A DNA stretch of 63,599 bases, counting the filler, from Asterionella formosa (taxonomy: Eukaryota), in the NCBI GenBank assembly GCA_002256025.1. It is 6 parts of 6 records of this genome, joined end to end, with 100 filler letters (N's around TTAATTAATTAA, not from the genome) between each part and the next. Parts side by side here need not be neighbours in the genome. Positions count along the whole stretch, not along the records: positions 31,871 to 42,384 come from NKIB01009426.1; 5 more parts are not named here. The stretch is one strand, 5' to 3'. The position numbers were made by a program, and so were the translations under genes. Below, piece by piece: positions 1 through 63,599 of the stretch. A model generated the notes under the pieces. It did not search any database and was not told the origin of the DNA. It worked only from the letters and a program-made list of their open reading frames with translations. Each line of letters starts with the position of its first letter. The first letter of the stretch is position 1.

Positions 1-1026
1 GATACTTGGCGTATTGCTATTCCTACATCATTATTGGATCCTATTATTAATTGGTATCATCAGATGTTAGCTCATGTGGGTATGACAAGATTAAATGCTA
101 CAATTGCTACACATTTTTATCACCCTATATTAAAAACAAGAGTGGAACATATTGTAAGAGTATGTGAAGCATGTCAACGTACAAAATTACCTGGTACTGG
201 TTTTGGTGAACTTCCACCCAGGAATGCATTATTATTACCATGGTCAGAAGTCGCAGTAGATCTAATTGGTCCATGGAAGATAACAGTGGCTGCTCAAACG
301 ATTGAATTTCGTGCTCTAACTTGTATTGACACAGTCACCAATTTAGCAGAAATTTCACGTATCATCAATAAAACATCAGAATATATTGCAATGAAATTTG
401 AAAATGATTGGTTAGCCAGATATCCCCGTCCAGAACGTTGTATACATGACAATGGAGGTGAATTTACTGGTGCTCCTTTCTTACACATGTTAGTATTGAA
501 TGGAATCAAAGATGTGACTACCACAGTAAAGAATCCACAAGCAAATGCTATCTGTGAACGTTTCCATCAATCTATCAGCAATAGTCTACGAGTTATGTTA
601 AAGGCTCATCCTCCAATCAATGAATTTCAAGCCCAAAATATTGTGGATACATGTTTTGCAGCTGCGTCATATGCAGCTCGAGCTACTATTCATAGTATAT
701 TACGTATTTCACCAGGAGCATGGGTTTTCCAACGTGATATGATATTAAATATTCCTTTGATTACAGATTTACAATTAATACATCAACGTCGACAGGTGAT
801 AATTGACGAACGTTTACGTCGTGCAAATTTCCGTCGTCGATCTTATGATTACAAAGTGGGTGACGAGATTTTAATATTATTGGATAATCCTACTACTTTG
901 GATGATCGTGGACGAGGTCCTTATACTATTATTCAAGTACATGCCAATGGTACAGTTACTTTTCAACGCACTATGCATATTACCGAACGAATTAATATTC
1001 GTCGTATCAAACCTTTTCATAGGTAA
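1..1026 (+). mobile_element. Ty3/gypsy LTR retrotransposon pol 3' end (integrase), 5'-truncated by scaffold start
   Basis: Frame is open from base 1. HHCC zinc finger (WYHQMLAH...CEAC), DDE core (AVDLIGP / IHDNGGEF / NAICERFH), GPY/F motif (RGPYTIIQVHANGTV). Integrase is last and is followed by a PPT and LTR, which is the gypsy order. Confidence 0.95.
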
Positions 1027-1040
1027 AAGGTTTTCCCTCA

Positions 1041-1248
1041 AGTGTGGGAGAGTGAGCAATCCTGCACATCGATACAGATATATATAGAGTTGGGGTTATG
1101 TCAAATATATCGGAATTCAATAATGAGAGAACTCAACTAACACCCATTCTATACTTTTGATGTCAGTTCAGGAAATGAGTTATACATAAGGATTAATTAA
1201 TAAGCTCATATATTCAACAAATACTACTACTTCTAGTTAGATACTTCA
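1041..1248 (+). mobile_element. Polypurine tract (1041-1052) and 196-bp 3' LTR (1053-1248) of the gypsy element
   Basis: AGTGTGGGAGAG is followed by TGAG...TTCA. Boundaries are confirmed by the homologous solo LTR at 54681-54869. Confidence 0.9.
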
Positions 1249-1275
1249 AGCGGTACCCCCGGTATCTGGTGCCAG

Positions 1276-1365
1276 CAAGTTGCGGTCATTTTGCTTAAAC
1301 TAACATTTTAATCTGGGATATAAAGAAAGCTAAATCCTTAGTATGAGCAAAATTACCGCAACTTG
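1276..1365. mobile_element. ~90-bp MITE family A, copy 1 (Tourist/Harbinger-like)
   Basis: TIRs CAAGTTGCGGTCATTTTGCT / AGCAAAATTACCGCAACTTG, flanked by a CAG direct repeat. Three more copies are in the window. Confidence 0.8.
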
Positions 1366-1791
1366 CAGTATTCCGGAGTACCTGTCACTCCCAGGTGCTA
1401 TGAATGAGTCTACCTTGTACTAGTACCATCAGCACGTATGGACATGGAGCTACCAGGTACCCCTGGAAGGTCCAATAAAACACGTTTTTAACGAAAATAT
1501 TAGGCTAAATATCTCGATCAACGGACTTTCCTGCCCATGTATATACCTACCTAGGACTGGAGAAGGTACCAGGTACTAGACTGAATACAAGGTAACGATG
1601 ATAAATAAAAGCATGGATGTGAGCATTTTTTGCCTAATAATTACTGTAGAAACTAGAAATTCTGCTAGTTTCTTAGTGCTCGGTCTTTTTTCGACGATGT
1701 CACCTCCATTAGGACAGCCGGTGTGTCACTGATGCTGATGCATCGAATTCGAAATCGAAATCAACTCAAATTACTTGGACGTTGCGGAACC

Positions 1792-3168
1792 ATGGCAAGT
1801 AAGCCCCACGATTCCATACACCAGATGGTAGGCCCCGAGGATCCTCCAGCAGCTCATGAACACGTAATGAAGCTGTCAATGGAACAAGCAATCAAATTCT
1901 GGGAAAGTCCTTCGTTGCTTGGAGTCAGTTCCAGTGACAAGCTTGCGTATCTGAGGAGCAAAGGCCTGTGTGAAGCTAAGATTCATCAAATGTGGGATCA
2001 AATCATGGCAAGAGACGAGGCATCAGCGGATAAACCATCAAATTTGACGCATCAATCACAATCAACATCGGTCAGAACGTCGACATTTCCTGGACAATAC
2101 CCATTCGGCTCATCGCTTCCACAACAAACATATCCATACCAACCCCAATTCCAAGAAGACCAAAGCGCATTGTCGCGAAGCATACCTGCGCTTTTGACTG
2201 TAGGTGGTATATTGGGACTGGCAGCAGCAGCCTCTGTTAGATGGCTAAACGGTGGCGACTTTTCGCTTTTTCCTCCCCCCACAAAGGGGAACGACATCAT
2301 TGTGGTCGAGTCGAGTAGCAACCTAGTTTTTCAAGAGGAGGAATACTCCGAAGAAGAGTACAGAACCAATGATAATATGGAGGAACTTTCAGACATGATC
2401 AAGACGAATTTTAGAAAGCAAGAAACGTTGCTTCATCGGTTAGTCGACAAATCTGGGAAGGATTTTACGGACAAGTCAATGGCTCTACTCAAGGAAGGTA
2501 AGCATGATGACATGGAGCAGATCGAAAAGATGAAAAATATGTTGGTTGATGTTTTTGACAGGTTGGATGAATTGAAGCAAGAGTTGGATGGGCACTGTGT
2601 TCTGCAAATCACGATGGTACTTGAGAAATTGGAAGGATGCATAAAACTGAATGATGGGCTACTACGTGACGAAGGCTGTATTCCGGTACCGCTTGGCAAA
2701 ACAGCGCCAATTGGGTGCCTAAAATCAACGCATGAATCAATAATGGTAACAAGGGAAATTGGTGAAACTCGTCCTGTAGATCCTCTTTATAAAGCCATTG
2801 AGCAGTTGGTTTTGGACAACGACTCAATTGCACTCAAAGAGGGCGTTCAGTTTCTTTACCTTTACATTCTTAATCTTTCAAACCACCCTCATGTTCCAAG
2901 ATATCGCAAAATTTATACTTCCAACGAATCCTTCCAGAAGGTGGGAACCCTCAATGGTGGCAAAGAACTCCTTTTAGCATTAGATTTTATAGAAGAGTCC
3001 GACAATTTGCTGGCATGGAAACCAGTAGAAAATGAACAGCAGTCAGTGAAAAAGTTGACGGAAGCACTTGCTGCTCTGAGCATTCTTAAATCGACAACAA
3101 TGGACCAAGAAAAGCAATCAATGGCAGTCTCGGCATTGGCAGCAATTTCGTCGCAACCAGCGGAATAG
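1792..3168 (+). CDS. Pex14 N-terminal-domain membrane protein with C-terminal PUB domain
   Basis: EQAIKFWESPSLLGVSSSDKLAYLRSKGL matches the Pex14_N pattern, followed by a hydrophobic segment (LLTVGGILGLAAAASVRW) and a coiled coil. C-terminal LYLYILNLSNHPHVPRYRKIYTSNESFQKV..GGKELLLALDF is PUB-like. Start taken at accATGG 1792; the ORF is open from 1723. Confidence 0.8.
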   Translation: MASKPHDSIHQMVGPEDPPAAHEHVMKLSMEQAIKFWESPSLLGVSSSDKLAYLRSKGLCEAKIHQMWDQIMARDEASADKPSNLTHQSQSTSVRTSTFPGQYPFGSSLPQQTYPYQPQFQEDQSALSRSIPALLTVGGILGLAAAASVRWLNGGDFSLFPPPTKGNDIIVVESSSNLVFQEEEYSEEEYRTNDNMEELSDMIKTNFRKQETLLHRLVDKSGKDFTDKSMALLKEGKHDDMEQIEKMKNMLVDVFDRLDELKQELDGHCVLQITMVLEKLEGCIKLNDGLLRDEGCIPVPLGKTAPIGCLKSTHESIMVTREIGETRPVDPLYKAIEQLVLDNDSIALKEGVQFLYLYILNLSNHPHVPRYRKIYTSNESFQKVGTLNGGKELLLALDFIEESDNLLAWKPVENEQQSVKKLTEALAALSILKSTTMDQEKQSMAVSALAAISSQPAE

Positions 3169-3487
3169 AAACAATTGTACCCTCTTGTTGACCTGCCGAG
3201 TCCTTCATAACGCATGGATGATCTGGGGCATGACGAAGTCATCAATTTGTTAACATAAAACATGACAGATCCACTTCGTTTAATTGGATCGAGATTTATT
3301 TTTCTGATCCGAATAATTTTGGACTTGTTGGATTTCCGCCATTGATAACCGGGTTGAAAATTTTTCATTTGCTGCTCTGTCTTTGAAATAGTCTATAGGA
3401 TATGGTTAAGCGACTATGAAGTACACTATCAGTGATGGACTAAAGGATGAACACAACGAATACATCGGGATTTCTATTGTTTATCCT

Positions 3488-6400
3488 TTATCGTGATAAA
3501 TGCAAGTCCTTTCTTGGAGCCTTACTTAACTTTTTTTGGGCCCACCTTATCCACTGCAAAGTGTTGACGATACTTGGGTGATCATCAGCCATGCCAGTTT
3601 CACGGTAGGTACGCAAGGCCTCCTTGTATTTCTCAAGTGACAAGGTGAATTTGCCTGTGTTAGCATAGACAATCGCCATGTTGTAGAGAGTGTCCGCAAC
3701 CTTCATGTCGCAGTCTCCTAATTGAATCTTTCTACTCCGCAAAGCTTGATCGTAACGAACAATTGCTTGGTCATATTCTTTTAAGTTCTTGTGAACCAGC
3801 CCCATGTTATGGAGTGTATCGCTGCATTTTTCATGGTCGGGACCAAGCTGGGCTTCTCGAATACGGAGAGCATCTGTAAAGCATTGCATGGCGTTATCGT
3901 GCTCACCTTTCTTCATGTAAACAACTCCCATATTATTACGTGTCGCGGCCACATCCACATCATCAGGACCCAACTTTCCGAGACGAAAATCGTACGCATC
4001 TTTGTAAGCCGCCATGGCTGATTCCAGCTCGCCCATCATGTAATAAACATCTCCCATGTTATGTAAAGTCAACGCAACCTCTAAATGATCTGGTCCAAGC
4101 TTCAACCGTCTAATTATGAGTGCTTCCTCGTAGCTGCTGATGGCTTCTTTGAAGTTGGCAAGTTTCTGGTAAACCAGCCCCATCGAATAGAGGGTATCTG
4201 CAACTTTCTCGTTCTTTTTGCCAAACTTTTGCCTTCCAAGGCGTATAGCATCTTCGAAGCATTCCAATGCTTTATCATAATTACAATTTTCGTAATAAAC
4301 CAAACCCAAATTATGCAGGGTCCTAGCAACATCTTCGTGTTCGTCTCCAAGAATCAGTCGTCGAATACGAAGGCACTCTTCATAGAAACGCATCGCATCG
4401 CCAACTTCTCCCATGTCACTCAAAGCAACTCCAATGTGATGCAGGACACGTGCAACCTCTTCGTGCTCATCTCCAAATTTATCCTTTCGTATTCTTAAGG
4501 CTTCTTGGTAGCAGCTGATCGCAGAGTCATGGTCTCCACGCTTATTATGGACGAGGCCGAGGTTGAAGTGCACATCAGCAACATCAATGTGTTCTGGTCC
4601 ATGTCTTCTGATTTTAATAAAAAGCGCTTCCGAATAGCACTCGACAGACTTGTCAAATACCCCCATCATACCGTACACAATACCCATACTATTCAGAGTC
4701 TCTGCAACTTGAGGGTGAGTGTCGCCAAGATTTGCCTTTTGAATCGCAAGGGACTGAGCATAAGTTTCAATGGCTTTTTCATGTTTTCCTATCATCCCGT
4801 ATATCATTCCTATACTGTTCAACGAAAGGATAATACGGCGATGGTCGATCTCAATCTGCGTTCTCTCGATTCGGACGGATTCTTCGTAGTAGCGGACAGC
4901 CTGCTCGTAATCACATTGAAAGAGATACTGATGAGCCATGTGGCGAAAAGTTCTTGCGACGCTGCTGTGGTTCTCGCCCAAAATAAGGATTTTCAAACGC
5001 AAAGCCCTTTCGTATATTTCAACCGCGGCCATCGCATCACCACTTTCTGCAATGAAGGTCCCAATAAGATGAAAAGCTCGTCCGACTTCTCCCTTTTCTC
5101 GCTCGCCCTTTATAGCTGTCCCTATATCACCAACAGGGAAGGTTGCTGTCAGGACGGAAATCATGACCGCAACTGTAGTTTTCTCAACGTCAACTGGATC
5201 GATACTAGCGCCATCCCCTCCAAAATCATGTATTCCTTCGCGTGCCAGCTTGGATCGTTTGAATAGTTCGTCCAAATTGGCTCGATGTTGATTGGTTGCA
5301 TCGAACGCCCCTAAGGCGAGAATGCGTCCATAGAAGAAACGCTGATTTGTCAAAATACGAGATGCCTCCATGACTCGCCCACATCGCATCAAATGAGAAG
5401 GGTACATCTGAAGCGCATATGATGTCGCATCGCCAAAAGGGCTCATCTTCGTCATGGAGGGCATATCGTCCACCGGCATCCCTTCAGCAATGCTGCCGCG
5501 AACATGGTCAACCATAATTATTTGATCTTCATACAGTTTGCGAAGACAGGCCTTGGACATGGCATCTGTCCATCGCTTCATCGTGTCAAACTCCTGAAAT
5601 ACACTTGACCGTATCGCCTCATTACTATTAGTTTCCATCAATGCAAACCCACCTTCATGAACATGAAGAGATGACAAAAAAACTCCATACTGGTGCTGCA
5701 TGTCTTTATAGATTTGAAAATATTGAGAACGCTTCCTAGCACGCAAGTTCACTTTTCTCTCGTTCCATCCAAAGAAATCAAGCTCAACATCGGAATCATC
5801 ACCAGCAAAATATCCCTCGTACTCGTCTTCATTTGTAATATCAGATTCATCAAATAAAGTTTCCATCTCATCCTCATCTGGATCATCGATTCTGCGGCCA
5901 GCAAGCTCCAAGAATCCATGTTCTACTAGAAATTCTCGAATCTGAAAAAGGAAAGGATCCTTCGTTTTGGCACGGCGATCGCTCTTGTCCCTGTCATGAA
6001 CGTTTGATGCCGGCATTGACCCAAAGCCAAAGAAACCATGCTTTGGAGCAACCTTCTTCGTAGGCTGGAAGCGCGACAAGAAGCCAGCTCGTGGTCGAGT
6101 TGCTTCGGGGACTTCTTCGCAGTTAATATATTTGATGAAAGTTTTTACCGCTTCTTCGGAGATTGATGGGTCGCGCTTCGAGATGATTTCGTGCTCGTTT
6201 ATTTCCAAGACGTACATTCCTGTCTTGGGACAAAATGAGCAATATGCCCCTCCTATCAACTCGCTCCACAACATGCGAGCAGCTTGGACCGGAATCGATG
6301 GAATACGGGTGTATGAAAATGGAGAATGTTGGTCCGTTGGAATGGTAGAGGTCGCGCAGAAGACGACCGATAATGACGCAAACATTAGTTTGTATACTTG

Positions 6401-8881
6401 CAAGACATCAGAGTTAATTCGAGTATTCGATAGTTCCTTGTCAAACATCCTAAACATGGCTGAAGTTCCAGGCGTCGTGGTTATGGCGGTCCCGAGGAAA
6501 TTCTCTCGAAGATTGGAATCAACGACACTTGAATTTCTCTTCATTAGTCCACGGTCGCAGAGAGCATTGCCCCAAAATTCCCGACGACCCTTACGAGCAC
6601 TTTCCTCTTCGCCTTCTGACTCATCCGGACGACTTTCGTCAACAGTCATCGTGGTGTTTTTGCTTCCTTCGTCGTCTTTTGAATCTTCCCTTTCCCGGGG
6701 TTTTACAACCTCGCGGCGGCCATGTCGCGAGCCTCGAGAATCTTCTTTCGCATGGATATCAAGGGTTCGGCGGCTACTGTCGCTTGATGGAGACTTCTGA
6801 TTCATTTCGAGCAATCGGTCGTCAGCCGTATTGCGAGAAGATTGCGATACACAGGCAGGTCCCGAGATTTTGATTTTTTTGGTGCCAGACTTCAAGATTG
6901 TGTCACCCAAAACAACAGTGGCAGGTTCAAAAGCACTGACTTCACGTGCCTCCTTCTGGTCCCCAGTGATTTTTCCATGCTTGATGCTCCAATTGTTTCG
7001 ATTATTATTATTATTAGCTGTGCTGTTTTCTCTGTTGCTTGCACTCACTGTTATACTCTTGTTATCATCACTGGGTTTTCCCTTTCTGCTTTTATTTCTA
7101 TCGTCGACGTCAGGACGAGTTGGAGCACTCGTAAGTTCGAGTCGCTTCACGTCCTCGAGCGTTCCCCTCGGCTCTTCTTGGCAATAATCAGCTCGTTTCA
7201 TTCCGTCCTCCCCTTTCTTTGCGTTTTCCGGTGGTCTATCGTCTGAATGTCGTCGTGTACTACTTGTATCAATGGATTTCTCGCCGTGTGAACGCGTCGA
7301 TCTGCTGCTCCTTTGAGATTCCTCAGTGCCGGATTTTCGTGACTTTCTCGATTGATCGCTGTTTTGACTACTTGAATCAGGAAATCCGTGTCGATTACTG
7401 CTGTATTCTCCGGCATTCGAAAACTCGCTGGTTTCTTTTTTGGTTCCCAAATTAATTTCAGGTAGAAAATGTTCTTGCGGTGTATCAGTGTGAAATTTCT
7501 TCTTTGTATCATTGAAAGCTTCACGGGCAATACTCGAACTGGGCCGATTCCGATCATCAGCAGTGCGGGTCCCTCGAATAGAATTGGTTTCACCTGCGCT
7601 GCTCGAACTAGGCCGATCTCGGTCGGCAGTTCTGATCCCTCTGCCAGAATCGAAAACACCGGCGCTGTTCGAATTAAGCCTATATCGGTCAGAGGTGCCG
7701 ATCCCTCCACTAGAATTGGTTTCACCAGTGCTGCTCAAACAAGGCAGATTTCGATCAACGGAGCGGATCCCTCCGCTAGAATTGATTTCACCGGCACTGC
7801 TCGATTTGGGTCTATACCGATCATTATCGATGTGCATCCCTCCACTAGAATTGGTTTCACGGATACTGCTCGAATTGGGCCTATACCGATCATCAGCGGT
7901 GCGCATCCCTACACTAGCATTATTTTCACGGGAAGTTCTTGACCTGGGTAGATTCCGATCATCAGTGGAGCTCATCCCTCTGCTGGAATTCGTTTCACTC
8001 ATATTGCTTGACCTCGGTCGATTCCGATCATCAGTGGTGCGCATCCCTCTGCTAGAATTGGTTTCACGAGTGCTGCTCGAACTGGGACGATTCCGATTAT
8101 CTTCTGCGCGCACCCCCTTGCTAGAATTGGTTTCACGGGAGCTGTTTGTTCTTTGCCGAACGGGTCGATCGCGATCATCATTGGAGCGTGTGCCTCTGTT
8201 CTCATTTTTTAGGTTGCGTTCATCGTCACCTGCCCTTCTCCTGCTTCTACTCCTATCATCCAGAGGAGGTCGAATCGGTACAATTATACCTTCAAAATCC
8301 GTGTCCAACCTTTCCATATTTGGGATCCTCGCACGATCTCGACGATGATCCATTCCGCTTGATGGAATGAGTGATCCAGTTTGGTCGTCGCTGGTGGTTC
8401 CGGAGCTGCTGCTGCCCACCCTGCTCGTTCTACCCTTCTGATCATTGCTGTGCTTCCCACCAACACCTCTGCTTCTATTCTCGAGGGAAAAACGAGTTGG
8501 AGCACTCGCAAGTTCGAATAGCTTGTCTTCAACGTTCGCTCTCCTTGAATGATCTAGGCGATCTGCTCGTTTCATTCTATCATCTTCGTCCTTTGCATTC
8601 GCCTGTCGCCTATCTTTTGAATGTCGACTGCTGTTGCTACTGCTATGACGGGTGCTACTTGTATCTATTGACTTTTCGGTTTCAGAACGCATCGACCTAC
8701 TGCTCCTTTGAGATTTCTCAGTGATGGATTTTTGAGATTGATCGCTGTTTTGACTACGACAATCAGGAGCTCCTTGTCGACGAGTGCAGCTTTCGCTGGC
8801 TTTCGAAAAGGCGACAATCGAATCTTTTGACGAGAGCTCTCCTGTTTCGTCCTCGGGATCCATGTGAGTGCCAGACATCAT
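3488..8881 (-). CDS. Large TPR-repeat protein (42-aa kinesin-light-chain/TPR_12-type repeats) with repetitive low-complexity N-terminus
   Basis: 1797-aa ORF with about 12 repeats of the type HPxVAxTLNxMGxVY...A...Y..AL.I at the C-terminus and a Ser/Arg/Asp-rich N-terminus. Confidence 0.9.
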   Translation of the reverse strand: MMSGTHMDPEDETGELSSKDSIVAFSKASESCTRRQGAPDCRSQNSDQSQKSITEKSQRSSRSMRSETEKSIDTSSTRHSSSNSSRHSKDRRQANAKDEDDRMKRADRLDHSRRANVEDKLFELASAPTRFSLENRSRGVGGKHSNDQKGRTSRVGSSSSGTTSDDQTGSLIPSSGMDHRRDRARIPNMERLDTDFEGIIVPIRPPLDDRSRSRRRAGDDERNLKNENRGTRSNDDRDRPVRQRTNSSRETNSSKGVRAEDNRNRPSSSSTRETNSSRGMRTTDDRNRPRSSNMSETNSSRGMSSTDDRNLPRSRTSRENNASVGMRTADDRYRPNSSSIRETNSSGGMHIDNDRYRPKSSSAGEINSSGGIRSVDRNLPCLSSTGETNSSGGIGTSDRYRLNSNSAGVFDSGRGIRTADRDRPSSSSAGETNSIRGTRTADDRNRPSSSIAREAFNDTKKKFHTDTPQEHFLPEINLGTKKETSEFSNAGEYSSNRHGFPDSSSQNSDQSRKSRKSGTEESQRSSRSTRSHGEKSIDTSSTRRHSDDRPPENAKKGEDGMKRADYCQEEPRGTLEDVKRLELTSAPTRPDVDDRNKSRKGKPSDDNKSITVSASNRENSTANNNNNRNNWSIKHGKITGDQKEAREVSAFEPATVVLGDTILKSGTKKIKISGPACVSQSSRNTADDRLLEMNQKSPSSDSSRRTLDIHAKEDSRGSRHGRREVVKPREREDSKDDEGSKNTTMTVDESRPDESEGEEESARKGRREFWGNALCDRGLMKRNSSVVDSNLRENFLGTAITTTPGTSAMFRMFDKELSNTRINSDVLQVYKLMFASLSVVFCATSTIPTDQHSPFSYTRIPSIPVQAARMLWSELIGGAYCSFCPKTGMYVLEINEHEIISKRDPSISEEAVKTFIKYINCEEVPEATRPRAGFLSRFQPTKKVAPKHGFFGFGSMPASNVHDRDKSDRRAKTKDPFLFQIREFLVEHGFLELAGRRIDDPDEDEMETLFDESDITNEDEYEGYFAGDDSDVELDFFGWNERKVNLRARKRSQYFQIYKDMQHQYGVFLSSLHVHEGGFALMETNSNEAIRSSVFQEFDTMKRWTDAMSKACLRKLYEDQIIMVDHVRGSIAEGMPVDDMPSMTKMSPFGDATSYALQMYPSHLMRCGRVMEASRILTNQRFFYGRILALGAFDATNQHRANLDELFKRSKLAREGIHDFGGDGASIDPVDVEKTTVAVMISVLTATFPVGDIGTAIKGEREKGEVGRAFHLIGTFIAESGDAMAAVEIYERALRLKILILGENHSSVARTFRHMAHQYLFQCDYEQAVRYYEESVRIERTQIEIDHRRIILSLNSIGMIYGMIGKHEKAIETYAQSLAIQKANLGDTHPQVAETLNSMGIVYGMMGVFDKSVECYSEALFIKIRRHGPEHIDVADVHFNLGLVHNKRGDHDSAISCYQEALRIRKDKFGDEHEEVARVLHHIGVALSDMGEVGDAMRFYEECLRIRRLILGDEHEDVARTLHNLGLVYYENCNYDKALECFEDAIRLGRQKFGKKNEKVADTLYSMGLVYQKLANFKEAISSYEEALIIRRLKLGPDHLEVALTLHNMGDVYYMMGELESAMAAYKDAYDFRLGKLGPDDVDVAATRNNMGVVYMKKGEHDNAMQCFTDALRIREAQLGPDHEKCSDTLHNMGLVHKNLKEYDQAIVRYDQALRSRKIQLGDCDMKVADTLYNMAIVYANTGKFTLSLEKYKEALRTYRETGMADDHPSIVNTLQWIRWAQKKLSKAPRKDLHLSR
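7530..8140 (-). repeat. Coding minisatellite, ~9 units of 66-69 bp (ETNSSxGxRTADDRxRPxSSS)
   Basis: CTAGAATTGGTTTCAC variants recur at ~7579, 7645, 7710, 7777, 7845, 7913, 7984, 8052, 8121. Confidence 0.9.
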
Positions 8882-9962
8882 CTACAGTATCTGGTGTGGC
8901 ACTGAACAAAATTAGTAGTAGTTCGAGGAAATATCCGGGAGGAACACAGTGTGTATTGAAGTATCAAGTCCCCTCAGTCTCAGTTCCAGCACTGCACTCT
9001 TCTTGCATTCCTTTTCAAAATGAACCGAAAAATGATGCAATCTAGCGGAAGGTCGTGAAGCTTGACGCAATACGACAAATCTACTATGGCAGTCTTGAAA
9101 AGTAACTGTTTGGTATACTTGTTTCGTTTTAGTCAACAGTCATAAATACTGCGGAGCATATGTAGAGTACATATTGTACTCTTTTGTGGAATAATCGACA
9201 TGAATTCTCATTCCTTGTCCGCATAGTTTTTATGTACCGGGATATTCATTTAGAGAGAACTATGATATTTTGATTTAATCCAGTGCCCGGCCTTTTCGTT
9301 TTTCCGCCGTGGTCACTAATGACCTTCTTGTTTCGACATCCAGTCACGAGAAGTAAGAATGCTACATTTTGTTATGGGTGATGAGGATTGACGCATCATT
9401 GCAAAGATTCCTAATGTGGGACAGATCGGCTTTTTTGTCCATATAAAACCCACCACTATTCTGTGAATACCCGCCCTATGTACAAATACCGATACATAGT
9501 TTTATAGAGTCTTCTTAGTATCTATGTTCATCGAACACGAGATCTAAGTACAGTAAGTTTGAAAGCCTTTACTAGCAAATGTACCGGTTTGTTTGGGACG
9601 GGCACTATAAGGAGCACAGCCAGTTGAATTTTCAACAGTCATCCAATACACCGGTAGCACCAAGTCAGCAGTAAAAATTTAGAAGATCGATATTACTGTC
9701 GGCAGAACGGTAGGTACAAGTCCAGGGTCTACGTCAGGTGTGAATTAATTACTCCATGCCACTCACAGTAGTTCTTTATTATGTCCATGTATTCTCCAAT
9801 CTTACTTCCAGGGTTGTTATAAGCCCTTCTGTGCATGCAAGTCCATCATTTACATACTACCTGGTACCAGTTACCAGTAAGCCAAGCCAATCTGTTATGT
9901 TTCCAGTCATAACATGTCACTGTGCATTTCAGTTGGTTTAGAATAGGCTCGTGCTACCAGTA

Positions 9963-10175
9963 AAGAACTGCTGTGACCCACTGAGTTCTCCCATTCGTTT
10001 GATTAGTTCGACTAAACCAATTCCATGCCTTGCGAGAATCAAACTTCCAGGTCTTGTTAACCAAAGGAGTCAGCAGGTTGCGGATCAGTCGGTATTCTCA
10101 TTGAAGGTCGAGGTACTGAGAAACGAACCATTTAATGTGGACAAAATTGGCCGGTAATGGGTCACAGCAGTACTT
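9963..10175. mobile_element. ~210-bp MITE-like element
   Basis: Terminal inverted repeat AAGAACTGCTGTGACCCA / TGGGTCACAGCAGTACTT (14-bp perfect core, 17/18 overall). No recognisable coding content. Confidence 0.6.
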
Positions 10176-10319
10176 AAATTTTTATATATAATTGTATATA
10201 ATTTTATATACCATTATGATCATGGATTACCCCGTTTGGTTTTCGCAAAATTATTTATAAGGGTCGTTCTTATCATTCCGAATTTGCTGTATCATTTCCG
10301 GGTTGTGGGCAAAAAATGA

Positions 10320-10460
10320 CGGTTGGTATCAAAACACGGTATCAGCAACGGTAACTTGATGGTATCAATTTTGTATCATTGATACAAAATTGATACCTTT
10401 TTTTGCCCCCTCCAAAAACGGTATCAGTGATACTGACGTTTTCACGCGGGTATCATTTCC
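10320..10460. repeat. GGTATCA motif cluster with perfect 18-bp-arm hairpin (10361-10397)
   Basis: GGTATCAATTTTGTATCA-T-TGATACAAAATTGATACC, plus several more GGTATCA/TGATAC copies. Confidence 0.75.
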
Positions 10461-10525
10461 GTTGTCACTGACAAGATAACCGAAAAAAAGCCTGCAGGGC
10501 AATACTTTTATTCACATCTATATAA

Positions 10526-10625
10526 NNNNNNNNNNNNNNNNNNNNNNNNNNNNNNNNNNNNNNNNNNNNTTAATTAATTAANNNNNNNNNNNNNNNNNNN
10601 NNNNNNNNNNNNNNNNNNNNNNNNN
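10526..10625. other. Artificial scaffold-joining linker
   Basis: N44-TTAATTAATTAA-N44, which has stops in all six frames. Confidence 0.98.
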
Positions 10626-11327
10626 CCGTCATTACTGGAAGCCATGGGACGTACTCGACGATTGCAACCACTCGAGATGGTAGATGATGGTTTTGTGATT
10701 GATGCAATGGGAGGTCATAGAATTTCAGTAAAGGCATGATAACTCTACAGTCTTGTTGAGTCAGCATTTCGTTTTCCCAAGAGATTATTTGGAAAATGAT
10801 GTGTTGCTAGCTTCAACAAAACATGGTCCTGCTATGTACTTTTTGACGTGGTCGCTTCAAATTTGGTTTGCTTTCATGCAGGTCTTGTGTCATTGACAAA
10901 AGCATCCATCATCATGGTTCATCCAAACCATTGACATTGTAGAATGACTTAAATAATATAAATAGCCGAACCTTCAAATTTTTGGTTGCGTCAATTCACA
11001 TAGCAAGAACTTAAATTCCATTGATTATTATGGATCTGAATTGAGACCTCAGTGTTACCGCTCCTTTCTCATTTCGAAGACTCTTTTATGGGTCCGAACT
11101 GTCATTTGAAGTGAAGAATACATATATCCTCTCTCAACAAAGATCACGAGTGGTCTCAGTCATAAACCGCTGGCTTTTCAGCATTTAGTGGATTTAGCTG
11201 CAACGAAGATGTGCACTGCTTGTTATATAAACTTGAGTCAATGTTGGAGGGGAGAGGATGACGCAAAAGCTCCCATTTTGACAATTCGATTCCTCGCGTA
11301 CTTGCAGTTGGTTGACTCATCTTTCTA

Positions 11328-12377
11328 CTACTCTGGAGGCTTTGATTTCATGTAATTGCGAGAAACTCGTGCGTTCCACACATCAAATGTAATTGTTGAC
11401 GAAGAGCGATGTGAGAAAAGAGGGGTATCTAAGTTTGTTGAAGGTGGAACTGTCAACATCGCAGTGCCTCGGGGACGAACAAACAAGGTGGCGGCCATTC
11501 GTTCGTTAGTGTTGGTTGTGCTGGAAGTGACGACTCGATGTTTGGTAGCAGTCATTCCTGTCATATAAGCAAGAACAGATCCAACTAGAATGGTAACGAC
11601 TGAATGTCCATGATATGGAATGGGAGTCCAGACTCGGTTGTGGATCGACTGGTATTCTAGGCCCAGCCCCCCCTTTTGTATATGGGGAGCATCATGCACC
11701 AGAATGGAAATCAAGGAGGGGTCGGTATGAGTGGGCAATACAACTACACCAGTGGTGGGTGCTTCATCGCCATCGCCATCTTCGTCTTCGTGACGTACAT
11801 ATCGTTTGATATGCCATTGTGAATGGTTCCTAGTATCTCCCAAGGAATCTTGAAACCATTGGTTTGGTAAGTTCCATTTCCTCTCCAGGGCGGAAAGCAC
11901 CCTCTGCGCAACGTCATGAAGGGATAGGAACATTTGTTCCATATCATGTTGAAAGTTGGGAATGTCCTTGATCGGAAATGAATGATTGCCGTTGGAAAAG
12001 ACAAAGCCTTCTCTATATTGATTGTAACGCGAACTCATTCCTCCGGCTGAGTGGTGTCCAGTGGCGTGCGCCGAACTGTCCTCTTGTCGAATTCGAGGGC
12101 AGTCCTCCATCGCGGCACCGGCACCGGCACGGAGAGCGTCCAATGCGTGCTTGGCAGTCCCAAAGGCAGCTTGGTGGATTCGAGGCTGGTGATCATTCGT
12201 CAATTTCACCACCGCCAGGCCGCCGCCTTTTTCTAAATCCTGAACAACTTGGTCCCAAAATAAGTCACTCGAATCTGATGTTCTTGCTGCTGCCATGGCG
12301 CGTCGTTGGCTGTTCGTGCCAAGCAAGAGTAGTAAGTGAGTGGACCGGACTATGAACGCCAGTGGTGTCAACATCAT
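11328..12377 (-). CDS. 2-oxoglutarate/Fe(II)-dependent oxygenase (IPNS/DIOX-like)
   Basis: HxD (PTHTDPSLISIL), distal His (KHRVV) and the 2OG-binding Arg (ERMAATLFVRP). Start at 12377 or 12296; the ORF-track N-terminus derives from a MITE. Confidence 0.85.
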   Translation of the reverse strand: MMLTPLAFIVRSTHLLLLLGTNSQRRAMAAARTSDSSDLFWDQVVQDLEKGGGLAVVKLTNDHQPRIHQAAFGTAKHALDALRAGAGAAMEDCPRIRQEDSSAHATGHHSAGGMSSRYNQYREGFVFSNGNHSFPIKDIPNFQHDMEQMFLSLHDVAQRVLSALERKWNLPNQWFQDSLGDTRNHSQWHIKRYVRHEDEDGDGDEAPTTGVVVLPTHTDPSLISILVHDAPHIQKGGLGLEYQSIHNRVWTPIPYHGHSVVTILVGSVLAYMTGMTATKHRVVTSSTTNTNERMAATLFVRPRGTAMLTVPPSTNLDTPLFSHRSSSTITFDVWNARVSRNYMKSKPPE

Positions 12378-12417
12378 GATCCTTTCATTGCATTTCCGAT
12401 TCCGATACCGGTACCTG

Positions 12418-12506
12418 CAAGTTGTGGTCATTTTGCTTCAACTAACATTTTGATTCTCGGATAAAGATAGCTAAATCTTTAGTTTCAGCAAAATTACGGC
12501 AACTAC
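12418..12506. mobile_element. MITE family A, copy 2
   Basis: CAAGTTGTGGTCATTTTGCT...AGCAAAATTACGGCAAC aligns end to end with copy 1 and is preceded by TACCGGTACCTG. Confidence 0.8.
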
Positions 12507-13224
12507 ATTTTTAGCCTCTTGCTGATGCGGTTGCATTTGATTGGCGGATCAGATCATTGATCCTTGATGCGAGCCATCTGGTACCAGGTCAATATTCTTT
12601 ACTAAGTACCTATATACATCTGTATATATCTGTCGACATCACTATTAGCCACGCACACGCATACCAGCAGTGTTCGTTCTATGGAGCATGATGTATATCT
12701 AACCGGTAGCTATATAGTATACAAATATTGATATTTTCTGTTTTCCACAATCATGCGTAATAAAAATGTTGTGGTACCTGGTAACCAAACACTCGTACCA
12801 GGTACTGTTTCGTCGTGTCGGACGAACGCAAGGCAAACGGCGATGTCAAGACTCGATGATGGCACAAAACACGACTCTCTCGATAGCATCGTGTTCGGGG
12901 AGCACCGTTAGTCAAACATGATATTCATGTATGAATAAAATCAATCATTTACTCATGGGCATAGCACCTGCCGAGCTCCCACAAAATAAACCGTCTCCTT
13001 TCATCGCTCACATTTTCTTAGACGGTTGGTCCAAACGACGAAAACCAGCAGGCGGCTACACACACACGTGTTTCCTTTGTACATTACAATCGCAACAATC
13101 AAAAACGAAAGATAACATCTGACTATATCACAACAAAAGCTTCCTATACTTCTCCCTCAATAGAGGCGCATTACACCTCCATAAAACTACAGCACAGCGA
13201 TACAACAACAAATACAACACGACG

Positions 13225-15373
13225 ATGAAGTGCTTTGGAGTTCTTCTTGCGGTTATTGCGGTAAGCGTCAATGTTATTGATGCAATTACCCCAGCCCCAA
13301 CACCTTCCAAAGCAGCGAACTCGACTTCCTCTCAGAAACCCACTGCTGTCCTAACGTCGACGCACTCCCCTTCAAAGAACGGGACCGCCACCACGCTTGG
13401 TACAACTGCGACTGTCAAACCAACATCAAAACGAATCACAAACTCCCCCACAGATTCACCAGCCCCTAGCCCCAGCCCATCGATTTCGCCATCTCTTGTC
13501 CCTACCGGAACGACCGGGCCTACCGCTTTTCCATCACTTGTACCAACGGACAGTCCTGCTCCTAGTCCAGCGCCATCTCAAACCCCGTCATCCGTACCAT
13601 CGAGCTCCCCATCCGCTGTTCCTTCAGAATCTCCTTCGAGCAATCCATCGTCACAGCCGAGTATGGTTCCATCGAGTGCTCCATCAAGTTCTCCTTCCTT
13701 GTCCAATCGTCCTAGTTTATCTCCAACATCGTCCATGAATCCGACTTCTCCAACCTCAGGTCCATCCAACAGCCCATCCATTCTTCCAAGTATATCTCCT
13801 ACTATATCGCCATCAACCTCCCCGACCGCAGAGATGATTGTCCAGTCGGCGAGGAATTCTGTTACCTTTGAAAGCCTCAACACATTTATGAATGCTGATG
13901 CTCAAGCTGTTTTTGAACAACAAACTAANNNNNNNNNNNNNNNNNNNNNNNNNNNNNNNNNNNNNNNNNNNNNNNNNNNNNNNNNNNNNNNNNNNNNNNN
14001 NNNNNNNNNNNNNNNNNNNNNNNNNNNNNNNNNNNNNNNNNNNNNNNNNNNNNNNNNNNNNNNNNNNNNNNNNNNNNNNNNNNNNNNNNNNNNNNNNNNN
14101 NNNNNNNNNNNNNNNNNNNNNNNNNNNNNNNNNNNNNNNNNNNNNNNNNNNNNNNNNNNNNNNNNNNNNNNNNNNNNNNNNNNNNNNNNNNNNNNNNNNN
14201 NNNNNNNNNNNNNNNNNNNNNNNNNNNNNNNNNNNNNNNNNNNNNNNNNNNNNNNNNNNNNNNNNNNNNNNNNNNNNNNNNNNNNNNNNNNNNNNNNNNN
14301 NNNNNNNNNNNNNNNNNNNNNNNNNNNNNNNNNNNNNNNNNNNNNNNNNNNNNNNNNNNNNNNNNNNNNNNNNNNNNNNNNNNNNNNNNNNNNNNNNNNN
14401 NNNNNNNNNNNNNNNNNNNNNNNNNNNNNNNNNNNNAGGCTATGTGGGAGTTGTGCTATCTGTACTTGGTGCGGTCGCACTTGCGGTTGTGGCTGCTGTA
14501 TACGCCGTTCGTGCTCGGCGTCGTGATACAGACACAGTTTCGAGAGGAGCACGCCTTGACCTTTGCAACTTGGATCGATGTGACTCCCATTCGACGGCTT
14601 TGACTCCATACGGAGTCGTAGATAGTCCTGGATCCATGGAGTCAGGGTTTTATCCAGGGAAAGCAAAGGATAAAGAAAGCAAAGAACAAATTACGGAAAT
14701 GGCAAAGACAAAGTCTTTGTTGGATTCCATGGTCAATCACAGTGCCTCCAGTGAAACGGAAGAACAGAGACTTGAAGGGCAAGATCAGGATATGGGCACG
14801 AGACTTGCTGAAAATGTTATGGCATCCCATGCGACCAACTCCACTCGAATGGACCCCCCTCCATCGAATTGCGGGCAAACAACTATTGATCTGCATGTGC
14901 CAACAATGGGAAGCAGCTTTTGTTACTCGGATGATGAGTCGCATCGATCAGAGGAACTGACTCCTGCTTCGGCCATGAATTCTCCTCCTGGACATGTTGT
15001 GGAAGGCACGAATGACATCCAAACTATGTCTGTACTCGGCGCTCGTCCCATGAAACATTCCGAGAAAAATAAATTTAAGGACACACAAGCACAAGAAGCT
15101 CTCACGGCGAAACGGTCCGGGTTATACGATGTGTTTGCTCCTGCTGGCGCACTTGGAATTGTGGTTGATACAACACGCGATGGTCCTGTGGTACATTCCA
15201 TGAAATCAACGTCTCCACTTTTGGGATTGATGAGTCCTGGGGATTTGATTGTCGGATTGGATGACATTGATACGCGCAGTATGACTGCGGCAACTCTGAC
15301 ACGAGCCATGGCGAAGCTCTCCGACCAACCAGAAAGGAAAATTACATTGTTGGCCGTTGAGACAACAAACTAA
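13225..15373 (+). CDS. Type I membrane protein: signal peptide, Ser/Pro/Thr-rich (PSxxPS) stalk, TM helix, C-terminal PDZ domain; spans N gap 13929-14436
   Basis: MKCFGVLLAVIAVSVNVIDA signal and PSxxPS repeats. After the gap: TM (YVGVVLSVLGAVALAVVAAVYAV-RARRR) and PDZ (APAGALGIVVDTT..GPVVHSMK..SPL.G...GDLIVGLDD). Joining across the gap is inferred. Confidence 0.8.
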
Positions 15374-15543
15374 AAACGTAATATAATGAATCTTTGGTGA
15401 AATTTAACCTTGTAACCTCTATGCCTCTCTACATATAAAAATAGTAAAAGAAAGGTAAATTTGCATATCTTTTCCGTATACGTCTAGTCAAATTTTTAAA
15501 AACTGCTAAAAAGTCGCTGTAACATAAAAAATATTTTATAACA

Positions 15544-18500
15544 TCAACTCCCTAGAGATCTAACTTCCTCTACGGGAATTCCGTACGCAGCTTTTTCTGT
15601 CCCACTAGGTTTACCATCCCCGAGCTTTTTGAAGAGGACTTTAGTACGCTGTGTGATCCCGGGATCTGTTGAGATGCAGTCGGCAATATCGCAATCAGTG
15701 ACAAGTTGATGAAAGAACTTCTGACGTTCTCCCGGAGTATGTAAATGAGGACATAAGTTAGCAAAAAGTCGGACAGTGTTGCCGAAATTGAGTGGCCCGA
15801 GGTAGTACGGTTGTTCAACGACACCTCCAATTGATGGGATACCAAGAGCTTGACGACCAGTGAGCATGACGCGAACATTGCGAGTTTCTCGAAACAAGTT
15901 GCTGAGAAACAAAGGAAAATCTTGAGCTTCATCGTTGCCTTCCATGAGCTCAGTGCGATCAAAAACAATCAAGGCCTTTGTGCTCTTCAGGGCACGACAG
16001 ATGATTTCAAAGAGGTCCTCCATATCTGTGCCAGGCACTGGTAGGTCGGCTTTGCCTGCTTCAACCAGTTTGTCCAAAAGGGACTGAATGAGGAGCCGGA
16101 ATCTGTCACCACCGCAACCTTGCTTTGTCTTGACGAAAAAGATACGATCAACCTCCAAAATAGTGCTAGAACGTTCGTTGATGTAGTGGCAGATAGCGCA
16201 TACTAAGGAACTTTTCCCAACACCAGTTTCTCCAACTACAGTTACTAATCTCTTTGTAAGAATAGCGTTGAGAACGTGATACATTTCAACCTCACGACCT
16301 AAGAAAAATTGAGGCGGAGTAGGTGATGGATCTTCCTGCATCATATTTCGAACGGAGAGTTCAGAGCTTTTTGCACCTCCGAAGTACGATGACCGAGATC
16401 GTTGCAAAAGGCCGCTTCGTTTAGAAGTCTTTGATCGTAATGATCGATTGCTTCCAGTCTTAGGCCATTCTCGTAACGGGTTTGCGTTGAAGATAGGGAC
16501 GTCATGGTTTCCGTCGCGAGGAAGGAGAACAAATTTATTCATCTCGTCTTCGGCGTTGCGTAGATTTGGTGAAACACGAACCGCCTTACAGCCCTGTTCA
16601 AAAGAATTTTTTACAGTGTGACCAACAGCAAGAGCTAAGTAAAAGTGTCGAGTGAATGTCAATGCTGCAGCATCCTTCAACTCAGATTCTTGTTGGCAAC
16701 ACACAACATGCGGAACGCCAGCACTGGCGAACGTTTCGCCGGCAAGGCCAGAGTGGCAAGCAGAAACGAAGACAAATTTAAATGGAGCTTCCTCCTGTAG
16801 AATCAGGTCTTCAAGTACATTAACCTCAAGCCAATTAGGTCCCCCTCTTCCATTTTCGAGAGGAAGGTAGGTGGGATGCCCATGCCCAGAATAGTGGAGG
16901 CAACTGCAACGCTTTGTCATAGCGGCAACTAGACGATCAGGAGTGGCATTGTCGAATGACAATTCAATGTCACGGGAGGCTTCTTTGAGACACTGCCAAA
17001 GGAGCTCCCGTTCCATGTCGAAATCCAGCTTGGCAAATGGCCGAAGCTTCCNNNNNNNNNNNNNNNNNNNNNNNNNNNNNNNNNNNNNNNNNNNNNNNNN
17101 NNNNNNNNNNNNNNNNNNNNNNNNNNNNNNNNNNNNNNNNNNNNNNNNNNNNNNNNNNNNNNNNNNNNNNNNNNNNNNNNNNNNNNNNNNNNNNNNNNNN
17201 NNNNNNNNNNNNNNNNNNNNNNNNNNNNNNNNNNNNNNNNNNNNNNNNNNNNNNNNNNNNNNNNNNNNNNNNNNNNNNNNNNNNNNNNNNNNNNNNNNNN
17301 NNNNNNNNNNNNNNNNNNNNNNNNNNNNNNNNNNNNNNNNNNNNNNNNNNNNNNNNNNNNNNNNNNNNNNNNNNNNNNNNNNNNNNNNNNNNNNNNNNNN
17401 NNNNNNNNNNNNNNNNNNNNNNNNNNNNNNNNNNNNNNNNNNNNNNNNNNNNNNNNNNNNNNNNNNNNNNNNNNNNNNNNNNNNNNNNNNNNNNNNNNNN
17501 NNNNNNNNNNNNNNNNNNNNNNNNNNNNNNNNNNNNNNNNNNNNNNNNNNNNNNNNNNNNNNNNNNNNNNNNNNNNNNNNNATTGGAGTTGAAACTGTTC
17601 GAGGAAATGTTGAGCTTGCGGAGACACGTATTCTTTATTAAAGAGCCACAGAGTACCTCCGTGAACTGGTAGTTTTCCGCTTCTAGGCCATTGCACGATA
17701 TATCCAACGATTTCAGAGTCAATGCATTATTCTTCAGGTAAGCAATAATCTCTAGAGCCAACCCTCCAGTAAAGAGCTCATTTGACGACAAGTTCAAAGT
17801 GTGGAGTGACGAACGCCATGTTCTCTTCTTTATCTTCACACCCGCGCTCTGGTTGTACCTATGCAGCTCAACGTAGGATCTCAGAATCCCTATAACTTTC
17901 GTTCCTTGTCGAATTTTGTTCATGGAAAGGTCCAGTTGCTCCAGAGAACAAGATGAGTGCTTATCGTGGGCGATCCCCAAAACAGAAGCACATAAGTCAT
18001 CCCCGAGATTGTTACCACTTAAGTCAAGAATTCGAAGCGATGAAAGTGGTCGTGGGCTTGGCGACCCGTGGGAGGGTCCAACTGAGCTTCCCAGTAACTC
18101 GAAAAAGGCTCCCCAAATCTCTGCTCCGAGCTGCGGTGTGTTTCGAATGGCAAAAAACCAGAAGGAACCTTGTTTCTGGCTGACACTCTCTGAGTGTCGC
18201 GGAGAAAATAGCATACGACTGCTGTCTTGGCGAGGTCCTTGGCCAGCTATCAATTTCTCCATTGTTTCCAGAATCGCAACCAACGCTTTAACCGCTCTAT
18301 CATTGAGTATGTTGTCATAAGTCAAATAAGAAACCCAAGGCGGAAGAGAACCTGCCAGATTGGCAAGTAGAGCACTGCCGTCATCGGCTTCACTCCCTTT
18401 GTCCATAGAGCTGATCACTTTCCATTCCGCGTTCCTCGCAAATGACAGGCCTCTAATCATTGGGCAGCGATACAGCGCCTGTACCAATGTCTCAGAAAAT

Positions 18501-21148
18501 TCTCCAGCAAAACTACTGTTAGTGAAACCTAAAGTCCAATGAAGGTTATCGGAATCCAGTGCTGCAGCGTGCTTATCACATAACCGAGAAACAAGCTGGC
18601 CTTCTCTTTTAAACGAAAAATATCTGCGTTGCGCCATGACAAGCGCTCTGAAATTAAACGACGCCTCTGGACAAAGATCGTACAAAGGAAGGATCTCATT
18701 CTGGAGGAGGCGTGACGGGATACAATTATCAAGTAATCGTTGAACGCGATCCATCACTAACACCATTCCATCCTTAGCACTTGGCAGCATAGATTGCTTA
18801 TGGGAAAGAATCCAATTCTTCTCGTTGTCGGCATTGTCAAGAGGATATACTTGTCGTGCTAAAAGACCACCATCGTCACTCAATTCGTTACTTCGAAGGG
18901 AGGACGTACTGGGCTGGTCGACCGGTATGATGAGGTCAACACAATTGCCAGAATTCTCATACACATTAGCATATTGCTGTAATGTGAGACTTTGCTGCTC
19001 AGCACTTTCCTCGTCAGTTGCAATATTCTCAAAAAAGTCTTCAATACCTTCAACGCCTTCGTCTCCGCATAAGCTTCTATTGGTGGACGAGCTTGATGAT
19101 TGACCAGAGTTTTCTCTAACTAGCTTTAGTGGTGGGAATATTCCTTTCCGCCTGGCCTCAGCTAATGCTTCTTTCCAAGTAGAGGCGAGAACCCTCCTTA
19201 TCTCTCTTCGAGCCATCGCTTGTATCAAAAGCGACCTCTGTAAGCAGAACCAGTCTCCCAATAGTTTTGGATCGTTTCCCGCGACTTGAACAGCTAACTC
19301 GTCGTCTGCAAATCCCAAAGATAAGCATACCTGCCCAGCTGCATTCGAAACATCGGTTCTATCGCCACGCTGGACCTTCGCCTGCAACAGATACTGTAAC
19401 GACTTGTCGATAATCAATATTTTTAACGGTTCAGACTTAGCCAAGGCACTGAGACCCCTTAGCGCATCATTCTTGAGTTCACTCCACAGACCAGTCTCGT
19501 CATTTTCTTCATTTTCGGCAGATTGTTTTAGCAAAAGAGTCAAAGCGTGGAGAACCTGGCATGTCCATGATGTGAAACCTTCGTCAACGGCCAAGTCTGA
19601 TAACAATAGGGGTGAGAGAGAAGCTAGACATCTACTTGATTCGACAAGTAGATCAGCCTGGTCGATTTGCTCAGTCCCTTCCGACAGAACATCTTTAGTA
19701 AAAGGAAGGTATACTATCCTAAGTAAGCTCAACAAGCCACCGCTTTGAGCTGTCTGGATACACCCTCTTATCAAGGTTGTTTCATAGGATTCAAGGCGCG
19801 ACTGAGTGTATTGTAGGACAGGCGGCAATGCGCCAGCTATTCCTTCAGCTAGATCAAGGATATTCGCCAATGCACAGAGAGCTTGGTGGAGCTCTCTGAC
19901 AACTCCTGAAGGTGACAGCTGGTCGCTAGCTTGTCGCTCCATAATAAATTCTTCGACGCGATCATGCCTACGGAGCATGTTGCAAACGTCACAAACGTCG
20001 TCCTTCAATACACGTCCTAGCGCTTCTACCGCTCCATCTTCGCACAATTGAAGACGCGTTAATCTCGTTGGATTTTTGTCTTCACTGATTACTCTCAAAG
20101 CTTCTATTGACATGGCCCTTAGCATTCCTCGATTACATGATCTAGCCATTGCCACAAATTGTCCAATCGCGCCCCCGTGGACAATATCACTTATAACTGT
20201 GTCGCGTTTGTCAGACGATGCAGCTTCATTGTCTAGGTCCTCAGCGCTGTAAACGCTTGCCAAAGTCATTGCACCTGCGGCAAGTTGTAACAGTGCACTG
20301 CCAGCCGCAAATGCTACTTGTTGCGATGAAGAATCTGAATGGTTGTAAAGTAACGGGATCAAATAATTGATACATTGAGCTTCCACCACAGCTGCCCGAG
20401 TGTGAGGAGCCACACACAGACTAGAAAGGATCTGTGCTACCCCCAATCTCACTTCGTGTCCCACCGACTCCGCAACAGCCAACTCAACAATTTCTCGCAA
20501 CGCGCCCTCGCTCACGATCTGAGAGTGAATCCATCCAGCCATATACTTGTCTTGTGTCGACGTAAGATCACGCAATGCAGTCGCAGCGGGACGGACCTTC
20601 TCTGTGTCTTTTGACTTCATCCAACAAACTAAGACCTTCAAGAGACCTTCTCGAACGGCAATGGGTCGCGCCACATCCAGGGCACACATTTGCTCGACTA
20701 GTGTATATCGCAAATTCAACTTGGAATCGTAAGTTTGGAGTCGTGGTGGCTCGGTGTCAAAGATTTCTTTGTCGTCGAGCTTTGCCATGTTCACAATGAG
20801 GGATACTGTCATCGCCAACAATTCTTGTACTTCTAGCTGACTTTGGTCAAATGTTCCGCCTCCGGTCCCGACTTGAAGTTGCCAACCCCTAGAACGATAT
20901 TGTGCTCCCCGCTTTTGTTGGGGCGCAGTGGCAACACCCCCGGATCTAGCATTTTCTATTTGTATCATGGGGGAAAAGGCATTGATCCAAAAAGTAGTTA
21001 AACCCATTGCAGAAGCATTGAACATGTCAGACCGGGAAATTTCTTCGCCATTTGGAGACATTGATCTTGACAACAAAAGACAACGCAAGCATTCCACGAT
21101 TCTTAACCCAACCGTCGGGGAAGATAATTGAGTTGATTCTACAACTGA
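15544..21148 (-). CDS. ARM-repeat / LRR / CHAT (caspase-like) protease / STAND-type P-loop NTPase protein; 5'-truncated, spans N gap 17052-17581
   Basis: The upstream ORF is open to the scaffold end and has ARM repeats and RI-like LRRs (LRILDLSGNNLG, LEQLDLSMNKI, LHTLNLSSNEL, LKSLDISCNGL). The downstream ORF is open from the gap: CHAT (LDFDMERE..LHYSGHG..FVFVSACHSG), Walker A GETGVGKS, Walker B ALIVFD, and GxP (GDGKP). A single gene is inferred. Confidence 0.8.
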
Positions 21149-21248
21149 NNNNNNNNNNNNNNNNNNNNNNNNNNNNNNNNNNNNNNNNNNNNTTAATTAA
21201 TTAANNNNNNNNNNNNNNNNNNNNNNNNNNNNNNNNNNNNNNNNNNNN
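21149..21248. other. Artificial scaffold-joining linker
   Basis: N44-TTAATTAATTAA-N44. Confidence 0.98.
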
Positions 21249-22208
21249 CCTGATCTTGTCATTGTCTATTGTTTGAAATGTAGTAATGATGTCATAAATT
21301 AATGAGGATTTTAAATGTTCATTACCTATGCTTGAAATGTTTAAATATTCGAATATTCATTGATAAGGTTGAACAAATGATAGAATATTTTCAAAAAATT
21401 AATGACGACTTCAAATGTAAACTAATAAAATTATTAGATGACAAACATTCAAACCCTCTTTGACCTGGCGGGATAGTATCATTGTCAAGTCGAAGCTGAA
21501 CCAAGTCTGTTTCCATGTAATGCTCACCTAACTCCTCCATCTTGTCCCATTGACATTGTCACTCTGGGCATGCAAAGTCACAGCATTCGCAGAAGATGCA
21601 ATTCCCACAGCCTGCTACTTCTGATTTGTCAAGGACACGATCAACACAAGTAGGGCATGGAACATGATTATATGGAAGAGGATTGGCATTCAATAGTAGG
21701 GGCGATCCAACAGAACTCATGGTTGATTGTTTGTTGTTCGACATTATTTTGTTGCTCAAAGGATGCCTAGTATACAATATGCTCGAGGTATATAACTAGA
21801 GTCTATACATGTGTTCTGGTGGGGAGTAAAATTATATCTAAATTGAGCAATGTAGATAAAACATTAACATCTTCATTCTTTTTGAAATGGAACTGTGCCA
21901 ATGTGGGGCCATTTTCTACTCAGTTTAAATATTCAAACAGGTACTTGCATCATGGGAATACACAGAAACAAATTCCCAGTTCCACGTTATTTTTACAACC
22001 CTAGCGATTTTTTCTTCAAACTAGGGTTACGCCGGGGCCGCGACTTTTTTTTGGCTGTTCCAAGGCGCCAGGAGAAAACCTATCCGGCCGCTTTGCCCGC
22101 CTGCCCCATCGAGGTGAGGTGCTTGCTGGTGATGTGGTCGTTGGCGGTCATGTGCATGTTGAGGAATGTAACAGGTGGTATGGTGCTACATAGGATACAT
22201 TCTTTGCT

Positions 22209-22241
22209 GGTACCTGGTACCTGGTACCAGGGTACCAGGTA
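22209..22241. repeat. (TACCWGG)n array
   Basis: GGTACCTGGTACCTGGTACCAGGGTACCAGGTA, with further copies at ~22265 and ~22395-22424. Confidence 0.9.
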
Positions 22242-22682
22242 ACAGCAGTAACAGTACTGTACATGGTACCAGGTACGGTACGTCCGAGGCTATGTGATGC
22301 GTATCAAGTGCGGCCGCACTTGGAATTATCGCAAAAACATTTGATATATCATCGTACATAAAAAGTTTTTACCAGGTATACTCGACACTCCGACGGTACC
22401 TGGTACCTGGTACCCCTGGTACCATATGTTCCGAATTAATTAATCCAACGAACAAATGTTCCATGTGAAACACACATCACAATCGTCAGCTTGTCAATTG
22501 AGTTCGCGTTCAATATATATTATATATATAAAACAAAAATATAAAATTCGATTGTGCCCTTACCAATTCTCTAACATAATAGTAGAGGACGGACAAGTGT
22601 TGTGTTGCACAGACATTTGCTCCAGGGATTTACTGATTCATTGTTCAAGAGCTTTGCCGGCAGAAACGACCGAGACTTCAAC

Positions 22683-24158
22683 ATGACTGAGAACGGCTGT
22701 CATGTGGTTACTGCTGTTACTGCTGATTGTGATGAGGATCAAAGATTCACAAATTCGGACACTGATGATCCAATTTCTGTTGAATTGAAGAAACTGATCG
22801 GTGCCAAAGAATCGTCGTATGCAGCAACACTTCTTTCCGAATTGGTCCTCATGGCAGGTGTCCCCAAAGGACAAGTGACTATCGCCCAAGCAAATGGCAT
22901 AGTAGTGATCCTCAGGACCATGAGGGAGCATTCAGACCATTCTCTTGTACAAGAGCAGGGCTGTGGAGTTTTGAGGAAATTGGCATTTAAAGAAGAAAAT
23001 AGAGTCAGAATTGCTCAAGCTGGGGGCATCGACCTGATCCTTGATGCGATGCGGCGACACTCGGACAGTTTTGGTGTTCAAGAACAGGGTTGTGTTGCTT
23101 TAAATAATTTAGCTGTCAACAACAAGGATAATAAACTGAGAATTGCCGAAGCAGGCGGCATTGACGTGATACTTGCTGCAATGCAGAATCACTCAAATCA
23201 CTCCGGTATACAACTCGAGGGCTGCTGGACTATAAGCAATTTGGCAGTCAATACATCCAATCAAATCAAGATTTCAGAAAAAGGTGGGATAGATATGATA
23301 CTAACTGCCATGCAACATCACTCCACACATGCTGGCATCCAAGAGCATGGCTGTGCAGCTCTGTTCACCTTGGCAGCAGATACAAACACAAACAAGGTGA
23401 AAATTGCTGAAGCATGTGGAATAACTGTGATCCTCAATGCGATTCAACAGCACTCCAGCTGCTCTGGTGTCATTGAATATGGCTGTGCAGCACTGTGGAA
23501 TTTGGCTGTCAACATGGACAACCACTCAAAAATTGCACTGGAAAGTGATGTTATAGAAGTGGTAATTGATGCCATGCGTAAGCACCCCAATCACACTGGG
23601 GTCCAAGAGCGTGGCTGTGGGGCCCTTATGATTTTTGCCAATCGCAAAGAAAATCAATCTAGAATCGCAGCAGCAGGTGGTATAGCCGTAGTCCTAGACG
23701 CAATGCAGAAGCACCCAAATCACGCTGGAATCAGTACAAAGGGCTGTGGTGCACTACTGTCCTTGGCCATTGATAAAACCAACCAGCAGAAAATTGCAGA
23801 TGAAGGAGGAATAGAAACGATTCTTGGTGCCATGAGGAAGCACATTACTGATGCTGACGTTCAAGAGGGTGGTTGTGGGTCGCTACAGAACTTGGCGAAT
23901 AATGAGAACAACCAAGTGCGCATTGACGAAGCGGGTGGTGTTGAAGCGATTCTGAATGCCATGCAGGAGCACTTCTCTAACCCTGATGTCCAAGCTCAAG
24001 GTTGTGGGTCATTGTGGACATTGGCTCATAATGTTGACATCAAAGCCACCATTGTCAGTGCTGGTGGTGTTGAATTGATTCATGATGCAATGCAGAAACA
24101 CCACAAGCACTGTGGAGTCAATGTCTTGGGTGGTTTGGCATTGGTTGCGTTAGAGTAA
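22683..24158 (+). CDS. Armadillo-repeat protein (LRRK2 N-terminus/aardvark-like ARM array)
   Basis: About 10 repeats of ~43 aa of the type GGIxxILxAMxxH...VQExGCxALxNLA. First ATG at 22683. Confidence 0.9.
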   Translation: MTENGCHVVTAVTADCDEDQRFTNSDTDDPISVELKKLIGAKESSYAATLLSELVLMAGVPKGQVTIAQANGIVVILRTMREHSDHSLVQEQGCGVLRKLAFKEENRVRIAQAGGIDLILDAMRRHSDSFGVQEQGCVALNNLAVNNKDNKLRIAEAGGIDVILAAMQNHSNHSGIQLEGCWTISNLAVNTSNQIKISEKGGIDMILTAMQHHSTHAGIQEHGCAALFTLAADTNTNKVKIAEACGITVILNAIQQHSSCSGVIEYGCAALWNLAVNMDNHSKIALESDVIEVVIDAMRKHPNHTGVQERGCGALMIFANRKENQSRIAAAGGIAVVLDAMQKHPNHAGISTKGCGALLSLAIDKTNQQKIADEGGIETILGAMRKHITDADVQEGGCGSLQNLANNENNQVRIDEAGGVEAILNAMQEHFSNPDVQAQGCGSLWTLAHNVDIKATIVSAGGVELIHDAMQKHHKHCGVNVLGGLALVALE

Positions 24159-24307
24159 TGAAGCTGGTATGGTACACTCTAGGCTGACAAACACATTTTG
24201 GGATGAAATTTATATTCCATGGTCAAATCAACAAATAGTTAACTAATAAATAAATATTTAATCAATATGCATTACTAAGATCTTGTATGCACCCTTTACC
24301 GGGACTA

Positions 24308-24484
24308 TGGACCAATTCAGGGTTGACCTTGAATTTAAAAATATAATCACCTTGTATTGGGATCATGTGACAATAGTAGAGTACTGCCCGTCAAAACCCA
24401 ATACAAGGTGAACCATGTATTGGAATGGCGTATTACCTTGAATTCAAAAATATCAAAATAACAATACCTTGTATTGGAAAATGT
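24308..24484. repeat. Interspersed repeat with multiple (C)AATACAAGGT(G) motifs; second copy at 34833-34952
   Basis: ACCTTGTATTGG / CCAATACAAGGT in both orientations. The reverse complement of 34833-34952 aligns with this region. Confidence 0.6.
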
Positions 24485-25762
24485 TGTGATGCCGAATGCA
24501 ATGATGCCTCAATTTGGAGGATGAAAACTGGTTGAAAACATACCAAAAATTGCAAATCCATGTTTTTTAATTTCCTGTATTTCAAATTGATGAATGCGTG
24601 TCTCTTTGATAACAGTTTAGTAAACCAGTCGGATGACTTGTTTTCCCAATTATATTTAGGTTGAAACTAATCTGTCTTGCTAATTGTGCCATTTACTTCT
24701 GTAGGATTTGCTCACTCAATATTGGACCGTTTCGCTTGAAGTTGCTTGACTTAATGTCATTTTGCTTAAAGTTGGCTTGCTGTTGGCTTAAAAAAAGTTT
24801 GCTTAGCGTGGCAATTTTGCTCATTGTGTGATGTCACCACTTTAACGCAACTGCCATCACATCCACCTAATATAATGATAAAATGGGTAGACACAACAAG
24901 AATGAAGGTAGATCATTTTCCTCACCATGGAGTGACATAGGCAGCTACCGCCCAGTATGTACATTTGAACTGCGGGTTATGTTTGTCCAGTTTAAGAAAA
25001 ATATGAATTAAGGCCTATATTTATCCTAGTTTAAGCAAAATAGCTAAAGTAGATTTGCTTAATCTTGTTTTGCTTAAAATAGAGTCCATTGGCTTCAACT
25101 AAAGTACTAGCCCTTCAGTAGTGTAGTACTTCAATCCTACTAAATGATAATTCATCGAAATCTGTTTTTTCCGAATTATCTGAAAATAAAGCGGCTGGTG
25201 GGCATCAGCCATCAGAAGTTTCAAATTAGTAGGTGTGATTTCTCAATGGCTGCCAAGTCGGGACTTATCTGTCAGTCCTGGGAATGAATAACACAAAGAA
25301 GCAAAATTGCTGCAATTTGCAGTTCTAGACTACTTTATACTATACCTAATAGCTAACATGTGGATGAAGCTAAAAATAAACCCCCTCTTAAATTTATATT
25401 AGATATTGTTGTGTAGTCGCACTGTGGCCCAGAAGGCCCGCCTTAGATCTACCTTTTGGCAACGCCATTCCGGTAAAAAGCGATTGCATGCTGGTGTTAA
25501 AGGTTCATAAAAGCAACATCATCGCCCGAAGAAAACACACCATTCACGAATGACAACAATATATCAAATTTTCAACTTGCGCTTTCCCGGGTTATCTACA
25601 GTAATGTGTAGGAGGAAGAACTCGGCAATATCACCTGCTGACCACCACAGCAGGAGATGTTTCTGAATTTCGTATCTATAAATTATATTCTCTGCTCTGC
25701 AGTATTTACAATGTATTAATTTCCATTCCAGTACGTAATCCATAACCCACCGGCTGCATGTA

Positions 25763-25972
25763 TATACCGGTATATCAATTGCTTCACGGATTAGAGTGTC
25801 CTAATTTGTCCTAATATCACATGTATGGCATGAATTTACCGGTATATCAATTGCTTCACGGCTTAGAGTATCCTAATTTGTCCTAACATTACTGATATCG
25901 CATTTATTTATATCAATTGCTTCACGGATCAGAGCGTCCTAATTTGTCCTAATATTGCAGGTATTGCAATTT
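25763..25972. repeat. Tandem repeat, 3 x ~70 bp
   Basis: TATATCAATTGCTTCACGG..AGAG..TCCTAATTTGTCCTAA occurs three times. Confidence 0.9.
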
Positions 25973-26019
25973 AGAACCAACCTTGCCCCTAATGTACATG
26001 GTACCCTGGTACCTGCAGC

Positions 26020-26106
26020 CAAGTTGCGGTAATTGTGCTGAAACTAATAGTTTCGCTATCTTTATCTTATATTCAATTGTTTTTTAAGCCAAATGACCGC
26101 AACTTG
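26020..26106. mobile_element. MITE family A, copy 3 (opposite orientation)
   Basis: CAAGTTGCGGTAATT...AAATGACCGCAACTTG followed by CTG, adjacent to GGTACCCTGGTACC. Confidence 0.8.
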
Positions 26107-27014
26107 CTGGTATTTAAAGGGACTCTTTTGTAAACCCCCCCCCCCCATTTCTTTTGGTAGCCCGTAATAAACAGAAATAAATACCGGTAATATAACAAAA
26201 AACGACATCCTCTTTCTTGCTTCGAAACATACCAGTAAAAAGTGGGATAAATGTAAAGAAAGATGTGAAAAGAAATACCGGTATGCATTTAATGGTGCTG
26301 CTCCTCACAATGGTAAACATGTTAAACGCCAACTGCAAGCGCCAGAGATTCTTGATTTCGATGACCACGATTCCTCATATCACTATCAAATTATCATTTC
26401 ACCAATTTTTTTCATGAAAGACTATGGGCGAGAGAAAGACTCCGAAAAAACTTCTATGTAAAGGTAAATTCTTAAATTTTCCCATTCTGCTATGGTCCGC
26501 TCTTACTGGTTTGATGAAATCTAGTTTGAAAAGAATTCAGTACATAGAATCAAGAAATAGAAGAGGATGATGATAAATTGACGGGAAGATAAGAGGCCAA
26601 AGCTTTCAAATCATTCGCCCATTCTGCAGTTCAACAAATGTGGTGAAAAATTTAGAGTAGTAGAAATAAAGCTAAGATTTTAAGACACGGATAATGGGAT
26701 CATGACATTGACACTTTCGCTGATAGCGAGGACACCAGTCTAAATATACGATAATATACGTTGCAATAATGGTTTCAGTAGACTAATGAAACCAACAATA
26801 AAATGACATCGATTTTCTGATCGATTGAAAACATTAATCTCCAAACGAGCTTTGATGTTGGTGGTCTTCATAAGACCACCCAGCCTGCCAAATCGTTCAA
26901 TTATGAATGCCGCTTGCTGTGTACAGCGTTTGCCGAAAACATTTCATATTCTCGGCCTTTGCAACGATGAACGAATTTTTGTAACTTTCAATTGTGAAAT
27001 TGCAGGTAAACATT

Positions 27015-28883
27015 TCACATACTACCTTTGAGATTTTGAAGCGATGCCACTCCTTGTTTTGGATAGAATCGAGCCACAAAAGTTCGATCCCAGTAGGGAA
27101 ATGGTCCTGTTTCTTCTTTCGATATACGATGAAAGGTATACCGAAACATTTCGATTCGAATGTATTGCGGTCGTTCCCCATTCCATGGATCCTTAATCAA
27201 TAGCTTCATGACTTTCTCATCCCCTTCCAATAGCTTTTGAAGCAAAGCATAGATCCATGGGCTATTGTCAATACTACCAATACACGCTGCAATCCATAGT
27301 TGCCAGTCTAGTCTAAAATGATAGGGACTGATCCATCTGGGTGGTCTCATGACGTCCCCCGGCTTGACAGGAAAATCATACTCCCGCCATTCTCCCGCTA
27401 GATCCATGGCGGATGAAATGATGAGTTCCTTGCGTACTTCTTCCACGACACCAAAGGCCCCATATGTATTGACCAATCGCAAGGGATCAAAGGATCCATT
27501 CATAATTTGACGCCGGCTGCAGAGGTTGCGAACAACAGGGACACTGAGTCCAGCAATAGCAAGGCCGAAGGCCCAGGATACCACTTTTCTCATAAATGGA
27601 ACTCCTACATTCCTAGCCGTAAAATCTGCCATTACAGCTTTCACGTTCATGGATTTGGGAAACAATCTACCCCAAATGGCATCGTCCAAACACAAAATAG
27701 CAGGCACAGCTGTCAACCAGTTGAGAAAGGATAGATTTCCGGAAGATATGAGTACGGCTTGAAAACATTGTTGTATGAATCCACCTGCTCGTCGACATTG
27801 TAGAGAAGGAAGTAACAACAACCATGGTGCCACAAGCTCTACAAAATGATTTGTTGCCACTTCAAATCCGTGCCACCACATGGGAGCCCAGTGAAAGTAT
27901 TTTGAAAATGGATTGGGTACTGGTTGTGTTTCATAAAAATAGTTCATGGCAGTAAAATCTCTCCATTTCTTGTCGGAAGCTTTTATTTTGATCAAACCTG
28001 CCCCAATCATAATGCGAAAGAGCATCCAACGCATGGTAAATAGTACCAAGGGAGGCGGTGCCATGACAAATCTATCTAGAGATAGGAATGGTACCATGAA
28101 CAAGGCATGAAATCCAAGCTCTGCCAATTGCGGTTCCCACCCATACGCATACCAAGGTCCCCCGACGGCCCAAAGCGATCGCTGGCAAATGTATGGAATG
28201 AGTAGTAGTGGAACATTGGCAGCTCCTGTGAGTAGCATAGCGCTACTTGCCGCTAATCCCACAGCGGCAATTCCATCTAGCCAAGGATCTAATTTGCTTC
28301 TGTCCTTGGCCATCCATAGAATGGTCGTAACGGGACGTCCTATTTTGTCGGTACGGTCCCACAGTAGATTATTGATGGTCGTTTCAATCTTCGTGACTAG
28401 CTGTTGCAACATGTTGATATTCAATGCACCCCTTGTAGGATCACTCGTCTGCATCCACTCCTTGCGTTTTTGTCTCGTGATTTGAGCTCTCCGATCTGCA
28501 GCATCCAGAACCTGTTTGGCCGGTGTCATACCTGTATCGCCAATAAGAGCTTTATTTTGATGCCATGCTATTGTAAATGCCGTGGAGTACACCAAGGCTA
28601 GGGCCCGGATAAAGACAATTCGCGACAGGTAGAAAGTGGGTTGTGTTTGTTCCAGGGACAGATGAAGCGCTGAGCCTTCTCTGGAAGTATAGTATCTTTG
28701 TTGTGTCAAGAGGGATAATCCCCATACCCCAGCGTTGTCATAATCTTCCTTCGGACTGGGTGGTGATGGCCGTATTATTTGCTTTGTCGGTACAAAGGCG
28801 CTTGCGCTTGATAATCCAGGATCGACGATTCCTACCCACAATAGAAGTGTCGTGCAAATACCGGTAGTCATGTAGCGATTCAT
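27015..28883 (-). CDS. Lipase maturation factor (LMF1/2 family) with bipartite plastid-type presequence
   Basis: LMF motifs YGWEPQLAELGF, WMLFRIMIGAGLIKIK, YFYETQPVPNP, SGNLSFLNWLT, VNTYGAFG, SPYHFRLDWQLW. N-terminal hydrophobic signal followed by SASA-FVP. Confidence 0.92.
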   Translation of the reverse strand: MNRYMTTGICTTLLLWVGIVDPGLSSASAFVPTKQIIRPSPPSPKEDYDNAGVWGLSLLTQQRYYTSREGSALHLSLEQTQPTFYLSRIVFIRALALVYSTAFTIAWHQNKALIGDTGMTPAKQVLDAADRRAQITRQKRKEWMQTSDPTRGALNINMLQQLVTKIETTINNLLWDRTDKIGRPVTTILWMAKDRSKLDPWLDGIAAVGLAASSAMLLTGAANVPLLLIPYICQRSLWAVGGPWYAYGWEPQLAELGFHALFMVPFLSLDRFVMAPPPLVLFTMRWMLFRIMIGAGLIKIKASDKKWRDFTAMNYFYETQPVPNPFSKYFHWAPMWWHGFEVATNHFVELVAPWLLLLPSLQCRRAGGFIQQCFQAVLISSGNLSFLNWLTAVPAILCLDDAIWGRLFPKSMNVKAVMADFTARNVGVPFMRKVVSWAFGLAIAGLSVPVVRNLCSRRQIMNGSFDPLRLVNTYGAFGVVEEVRKELIISSAMDLAGEWREYDFPVKPGDVMRPPRWISPYHFRLDWQLWIAACIGSIDNSPWIYALLQKLLEGDEKVMKLLIKDPWNGERPQYIRIEMFRYTFHRISKEETGPFPYWDRTFVARFYPKQGVASLQNLKGSM

Positions 28884-29819
28884 CGTTGGTGATCTAGTGT
28901 GTACATTACCTCCTCGATGATGTGTCTTTCCATAATGATCCTATCATTGTAACACAAGATATTCACTGATCACATAAAATTGCTACTGGCACTATGAAAC
29001 CTGGTACCAGGTACCGGAATACAACCAGTAATACTGACACCAGAACATTTTCATAAGCGACATGATCACACAAGGACGTTCTTCGCTACCGGTATTCTAC
29101 CGTTATTTTACCCTTGAGATAATCTAGTAATGGTATCTTACGGACCAGGGCACTTGGAGTACCGGGTACCTGGTACCAGGGTACCAGGTGCTATATTTTA
29201 TAAGGATACAAACGTATGATAACACGCATCAAGGAACAATTCAAATGCTTACTTGTCATGTATCTGTACTTGAATATATACATATATAAATTCCTTGCCA
29301 CGACCACCATAACAGAGCTAAATATATCAATGAAAACAGATATTTAATATCCAGAGAAGCTTTGAAAGACACAGTACAGCCATACAGGAGAGACGTGTTC
29401 GTACGTATTCATGGTTGACATTACTTGGTACGTCGTTTCCTCGTCGCCTTTCGACTATAAGGATTTCGTGTACCGTTACCCTGGTACCTGGTACTAGCCA
29501 TATAGCTGGTGACATGTACCAGGTACCAGTACCTTACATAAGGATGTGAAGGTCATATGTCACTGCATGCGTAGAGGAAGGATGCCATATTATCTACCGT
29601 ATGTAGCGGTAGAGTCTTATTCTAGTATGGAGTACTGGTACATGGTGTGCCTGGTATATCATTGATACATTTTTCCTTCCTCGCTTTTGTTCTCACAAAA
29701 AATGGGGATAGATCACTCTTGGTTTCGTCCACCATTTTACGCACGCATATCATAAGTACAGCTTTAGGCGCTCGCCACTAGATTTCACCACAAGGGAACA
29801 GCCACCAACCAGCATCACC

Positions 29820-31208
29820 ATGCCTGATCCCATCGGCCCAAATGATATTGTGATTGTGCAAGGAAACTATCTCGTCAAGCAATCTGACGGATCCAGATTT
29901 CTGATGAAGGGAATCGCCTTTCCTGTCTCCACTGCAGAGGATTCCTACAACGTCAAGGGGTGGCAGGACGTTCTCTATCAATTGCACGAGACAGCCCCAC
30001 AAATCAATACCGTTCGTATGTACGATATGGATCCTACTTTGGACTATTCGGCCTTTTTCCATGCGGCCGCGGCTCTCGGCATTTACGTCTTGGTCCCGCT
30101 CACGTCAGCGGCGGGGGCGGGAGTGTTGGACCGGACCCAAGCCGCTCCCAATTGCTATTCTCCCGCACTGTTCTCGTACGGCAAGGCGTGTATTGACAAC
30201 TTTGGGAGGTATCCCAATGTCTTGGCTGGAGTGATTGCCAATGAGGTCATGAACTCCTTGGAAACTTGGAAGGCAGCTCCGTGCGTATTGGCCTATTCGC
30301 GAGACTTGAAATTGTACAGTCGCCGAATTCCCCTCTTGTACTCGGCTCAGCATGACAGTATTGGAGCTGCCGTAAGTGCATCGCAAGCCATGAAGGTCAC
30401 TATGGACTACTTGACCTGTCATGGCAATGAGTCGTCGATTGATATCTTTGGCATCAACATTGAATCGTGGTGCTCGTCCACTCAAGAATATCTTTTTAAT
30501 CCCGATGGATCAATCGGTACGTACCGAGCCGTGCATGAAGAGTTATCAAATGCAACTAGGCCAATTGTCTTTTCAGAAATGGGATGCTCCTTGTCGGAAT
30601 TCAACAAGGACAATGGATTGGCCCGGGGGGCTCGAGATTGGTCCCAAATTTCGATTGTGTTGGGCGACGAAATGGTGGATTCGTGGTCTGGATTTTGTGC
30701 GTATGCCTACGATGGGAATGTTAATTTTAATATGATGCGAGGTGGTCCTTGGAATGGAGAGTGTGTGTTGGAACCTGCGAAGGATTATGATAATTTTGTG
30801 CAGGCTTTGAGTCAAGTCGATACTGCCCCAATCTTTGTTCCCGAAAATTATACGTTACAACATTTTTCAAAATCTTCCTGCGAAAATGTGGCAGCAAAAT
30901 TGCTAGACTGTTGCGAATTAACCTTACTATCTGTTGATGATATCCCATCCCATGCCAGTAATCACTCCATCCCTGACTATACGAATCCGAAATTGGTAAA
31001 ACATCATGATCAGTGGCCCATGTATATGGTTGGTGTTGTTGCTTTGTTATATGCACTATTACAATGCATTGGGGTACAGCGACGAAAGAATGTTGCACTT
31101 GCCTCGATGCTGCCACATCAAGCTGAAATCAGTAGCAATGGATATCATGCTCAGCAGCAAGAAATGAAAGCAACATACCAGTACCAGGCCATCAACAACT
31201 CAAACTAG
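29820..31208 (+). CDS. GH72 beta-1,3-glucanosyltransferase (Gas/Gel family) with C-terminal TM helix
   Basis: RFLMKGIAF, INTVRMY, GIYVLVPL, catalytic ANEV and SEMGC, DIFGINIESWC, WSGFCAYAY. C-terminal hydrophobic helix followed by QRRK. No signal peptide is visible in this ORF. Confidence 0.88.
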   Translation: MPDPIGPNDIVIVQGNYLVKQSDGSRFLMKGIAFPVSTAEDSYNVKGWQDVLYQLHETAPQINTVRMYDMDPTLDYSAFFHAAAALGIYVLVPLTSAAGAGVLDRTQAAPNCYSPALFSYGKACIDNFGRYPNVLAGVIANEVMNSLETWKAAPCVLAYSRDLKLYSRRIPLLYSAQHDSIGAAVSASQAMKVTMDYLTCHGNESSIDIFGINIESWCSSTQEYLFNPDGSIGTYRAVHEELSNATRPIVFSEMGCSLSEFNKDNGLARGARDWSQISIVLGDEMVDSWSGFCAYAYDGNVNFNMMRGGPWNGECVLEPAKDYDNFVQALSQVDTAPIFVPENYTLQHFSKSSCENVAAKLLDCCELTLLSVDDIPSHASNHSIPDYTNPKLVKHHDQWPMYMVGVVALLYALLQCIGVQRRKNVALASMLPHQAEISSNGYHAQQQEMKATYQYQAINNSN

Positions 31209-31770
31209 TATCATTTGTGGCTTGTGAATGGTAAATTGCAATTTTGCGACTTTCCAGACTCCTGCTGCTGCCAACACAGTTTTGGGGTTGTTCTATTATT
31301 GAAATTGGGGTGGACTGAATGATATGCAGTGATTAGGTTTGTGAGTATATGTACAACAAGTAAAAGTGAGTAAACTATAGACTATATATTAATGGTCTTT
31401 AAAGTTACATCATTGTAACATTGAACTTTCCAGGCTACAGCCTTGTTCTTCATTAAGCCTATGTTGGCAGTCTGTAGTGCTGCTACTGAAACCCTCCTCA
31501 TATATACCTTGCAAGTTTTGACAATGCCACAACTGTAACCACCTCAAAGTACACTGGATGGTCAATCATCTTTTTGTGACAGTGACTACTTTCCCTCCTC
31601 CACCACCACCACCTTTGCTACTTCCAATCATATGTCATCATCTTCAGTTTTCTTAATATTGGCAAATTAAAAAAACTCAACTGCCTGTACTACTTTGGCC
31701 ATGACCCATTGAGATCAATTTCTAGCTGTTGTATATATCTTTTGACAATAGCCTTCAATGAGACGTCGAA

Positions 31771-31870
31771 NNNNNNNNNNNNNNNNNNNNNNNNNNNNNN
31801 NNNNNNNNNNNNNNTTAATTAATTAANNNNNNNNNNNNNNNNNNNNNNNNNNNNNNNNNNNNNNNNNNNN
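31771..31870. other. Artificial scaffold-joining linker
   Basis: N44-TTAATTAATTAA-N44. Confidence 0.98.
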
Positions 31871-32090
31871 TAAGAGAAAGATCCGAAACCTTTACTCCTG
31901 GAAGATCCACGGATAATTGAAATGAATTTGCTGTTTCAGCGACAGTGTGGTCTCGGAAAGCTGCAGCATTACTATGATGAAAAGGAGAGCAAGATTGATC
32001 TGTCTGCTGACAAGCTCTGGCGGCAGAGGCTCGAGCGAACAAGTCATTCATGACGACTTGTTGGGGTTTATGGTAAGATATGATTGGCAT
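31871..32090 (-). CDS. Small heat-shock protein (HSP20), 3'-truncated by scaffold end
   Basis: ETANSFQLSVDLPGVKVSDLSL is the start of an alpha-crystallin domain. Confidence 0.75.
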
Positions 32091-32811
32091 TTGGTTCTTT
32101 TGACTGTCGATACTTCGTTTCTGTTTACGAAATTGTGAGCTGAGAACTTCAAGGCATTATCACCGGGTGTACTCTAGGACGGTCTTCGAAGGTATCGAAT
32201 TCCCATTTTCCCATACACCAGTACATAATGAAGTATGATATCGGTTCAGAGCTTGTTTCTAGCCTGTGAGCGGAAATAAATTGTTTGACAGAATTTCTAA
32301 GATTTTGTTATCGAGCGAAACTCTTCGAAGCGCGACGATCCTTGCTACTAATTTAGTGCTCACGGATGTCGCGAAATGAGTACATGGTACCTGTTACCAA
32401 TATATTTTTTGGTTGACCGAAAGCCCGGAAACTGCTTATGATAAATCACATTGTCAAAATGGAGATGACGATCGCCATTTTCGTCCTAGATAATAGTAAT
32501 TCATTATCCCCTTTTTCGGATAGCTATGCTCAATCATATCATTACTTAGCTCTAGAGTGTGAGCTACCAGGTACTATTGTAATGACTCATACCTAGTGAA
32601 ATCCAAAATTTTATATATTTAACGCAAAGACTCGATTCGGTTGAGTCAAAGCACGAGAAAACTACTACATAGGGAAATGTATATGCAAAAAATATATAAA
32701 AATAGTTTAAATTAGATAAATTTTGCTTTGCTGTACTGTTACCGACATTACGGTAGTCTTGTCTACTGGTAATGGCAATGCAATTGTTTCATGATGGCTC
32801 ATTTGCTATTG

Positions 32812-32845
32812 CTGGTACCTGGTACCTGGTACCTGGTACCTGGTA
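32812..32845. repeat. (TACCTGG)n array
   Basis: CTGGTACCTGGTACCTGGTACCTGGTACCTGGTA. Confidence 0.9.
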
Positions 32846-33683
32846 GGTACATACAGTCTATTCGCTCATCAGCATGCTCTGAAGGCATCCCGTTGTAAAT
32901 ACCTGGTATGGTACAGGGTACGGGTACCTGATAAAGAGAATGAAGTCAATGAACCATCACAGTTTATACTTACATATTGGTATATTGTACCAGTATACTC
33001 CTTCAGCCATGTTAGTTTCCAATACTTCTGTTAATAATTATAACTCTATAATAGGAATGGATTCCTTCCTGTCACCCAGTAATGGAGTGAATTAGCAAGG
33101 GCCTGTTTCACTTAGTTTCAGAAACTCCTGGATTCTTTTCTATCCACCATAGCTGCTCATCTACCTTAAGGGAAACTTTAAGAGTGCACAAATATGCCTG
33201 TCAATCCCCAACTCAGCATTACTAGCAAGCAACTGGTTAAGTGATTTTTTACCTGCCTCATCCTTGTTGTCACTTGCATTGCCATAATTGCTAACAACAT
33301 TATGTTGCCATTGCAAGAATGACAAGACAAAACCATACTGTGCATATTTACCTACTTGTTTTAATAAATAAACTAATTTATTAATCGCTTTGAAACTACT
33401 CTACTGCTAGTAGGGGAGCTCGCGTAGCGCTTCCTGGCGTTACCAGCCTTGGTTTTCTGGAAGACTAACCATCCCGATATCAGGAGCCCAACAGCCATTG
33501 TGATTTTTGGCGCTGGAACGCAGGGAAAAGGGTGGATACACTCCCTCGAGGGGAAGTTGGACAATTTTGCTTTCTTGATGGCAGTGTTTCTTTGGTGCTG
33601 TAATATTAATCAGTCTCCCGTCGTCTTTAACGAACCAGGAAGAAATTGGATAACTTAGTTTGAACTTCATGTAAGCAAGCTGC

Positions 33684-34065
33684 ATATTACATCTAAGCCG
33701 CGTATTATGTGAAGCGACCTTCACATAAATAAGCCTAGTTGATTTTGAATGAATCACATGAAGTAGTTGAATACACCAACATGCTTATTTGAATATATCT
33801 ATATATTATCTCAATACATCACATTAATTATTTGATCAGAGTATCATGCATGCATTCCTGATCATCACTATATTACATCTAAGCCGCATATTACGTAAGT
33901 GACCTTCACCTAAATAAGGCTACCGGTAGTTGATTTTTAATGGATCACATGAATAAGTTGAATAAATCAAAATGCTTACTTGAATATCTATATATCATCT
34001 GAATACATCACGTTAATTATTTGATCAGAGTATCATGCATGCATTCCTGATCATCACTATATTAC
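33684..34065. repeat. Tandem duplication, 2 x ~186-190 bp, followed by ~22-bp TTCACGTAATT repeats (34105-34250)
   Basis: ATATTACATCTAAGCCGC...GATCAGAGTATCATGCATGCATTCCTGATCATCACT starts at 33684 and again at 33870. Confidence 0.9.
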
Positions 34066-34984
34066 GTGATCACCTTCTCGTAATTATTTAAAAAAATTAA
34101 AACTCTTCACGTAATTATTTGAAATACTTCAATTAATTCTGTAATTTATTTCACATCGCCTTATAATTTTGTTCACGTAATTCTATAATATATTTCACAT
34201 AATGTTTTAAATTTGTTTACGTAATTCTGTAATTTTGTTCACGTAGTTTAAAGTACTATCAAATAATGTTGATAACAAATTCAACTACCGTTATTTCACA
34301 TTACATGGGAAACAAATCTCAATATGCAATCAAACAAAGCTGTTCTATCAGAATGGAATCTTCAGTCTTGAGAAGGCAGGCATTATGAGACGTCGGTAAG
34401 AACAGCATTGCAAGACGAAGAGAAGCCGTTCATTCAGAAGGGAAAAATTATTCACTCTTGAACAGGCATCATTGTACGAAGTTGCAACACACACTGGCTT
34501 CCTTCTTGTCCTTGAAATGACTTGCTTCTTCATTGACCTGCAAAGATTTACATAACAACAGCGTGTCAGTAATTCATATGATAGAACTAGCAACAGCAGA
34601 AAGCAACACACAGATGTGGTAGTATTCAACTGTTTCTTAGGGAAGTCGAATTGAAACAACAAACCGGCATCAGCCAGGCAGCACCACAACTCACCGATGC
34701 GTTCAAAAGAATGCTCCTGTTGTGAAATGGACGGCAAAAATGAAAAATAAATGTAGAAAACAATAATAGAACCATAGTAGTACAGTTACCTAGTACCGGT
34801 AGTACAAGGTTATCCCTGTCTTGGGCTTTCTTCATTTCCCAATACAAGGTCATAACTTCCAATTCAAGGTGTATTGCGTTTTTTTCTGTACTATTTCAGG
34901 TCCCAATACAAGGTGACAATAATTTTCAAATCAAGATGTCCCCTGTATTGAGCTTTGGCGGTATCTCAAGGAAACATCCAGCGC

Positions 34985-35100
34985 CACATGCGATATTCAC
35001 GATGAAATATATTCTCATGAAGAAGCTTTGTGACATGCTCATTCCAGTCAATTCGTTGATGCTCCCATTTTGGAATTCGCACTGGCTTCGACTTTTGTTC
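34985..35100 (-). mobile_element. Possible PIF/Harbinger (DDE_Tnp_4) transposase N-terminal fragment
   Basis: RIDWNEHVTKLLHENIFHREYRM resembles the F..xYRM helical N-terminus of Harbinger/ISL2EU transposases. No catalytic core follows. Confidence 0.45.
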
Positions 35101-38100
35101 ATATTCATCCAAAAATGATAATTTAACTGCTTCAATTAACAAAAAGCTCTGTTGTTCCGCTTCTTTATCAAGATTGTCAATGACATCCCAACTGTCAGGT
35201 TCTTCCGGTCGATTTGTCGTTGTCGTTACAGCAATGATAATGGTCAGACATATTGAATAATTGAAGCTCACATTGCAATTTTTTGTTGAGTCTGATGCAC
35301 ATGTTTGCAGAGTCATAAAGAAAACGGCTAACTGTTTTACCATTACAGAGATATATTTGTGAAATGTACCGGTATCTCTGTAAAGATTCATTTTTTTCTG
35401 AAGATACAACAAAAAATAATTTGTATATCTACAACACGATATATTATTGAGAAGTTATGAAGGAAGACAATATTCACTTGCCAGGAAAGTTCTCTTCCCC
35501 AGTGATTACGTTATGTCCCTGTTGGTAAAGGATGAAAATACTGATATATCATCAAATACTGATGCATCAAAATCTGATGAATCTGATCTTGATGATATAG
35601 ATTCAACCGATATACCCACTCATATGACATCCATTCTTATGAAACCCCAAAAAATTCAATTCACGGCAGAAAAAGATGACTGTGGTATTTGGTCCATTTC
35701 CGGAAGGAATAAACAATCAAAAACAGAACGAAAACGATCAGATGGGACAGTCTAATTTCGCCTATTCCACCCACACAACGACCACGGGAAAGCAGCGGTT
35801 AAGAACCTTGTAAACTCTGCCTTTAAGCGCAATAATGACAAAAATTCTATTGGAAGTATGTCTGTAGAGGTACTACTCAGGATCGATTTCTATTACCATG
35901 TTACTATTGTTTCCAAAGATGACAGTGCAAAAATTTTTAAGATGTAATCCAGTTTGAAACATAAAGGATATTACTAATCATCAAGAAACTAATTCCTGGT
36001 TTGATTGGGTTGAGGTGAATTGGGAAAGTCGGAATGGCAATTACTACACGACTGTACCAGCAAAACTACTTTTATGGGGAACGTCATTTACTCGGATGGA
36101 ACCGAATCACTCCTGGCATCTGTTTGTTCGTTGAGAAGCACCAAGAACATGACAGCCCATGATCGCATGTTTTTTGCTAAAGGAGATTATATTTGCGATG
36201 AGAATACTGGTTTAAGCGTTGTTGAGCATAACAACATACTTTCCACAGCGTTTGTAGTCCCTGCTTTACCGCCAGGTACAAACAGAAAATGTATGAGTTC
36301 AAGAGAAACCGTATCAGCCATGGAAAACACTGATTATTATATAGCATTACCACCACGAGATCAATGGAAATTGATTGGTTGGGATATTCATTTCAGTACA
36401 GAGGCAAAGTAACGATATTATCTTGCTTCACTTAAATTTAGAAAATACTCCGCTCAACATGGTGTGCATACTAGTTTGTTACGAACTCATTAGATACTTA
36501 TGTATGACTTATGTTTGTTCTCTTTTTTTCGAGTGCCTGATGATGAATATGAACTGTAATCATCTGCTGATTCTTCCTAAGATTTCCATAATTTCTTAAA
36601 ATCGTTGAAAACTCTATCATGTTGAACGCCATCCAGAAGGACACGGCTCACTCTCTGCATGGCCTCAGCAATAACCAAAGCATGTTCGAATTATTTGTCA
36701 AATTTCCTGGTTTCTTCATTATCATGCCAATGGAATGATTTTACAGGATGTTTAATCATTTCACTAAGATATGTCAGTTCAGTATCACTTAACGTGGGAG
36801 ATAAGACAAAATTAGGATTGAACTCCATTGCTGAAACTTTATCAACACATGAACCCACAATTTTTTCAAAACATATTCCATAACCGCGCCTTCAATTCCG
36901 AAATCTGTGGTATTTTCAGGATATGACCATCCAGTTCCATTACTTGCATTAAATTTCATTCCCAAACATTTATCCCAACCATCAATCATTAACCGAGCCT
37001 CACTTCGCTTCCCCATAAACACCGTTTCTCTACTATGATGTAACTGAACTAATAATTCCATAAACTTTACAATTTTAAAGGGACCACATGACCATTTACC
37101 ATCCTCGGTTGGTTGGAAAATCATTAAATCAGTATCTTTGGCCATAAAACATGTCAGGTGCGCTTTCCCTGACATCCACCGGCAATCTTGAACTGAGGTT
37201 CGCCATCAGTATAACCTCTGATCCTTGGTTTTTCACCCAATATTTTCAAAAATCTTTTGCGACGAAGTGATTTAGCTTTCTTCCTGTCTGATTTCCATTT
37301 GTCGAACTCTGTTTTCAACTTGACCACATTTTTTGATGGTATAATTTTTTTATCGATATCAAACCCTGGGCAAATTCGGTATTTACGTGCAATCTCGTGA
37401 ATGGTGCATTTCAAATGACTTTCCAAACACACTCCATGTTCAGGATCACGTACTTCTACTATGCCTACATTGAGATCAAAACAATATAAAACATAATATC
37501 TCATTGTCAATCAACTGTGTAGATTAAGACACAGAGAACACACGATGTCGATGTTCTCTACTTGGAATGACTAATTCCATCGGCTGGTTGGGAAAAATGC
37601 TTCCCAATTTTGGCGATGCTTTTCAAATGTGGCCGAAATAGTGCCAAGAAGCTTATTCCTCTTTTCCTCTGTATCAATACCGGTACTAACAACATTGTTA
37701 AATGTACAGGGATCTTTATAAACTCCCCAATGTCGGAGCACTACATCAACACCATTGGAGTCATCTTGACTACTGTTGCTGCTGTATGCAATTGCTCGAT
37801 ATTGAACAATTAATGGTGCTACCAGGTACCGGTACCAGGTATTCGACATTTTAATATTTTATACATATAATGCATACCGGTAAATATGTGTGAGACAGAA
37901 TACACTAGTATATAAAATAATAGTGTAAATGCATACCGGTAGGGCAATGAAGTCATGACATAAACTTTAGCAGGTCCTATTGCAAATCTTGCCAGTAGTA
38001 ACAAGAATTCTTAAAACAATGGGATAGTACATAACTAATAATGGTGTGATTGTCATTTCGAACCCACTTCTATTTATGATTCAAGTTAAGTTGCTATTTC

Positions 38101-38110
38101 TTGATTAATT

Positions 38111-38551
38111 CTATAGAAGAGATGCAGCTGTTTCTTGATTTGTGATGTCTGTGCGCTCCAAGTCGGCAGCATATAAACGTTCTCTCCAATAGTCAATAAG
38201 AATTGACGACTCATGATTAAGACCACGAGCAACAAACTGTGCCACCATCTGGTCCATCTTCACTCTGATCCACGCCTTTTCTTGAAGAAATGATTCGAAA
38301 TATGAACCTTCGTCTGCAGTGGGCGAACTATGAGCAAAAGGAATTATCTTCTTGATTTCGGATGGTAGGCGGTTAAAAATTCTGTTGTATAAATTGACCA
38401 AAGCTTTGGCTTTTGTGTAACAAACAAACAATCCAACTTCGCTGGCATACTTCCCCTTCAGTATTGAAACCATATCATTCGTTACAAGACAACTAAGATC
38501 TTCATCTTCTCCGTGGGAAGGCAGCTCGTGAGGGACTCGACGAGCGCACAT
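38111..38551 (-). CDS. Hypothetical 146-aa protein with KOW-like motif
   Basis: Intact ATG-to-stop ORF. DMVSILKGKYASEVGLFVCYTKAKALV resembles a KOW motif. Confidence 0.35.
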   Translation of the reverse strand: MCARRVPHELPSHGEDEDLSCLVTNDMVSILKGKYASEVGLFVCYTKAKALVNLYNRIFNRLPSEIKKIIPFAHSSPTADEGSYFESFLQEKAWIRVKMDQMVAQFVARGLNHESSILIDYWRERLYAADLERTDITNQETAASLL

Positions 38552-39441
38552 GGCTTAGTCAAAAGGTAAAATTTTGATTGCCGATATGAGAATGGAAAGA
38601 GGAGAGAGGAGTACCTGTACATTAAGTGCATCAATGCAAGTGATCAAGTCGGAATGGCAACAAGGATCCGATGCACAAAATCAGTATGTAGTCATCTGGT
38701 ACTACCAGTACTCTACAGAGTACAAGTTTTTACATTCGCGTGAGGTGGAACGTGTAATGTTGTCATGAACAGATATAGATTCTATTGATCGAACAGAAAA
38801 TGATGTTGATATATCAAAATAATTTCCGATGAAACAGCAAATTTGCAAAATCAATAACTTTTGGTACATACGTTCCATTAGTTTTTTCGTATGCATAATG
38901 TCATATGTGTGAAAAAACCATAACCTGAGATAAAAATTTGATTGATCAAACAGAATCAATTATTGATGTCAAAATTATTTTCGGTAGAAAAAAAATTTAG
39001 CTTAATAAAAAAAATTTCATCTTATGCTGAGTAAAACGTTAGATCTAACGGAAATTTTATTCACAGACCACTTCAAACCAGAAGTCACGTGATGCAAACA
39101 AGAATAACCTAGCTGCAAATAAGTAGTTCAAGTTGGTATATTAATATATTCCTTTTCAACAGTTCAAGTTTATTTTGCTATTTTAACAAGAAACAAACAC
39201 ATTATAGAATTTAACAGCAATATCGAATTTCTGACAATGTTAGAATCATCCTTTGTGCGTGGTTCTTGAGCCCCAGGTTTGCCTTCATCGCAATTCACCA
39301 ATCCTTTACCAGGCAAAGCAAATTGGAGCACTGAGAAAGATGTTTACAGTGATACACTCTGGAAACGTTGACAGAAGCAAGAGCATGGTTGAGAAATAGC
39401 ATGCAAGAAAACTACAACAGCAAAGCCTTCAAAAATTCGGG

Positions 39442-39719
39442 AACTCCTTCGACCTTCCATCACATCATTTGTGGACGAGAAATTTTGTCGGGGGCTCAGC
39501 GTGTTCATGATCCAGACTTGTTGGACGAGCGGGCCAAAGCATGGGGAATCGATGTATCGACGATTCAGGATTATGTGAACTCGTTCCGTAATGGTGCTCT
39601 TCCCCATGGTGGCGGAGGTATTGGACTCGAGCGTGTCGTTATGCTATTTTTAGGGCGGGCTGCCCAACATTCGAAAGGCAGCCTGGTTCCCTCATGACCC
39701 CAAGCGTCTGAATTCTTAA
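39442..39719 (+). pseudogene. Cytosolic aspartyl-tRNA synthetase C-terminal fragment
   Basis: NSFD..GREILSGAQRVHDP...DYVNSFRNGALPHGGGGIGLERVVMLFLG / LPNIRKAAWFPHDPKRL* (class II motif 3), with frameshifts and no upstream part. Confidence 0.88.
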
Positions 39720-39852
39720 ATAATGGTTGCCCAACCCTATAATATTGAGTTCTTTCCTACTGCATGCAGCCGTTGTCAGAAATGATTTGACAAATATAAT
39801 GACATCTTTTACCTTACTGAGACTTTTAATTATAGAGTTTTCACTGATAGGC

Positions 39853-40390
39853 TCATTGCTGCGGTTGCAAATCAATAACCATAATCGTCATTTTATCTCC
39901 GCCAATACCTTGGGTAGATCGAGGATCTTCACTAATGATTTCAATTCCAATCTCTACTGGCGTCTTGGTGTCAATTCGCTCTCTCACGTATTTTACCGCA
40001 TGTTCGTTAGTGAGGAAATCCCAAATACCATCACAACCCAAAATAATGAATTCGTCATTTGGATGCAGAATCTCCTGAACAATATTGGGTTTCGTTGTTA
40101 TCATTTGTCCTGCTGGGGGAGTTTCAGGAACTTGTTTATATTTCAGATCACCAATGGATCGAGAAAGGTTCAAGTTTCCATTCACACGCCCGAATTGATT
40201 GACAAATCGACCAGCCTTGTGAATTCTATCCATTTCTTGATCTTGCTGTGGTTTGTGGTCGAAACTTAATGCTTCCGCCTTTCCACCCGCCCTACAAAGG
40301 ACAGCTCGGGAATCCCCAGCATTCGGAACAGTTAGTGTACATCCAATGATAACCGCCACAATTGCTGTACAGCCGGCATGAATTTGGGAG
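39853..40390 (-). pseudogene. PP2C/PPM phosphatase C-terminal fragment
   Basis: HAGCTA..NAGDSRAVL..LSFDHKP..GRVNGNLNLSRSIGDLKYK..GCDGIWD. Conserved GDN is altered to GDK, there are other substitutions, and the N-terminal half is absent. Confidence 0.8.
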
Positions 40391-42384
40391 CAGTTGCAGC
40401 ATTTCTTTTCCTCTGATTCTTGAGAGGTCGTCCCTGTTTCTTAATAATTTGGTGGGATCTTTCAGAATCTTCATCCAATAAAATATCAGCAGGAACTTGA
40501 GATGTAAATGAAGAAATTTGGGAAGGAAATAGTTCGGAATCTGTACTTGAGTCATTGGCAATATCTTGCTTCTCTGGTTGTAGAAAGTTGCTTTGATAGT
40601 AATAGTCGAGGAGACTTCCTTCTTGATGATTCAGGAGTAAAGGTAGCGCCTTTTATTTTCAGATACTTCTTTAGGCAAGGAGACAACCTTGTTGATGATT
40701 CAGGAGTAAAGGGAGCGCCGTTTCTTTTCAGATACTTCTTAGGTTCTTTTGATTACTTTTTGTTGTACCCCATCATGTCTCGAAGATCAAGAGCCTTTAA
40801 CCAATTCTTAATGAGTGTAATCATTATCATCTTTGTTTTGTTTCTGTATCCGGCGATTTTAAAGTGAACGCAAATATGCCGAAGTTGTTGTAGCGACGTC
40901 TGTTGAATGAGCATGTCTTTTATTGTTGTCTAAGACCCTTCGTTGTCAATGAAAAAATCAGCAGGAGTGATATATGCATCCCACTGGTCATCCTGTTTCC
41001 TTGCTGCAGAGAAAGTTTCATTGTCCAAAGATTCAAATGATGCCATTGCGCAAGTCGTTTACAAGTGATGAAAAGCATTATTCCATGAGTAGCTAGAGAT
41101 AATAATAATTGCTGCTGAGAAGCAATCCCTCCTCCCAAAATTCATTTCTGTTGTTGCCGTTGGTGTCTTTGTTAATTAATTCAATTACATGACATATATT
41201 AAATTTATAAAATTAGTGTTGCTTCCCGCTGTATCTGCAGCGATACACACAGATACACATTTTGGAGCAACAAAAAATGTGTTGCTGGAAGCAACATATC
41301 ACCCGGATATGTGAGATACAAAAAATTGGGCCGAGCAACGTTTTTTGGTTTTTGTATCTCTGATTAGATTGGCCCTTAATGATAGACGTCTACTACAAGG
41401 AATTCGACATTAATAATATCTCTTGTCCCTATCTGCAGATGATAATTTTTATTTAAGGGCAATATGGGGCACATCGAATTTTTCGGCAATAAAATTGCCG
41501 ATTTTAGCATGACAACCAGAATATCGGTAATATGCATAGAGATGGTACAACAAGCGTAAAACACACGAGAATGATTGTAACATGCAACATCAATGAAAAT
41601 TGATCATGATGTTTGGAGCAACCAAAGTATGAAATGCGATGTAATAAGTAGCATCAAATGAGAAATAGAAAAAATTGTTTTGGGTAAGAAATGAAATAAA
41701 AAATAAGAGTTCCAATGGAGACGTATGCATTGTGAATCATTGTAGTACTTACACAGGCAACATTGACTTTCCATCACCATATACAATCGAAGACCGAAAG
41801 GAGAAGAAAAAAAGCCCAACCCAATTTAGACCTGCATCGTTATTTAGCGTCAATGGTCTGGTTGCTGCAACCATACGCATCGCTGTAGTAGCCTGACACC
41901 AGTAGCAGTATTTCCGCCACAGTCATTCCTCTCCGCCCAGTAGATGCACCAAACAGGCAACCCTGATCATTCCATTCTGAGCAAGCATGATCGCCACGCT
42001 GCTCCAGCACTATTGACTCTCTCTAGCTGAGTATTCATGTAGCTTCTGATACGAGCTTGCAGTAGAAATGTAGCAAAGCGTGTTAGTACAAGAAAAGCAT
42101 TGCTTGGCGGCAATATTGACATCATTGTCAATGACTATACAAATCAACAACGGCAATCTTCAATGAGTAGTCATTGATAAATGCATTGATTCTTATGTAG
42201 TTATGTACAATCGAAACAAAACGACAGTGCGTAACGACAAACAACGATGGAAGCGATCAAAACAAACCACGGAAGCAATCAAATCGGAAAGTCGATAAAT
42301 ACGATCTACAATCCACATTCAGTGTTTCACTGTTGTACTTACCAATCCGCTTCAACTAGCATAACAAGCAGCAGACGATGGGAT

Positions 42385-42484
42385 NNNNNNNNNNNNNNNN
42401 NNNNNNNNNNNNNNNNNNNNNNNNNNNNTTAATTAATTAANNNNNNNNNNNNNNNNNNNNNNNNNNNNNNNNNNNNNNNNNNNN
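42385..42484. other. Artificial scaffold-joining linker
   Basis: N44-TTAATTAATTAA-N44. Confidence 0.98.
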
Positions 42485-43063
42485 GAGCATGAGCATGAGC
42501 ACGATCACAATGATGACGACTTCGGAGCAGGAGGAATGGATTGGGATGATGGTTTTGCGATTTTAATGGAAGATAGAGTTACTACAATATTGGATTTACC
42601 ATACCGGTGCCTGTACTGTAGTATCACCGGTAAGACTATAATGATGGTGAGCGACAATCTGTTTTATACTGATGTTTATCACTGTATAATAGTGTAAAGT
42701 GTTTCTGACTTGGTACCGGTATATAATAACCAGGTTATTAATACTGCTCTACTATAATAACCGTGGTTATTTGTCATCAAGTCTGACTTGGTGGCGTCAG
42801 ACTTTGGACTCAAGTCCAGACTTGGTATAAATAACTACACATAGTTTTTAGTGTTACACATACCGGTACATAGATACCGGGGTATTTTCAGATTTTCTTA
42901 GACGTGATGTCGCGATTTCTATACATGGTACCGGTACATAAAGAATTTCTTCGTGGTTTTAGGAACGCGATCCCTTCTCGTTTATTTCCCACATGGTGTG
43001 CGCCACATTTCTATACTATACAGCATCATCTGCATTCTATCAAGGACCTATTCGACATAAAAA

Positions 43064-45556
43064 ATGTTGACTCGCTTAGCAATTAGACAAGGAGCAAGGA
43101 GTGTGGTGGCTACTCGTCGATGGATCGCAACGTCGATAGGACGCTCGCTTGCAACAGTCCCACATTCCCACGGAGTCCTTTCAACCTTTTCAGCTTATCC
43201 ATCAACTCGCTCGTTCTCATCCAATTCACAACCATTCACCAACATTTTTAACCAACAAAATCAAGAACAACAGCAGCAGCAATCACCTCTCGAGCAATTT
43301 GGTGTCGACTTGACCAAACTCGCTCAAGAACACAAGCTCGATCCCATCATCGGGCGACATGACGAAATTCGACGAACCCTTCAAATTTTGTCACGGCGCA
43401 CCAAGAACAATCCAGTCTTGATTGGGCAACCTGGTGTGGGGAAGACAGCAATTGCTCAAGGACTCGCTATTCGTATTGTGGAGGGACAAGTTCCTGAGTC
43501 GATTCAGGAAAAGCGAGTCATTCTGTTGGACGTGGCGTCCATGTTGGCCGGGGCCATGTTTCGGGGACAGTTTGAAGAGAGACTTAAATCGGTACTAGCA
43601 CAAGTTGAAAAGGAAAAAGGAAAGATTATTTTATTTATTGATGAACTCCACACCATGGTCGGTGCTGGTAAGTCGGAAGGGGGGATGGATATGTCTAACA
43701 TGTTAAAACCAGCACTAGCGCGAGGGGATTTGCAATTGGTGGGGGCAACCACATTGGATGAATACCGTATCATTGAGAAGGATCCTGCTCTTGCTAGACG
43801 ATTCCAATCTGTATACATTCAAGAACCCAATACACAAGACACAATTTCTATCTTGAGAGGACTCAAAACAAGCTACGAGCTTCATCATGGGATTCGCATT
43901 CAGGATGAAGCCTTAATTGCGGCGGCGACGCTCTCAAATCGGTACATTGCAGATCGATTTCAGCCAGACAAATCGATCGATTTAGTGGACGAAGCTTGTT
44001 CGAAACTGAAGCTAGAGCAGGAGTCGAAACCAGAGTCTATTTGGAAAGTCGAGAGAGACTTGTTGACTAAGCAAATTGAATTGAGTGCGTTGGAAAATGA
44101 AGAAAATGGAACAAAAAAGACACTGGCGTTAAAAGCGCAAGTACGGGATAGAGTGAATGATCTCCAAGCCGAGCTCAAGATATTGAACGAAGCTTGGAAA
44201 AATGAAAAACAAGTCTTAGAGCAAGGGAAGCGAGCACAAGAAGAGCTTGAACAAGCTAAGATGGAATTGGAATTAGCAAGACGCAGAGGTGACTACAACA
44301 AGGCTGGCGAGCTACTTCATGCGATCATTCCTAGATTGGAACACGCACTGGAGCAACGTCACATCCAAGAGAATGAAGGATCCATTGAGAAGATGTTGGA
44401 AAATGCCGTCACAGCCGAGGCTATCGCAGCCGTGGTGGCTCGCCATACTGGTATTCCAGTCTCGCGCATTACAGGGAGCGAGTCACAGAAATTATTGCAC
44501 ATGGAAGACAAGCTTCGCGAACGAGTTATTGGACAGGACCACGCCTTGGAAGCTGTTAGCAACTGCGTTCGACTTTCTCGAACTCGACTTCAGGCCGAAG
44601 ATCGCACATTAGGCAACTTTCTCTTCGTTGGGGCGACGGGGGTAGGCAAAACAGAGTTGTGCAAGGCTTTGGCTGAGTTCATGTTTGATGACCAACATGC
44701 CATGACAAGGATTGATATGTCTGAGTTTGGGGAGAAACATACTGTCTCAAGATTGATTGGTGCCCCACCTGGTTACGTTGGTTTCGAGGACGGGGGAGTG
44801 TTGACAGAAAGCGTCCGTCGCCGGCCTTATCAAGTGGTACTTCTTGACGAGTTTGAAAAGGGCCACAAAGACGTTTGGAACTTGCTGCTTCAGATGTTCG
44901 ACGAAGGGCATCTAACAGATTCTCATGGGAGGAAAGTTGATTTCCGAAATGTTATTGTGGTCATGACATCCAACATGGGAGCACATTATATTTCTGAATT
45001 GCCTTCGCATTTAAAAGGAAGTGAACCTGAGGTGCACGCAGCTATCATGAATATTGTGAGGCAAACTCTCAGTCCAGAACTTCTTAATAGAATCGACGAG
45101 ACAGTGGTATTCAATCGCTTACAACGTGAACACATGACAACGATTGCCGAAATGGGAATCCGCGAGGTTGCAGGCCGACTTGAGGCAGGTCAGAACATGA
45201 CCTTAGATGTGAGTCAGAATGCAATGGAATGCATTGCTGAGAATGGATACGACATTCGATATGGGGCTCGCCCACTCAAGAGAGTGCTAGCACGTGATCT
45301 CTTGAACCCTTTAAGTCGAATGGTCCTGGAAGGTGGGGTAATTTCCGGTGATTTAGTGCGAGTCCGAACACGAGGAGAAGCTGAAATGATTTCGAAGGAT
45401 CCACTAAAAGCTTTGGGCTACATCACCAGTTCGAAGAACTCTATAGACAAAAATGATGTTGTCGTTATGCGCAACCATCAAGAATTGAAGACAAAACCTC
45501 TTGCGTACGGTGAAATCGGAGTTGATGACCATGATGGCGACAATTTCTTGATGTAG
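43064..45556 (+). CDS. clpB: ClpB/Hsp100 disaggregase, mitochondrial Hsp78-type
   Basis: Two AAA+ modules ([29 protein letters not shown]), a coiled-coil middle domain and GAPPGYVG. An Arg/Ser-rich presequence replaces the Clp N domain. Confidence 0.96.
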
Positions 45557-45913
45557 GTTGGACAATACAAAAATTAGGAGATATATGGAATTAGATAAGA
45601 AAGGAAATTTGAAAGAATTATTATTTATGAAGACACTCTTGATTCTGATCTGACGAGTGTACTCTGCCGCGATTAGTCCTTGGCTCCCCCGATCAATTTA
45701 AAATCACAACCTGAAAGATCCATAAAGTCAGCAGCTAAATTTCTCGAAACACCAAGATTAATTTGATTGATAACCGGTACTTTCTAAGGACAAATTATTA
45801 ATTCTACTCTGTAGGCAAGCAGTAAAAAAACTTTATCTGTCATTTACATGAAACGAAAGAATGTGAGTGATAAAAATAAGCGTCGAAATAATGTCGTTTC
45901 CAAATAATTCAAC

Positions 45914-47209
45914 TCAGGAACTTACCAGCATTTTAAAAAAAGATCCTTTGTCATCAAATTGTTCGCCACACGGTTTCGAAGACTCCTCATCCATGCCCCA
46001 ATTGCTTCCAAAATCCTGAATTCCTTTGGGGGTCTCTTGAACACGCGAGGAATTACGAAGGGAAAACTTTGGCAATCCCATTTCTGTCATAAAGCTCAAA
46101 ATCTGATTTTGAGCAAAAGTTCCAGATTGCTCGATAAACGACGGTTGATCACCATTATTGCTATTGTCGTCGGCATCCCCATCTGATCCACTCTCGCTAA
46201 GAAAGAGGGACTTGTCACGTTCATGATCCATTGTTTCTGACGAACAAGACATACTCAAAAATCCTTGAAACGAATGCTCTTCAGGAGGAGCATCATCAAA
46301 TGTGACCTTGAATCGAGGTCTGGGCATAATCAATGTCGACTTGACAGAGGTGGCAATAGCCTCTCTAATGGTAGTCGTAGGATCTTGTGTTTGGTCTTCC
46401 TCTGCTGCGACCTGATTGCTCTCCATAACCAATACTTGTTCCGTTTTTGGTAAAAATTGATTGTTCTCCATAACCTGTACTTGTTCCGTTATAGGTGAAG
46501 GAATTTTTTCCTCAATCTCTGTAGTAGCGGCGAACCAAGCAGGCTGCAGTTGCCGCCTGCTGCTCTCGTCGTCTGGCTGCTCTCGAGAATCAGATGACCA
46601 CTGCATCGCTCGCACTTGCTCTTGCTGTTGATCTCGACTGTCTTCCCAAGTTGCCGATAAAATGAGTGAGCTAGTACTAGACAGCGCCATGCCGATTTCG
46701 GTTCTGTGATCGAATTGCTCTCGCGGCTCCGCCTCACGTACGATTGGTACTAAGGATCGGTCTGAAAATGTCTTTGTAAAGGTTGGAACGGTGCCGCCGT
46801 CAGTAGATAAATCTCCTTGGCAAGAGACATTGGAGGTGTCACTCGCAAGTCGGTCCGAAAAGGTCTCCGTAAAGGTTGGAACGATGCTGTTATTCGTAGA
46901 TATTCTTTCACAGTCTTGGCAAGAATCATTCCGCGGAACTCCCTCTGCCAGCGATTGGTTCTTGTTCAGGGGCGGAGTAACGTTCCTATCCTTTAGGCGA
47001 ATGAATTGAATCATCTCGTTTTCTTGATTGGAGCTCGAGGTAGTGGATGAGACATGAAAATTAGTGTTCATGGACTCGGAATCGGCAATAGTTCGAGGCG
47101 ACAAGGAAGCCTTGAGTATCATGCCCTGAGTCATTTCGAACGATCGTTGGTTGCTGCGCTTCTGTTTGTTGGACCTACTAGAGAATAGGATAGAGGCGGG
47201 GAGAGGCAA
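45914..47209 (-). CDS. Hypothetical low-complexity (Ser/Glu/Thr-rich) protein; start uncertain
   Basis: 431-codon ORF with short internal repeats (VPTFTxTFSDR x2, TEQVxVMExNQ x2). No recognisable domain. Confidence 0.55.
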   Translation of the reverse strand: MPLPASILFSSRSNKQKRSNQRSFEMTQGMILKASLSPRTIADSESMNTNFHVSSTTSSSNQENEMIQFIRLKDRNVTPPLNKNQSLAEGVPRNDSCQDCERISTNNSIVPTFTETFSDRLASDTSNVSCQGDLSTDGGTVPTFTKTFSDRSLVPIVREAEPREQFDHRTEIGMALSSTSSLILSATWEDSRDQQQEQVRAMQWSSDSREQPDDESSRRQLQPAWFAATTEIEEKIPSPITEQVQVMENNQFLPKTEQVLVMESNQVAAEEDQTQDPTTTIREAIATSVKSTLIMPRPRFKVTFDDAPPEEHSFQGFLSMSCSSETMDHERDKSLFLSESGSDGDADDNSNNGDQPSFIEQSGTFAQNQILSFMTEMGLPKFSLRNSSRVQETPKGIQDFGSNWGMDEESSKPCGEQFDDKGSFFKMLVSS

Positions 47210-47530
47210 GCAATTCTTGCAGTCCTGTGACTCTCGTTCCTTCAGTTGTTGAATCGACTATACTCAAAGTGGATATTTTATGAGACAAAATTGCAAGGCA
47301 AAATCGCTTTATTTTCTCGTTCGCGACGATGAGCATTTGCTATTTATATTGTATGTGCAAGAAAATCCCTAAATGTATTACATTGTACAGACGAACTGAA
47401 AATGACATAAATTCATTGGCTAGAATGAATCAATGATCAGTAACAAAACTATATTTTTAAAATTTTGTGTTCCTTTTTAGCGATGTTTGTAGAATACTGT
47501 ACCAGTTCAATGGACTACGGTATCCCTTTC

Positions 47531-47710
47531 TACCCACTAATTCAAAAAGATACTTTTTCTGAAGCGGGAACGAGCTCGCCACTGCAGGCCCTGCTCGCGT
47601 GCCAAAAACTAGGTACATACCGGGCGTACCTACTAAGTGAACAAGATACTTTTTCTGAAGCGGGAACGAGCTCGCCACTGCTAGCCCTGCTCGCGTGTCA
47701 CAAAAAACTA
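47531..47710. repeat. Tandem duplication, 2 x 96 bp
   Basis: AAGATACTTTTTCTGAAGCGGGAACGAGCTCGCCACTGC..GCCCTGCTCGCGTG at 47547 and 47643. Confidence 0.9.
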
Positions 47711-47986
47711 CCGTTTGGAAGATACCGGGGTATTCTCCGAGCGCACGACCTGAACCGGGGTGAATGTGTGCCGGTAGGTACCTGGTAGCCTGCTTGTGCG
47801 CATCATAGATGATACCGGTAGATTTGTTTGCGTGATCATAATATCTATACAGGTGTAAATATTAGTCGACAGGTGGGTGGTACATACCGGGAACTATCAA
47901 ATTTCCGGTACTTTGCGGTCTTGAAATACACACAAAGGATGGTAAAGACGACAACACCTGGCACGTGGCTCTCTGTTCCGCGCAAG

Positions 47987-48072
47987 TGGTTGCGGTAATT
48001 GTCCTGAAAATAAAACTTTAGCCTTCTTTATCCGATATTAAATTGTTTATTTAAGCCGAATGACCGCAACCA
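47987..48072. mobile_element. MITE family A, copy 4 (diverged)
   Basis: TGGTTGCGGTAATT...AATGACCGCAACCA, with internal similarity to copy 3. Confidence 0.7.
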
Positions 48073-48376
48073 GCTGATGTGTAAGGTTTCTAGTAGGATC
48101 TGTTTTAACGTCAAATTACTGCACACCAGATAGGAGTACCTGGTACCAGCAGGTATGATCTTATGGATGCGATGACTCAATTTTCCTGCGTATCACATTA
48201 TATATCACCAAGTTGCAAATTGACCTGTCTCTCTATGCATCCAGGATACCGGTAGCCTAATAATTGCTTGATATCATCGAATACATGTTGAAATTTAAAA
48301 GGAAAACGAGAACGAAACAAACGTCCAATTGTTATAGCTGAGTGTTGAAGAAATATAGTTTAGCACCTATCAGCAG

Positions 48377-49726
48377 CTAGTTCCAGGCAGTAGTGAATGC
48401 TATGATCGCTTTACCGAGGTCGTTGTCTTGATAGGCATAGCCTCCCTCAAGACCGAATGCTACTCGATTTCCAAACCTTTCCTTAAGTACTCTTCCAATG
48501 GAGTTATAATCTCCCGGTTGAAGTTCCAGTCCACTACTCCAATCGGCGGCCAAAGCATCAAATCCAGCTGCAACCAATAACAAATCCGGTTCAGCATCAT
48601 GGCATAAAAACTCGAGAGCCTTTGTGACTGCGTCTTGGTATCCATTGTTCCATCCTGTCTTCGGAGGCAAATTGATATTTAAAAGGTTGCCAAGTGGTCC
48701 TTGGTCTTGGGAAAGCGCACTATGTGGGTCAGATTCGGTCTGTTTTGCGGATGCTGCAAAAAAATTGTTCGCTTGAGCATCCTCATGAATACTGACATAA
48801 CGAATGTTCGCATTGTCATCAATGCAATGCGCGATACCATTCCCATGATGTGCATCAAAGTCCAGAATGGCAACCTTTCCAGCTCCTTGACTCAAGGCGT
48901 AAACGGCGGATATAGCAACTGAATTCAGCAAACATCCACCTGTACCTCGACCACGACAGGCATGGTGCGAAGGCGGACGAGTGAGCAGAAAGACTGGATC
49001 CTTTCCGGCCAGAGCTCGATCGACTCCATCCATCCACGACGAGACACATTCCAGAGCGGCTTCAAAACTGGTCTCGTCAATGAGTGTTCTGGCATAGCGA
49101 GGATCGAGTCGCTGAGGTCGGTCAGCTTGTTGACACGCTTCCTCCAACTTTTGGACGTACGCTGCATCATGGACTTGATTGACATAATGCAAAATATCTT
49201 GTCTTGACCTAGTGGACGAGGGCGAGGATACTTGCGCGCCTTGGTCGCTCAGATATTCTAGAGTTGCAGTCAATCTGGCCGGCCTGTCTGCTACTAATTT
49301 GGCATCATACCCGCCGTTGCGAGGCTTCTCCGTCTCGGCAATAGCAGGTCCTCCCATCAAATACCAACCCAGCGCAGCTCCTGCGCCTCCAAACAACGGA
49401 AAAGTCTTTTCGGCCTCAAACAAATTATACATGGCGACTTCGCCGGTATATCCGAAAATAGATCCCAATGCAAAAGCACTGGCTAGAGCCTTCGTCTTCT
49501 CCATTGTCCAAGGACGAGAGTAGTCTGACGGAAGCTCAATATCTGCAAGATGCCGAAGTGAGCTTGCTGAGAACTGAAAGGATGGTGTCGATTTCGGCGC
49601 CGAGTGCAATAGTATTATGCTTCGTGTGCATGTCCTTGCGTCTAATGGAACAAATGCCAATGTGAAGCTGAAGGTGCAAATTGTTACAGAGGCAGATACT
49701 GCGAGCGAGGTGAAGGAATGAACCAT
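48377..49726 (-). CDS. Zn-dependent histone deacetylase-family (class II/AcuC-like) protein with plastid-type presequence
   Basis: RPPSHHA, DFDAHHGNG, AGFDA and LEGGY motifs. N-terminal signal peptide ending TLA-FVP. Confidence 0.9.
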   Translation of the reverse strand: MVHSFTSLAVSASVTICTFSFTLAFVPLDARTCTRSIILLHSAPKSTPSFQFSASSLRHLADIELPSDYSRPWTMEKTKALASAFALGSIFGYTGEVAMYNLFEAEKTFPLFGGAGAALGWYLMGGPAIAETEKPRNGGYDAKLVADRPARLTATLEYLSDQGAQVSSPSSTRSRQDILHYVNQVHDAAYVQKLEEACQQADRPQRLDPRYARTLIDETSFEAALECVSSWMDGVDRALAGKDPVFLLTRPPSHHACRGRGTGGCLLNSVAISAVYALSQGAGKVAILDFDAHHGNGIAHCIDDNANIRYVSIHEDAQANNFFAASAKQTESDPHSALSQDQGPLGNLLNINLPPKTGWNNGYQDAVTKALEFLCHDAEPDLLLVAAGFDALAADWSSGLELQPGDYNSIGRVLKERFGNRVAFGLEGGYAYQDNDLGKAIIAFTTAWN

Positions 49727-51665
49727 GGTGTTTGATTGTGTATTTCTCGTATGCCTCGTTGTTGAGTGTAAGACAACAACTTGGAACCGTACATTAGTGT
49801 CTGAAACAAGAACAGATATCGGTAATAGTAACGAGAAGTATTACATTTATCGACTTCGACTTGCTCGCGACAAATAATTTTTATGCTCCTTCTTGCATAC
49901 ATACATACCGGTAGTTGTAGTAGCTGCTGGTATGATCACCACAACCAGGAAGGTCCGGTAATCGAGATATTTAGCTTAGCTCTTGCTAAGTCGAATCCGT
50001 GTTTACCGGACCTTTTAACTATGTATGCTCTGTTCCATGGTCCCACAATATTTCCCTTGTTGCTCTTGTTTCAGAGCACAGAGGAAAGACGACTGTATCT
50101 CAGCAGTCCTAATGTAAATGCAAATGTTCCAAAAGAAATGGAAACATTGCAGGGAGGTCGAGGCCATTAAAATAGCATGAGAGTTCCGGTTTGTTGAATC
50201 ATCATAGATTGGGAACCAGTGGTACTAGCAACAAGAGAAAAATGCAAGCAACAGTCGCGGAAACCCACCCTTAATGGAGAGCAAAGATGCGAAGGTGCAA
50301 GCAGACTGACTCCATGATGCCAAAAATGCCCACACATTGAGCTGCTGAAGTCGCCAAGCGAGGTTGCTTGATCAACATCACATGATGTGTTCATGTCACT
50401 AAGTAAGCGGAATTGGCTTGATTGCTCTTGCAGCCAGACAGTGCATCCTCCCACAGCAGCAAACATGTACCTTTCTGTGCACTGTTGATTGATGTGTGTT
50501 CAGCTGAATGGAGCTGCCTTCTTGCATTGAAAAATCGCTTGAGTGATGGTGGAAGCACAGCCAATGACTGAAAACAGAGCATATATAGTTAATAATCACA
50601 TAGTTACATGCACACACCATATCAAAGCATAATCATGCTTGTTGTTTCGCGTGCTTTTACTCAGCCAAATGACTCAATTATATTCCGGTTGTTATAGAAA
50701 TGGCGAATTCCTGAACCCATGAGGCCTTGTTTTGCAATCTCTCCGCCAGCATCGGAAGTACGACTCCACAAAGAGCCCTGCTATCGATGGTGAGAAGCGC
50801 GACAATTGGAACTGTTCAGGACGACCAACAATTTGAAATTCGCAGATGGCTTTTTGATCAACAAGCACTTTTCCGTGTTGACTTTTTTAGGTCACGGAAA
50901 ATGTCGAAAAATTCCTCTATACACGGGGGTTGGGCAATCTAGACCGCCATCTTACCGGTACCGGTATACTGTGCTGGTTGTATGTAGAAGAGCCTATGAT
51001 ATTGTATATGCATATGAAATAGGACATAAATCACCATCTATTTTATGTAGGTCCTCTTTCTAAGTACATCTTGTACCATAGGTTGTCAGCCTTTCCGATT
51101 GCAAGTGTGGTCAAGCAAAGAAAAAGGAGAAAAATCACCAATAATGTGTTCCTTGCAGGCCTTGTATGTAGTACTAACTCAGGCTTCCCAACTGGCTGAG
51201 GTTTACCAGTAGTCTTACCAGTCGCCTTCCCATTTGCTAGAGTCAAGAAAATAACAATGAGAATCCCATAAGTTCAAGAAAGCAGAATCGAGAATCCTGT
51301 AGTGTGCACATGTGTATGTACGGTAAGCGTACGAACAAGGATAATCTACGTATATAGCTAGTATGAAGAAGAACCTAAAAGGTTTGCGCTGTATACCATC
51401 TACTTGGGGCGTCTAGACACGCGCCATCTGTTGTACTTCACGAAACCTGGTACTAGGTACCTGGTACCATAATAGGTCACGAAGTAACTTCGACACAATT
51501 ACCGTCTTGTCCATTTTGTCTTTCTCCATATTTAGTCTGTGTTGTAGCTTCGTAGATTCATCGCTGGAATATATAAAAAATATATAAAAACGATCCATAG
51601 AATAATAGAATAACGAGCCAGGAATACTAAGTAGAAGTAGCATAAATGGTTTTTTGAATTCGTTG

Positions 51666-52408
51666 CTAAGTAAACGTGTCCCATTCCCGAATCCAGGTTT
51701 GAGGTCCGGATCCAATCTCCGGGTTCTGCGGCAGTCGAGTTGCGCTTTGCCGAGCCACTGTCGAGTCACGACGAATTATGTGAGATGAGCCATGGCTGGC
51801 ATGCGCGTCTCGCCCTGCCATTGTCGATCGAGATGTAAATGCCGGTGTGTTGTCCGGTGGGTGAAAGAAGGTGGTAGTTGTGATCATCTTTTGGCTGACA
51901 GTCTTCGTGAATTCCGCCACTTGCTTGCGAATGTAAATTAGAAATGCGTCGGATTTCCATCTTCCTATGAGCATCACCATGTAGTTTGGTACCCCAGAAA
52001 GTATCATTGCCATGGCCGCCGCACTGCGAATCGAATGTCGAATCGAATGTAGTCCAATGTCCAGTGGGTCATAACCAAGGTGGTGCTGTCCAAGCGTTGT
52101 AGCCAGTGTGCGAACTCTTTTTATCGCGGTCTCAGCTTTGAGTGTGTAAGTTTGTGTCCCTGACATGTAGGTGTTAATCGCCGAGGAGGTGTTGGTGCCT
52201 GGACTGTTCAGTATTTTGTTGACAATACAAGCCCCTTGGCGTACCGGGCACATGATGGGGTCCGAAGTGCGACTTAGGGTGATGGCTTCATCCTTTTCCC
52301 CATTCTTCTGATCGCGAAACGTGATGCAGATGATGTCGGCGAGATGATTGGTTGTGTGGTCATGGGTGATGTCAGTGCGGTCCTGAAAGAAGCGTAGATC
52401 CTGGACTC
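51666..52408 (-). mobile_element. Tyrosine recombinase (DIRS/Ngaro-like or Crypton-like element), C-terminal half, interrupted by a copia LTR
   Basis: Continuous frame ..ITFRDQKNGEKD..DPIMCPVR..DIGLHSIR(HSIR)SAAAMAM..GRWKSDAFLIYIRKQV, containing the catalytic HxxR, W and Y. Confidence 0.85.
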
Positions 52409-52995
52409 TGTTGAAATTGCGTCCCGAAGCACTCTATGCTTTCTTGTGTCCTGTAAGGACACGTCAGGGACCAAATAGGCTGTAGATATGAACAACGATG
52501 TCCGTAATCGATTGTAATCGTTCCTAAGAGTTTTAATAGAATTATGGGTTTTTACTGTTGGCGTAGATTGTTTTCAAATTCTCTGGTACCATATTCTTTC
52601 TTGATTCATTCGATTCAACATGTAGTAGGTAATTTATACCGGGATTTTCTTACCTAAAATAATTTCTCCAACACACTCCTGCTGGACATGGATGCTCACT
52701 TTGAATTCATAATTTGCTGACGAAAATGAATAAATTTCGTTCCAACCAGTGGTTTCGTCATGTAGTCTGCTAACATTGCATCCGATGGACAGTACTTAAT
52801 CTGTACTTCCTTTCTTTCAATAAGATCAGTAATATAAAAATACTTGATGTTGAAATGTCGCGTACGTTTTCCTGAACTTGCTTTTCCATTTGCTTCTAGC
52901 TTCATTGCGCTAGTGTTGTCACGGTAAATGACATTCGTAGTCACCTTGTGTCCTTGTGCTTCAATAAATAATTTCGTCCACAACACCTTTGATAT
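52409..52995 (-). mobile_element. Ty1/copia (CoDi-like) 3' end: RNase H (52696-52995), PPT, 265-bp 3' LTR (52409-52673)
   Basis: IYRDNTSA..KRTRHFNIKYFYI..MLADYMTKPL, then GCAGGAGTG, then TGTTGG...TCAACA on the minus strand. Confidence 0.9.
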
Positions 52996-53095
52996 NNNNN
53001 NNNNNNNNNNNNNNNNNNNNNNNNNNNNNNNNNNNNNNNTTAATTAATTAANNNNNNNNNNNNNNNNNNNNNNNNNNNNNNNNNNNNNNNNNNNN
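52996..53095. other. Artificial scaffold-joining linker
   Basis: N44-TTAATTAATTAA-N44. Confidence 0.98.
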
Positions 53096-54214
53096 CTGCG
53101 AAGGATTTTTTATACATGGGAGGACCCCTTCAATTTCTTCTTTTCCTTTCTACAACTGCGATCGTTGCTACAGCATTGCCTTGGTGGCTCGCATGGTTTG
53201 TGACGTCGGCTATGTTTATTGTTGTCTGCATTGTTCGTCTGTCAAATGGTGCCATCAAATCTTTTTTCTTCAAGGAAAATAATGAAAAAGATACCCCTTA
53301 GTGAGGAGGCAAAGTGGAACCCATTGACAACTTAGGGTCACTTTAGTGATCACTACAACAAGGACCATCATTTAGCAATTTGTTTGTATGTGTTTTAACA
53401 TTAATCATTTGGTTTAAGCTGTTGAGAAGCACATTAGCAGCTATGATCATACTACCACTTAGCTAGTTTTGGTATCCATGATTGTTCAGGGTTTGTCTAA
53501 ATTGGCTTTCACAAAGTAATTCATTACTGTGTTACCAATTTAATCACCTGCTGCTACTAGCAATGCTCTCCTCAATGCCACTTCCATTGTTTCATAGCGG
53601 GTACTACTGCACCATTACGAAATTTGCGTGCGCTTGCCATTCTTCACTCAATCTTTTCCTTAGTTGTTCCTTTTGTTTCCAAAAATGCCTTTGCCCTTTG
53701 GTGATCCATTCATTTCCCCTTGATTGTTCAAAAGTGATTTCAACTACACCTTGCCTCCTTTCATCTCACTTTCTTAGATTCTTCAGAGTACCATTGCTTC
53801 ATTGTGGCTGCTGCCATAGGTCCCTTCTTGCTCTTTGCCGTGTGACATTCCAATATTGAAATGTGGAGTCATTGGTGGATGAGCCAGCCATATGTCAAGT
53901 TGATCTAGTTGGGCATTGGCAAGGTTATAGGTGTAAACCCATGGATTTGTAAAAAACAAGTATGCAAGCAAAACATGAACAGGGTTAGTGGTGTCAGTGT
54001 GATAATTCGCTCTGCGTAGAATTTCCACAAAAGAGAAACTTGAAATGGAATAGTGGTGATAGTAGTATTGTGTTAGTATTATAGCTTGAAGGGCCTTATG
54101 TTTGACCGTTGTTTCACAATTGAATACATGGCTGGCGGCAATCACTATTGCATGTGCCCTGCCACCACCACTTATAGTAAAATTATTGTGTACAAATTTT
54201 CGGCTGACACCTTT

Positions 54215-54500
54215 GTTTTCTTGATGCATCACACAATTGCCTTCACGGATGCAAAGACAATCTTTTGTTTAAAAATGACAACAGTCCTGCTTGGTTTCTC
54301 TTGATGGACCATATTATTGCCTTCAACTAAATAAAGATGATCTTCAGTTGAATTGTCACCAGTCATGCTTAGTTTGTTGATGCATCACATGATTGCCTTC
54401 AACAATATAAAGAGAATCTTGACTTAGAAAATTGACACCAGTCATGCTTGGCTTGTAGATGCATCACATGATTGCATTCAGCAAACACTATCTTGTTTTA
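54215..54500. repeat. Degenerate ~80-bp tandem repeat (3-4 units)
   Basis: GATGCATCACA(C/T)..TTGC.TTCA and CAGTCATGCTT recur. Confidence 0.65.
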
Positions 54501-54680
54501 TGGTTGAAAACTCATACTTGGGAATGGTCGTGATACAATCCTTGAATGAATATTGACTGTTGAAGTAGTTGCCAAATATTTCGCATATTCGTTCATTTCC
54601 TGTAACCACCCTTCATAGTATTGGCAATGGTAATTATCCCTGTATACATACGTCTGATTAGATACTACCAGGGTACCTGG

Positions 54681-54869
54681 TGAAGTATCTAACTAGAAGT
54701 AGTAGTATTTGTTGAATATATGAGCTAATTAATTAATTCTGATGTACACCTTGTTTCCTAAGTTGACATCAAAGTATACAATAGGTGTTAGTCGAGTTCT
54801 CTCATTATTGAGTTCTGATATATTTGATATAACCCTATATACATCTGTATCGATGTGCAAGATCGCTCA
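54681..54869 (-). mobile_element. Solo LTR of the gypsy family at 1-1248, with 5-bp TSD CCTGG
   Basis: The reverse complement aligns end to end with 1053-1248. CCTGG lies at 54676-54680 and 54870-54874. Confidence 0.92.
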
Positions 54870-54897
54870 CCTGGTACTCGGAGTACCAGGTACCAGG

Positions 54898-55027
54898 TGA
54901 AGTATCTAACTAGAAGTACTAGTAGTATTTGTTGAATATATGAGCTTATTAATTAATCCTTGTGTGCAACTCGTTCTCCTAGTTTGACACTAAAGTATTC
55001 AATAGGTATTACCGGGTAGTCGAGTTA
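54898..55027 (-). mobile_element. Second, partial LTR of the same gypsy family
   Basis: TGAAGTATCTAACTAGAAGTA...TAGTCGAGTT, immediately preceded by TACCAGG. Confidence 0.88.
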
Positions 55028-58000
55028 TTTCCTGAAGTTGAAACAAACAAGTCAAGCAAATTTTGTTTGTGTCTCCAAAATCAGCCCAGCCATGACCTTT
55101 TTGGGTCTAGTCATGAACATGAATCAATATTTACTCATAAATGAATCAATCTTTGAGTATTGTTGCGAACATGAGTCGATTTACTCTTATATGACTTAGT
55201 TTCGTTTGTTTGGTTGCTTTGCTAAAACATCTGCAAATAAAAAGTATCATGCATATAGGATCAAGGGTATCGTACACTAGTAAGTGGCACAGGATTTTCA
55301 TAAACATGATAATTTTTGGATCAGAACTATGATCAAGGTATCCTGTAACTATGATGATATATGAATATTTTACCGAACTATTTTACTGAACTTGAAGTAT
55401 AATGATAATAAGAACATTATCATCACAAAATGTATGGAATAAGATAATTTTAAAGTACGCATTTCTTGAAACTGAATCTAATGGAGTTCGTGGAGTCGCA
55501 CTAGGGCCCAAATGGGCCCCAAAGGAATGACGAGTGAGGGTGAGTCCATTGAGGGACTCTTCGGGGTTGCAGACTAGGAAACGACCTTAGAGATGGCAAG
55601 CAAGGTCCAGGAGACCACATATGGCTCTTAGAGTGTGTGTAGACCACCCAGTATAGGGAGGAACTGAGGGCAGAGAGGAAGGCCAATCAAGAAGTAGAAA
55701 GAAATATTGAAACTACATGGCCATTTTGGAAGAAGGAAACATTTAAAGGAGAGTCCAAAATTTTGACGAATCAATGAAAGTGGTAGCCTGATGAAGAAAT
55801 AAGGAGAGAGCAAGAGAAGGGTCTTGAGAGATGCAGGAAGTATATAGCAAACTGTATTGCTATTTAGGTGAATTTGAATTTGAATTTGAATTGTGAACCC
55901 TGGCAATCAATTGCCAGTATTAAATGTAGGGCTGAAGAGTAAGGTAAGATCACAAATGGTGGAATGGTGTTTAGGGCTGAGAGGAGTGATGTTGTTGCAT
56001 TGGGGTGGCCAGTTGATACCAAGGTTTAACAGTGGCCTAGAAGTAGTGGCAAGGGAGTTGGCGAAGATGTCATTTGGAGTATAGGGATGAAACGAGCGCT
56101 TTTTACTGTTGTGGACCGAAGCGGTGAGTGCGAATGTGTGAAGGGGGTCAAGAGTAGTGGTCGGAGGGGCAGTTGGGCGAGACAGGGTAAAAGAGATTCA
56201 ATAACAGTGGAATTATACACCCAATCAGGGCTTCACAGTTTCGACAGAAGATTCAAATGTAGACTTGGAGGATTTGAGAGAGGATTTGCATGGGAGATGA
56301 ACAGTAGTGAAGGAGACAGTGTCAGCTATAGAAATATCAGGAGGAGCAGGAGGGTAAGGAGCAGCATGGGCGGAAAGCGCCATGGCCAAGGGTGATTGAA
56401 GCAGCAGCAGCGCTGCGGAAATGGCTGTAGGCCGGCCGTGCACCAGAGTAGTATAAATAATAGAGGTTAAGTACCCCAGAAAGTTATATGTTGCATTAGG
56501 AAAAAAGTATCATCACACAATGTATATCAACTGTTCAACAACATTTCATATCAATATCATAAACCTTTCTCATTTTATTTTTACTCCTCGTGATTGCCAA
56601 ATATAAATTTTTACTACAATACATCCTAAAATCAGCTAAACTCTATGCTTTCATGTGAATTGTTTCATTTTATATCTATCCTAAACATTATCATAATTCT
56701 AATCGTTAACTATCAAATTTAGCAATGCTATCTATGATTCTACAGGTCAGCTACCCAATGTTTCCCTCTCCACTTGGCTCAATGTATATTGTTCCTGTCT
56801 CACCCTTTTCTTCCTCTATTCTTAATTTTGTGCCATGCAGTCCTTAATGTATTGTCTCTCTCCCTGCTGTAAGTGAAACTCTGAACTTGCCGACTATTCC
56901 GTTATTTGATTGGTTTTATTGTCTGAGGCAGCTGCAGTAAAAATGAGAAGAAAGGCCTTGCTAGATAGTCATGTTACACTGACACAGCAACACGCAATTC
57001 CATCGTATCCTATTGCTTCATTTACCACAAATCAAAGCAAGTGGTTCATATGTCTGTAATAGTAAATTGTCAGTCAATTCTTGAATAAATAAGTTTCAAG
57101 TCTCCAATTTTGTCGAATAAAACTTACCGATTCATTTTCGTTAGCTTAACTTTGAAAGAAGGAAAACGTGTCCCATCAGTTATGTTCGAACAATAGTGAC
57201 TAGGTCCAAGGACAAGAGCACTTACCTGTTTTGTTTTGTTTTACAATAGTGCTTCCTAACAAGCGAAATGAGCTATTGAATCAACTGAGAAGAAAGGAAA
57301 TGTTTAGTTAGCTTACTTTTGTTGTTGTCCTCCCAACGGTTGTCATCCACGTATCACATTGATGGCTTCATTAGCTTAAACATACTCCATCCTTCGAAGG
57401 CGCAATGTGTCGAAGCCACAATGTTTTTCGTCATTGCATAAACTTTATTGAGAGAATGTGCGTCAGAATGTATTGAATAATCAATTTAAAGGAATCTGCC
57501 ATTATTGAAACGACTTACTTCATTATTTTTTCTAAAGTATTATGAATCTGTTCAAATTCATCTGATCTTTGAGTGTATTCAAAGGAATCTTCGATTGATT
57601 TCATAACTTTCTTCATCTTCTTTTCCGAAAACATGCTTTCCATGAAATCCCATTTGGAAAGTTGTCAAAGGGCCACAATACTTTGATGTAATGCAGTAAA
57701 AAGGGAAATGCGGAGATTTTGCGGCGCTTGTGGTGTCGCAACTGGTGTGATGGTAACTGAGTGTAGTAATTGTTGAACAGGAGCTCACTGTAATATGCAT
57801 GTTGTGCCAGCGACACAAGCTAATGTGTTTAAACAACATAAATAACAAGGAAAAACGACACAACGATGCACGTGATGGCTGGCTGTGGAGGATACCGGTA
57901 TATGATATGCATCAATCCATATCACAAATCATATTTTGGTGATGTATATATCAATGCATCCGTATGCTTAGATCCTATCCACCATATAATACTATCATAT

Positions 58001-58474
58001 TAACTATTTGCTTTTTATTGTATACATTTAAAGTCGAATATACATATTAAGTAACATACTTTATGATTAATCAATCTTTCTTCTATGATGTATTGATAAC
58101 ACTTATGTACATTTTTTATCGTATTTATTTATCATTGTATTATTATGACATGATCATATTTTGATTAAAAATATATCATACACATTTTAATAAATCATCA
58201 TAGTTCTATGATCAACGTATCATAACTATATGATAAACATTATTCAATATTACATATCATATTTTGGTGATGTATGTATCGAAGTAGCCCTATCGTAATA
58301 TCACATTATCATCTTATCAATCATTCAATGTTGATTGGGAACTGTATACTGCAACGTACTACAGAGTATGATATTATAACATGCACTGTAGTAGCTAAGT
58401 CACTGCTGTAATGTAGAAAAGTCGACAGTGTATGTACGCACATGCTAAGCAGCAGGTTTGAGGCAATGGACAAT

Positions 58475-60555
58475 TAAGGGGTTGCCCTTGTTATGTACTG
58501 GACCCCACTGTACAGAATGGTCATAAACTCCCTCGTTGGCAACCTAAATTTCGTTGTGCGATTTTATGGGAATCTCTCTTTCTCATAGTAGCAATGTCTC
58601 CCTAGTATTGAACCAAAAAACAGGTACCATTTCGCCTCAGTTTCACGTGGTTTTTGACGACTACTTTACCACTGTTATGTCCATCTCTGATTGTGATGAT
58701 CCTCCAGCTCACTGGGAAATATTATTTCATGAATCCCGGTTTCATACTTAATTTGATGAACATGAACATGTTTCCTTACATGGTGATTGGTTAACTTCCA
58801 GTGAACAAAATGATTTTCAACATCACAAACAGATGCAAGCAAAAATCTTTCCTTGCATGAATATCATAGCAGTACCTAAGGATGAATTGCCAACAAATCA
58901 GAGGGAGTTTCCTCTGCCCTCCCCCCCCTTACTGTGCGTTCCTTCACCTGCCCATAAAGAGCCTGCTGTTAGTACCACATCTAGTACCTCTGGCTCTGTG
59001 GTTGTTCAGAGCGCTCTCCCTACTACCTATATCCACCCAGTTGATGTTCAGGATGTTCCTATGGCTGCTGTTCATTATACTGAACCAGCAATTCCTGGCC
59101 TCCAACTCCACCTGTACACCCAACTTCTACTATTAGTATGAAACTAAATGTAATTTCTACATCTCGCCGTAGTACCAGGACAAACTTCGGTGTGTTTGGT
59201 ACTTATTATGTCCCTGAAGGCCATCTTGCCCATGTTTTCTTTCGCAATTGGTTGAAGACAGTGACACCCATGGCTTTGACTCCGATTTGGCCTACCTGGC
59301 TGCTGTTACAACAAATCCAACAATAGGTCTCTTGGATTGCCCACTTGTCTATGCTGCAATGGCACGTCGCAATGACCCAGATAATCCCAGATACCATGAA
59401 GCCATGGCTAGCATCGATCATGAATCTTTTAAAGCTGAGATGGTCACTGAGATCGTTGCTCTCACATCAAAGAAAACCTGGCCTTTAGTGACACGTCAAT
59501 CAGTTCAGGGTAAAAATATCTTACCTGGTATTTGGGCTTTCAAATGTAAGTTGTTTCCAGATGGTATTGTACGTAAATGCAAGGCTCGGTTTTGTGTACG
59601 CGTAGATCTGCAAGTTGAAGGAGTGGATTTCTTTGAGACATATGCTCCGGTTGTCAAATGGTACACAGTTTGTGCTTTACTGGTGATGTCAATTGTGTTA
59701 AACCTTGAGGCTCAGAAAATCGATTTTAGTAATGCCTTCTGTAAAGCGGATATTGATGAAGAGGTATATGTTGCTTGAAATGCCCAAAGATTTTGGTGAT
59801 CCCAGGGGGAGATGAGACATCATGGTACTTCGGTTGAATAAATAATTGTATGGAACAAAACAGGCACATAGGATTTGGTTCCTCAAATTGAAGGGCGGAA
59901 TGTCTCGAGCAACAGGGTTTCACACAGACAGTTATTTTTAGAACCTTGCCTTATTATTCACGCTGACATGGTCTACCTGGTGTATGTAGAGGATGATTCG
60001 ATTCTTATTGGTCGTGATAGGACCAAGATTGATGCTATGATTAAAATTTGGCTATTGACCTAGAATTGAGCGACTCAAGAGGTAGATCTAGCTGCTTTTC
60101 TGGGCATCCAAATTAACAAATTAACTGGAACCGGTTCACTTAAACTTACACAAGAGGGTCTGATTAAGCGTGTTCTTCAAGCTACTGGCCTCAAAGACTG
60201 TTTGGCTAGCTCTACTCCAGCCAATAAAGAAACTCTAGGAACAGATAAGGATGGTCTGCCTACAACTGAAGCATGGAACTACCGTCTATGGTGCCTTTGA
60301 CATTGACTGTTATTGTGACAGTGACATTGTTGGGCTCTTTGGTTCAGAAGACTATACTGATCCAGTGTGTTCTCGCTCTCGAACTGGCTAGGTCATGACT
60401 CTTGCTGGACGTCCCCTCCTCTGGTCTTTCTGCCAGTTGTCAGGACCTAATTCCTCTCTGTCAGATCATTCAAGAAGCATCTACAGACCTACACATTGGT
60501 AAAGGTTCAGCTGTTCGATCTTTTTCAAAGGTCTATGAAGATAATCTCTCCCAAG
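58475..60555 (+). mobile_element. Degenerate Ty1/copia (CoDi-like) pol: integrase C-terminus, RT, partial RNase H
   Basis: GCPCYVLDP..LPRWQP, GTISPQFHVVFDD, WAFKCK..KARFCVR..ETYAPVV, LVYVEDD, KVYEDN. Multiple stops and frameshifts. Confidence 0.9.
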
Positions 60556-60643
60556 CTATCTATGTAACTCTAACCCTATAGGTGTATGTGTATTTTTCCG
60601 GGATCTCTCCACAGGTATTACCGGTACAATTTTACGAATCCCA

Positions 60644-60832
60644 TCTGAGAGTGACCATCATGTTGTCAGTTGATGAACATCATGAATGATAAACAGGTAA
60701 ATACGTGCGCGTTGGATGGATATGGAAATGGATATGGATATTATTATTATACAGGGTACTAGCTGGTACTATCTCATTCGTTCTGACCACACATCAGGTG
60801 ATGTACGTCTGAGGATTTAAGACCAGGTTTCA
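60644..60832. repeat. Interspersed repeat B, copy 1
   Basis: Shares TCTGAGAGTGACCATCATGTTGTCAG and CACACATCAGG..ATGTACGTCTGAGGATTTA..CCAGGTTTCA with 61886-62148. Confidence 0.85.
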
Positions 60833-61600
60833 GGCGCTGCACCAATTATCAATCTATGTCGCAAACAAAGTACTACATCTTACAATACAACTGAGGCTGA
60901 ATTAGATGCTGCTACCACATTGTCTAAACATGTTTTATGGCTCCTCCGCATCTATATGGAAGATATTTCTCTGCCATACCACGCCCCAGTCCCCATAGGT
61001 GAAGATAATTCTGCTGCCCAAATTATTGCTCATGCAGGGAAACTTACACGCAATGTTCGTCATATTGCCACTAAAATGCAGACTCTCCAAGAACATGTCC
61101 GTCATGCCCATGTATCATTTCACCGTTTTTCATCTACTTGCAATCTAGCTGATCACTTCACTAAGGCATTACCTTTTGCAACTTTGCGTGCACACTGCAT
61201 GACTATGATGGGATATGCTTTTATTGATCATCTTCATCAGGCCCTTGTTCATTCACTTGATTCCTTTCCACCCGTGCTCTGACAACTGCTGATTTCTTTC
61301 TCTTTTCTATCTCCATTCTTGATGAGATGGGGGGGGAGGGATGATATAAATCACTAGTTTGTCCATCATGTATTTCTGTATGTCAGTCACTGATGGTTGC
61401 CTCTACCCGTGTTGCTGTTCTTCTATGATTGTATCTAGTTACTTTACTATAATCACTCTTTTTAACATATCCCTTACAAACTCCTATTGAGCTTGTCAGG
61501 TTCGTTCATTGACTCACCCTACTCTCCTCCTCCTCCTCCTCCTCCTCCTCCTCCTTTGTCCTTGTTGTTGTTCACTATCCTATCCTCTTTCACAACAACA
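60833..61600 (+). mobile_element. Second Ty1/copia 3' end: RNase H (to 61282), PPT (~61323-61341), putative 3' LTR (61342-~61600)
   Basis: RKQ..TTEAELDA..IGEDNSAA..RHIATK..NLADHFTKAL, then GAGATGGGGGGGGAGGGA, then TGAT...AACA. The LTR contains a (CTC)n microsatellite. Confidence 0.8.
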
Positions 61601-61885
61601 TGGACTTTGGTTGATTGCTGTGACAAGCGATCATCGCTTCATACAAATGATCACAACCATAGCTAGCAATGAGAAAGGTGAGCCGTGGCAAACTGTAGAC
61701 CTATCATATGGTTTCGCAATATTTAATGACAAGGACAAGGAAAAGTTCATGCCGACAAGATTGAATGTCACACTGGTGGTACCTGGTACCTATGTACTCA
61801 TATGTATGTATGCGCATCCATCAGGTCCCAGGTCCCATATGTACCGGTATTGGTACTACCGGTAGTCTACCATTTATGAAACGCG

Positions 61886-62148
61886 TCTGAGAGTGACCAT
61901 CATGTTGTCAGGAACCTGGTACCTGGTACCTGGTACCTGGTACCAGGTACCCTGTATAATACAAGTAATAATATCCATATGTATCCATAATATCCATCCA
62001 ACCCGCACGTATCTACCAATACCAGTTTATCATTTATGCAGACACTGTATATCATGTTCATCTATTGGTACCTGGCACTAAATGGTACTCCTACTTTCTC
62101 ATTTCACACATCAGGCTATGTACGTCTGAGGATTTAGGCCAGGTTTCA
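61886..62148. repeat. Interspersed repeat B, copy 2, with inverted core and (TACCWGG)5 array (61914-61950)
   Basis: Same flanks as 60644-60832. The core 61947-62062 matches the reverse complement of 60670-60759. Confidence 0.85.
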
Positions 62149-62233
62149 AAATGCTGGCGAGAAATGAAACTTCATGAAATCTGCTCACAATTTCTTAAGT
62201 TGCATAACCAGTATCTTAGGCCAATTGTCTGAA

Positions 62234-63599
62234 ATGACAATTAACGACATCCTTCCTTTAAGCAGTGCCGGAGCAGATGCTCCATGGCTCGACCACTGCC
62301 CTTGTCCGCATGACGAACAGCGATATCTCGCGACTGTTGCTCCAGCAAAGACCACAGGCGAACTTTGGGAAATTCTAGTTGTATCGATCACCGTGTTCTT
62401 TATGTTTGCTATCCTTTTGTCCGACAGAATTGGAGCTGATTGGGTCATGATCGCCGGATTGACCATCTTTATGGCTTGCCAGATCATTACCATATCCGAA
62501 GGACTCGGCGGCTTCTCCAACGAAGGGATCTTGACAGTGCTTGTTTTGTTTGTTGTTGCGGAAGGCATTAGTCGCACAGGAGCTCTCGATTGGTACATGG
62601 GAAAAGTGCTTGGACACCCCAAGTCGATTGCTGGCGCTCAGATCCGACTCATGGTTCCTATCGCCACCTTGTCTGCTTTTTTGAACAACACACCCATCGT
62701 AGCTGTCATGATTCCAATTACCCTTCGTTGGGCAAGAAATATCGGCGTTCCTCGGCAGCAGTTGATGATTCCGCTCTCCTTTGCTACTATTTTAGGAGGG
62801 ACATGTACGTTGATTGGTACATCGACCAACCTTGTAGTTTCGGGTTTGTTACTCAAGTATTATCCAAAGGAACCAAAAATCGGCCTATTTGATTTGGGAG
62901 TTTATGGTGTCCCTGTTGCGATTTTTGGTTTGTCGTACATTATGCTTGCTGCTCCATTCTCCCTGCCTGGGGGTCGGGCCTCCAAGAATCATGCATTGGA
63001 TCCACTCACGGACGCCGATGAGCTCTTGTTGGGAGCAAGGTTGACACCATGGTCACCTGCGGCAGGACGAACTGTCAAGCGCTCTGGCTTGAGAGACTCT
63101 GGTGGCATCTATCTCGTCAGTGTACATCGTGCTTCGACTGGAAATGTCCATCATGCCGTCAGTCCAGATTTTGTCCTGTCTGTTGGAGACATCGTGTACT
63201 TCACCGGGCTCATCGAAGAGTTTGGAGAATTCTGTGAGGAGCATGGTCTTGAAGTTGTGACGAATGAAGTGAAGGACGATCTACAGTTGCAATCTTCTGA
63301 AGTTGCTGACGATTTTCCTGTTGAAGTCGGTGTCACGAAAGAGTCAATGATTGAGTATGATGAATCAGAGCGTCAGAGAAGTATCAATAAGATCACCGAC
63401 CAAATCAGGGAGCGCACTCCTTCTGCGGCCAGCGAGACAGGGACAAGTCCTTCTAAAATTGTTGTCGTTTCGGATAGTCACGATCGCGCATTCGTTGTTG
63501 GAGTTGATGCTCCAGATCGTCCAGGATTGCTCTTGGACATCTCGAAGGGCTTGCTTCGTCTCAATTTACAGGTGCGACACACTGAGGCAAAAGTTTTGG
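62234..63599 (+). CDS. SLC13/CitMHS-family Na+/sulfate (SLT/SAC1-like) transporter with TrkA-C-like and ACT domains; 3'-truncated
   Basis: Not in the ORF track because there is no stop. Manual translation: GFSNEGILTVLVLFVVAEGISRTG..LSAFLNNTPIV..LMIPLSFATILGGTCTLIGTSTNLVV..SGLRDSGGIYLVSVHR..VGVDAPDRPGLLLDISKGL. Confidence 0.9.
   Translation, partial: MTINDILPLSSAGADAPWLDHCPCPHDEQRYLATVAPAKTTGELWEILVVSITVFFMFAILLSDRIGADWVMIAGLTIFMACQIITISEGLGGFSNEGILTVLVLFVVAEGISRTGALDWYMGKVLGHPKSIAGAQIRLMVPIATLSAFLNNTPIVAVMIPITLRWARNIGVPRQQLMIPLSFATILGGTCTLIGTSTNLVVSGLLLKYYPKEPKIGLFDLGVYGVPVAIFGLSYIMLAAPFSLPGGRASKNHALDPLTDADELLLGARLTPWSPAAGRTVKRSGLRDSGGIYLVSVHRASTGNVHHAVSPDFVLSVGDIVYFTGLIEEFGEFCEEHGLEVVTNEVKDDLQLQSSEVADDFPVEVGVTKESMIEYDESERQRSINKITDQIRERTPSAASETGTSPSKIVVVSDSHDRAFVVGVDAPDRPGLLLDISKGLLRLNLQVRHTEAKVL

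Follow-up and report, generated by a model that had tools for sequence, protein, structure and literature searches.

TA-bounded CCGG and CCWGG words in the genome of the diatom Asterionella formosa: probable excision scars of TA-targeting transposons

About 55,000 short words bounded by TA, of the CCGG and CCWGG types, are distributed over the 68.4-Mb assembly of Asterionella formosa. With a probability of about 0.75, these words are excision scars of TA-targeting transposons of the IS630-Tc1-mariner type, supplied by two sources, with re-use of scars building arrays. Directly seen were the enrichment of the words, their gain at TA, elements with matching ends, a match of the flanking bases, and one insertion into an existing unit.

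Abundance and distribution of the words

The window is the whole stretch of DNA analysed (63,599 nucleotides, filler included, from six scaffolds of assembly GCA_002256025.1); positions refer to it unless a locus (L number) is given. In the whole genome, TACCGGTA occurs 28,528 times (reversed control, 1,718) and TACCWGGTA 26,886 times (reversed control, 902), and 1,141 triple chains of CCWGG units are found, with none for the control. Relative to an order-2 Markov expectation, the window holds 13 copies of TACCAGGTA (0.26 expected), 22 of TACCTGGTA (0.27), 26 of TACCGGTA (0.51) and two of TACCGGGTA (0.09); both forms of TACCWGGTA together number 35, with about 0.5 expected. The motif group is present on all six scaffolds, TACCGGTA alone being missing from scaffold 1.

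A motif-blind sample of 242 kb was composed of 18 stretches from four large contigs plus the window. The TA-bounded cores in this sample, with expected numbers in brackets, were CCGG, 90 (4.5); CCWGG, 85 (2.7); CCAG/CTGG, 52 (12); CCSGG, 12 (1.1); CCAGGG, 10 (0.5); CCG, 28 (15); and CCATGG, 1 (0.6). Long frames (ATG-started, at least 300 aa) make up 68 kb of the sample and contain two CCGG words and one CCWGG word (three of 175), and the remaining 174 kb contain 88 and 84; the words are 17- to 32-fold rarer inside long ORFs, and cluster near genes. The preliminary description had the words pervading non-coding DNA and named a Markov count, split by coding status, as the check; the excess over the expectation in the window and over the controls genome-wide, and the depletion in long ORFs, bear it out. 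Sites 25765 and 26276 are bridged gap-free by contigs of an independent run from another study (X6), and the words are therefore not an assembly artefact; contigs from other runs carry 12-13 gap letters across some arrays.

The excess words total about 0.34 Mb, or 0.5% of the assembly. For one-mismatch variants, the surplus over expectation is about 1.1 times the exact count for CCGG and about 0.7 times for CCWGG; CpG transitions are the commonest variant among decayed words, and A/T substitutions at other word positions amount to a few per 85. The pattern would be expected from prolonged steady accumulation and neutral decay, with no burst; on the steady-gain reading, approximately one scar would be fixed per hundred substitutions. 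Given this small share and slow build-up, the earlier phrase that intergenic DNA is being rewritten is too strong.

Gain of words at TA sites

Filled sites (with a word) and empty sites (plain TA) were compared between paralogous copies as follows; a strand is given where one was assigned.

33688..34613, plus strand: end of a high-copy repeat that hosts the pair 33736/33921, starting TA-CATC (common left boundary, extent of homology)
33736..33737: plain TA at the corresponding place of the first copy (alignment of copies)
33921..33928: filled site TA-CCGG-TA in the second copy, six bases longer than 33736 and than 12 of 15 copies
55010..55018: TA-CCGGG-TA, empty at 54789 and in further repeat copies (paralogue alignment)
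25765..25844: two filled TA-CCGG-TA sites in a tandem of about 70 bp, third unit (25909) empty; 25765 bridged by the independent run
61960..61967: TA-CAAG-TA; an inverted paralogue around 60745 has a plain TA (single diverged pair)
32565..32573: TA-CCAGG-TA, empty in paralogue L002 (paralogue alignment)

The first 186 bp of the host repeat at 33688 are tandemly duplicated (33690 and 33876), and 564 candidate copies exist genome-wide, of which 40 were scored; a coding clue to the class of this repeat was looked for and none was found. The pair 33736/33921, proposed from the window alone, was confirmed by alignment to paralogous copies. Among 15 aligned copies the 33921-type position is empty in 12 and filled in three; these are the top-scoring copies, some of them near duplicates, and merge to 3 against 4 distinct contexts. 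The pair 54789/55010, likewise proposed earlier, also held: the copies are adjacent repeats of about 220 bp, and further empty copies occur near 1138, in L090 and in L047. For the tandem of about 70 bp, the empty unit at 25909 stands as described, but two of the three units are filled (25765 and 25837), which leaves the pair unpolarised. The contrast of TACAAGTA at 61960 with a plain TA was seen, in one pair of 79% identity. For CCWGG, where no empty/filled pair had been seen earlier, the site at 32565, a plain TA in L002, supplies one.

An all-against-all indel survey of 184 own-genome loci and the window, with clean 14-base flanks required, yielded 2,005 indel clusters. TA-anchored events comprised 15 of CCGG, five of CCG, three of CCWGG, and one each of CCATGG and CCA, and, in other classes, 55 of C/G and 16 of GC. 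Polarity was called only where at least three distinct copies exist, the minority allele being taken as derived. The long allele was the minority in 11 of 12 CCGG, 4 of 4 CCG, 1 of 1 CCWGG and 1 of 1 CCATGG cases, in agreement with the proposed insertion at plain TA, and in 45 of 47 cases of TA-C/G-TA and 10 of 14 of TA-GC-TA. CCWGG gave three indel pairs, one of them polarised, against 15 for CCGG, despite equal abundance of the two words. By paralogue comparison, words appear as whole insertions within transposon copies, and, as in a footprint, a duplicated TA bounds the word where the ancestral site carries one TA.

The short classes TA-C/G-TA and TA-GC-TA are also gained at TA (e.g. 54917, 55278 and L100:2080), and TAGCTA was counted 98 times where 35.5 were expected. 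A family with G-starting TIRs as their source did not turn up in the roughly 1% of the genome that was read. Three- and four-base indels were unusually common relative to two-base indels (421, 216 and 139).

Elements with CCG ends

Matches to PF03184 (DDE_1) are found at 93 places in the genome; the Tc1-type profile PF13358 had no match among 16 candidates. Full elements flanked by TA on both sides were recovered for three families, A (ends CCGTAAAACC), B (ends CCGTATACTT) and C (ends CAGTGAAACC). Full copies of A and B have CCGT ends with TA on either side, and ends of the A/B type number 473 genome-wide (control, 67). Family A is 2.46 kb long, with copies 99.5-100% identical, short TIRs and, as its target-site duplication (TSD), TA (L033, L038, L058); its open 421-aa frame matches PF03184 with 77.6 bits and carries a DD35D triad (D321 to D357), and its BrkDBD match is weak (16.8 bits, below the cut-off of 23.4). 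By its sequence features, family A appears Passer-like. Both A and B have an additional frame, about 120-145 aa long, encoded on the other strand from the transposase; these frames are mutually related (L033:781-1215, plus strand, with a counterpart in L036), and the copy in A has no Pfam match.

The preliminary description had named TA-flanked TIR elements and an IS630-Tc1-mariner transposase as things to look for. Elements starting with CCG and with CCA, with DDE transposases, were indeed found; the CCG sources turned out to be of the pogo type, and the PF13358 profile matched none of the candidates. The end bases of these resident elements with TA TSDs make up the cores of the words, as would be expected of footprints.

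Elements with CCA ends

A TIR scan detected a 746-bp MITE with CCAG ends, a member of a group designated clade D, for which the genome gave 506 candidates, 214 exact ends and 152 protein matches. Longer copies (2.9 and 3.7 kb) have TA on both sides and broken transposase frames. CCA ends of the clade type number 850 (control, 47), and CCG-starting ends of the D type number 10 (control, 40). A possible lone clade D end, with one mismatch to the clade pattern, lies at 9955.

An open 779-aa frame lies beside a clade D end in L170, with D310, D459 and D497; the 37 residues between the latter two give DD37D. In A2 (clade D), D247, D396 and D434 are invariant or nearly so. None of the clade D proteins scanned had a Pfam match above cut-off, so that the clade is missed by standard annotation; DDE_1 was absent in 3 + 27 proteins, DDE_3 gave no match in the proteins scanned, and HTH_Tnp_Tc5 was seen below cut-off in 3 of 27 relatives. 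The protein has 273 database relatives and 1,494 clusters at E 1e-30, and the closest clusters with a name in the atlas, at 0.86-0.88, hold DDE_1 proteins and serve as leads only. A2 gave no match in a sequence search of the PDB, and none in a profile comparison with family A. The structure model (pLDDT 86.8) has Mos1, SETMAR and Sleeping Beauty as its top structural matches (Mos1: Z 12.7, rmsd 3.2, 195 residues aligned; best by Foldseek, E 9.9e-4), and CENP-B follows with Z 5.8. The predicted RNase H-like DD(D/E) fold, the TIRs and the TA TSD place clade D in the IS630-Tc1-mariner group.

Among 79 metagenome loci with relatives of the clade, most callable ends read TA-CCA(G/C) and a few CCGG or CCGA; G precedes TA in 23 of 36 CCA ends. 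Scar type set against end type across these taxa gave 5 and 3 versus 0 and 3, counts too small for a comparison.

A further candidate source of CCWGG is family E, of which one copy is listed here.

26011..26112: family E, decayed inverted-repeat element of about 100 bp with CCAG/CCTG ends (high depth in run contigs)

Additional copies lie at 1272-1368, 12414-12510 and 47986-48076, often beside arrays; 16 copies, the four in the window included, were found in about 790 kb. The copy in L059 has one CCAG and one CCTG end. TA is kept at 6 of 17 ends, and G precedes TA in 4 of 6 intact ends.

Flanking bases of ends and words

The dinucleotide GG precedes 7% of all TA. It precedes TA at 66% of 70 clade D ends, and at 51% when the count is restricted to the 47 ends clear of any unit; the D-end flanks derive from loci fetched via D searches, partly array-selected, and are not a random sample. 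Isolated CCWGG words have GG in 33% of 76 flanks and isolated CCGG words in 6% of 154 (Fisher p about 2e-7), compared with 11% of 19 family A ends and none of 11 family B ends. At the third base outwards, A is the most frequent letter for A/B ends and CCGG, and T for D ends and CCWGG. The flank match thus pairs CCGG with the CCG families and CCWGG with clade D; this difference in flanks between the words calls for two or more unrelated element groups and disfavours the single very active family proposed earlier for both words. The CCAGGG-type words have GG in 40% of 10 flanks and CCAG words in 6% of 94. CCAG/CTGG was considered as a clade D scar and rejected: its flanks track CCGG, and CpG decay of CCGG is the simpler origin.

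Complete units are abutted by 23 of 70 D ends, by none of 39 A/B/C ends, and by 251 of 14,555 (1.7%) in the background. A D MITE in L098 occupies the TA of a TA-CCAGGG-TA unit; L014, L042 and L045 have this unit free of the MITE. Five D-to-D junctions have a TA or a single unit in common, and in L186, which comes from another data set, three units are followed by an element, one unit and a further end. A search of 179 end flanks, over about 1 Mb of loci, gave no site where one copy has the element and another the scar. Scars outnumber recognisable intact-ended elements by about 65- to 130-fold, where the element counts are lower bounds owing to exact search patterns and collapsed repeats.

Nested insertions were also observed (L051:1944-5285, L103 and L014): family A lies in a CCAG-ended element as well as in a D MITE, family C in a D MITE, and a D MITE in family C.

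Arrays of units

The following arrays were located in the window.

22211..22241: mixed array CCTGG, CCTGG, CCAGGG, CCAGG
29160..29188: mixed array CCGGG, CCTGG, CCAGGG, then a partial unit
32816..32845: four CCTGG units joined by TA; one unit in paralogue L002
37820..37841: mixed array CCAGG, CCGG, CCAGG
61920..61949: array of three CCTGG, then CCAGG

In the 242-kb sample, 47 of 85 CCWGG units stand in chains, compared with 13 of 90 CCGG units. The A and T orientations are mixed in 31 of 50 trimers (hand count, first 50 of 1,141) and in 25 of 72 dimers; slippage cannot be the source of those mixed junctions. Identical neighbours occur more often than expected (47 of 72 dimers, p 0.013), and slippage therefore contributes as well, perhaps accounting for about one quarter of array junctions. 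Array cores mix 4, 5 and 6 bp, and G runs vary in length (CCAGGG, CCAGGGG). A T-before-A polarity was considered and set aside as weak (trimers, 19 against 8, p 0.05 with overlapping sites; dimers, 16 against 9, p 0.23).

Proposed mechanism

The words would have originated by excision, from ends with 3-nt overhangs. Overhangs of three bases at the 3' end are known from Mos1 and Sleeping Beauty, and they would explain the word set found here. The CCG ends of pogo families A and B, when joined through CG (or when two CC ends are filled), would give TA-CCGG-TA, scattered singly; full overlap with a mismatch would give CCG/CGG, and a one-base overlap CCSGG. The CCA ends of clade D, meeting by one base, would give TA-CC(A/T)GG-TA and, by rare fill-in, CCATGG. 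The earlier proposal that joining of 3-nt ends yields the word set agrees with the words counted: CCGG, CCG/CGG and CCSGG from CCG, and CCWGG, rarely CCATGG, from CCA. A 5-bp CCWGG scar requires either that the ends overlap by one base (A:A) or that a base is added; two-base overhangs, plus an extra base for CCWGG, are a possible alternative.

The target of clade D is predicted to be (T)GG-TA-CC(A). A CCWGG scar would provide half of this target on each side and paired scars the whole, so later D insertions and excisions at scar TAs would produce mixed arrays, with slippage supplying some identical units. The resemblance of the CCWGG scar to the clade D target would explain why D ends abut units and why CCWGG units chain. 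We lean, by a modest degree, towards the specific reading that a so far unclassified diatom DD37D clade leaves a 5-bp scar equal to its own preferred target and so grows its own landing pads.

Other origins were considered and set aside. A 4-nt overhang (CCAG pairing) for CCWGG disagrees with the D-type ends, about half of which read CCAC (fourth base 49 C and 43 G, hand count of 100 listed of 850), and the words expected from CCAC ends on this model are not enriched. A longer TSD (GTAC or GGTACC) disagrees with a nearly fixed inner CC, a variable outer GG, and empty sites that hold only TA. A restriction-site or fill-in origin could, by reasoning, not convert TA to TACCGGTA.

Alternative explanations

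Arrays might have grown by 7-bp slippage alone from single scars, with elements adjoining them through a common sequence preference. The array at 32816, with four identical units where L002 has one, the surplus of like neighbours (47 of 72) and the variable G runs agree with this; we nevertheless consider it unlikely, because A and T are mixed in 25 of 72 dimers and 31 of 50 listed trimers while substitutions elsewhere are a few per 85, because 4-, 5- and 6-bp cores are mixed, and because an element lies within a pre-existing unit in L098. It is quite unlikely that CCWGG stems mainly from the small family E, by A:T pairing of CCA and CCT ends: the 16 copies in about 790 kb are old and decayed, 6 of 17 ends keep TA, and no transposase is known, whereas clade D combines some 800 intact ends with the flank bias. 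The CCAG and CCTG ends of the L059 copy, a G preceding TA at 4 of the 6 intact ends, and the run contigs that often join its end to arrays speak for family E. One family behind both CCGG and CCWGG is very improbable: trimming of one base from CCA ends would yield CC+GG, and CCGG or CCGA ends occur in distant metagenome relatives of clade D, but isolated CCGG lacks the GG-TA-CC bias (6% against 33%), and the 10 CCG-starting D-type ends stay under the control of 40.

Two further explanations dispense with excision. A host repair or replication process might insert short TA-bounded words at TA independently of elements, as the frequent gains of TA-C/G-TA and TA-GC-TA with the same polarity (45 of 47 and 10 of 14), the lack of a GC source and of an element-versus-scar site in the loci searched, and the surplus of scars over elements would suggest. 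Such a process is improbable: it offers no reason why the two main words should repeat the terminal letters of the two TA-flanked groups that were found to be most abundant, nor why each word should have the flank bias of its matching group. There is, finally, a bare chance that the words are palindromic regulatory (binding) sites selected in promoters; their palindromic form, their 17- to 32-fold lower frequency in long ORFs and their position near genes fit this, but they occur as whole insertions inside transposon copies and decay in a neutral-like manner with CpG transitions first. Later recruitment of some word sites for regulation is possible. We thus retain excision scars from two sources as the preferred reading.

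Comparison with known systems

Transposon excision footprints are textbook knowledge; the scar of Sleeping Beauty (SB) is TA-C(A/T)G-TA, with a central base that is ambiguous after mismatch repair. As here, the duplicated TA of Tc1/mariner footprints flanks a few terminal element bases; unlike in reports of such footprints, scars are here fixed by the tens of thousands. The maT group (Tc1/mariner), compared by description only, agrees with clade D in its DD37D spacing. Families A and B differ from Passer by the extra opposite-strand frame.

Tc1/mariner footprints measure 2-4 bp and those of ZB 0-3 bp, compared with the dominant 5-bp class here; ZB and SB favour AT-rich palindromic targets, which their scars do not recreate, whereas the proposed clade D scar would recreate GG-TA-CC (PMC7913693). 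Passer excision leaves 0-4 bp, a range that covers CCGG and excludes the 5-bp CCWGG (PMC9976928). On the pogo family definitions (PMC7386202, PMC7325037), family A resembles Passer in DDE_1, DD35D, 421 aa, short TIRs and the TA TSD, and of the Passer DNA-binding motifs (BrkDBD and/or HTH_Tnp_Tc5) it shows a BrkDBD match below cut-off (PMC9976928, PMC7386202). Fot-like elements have been reported from stramenopiles, and the Fot/Fot-like spacing is DD35D, rarely DD36D, with DDE_1 and HTH_psq/HTH_Tnp_Tc5 domains (PMC7386202); clade D resembles them in the triad context, with HTH_Tnp_Tc5 below cut-off in 3 of 27 relatives, but differs in DD37D, in the absence of DDE_1 from 30 proteins and in giving no match to the family A profile. 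By its spacing, clade D falls outside the Fot-like definition. A Stowaway MITE of Triticeae reinserted at the TA of an earlier footprint in one intron; natural TA-bounded footprints made of TIR fragments, with a later element at the footprint TA, are common to both systems, and the report gives no scar-matching target preference, arrays or genome-wide count (PMC1925063). Within the literature searched, where most subscription papers, figures and supplements were outside reach, no report was found of genome-wide scars in diatoms or of arrays in which scar equals target.

Other repeats in the window and loci

TA-flanked elements with CTTG ends occur at L144:166-1543 and L045:14-1167, and could be the origin of TA-CAAG-TA (61960) and of one TA-CTAG-TA indel. 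A TIR family starting AGGTTCC after TTA was seen at L060:4995-6181, L095:499-960 and L137:5540-6694; it may target TTAA. The host repeat at 33688 contains 22-bp tandem units (34075-34245), whose number differs among copies. Broken frames at 34348-35454 (minus strand), with no Pfam match for 34969-35454, resemble Harbinger when judged by eye. At 59218-59778 lies a Copia-type reverse transcriptase piece (PF07727, 44.7 bits); 60821-61282 probably contains an RNase H piece from a decayed retrotransposon. A frame at 51666-52433 (minus strand) has no Pfam match and ends in what we take, by eye, to be a tyrosine-recombinase-like motif. A high-depth repeat extends over 21249-22125; from 22125, run contigs enter tRNA-like sequence, perhaps the head of a SINE.

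Implications

Past excisions can seldom be seen in a genome; in this one, the scars are countable, and their flanks allow them to be attributed to families. The counts (about 65-130 scars per recognisable element) give a handle on lifetime jumps per copy, and the scars inform on break repair in diatoms. They would represent a mutation class that adds about one insertion per hundred substitutions. Among the vectors described in the cited papers, a preference for G/C-flanked TA is unusual. A scar that equals the target would steer the element into already disturbed non-coding spots and make arrays without slippage, and, if this is true, it would be a transposase-driven route to microsatellite-like arrays. 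Together with the pogo scars and the C/G and GC classes, excision scars would then be a leading source of small insertions, and the genome of A. formosa would hold a readable log of past jumps, by family.
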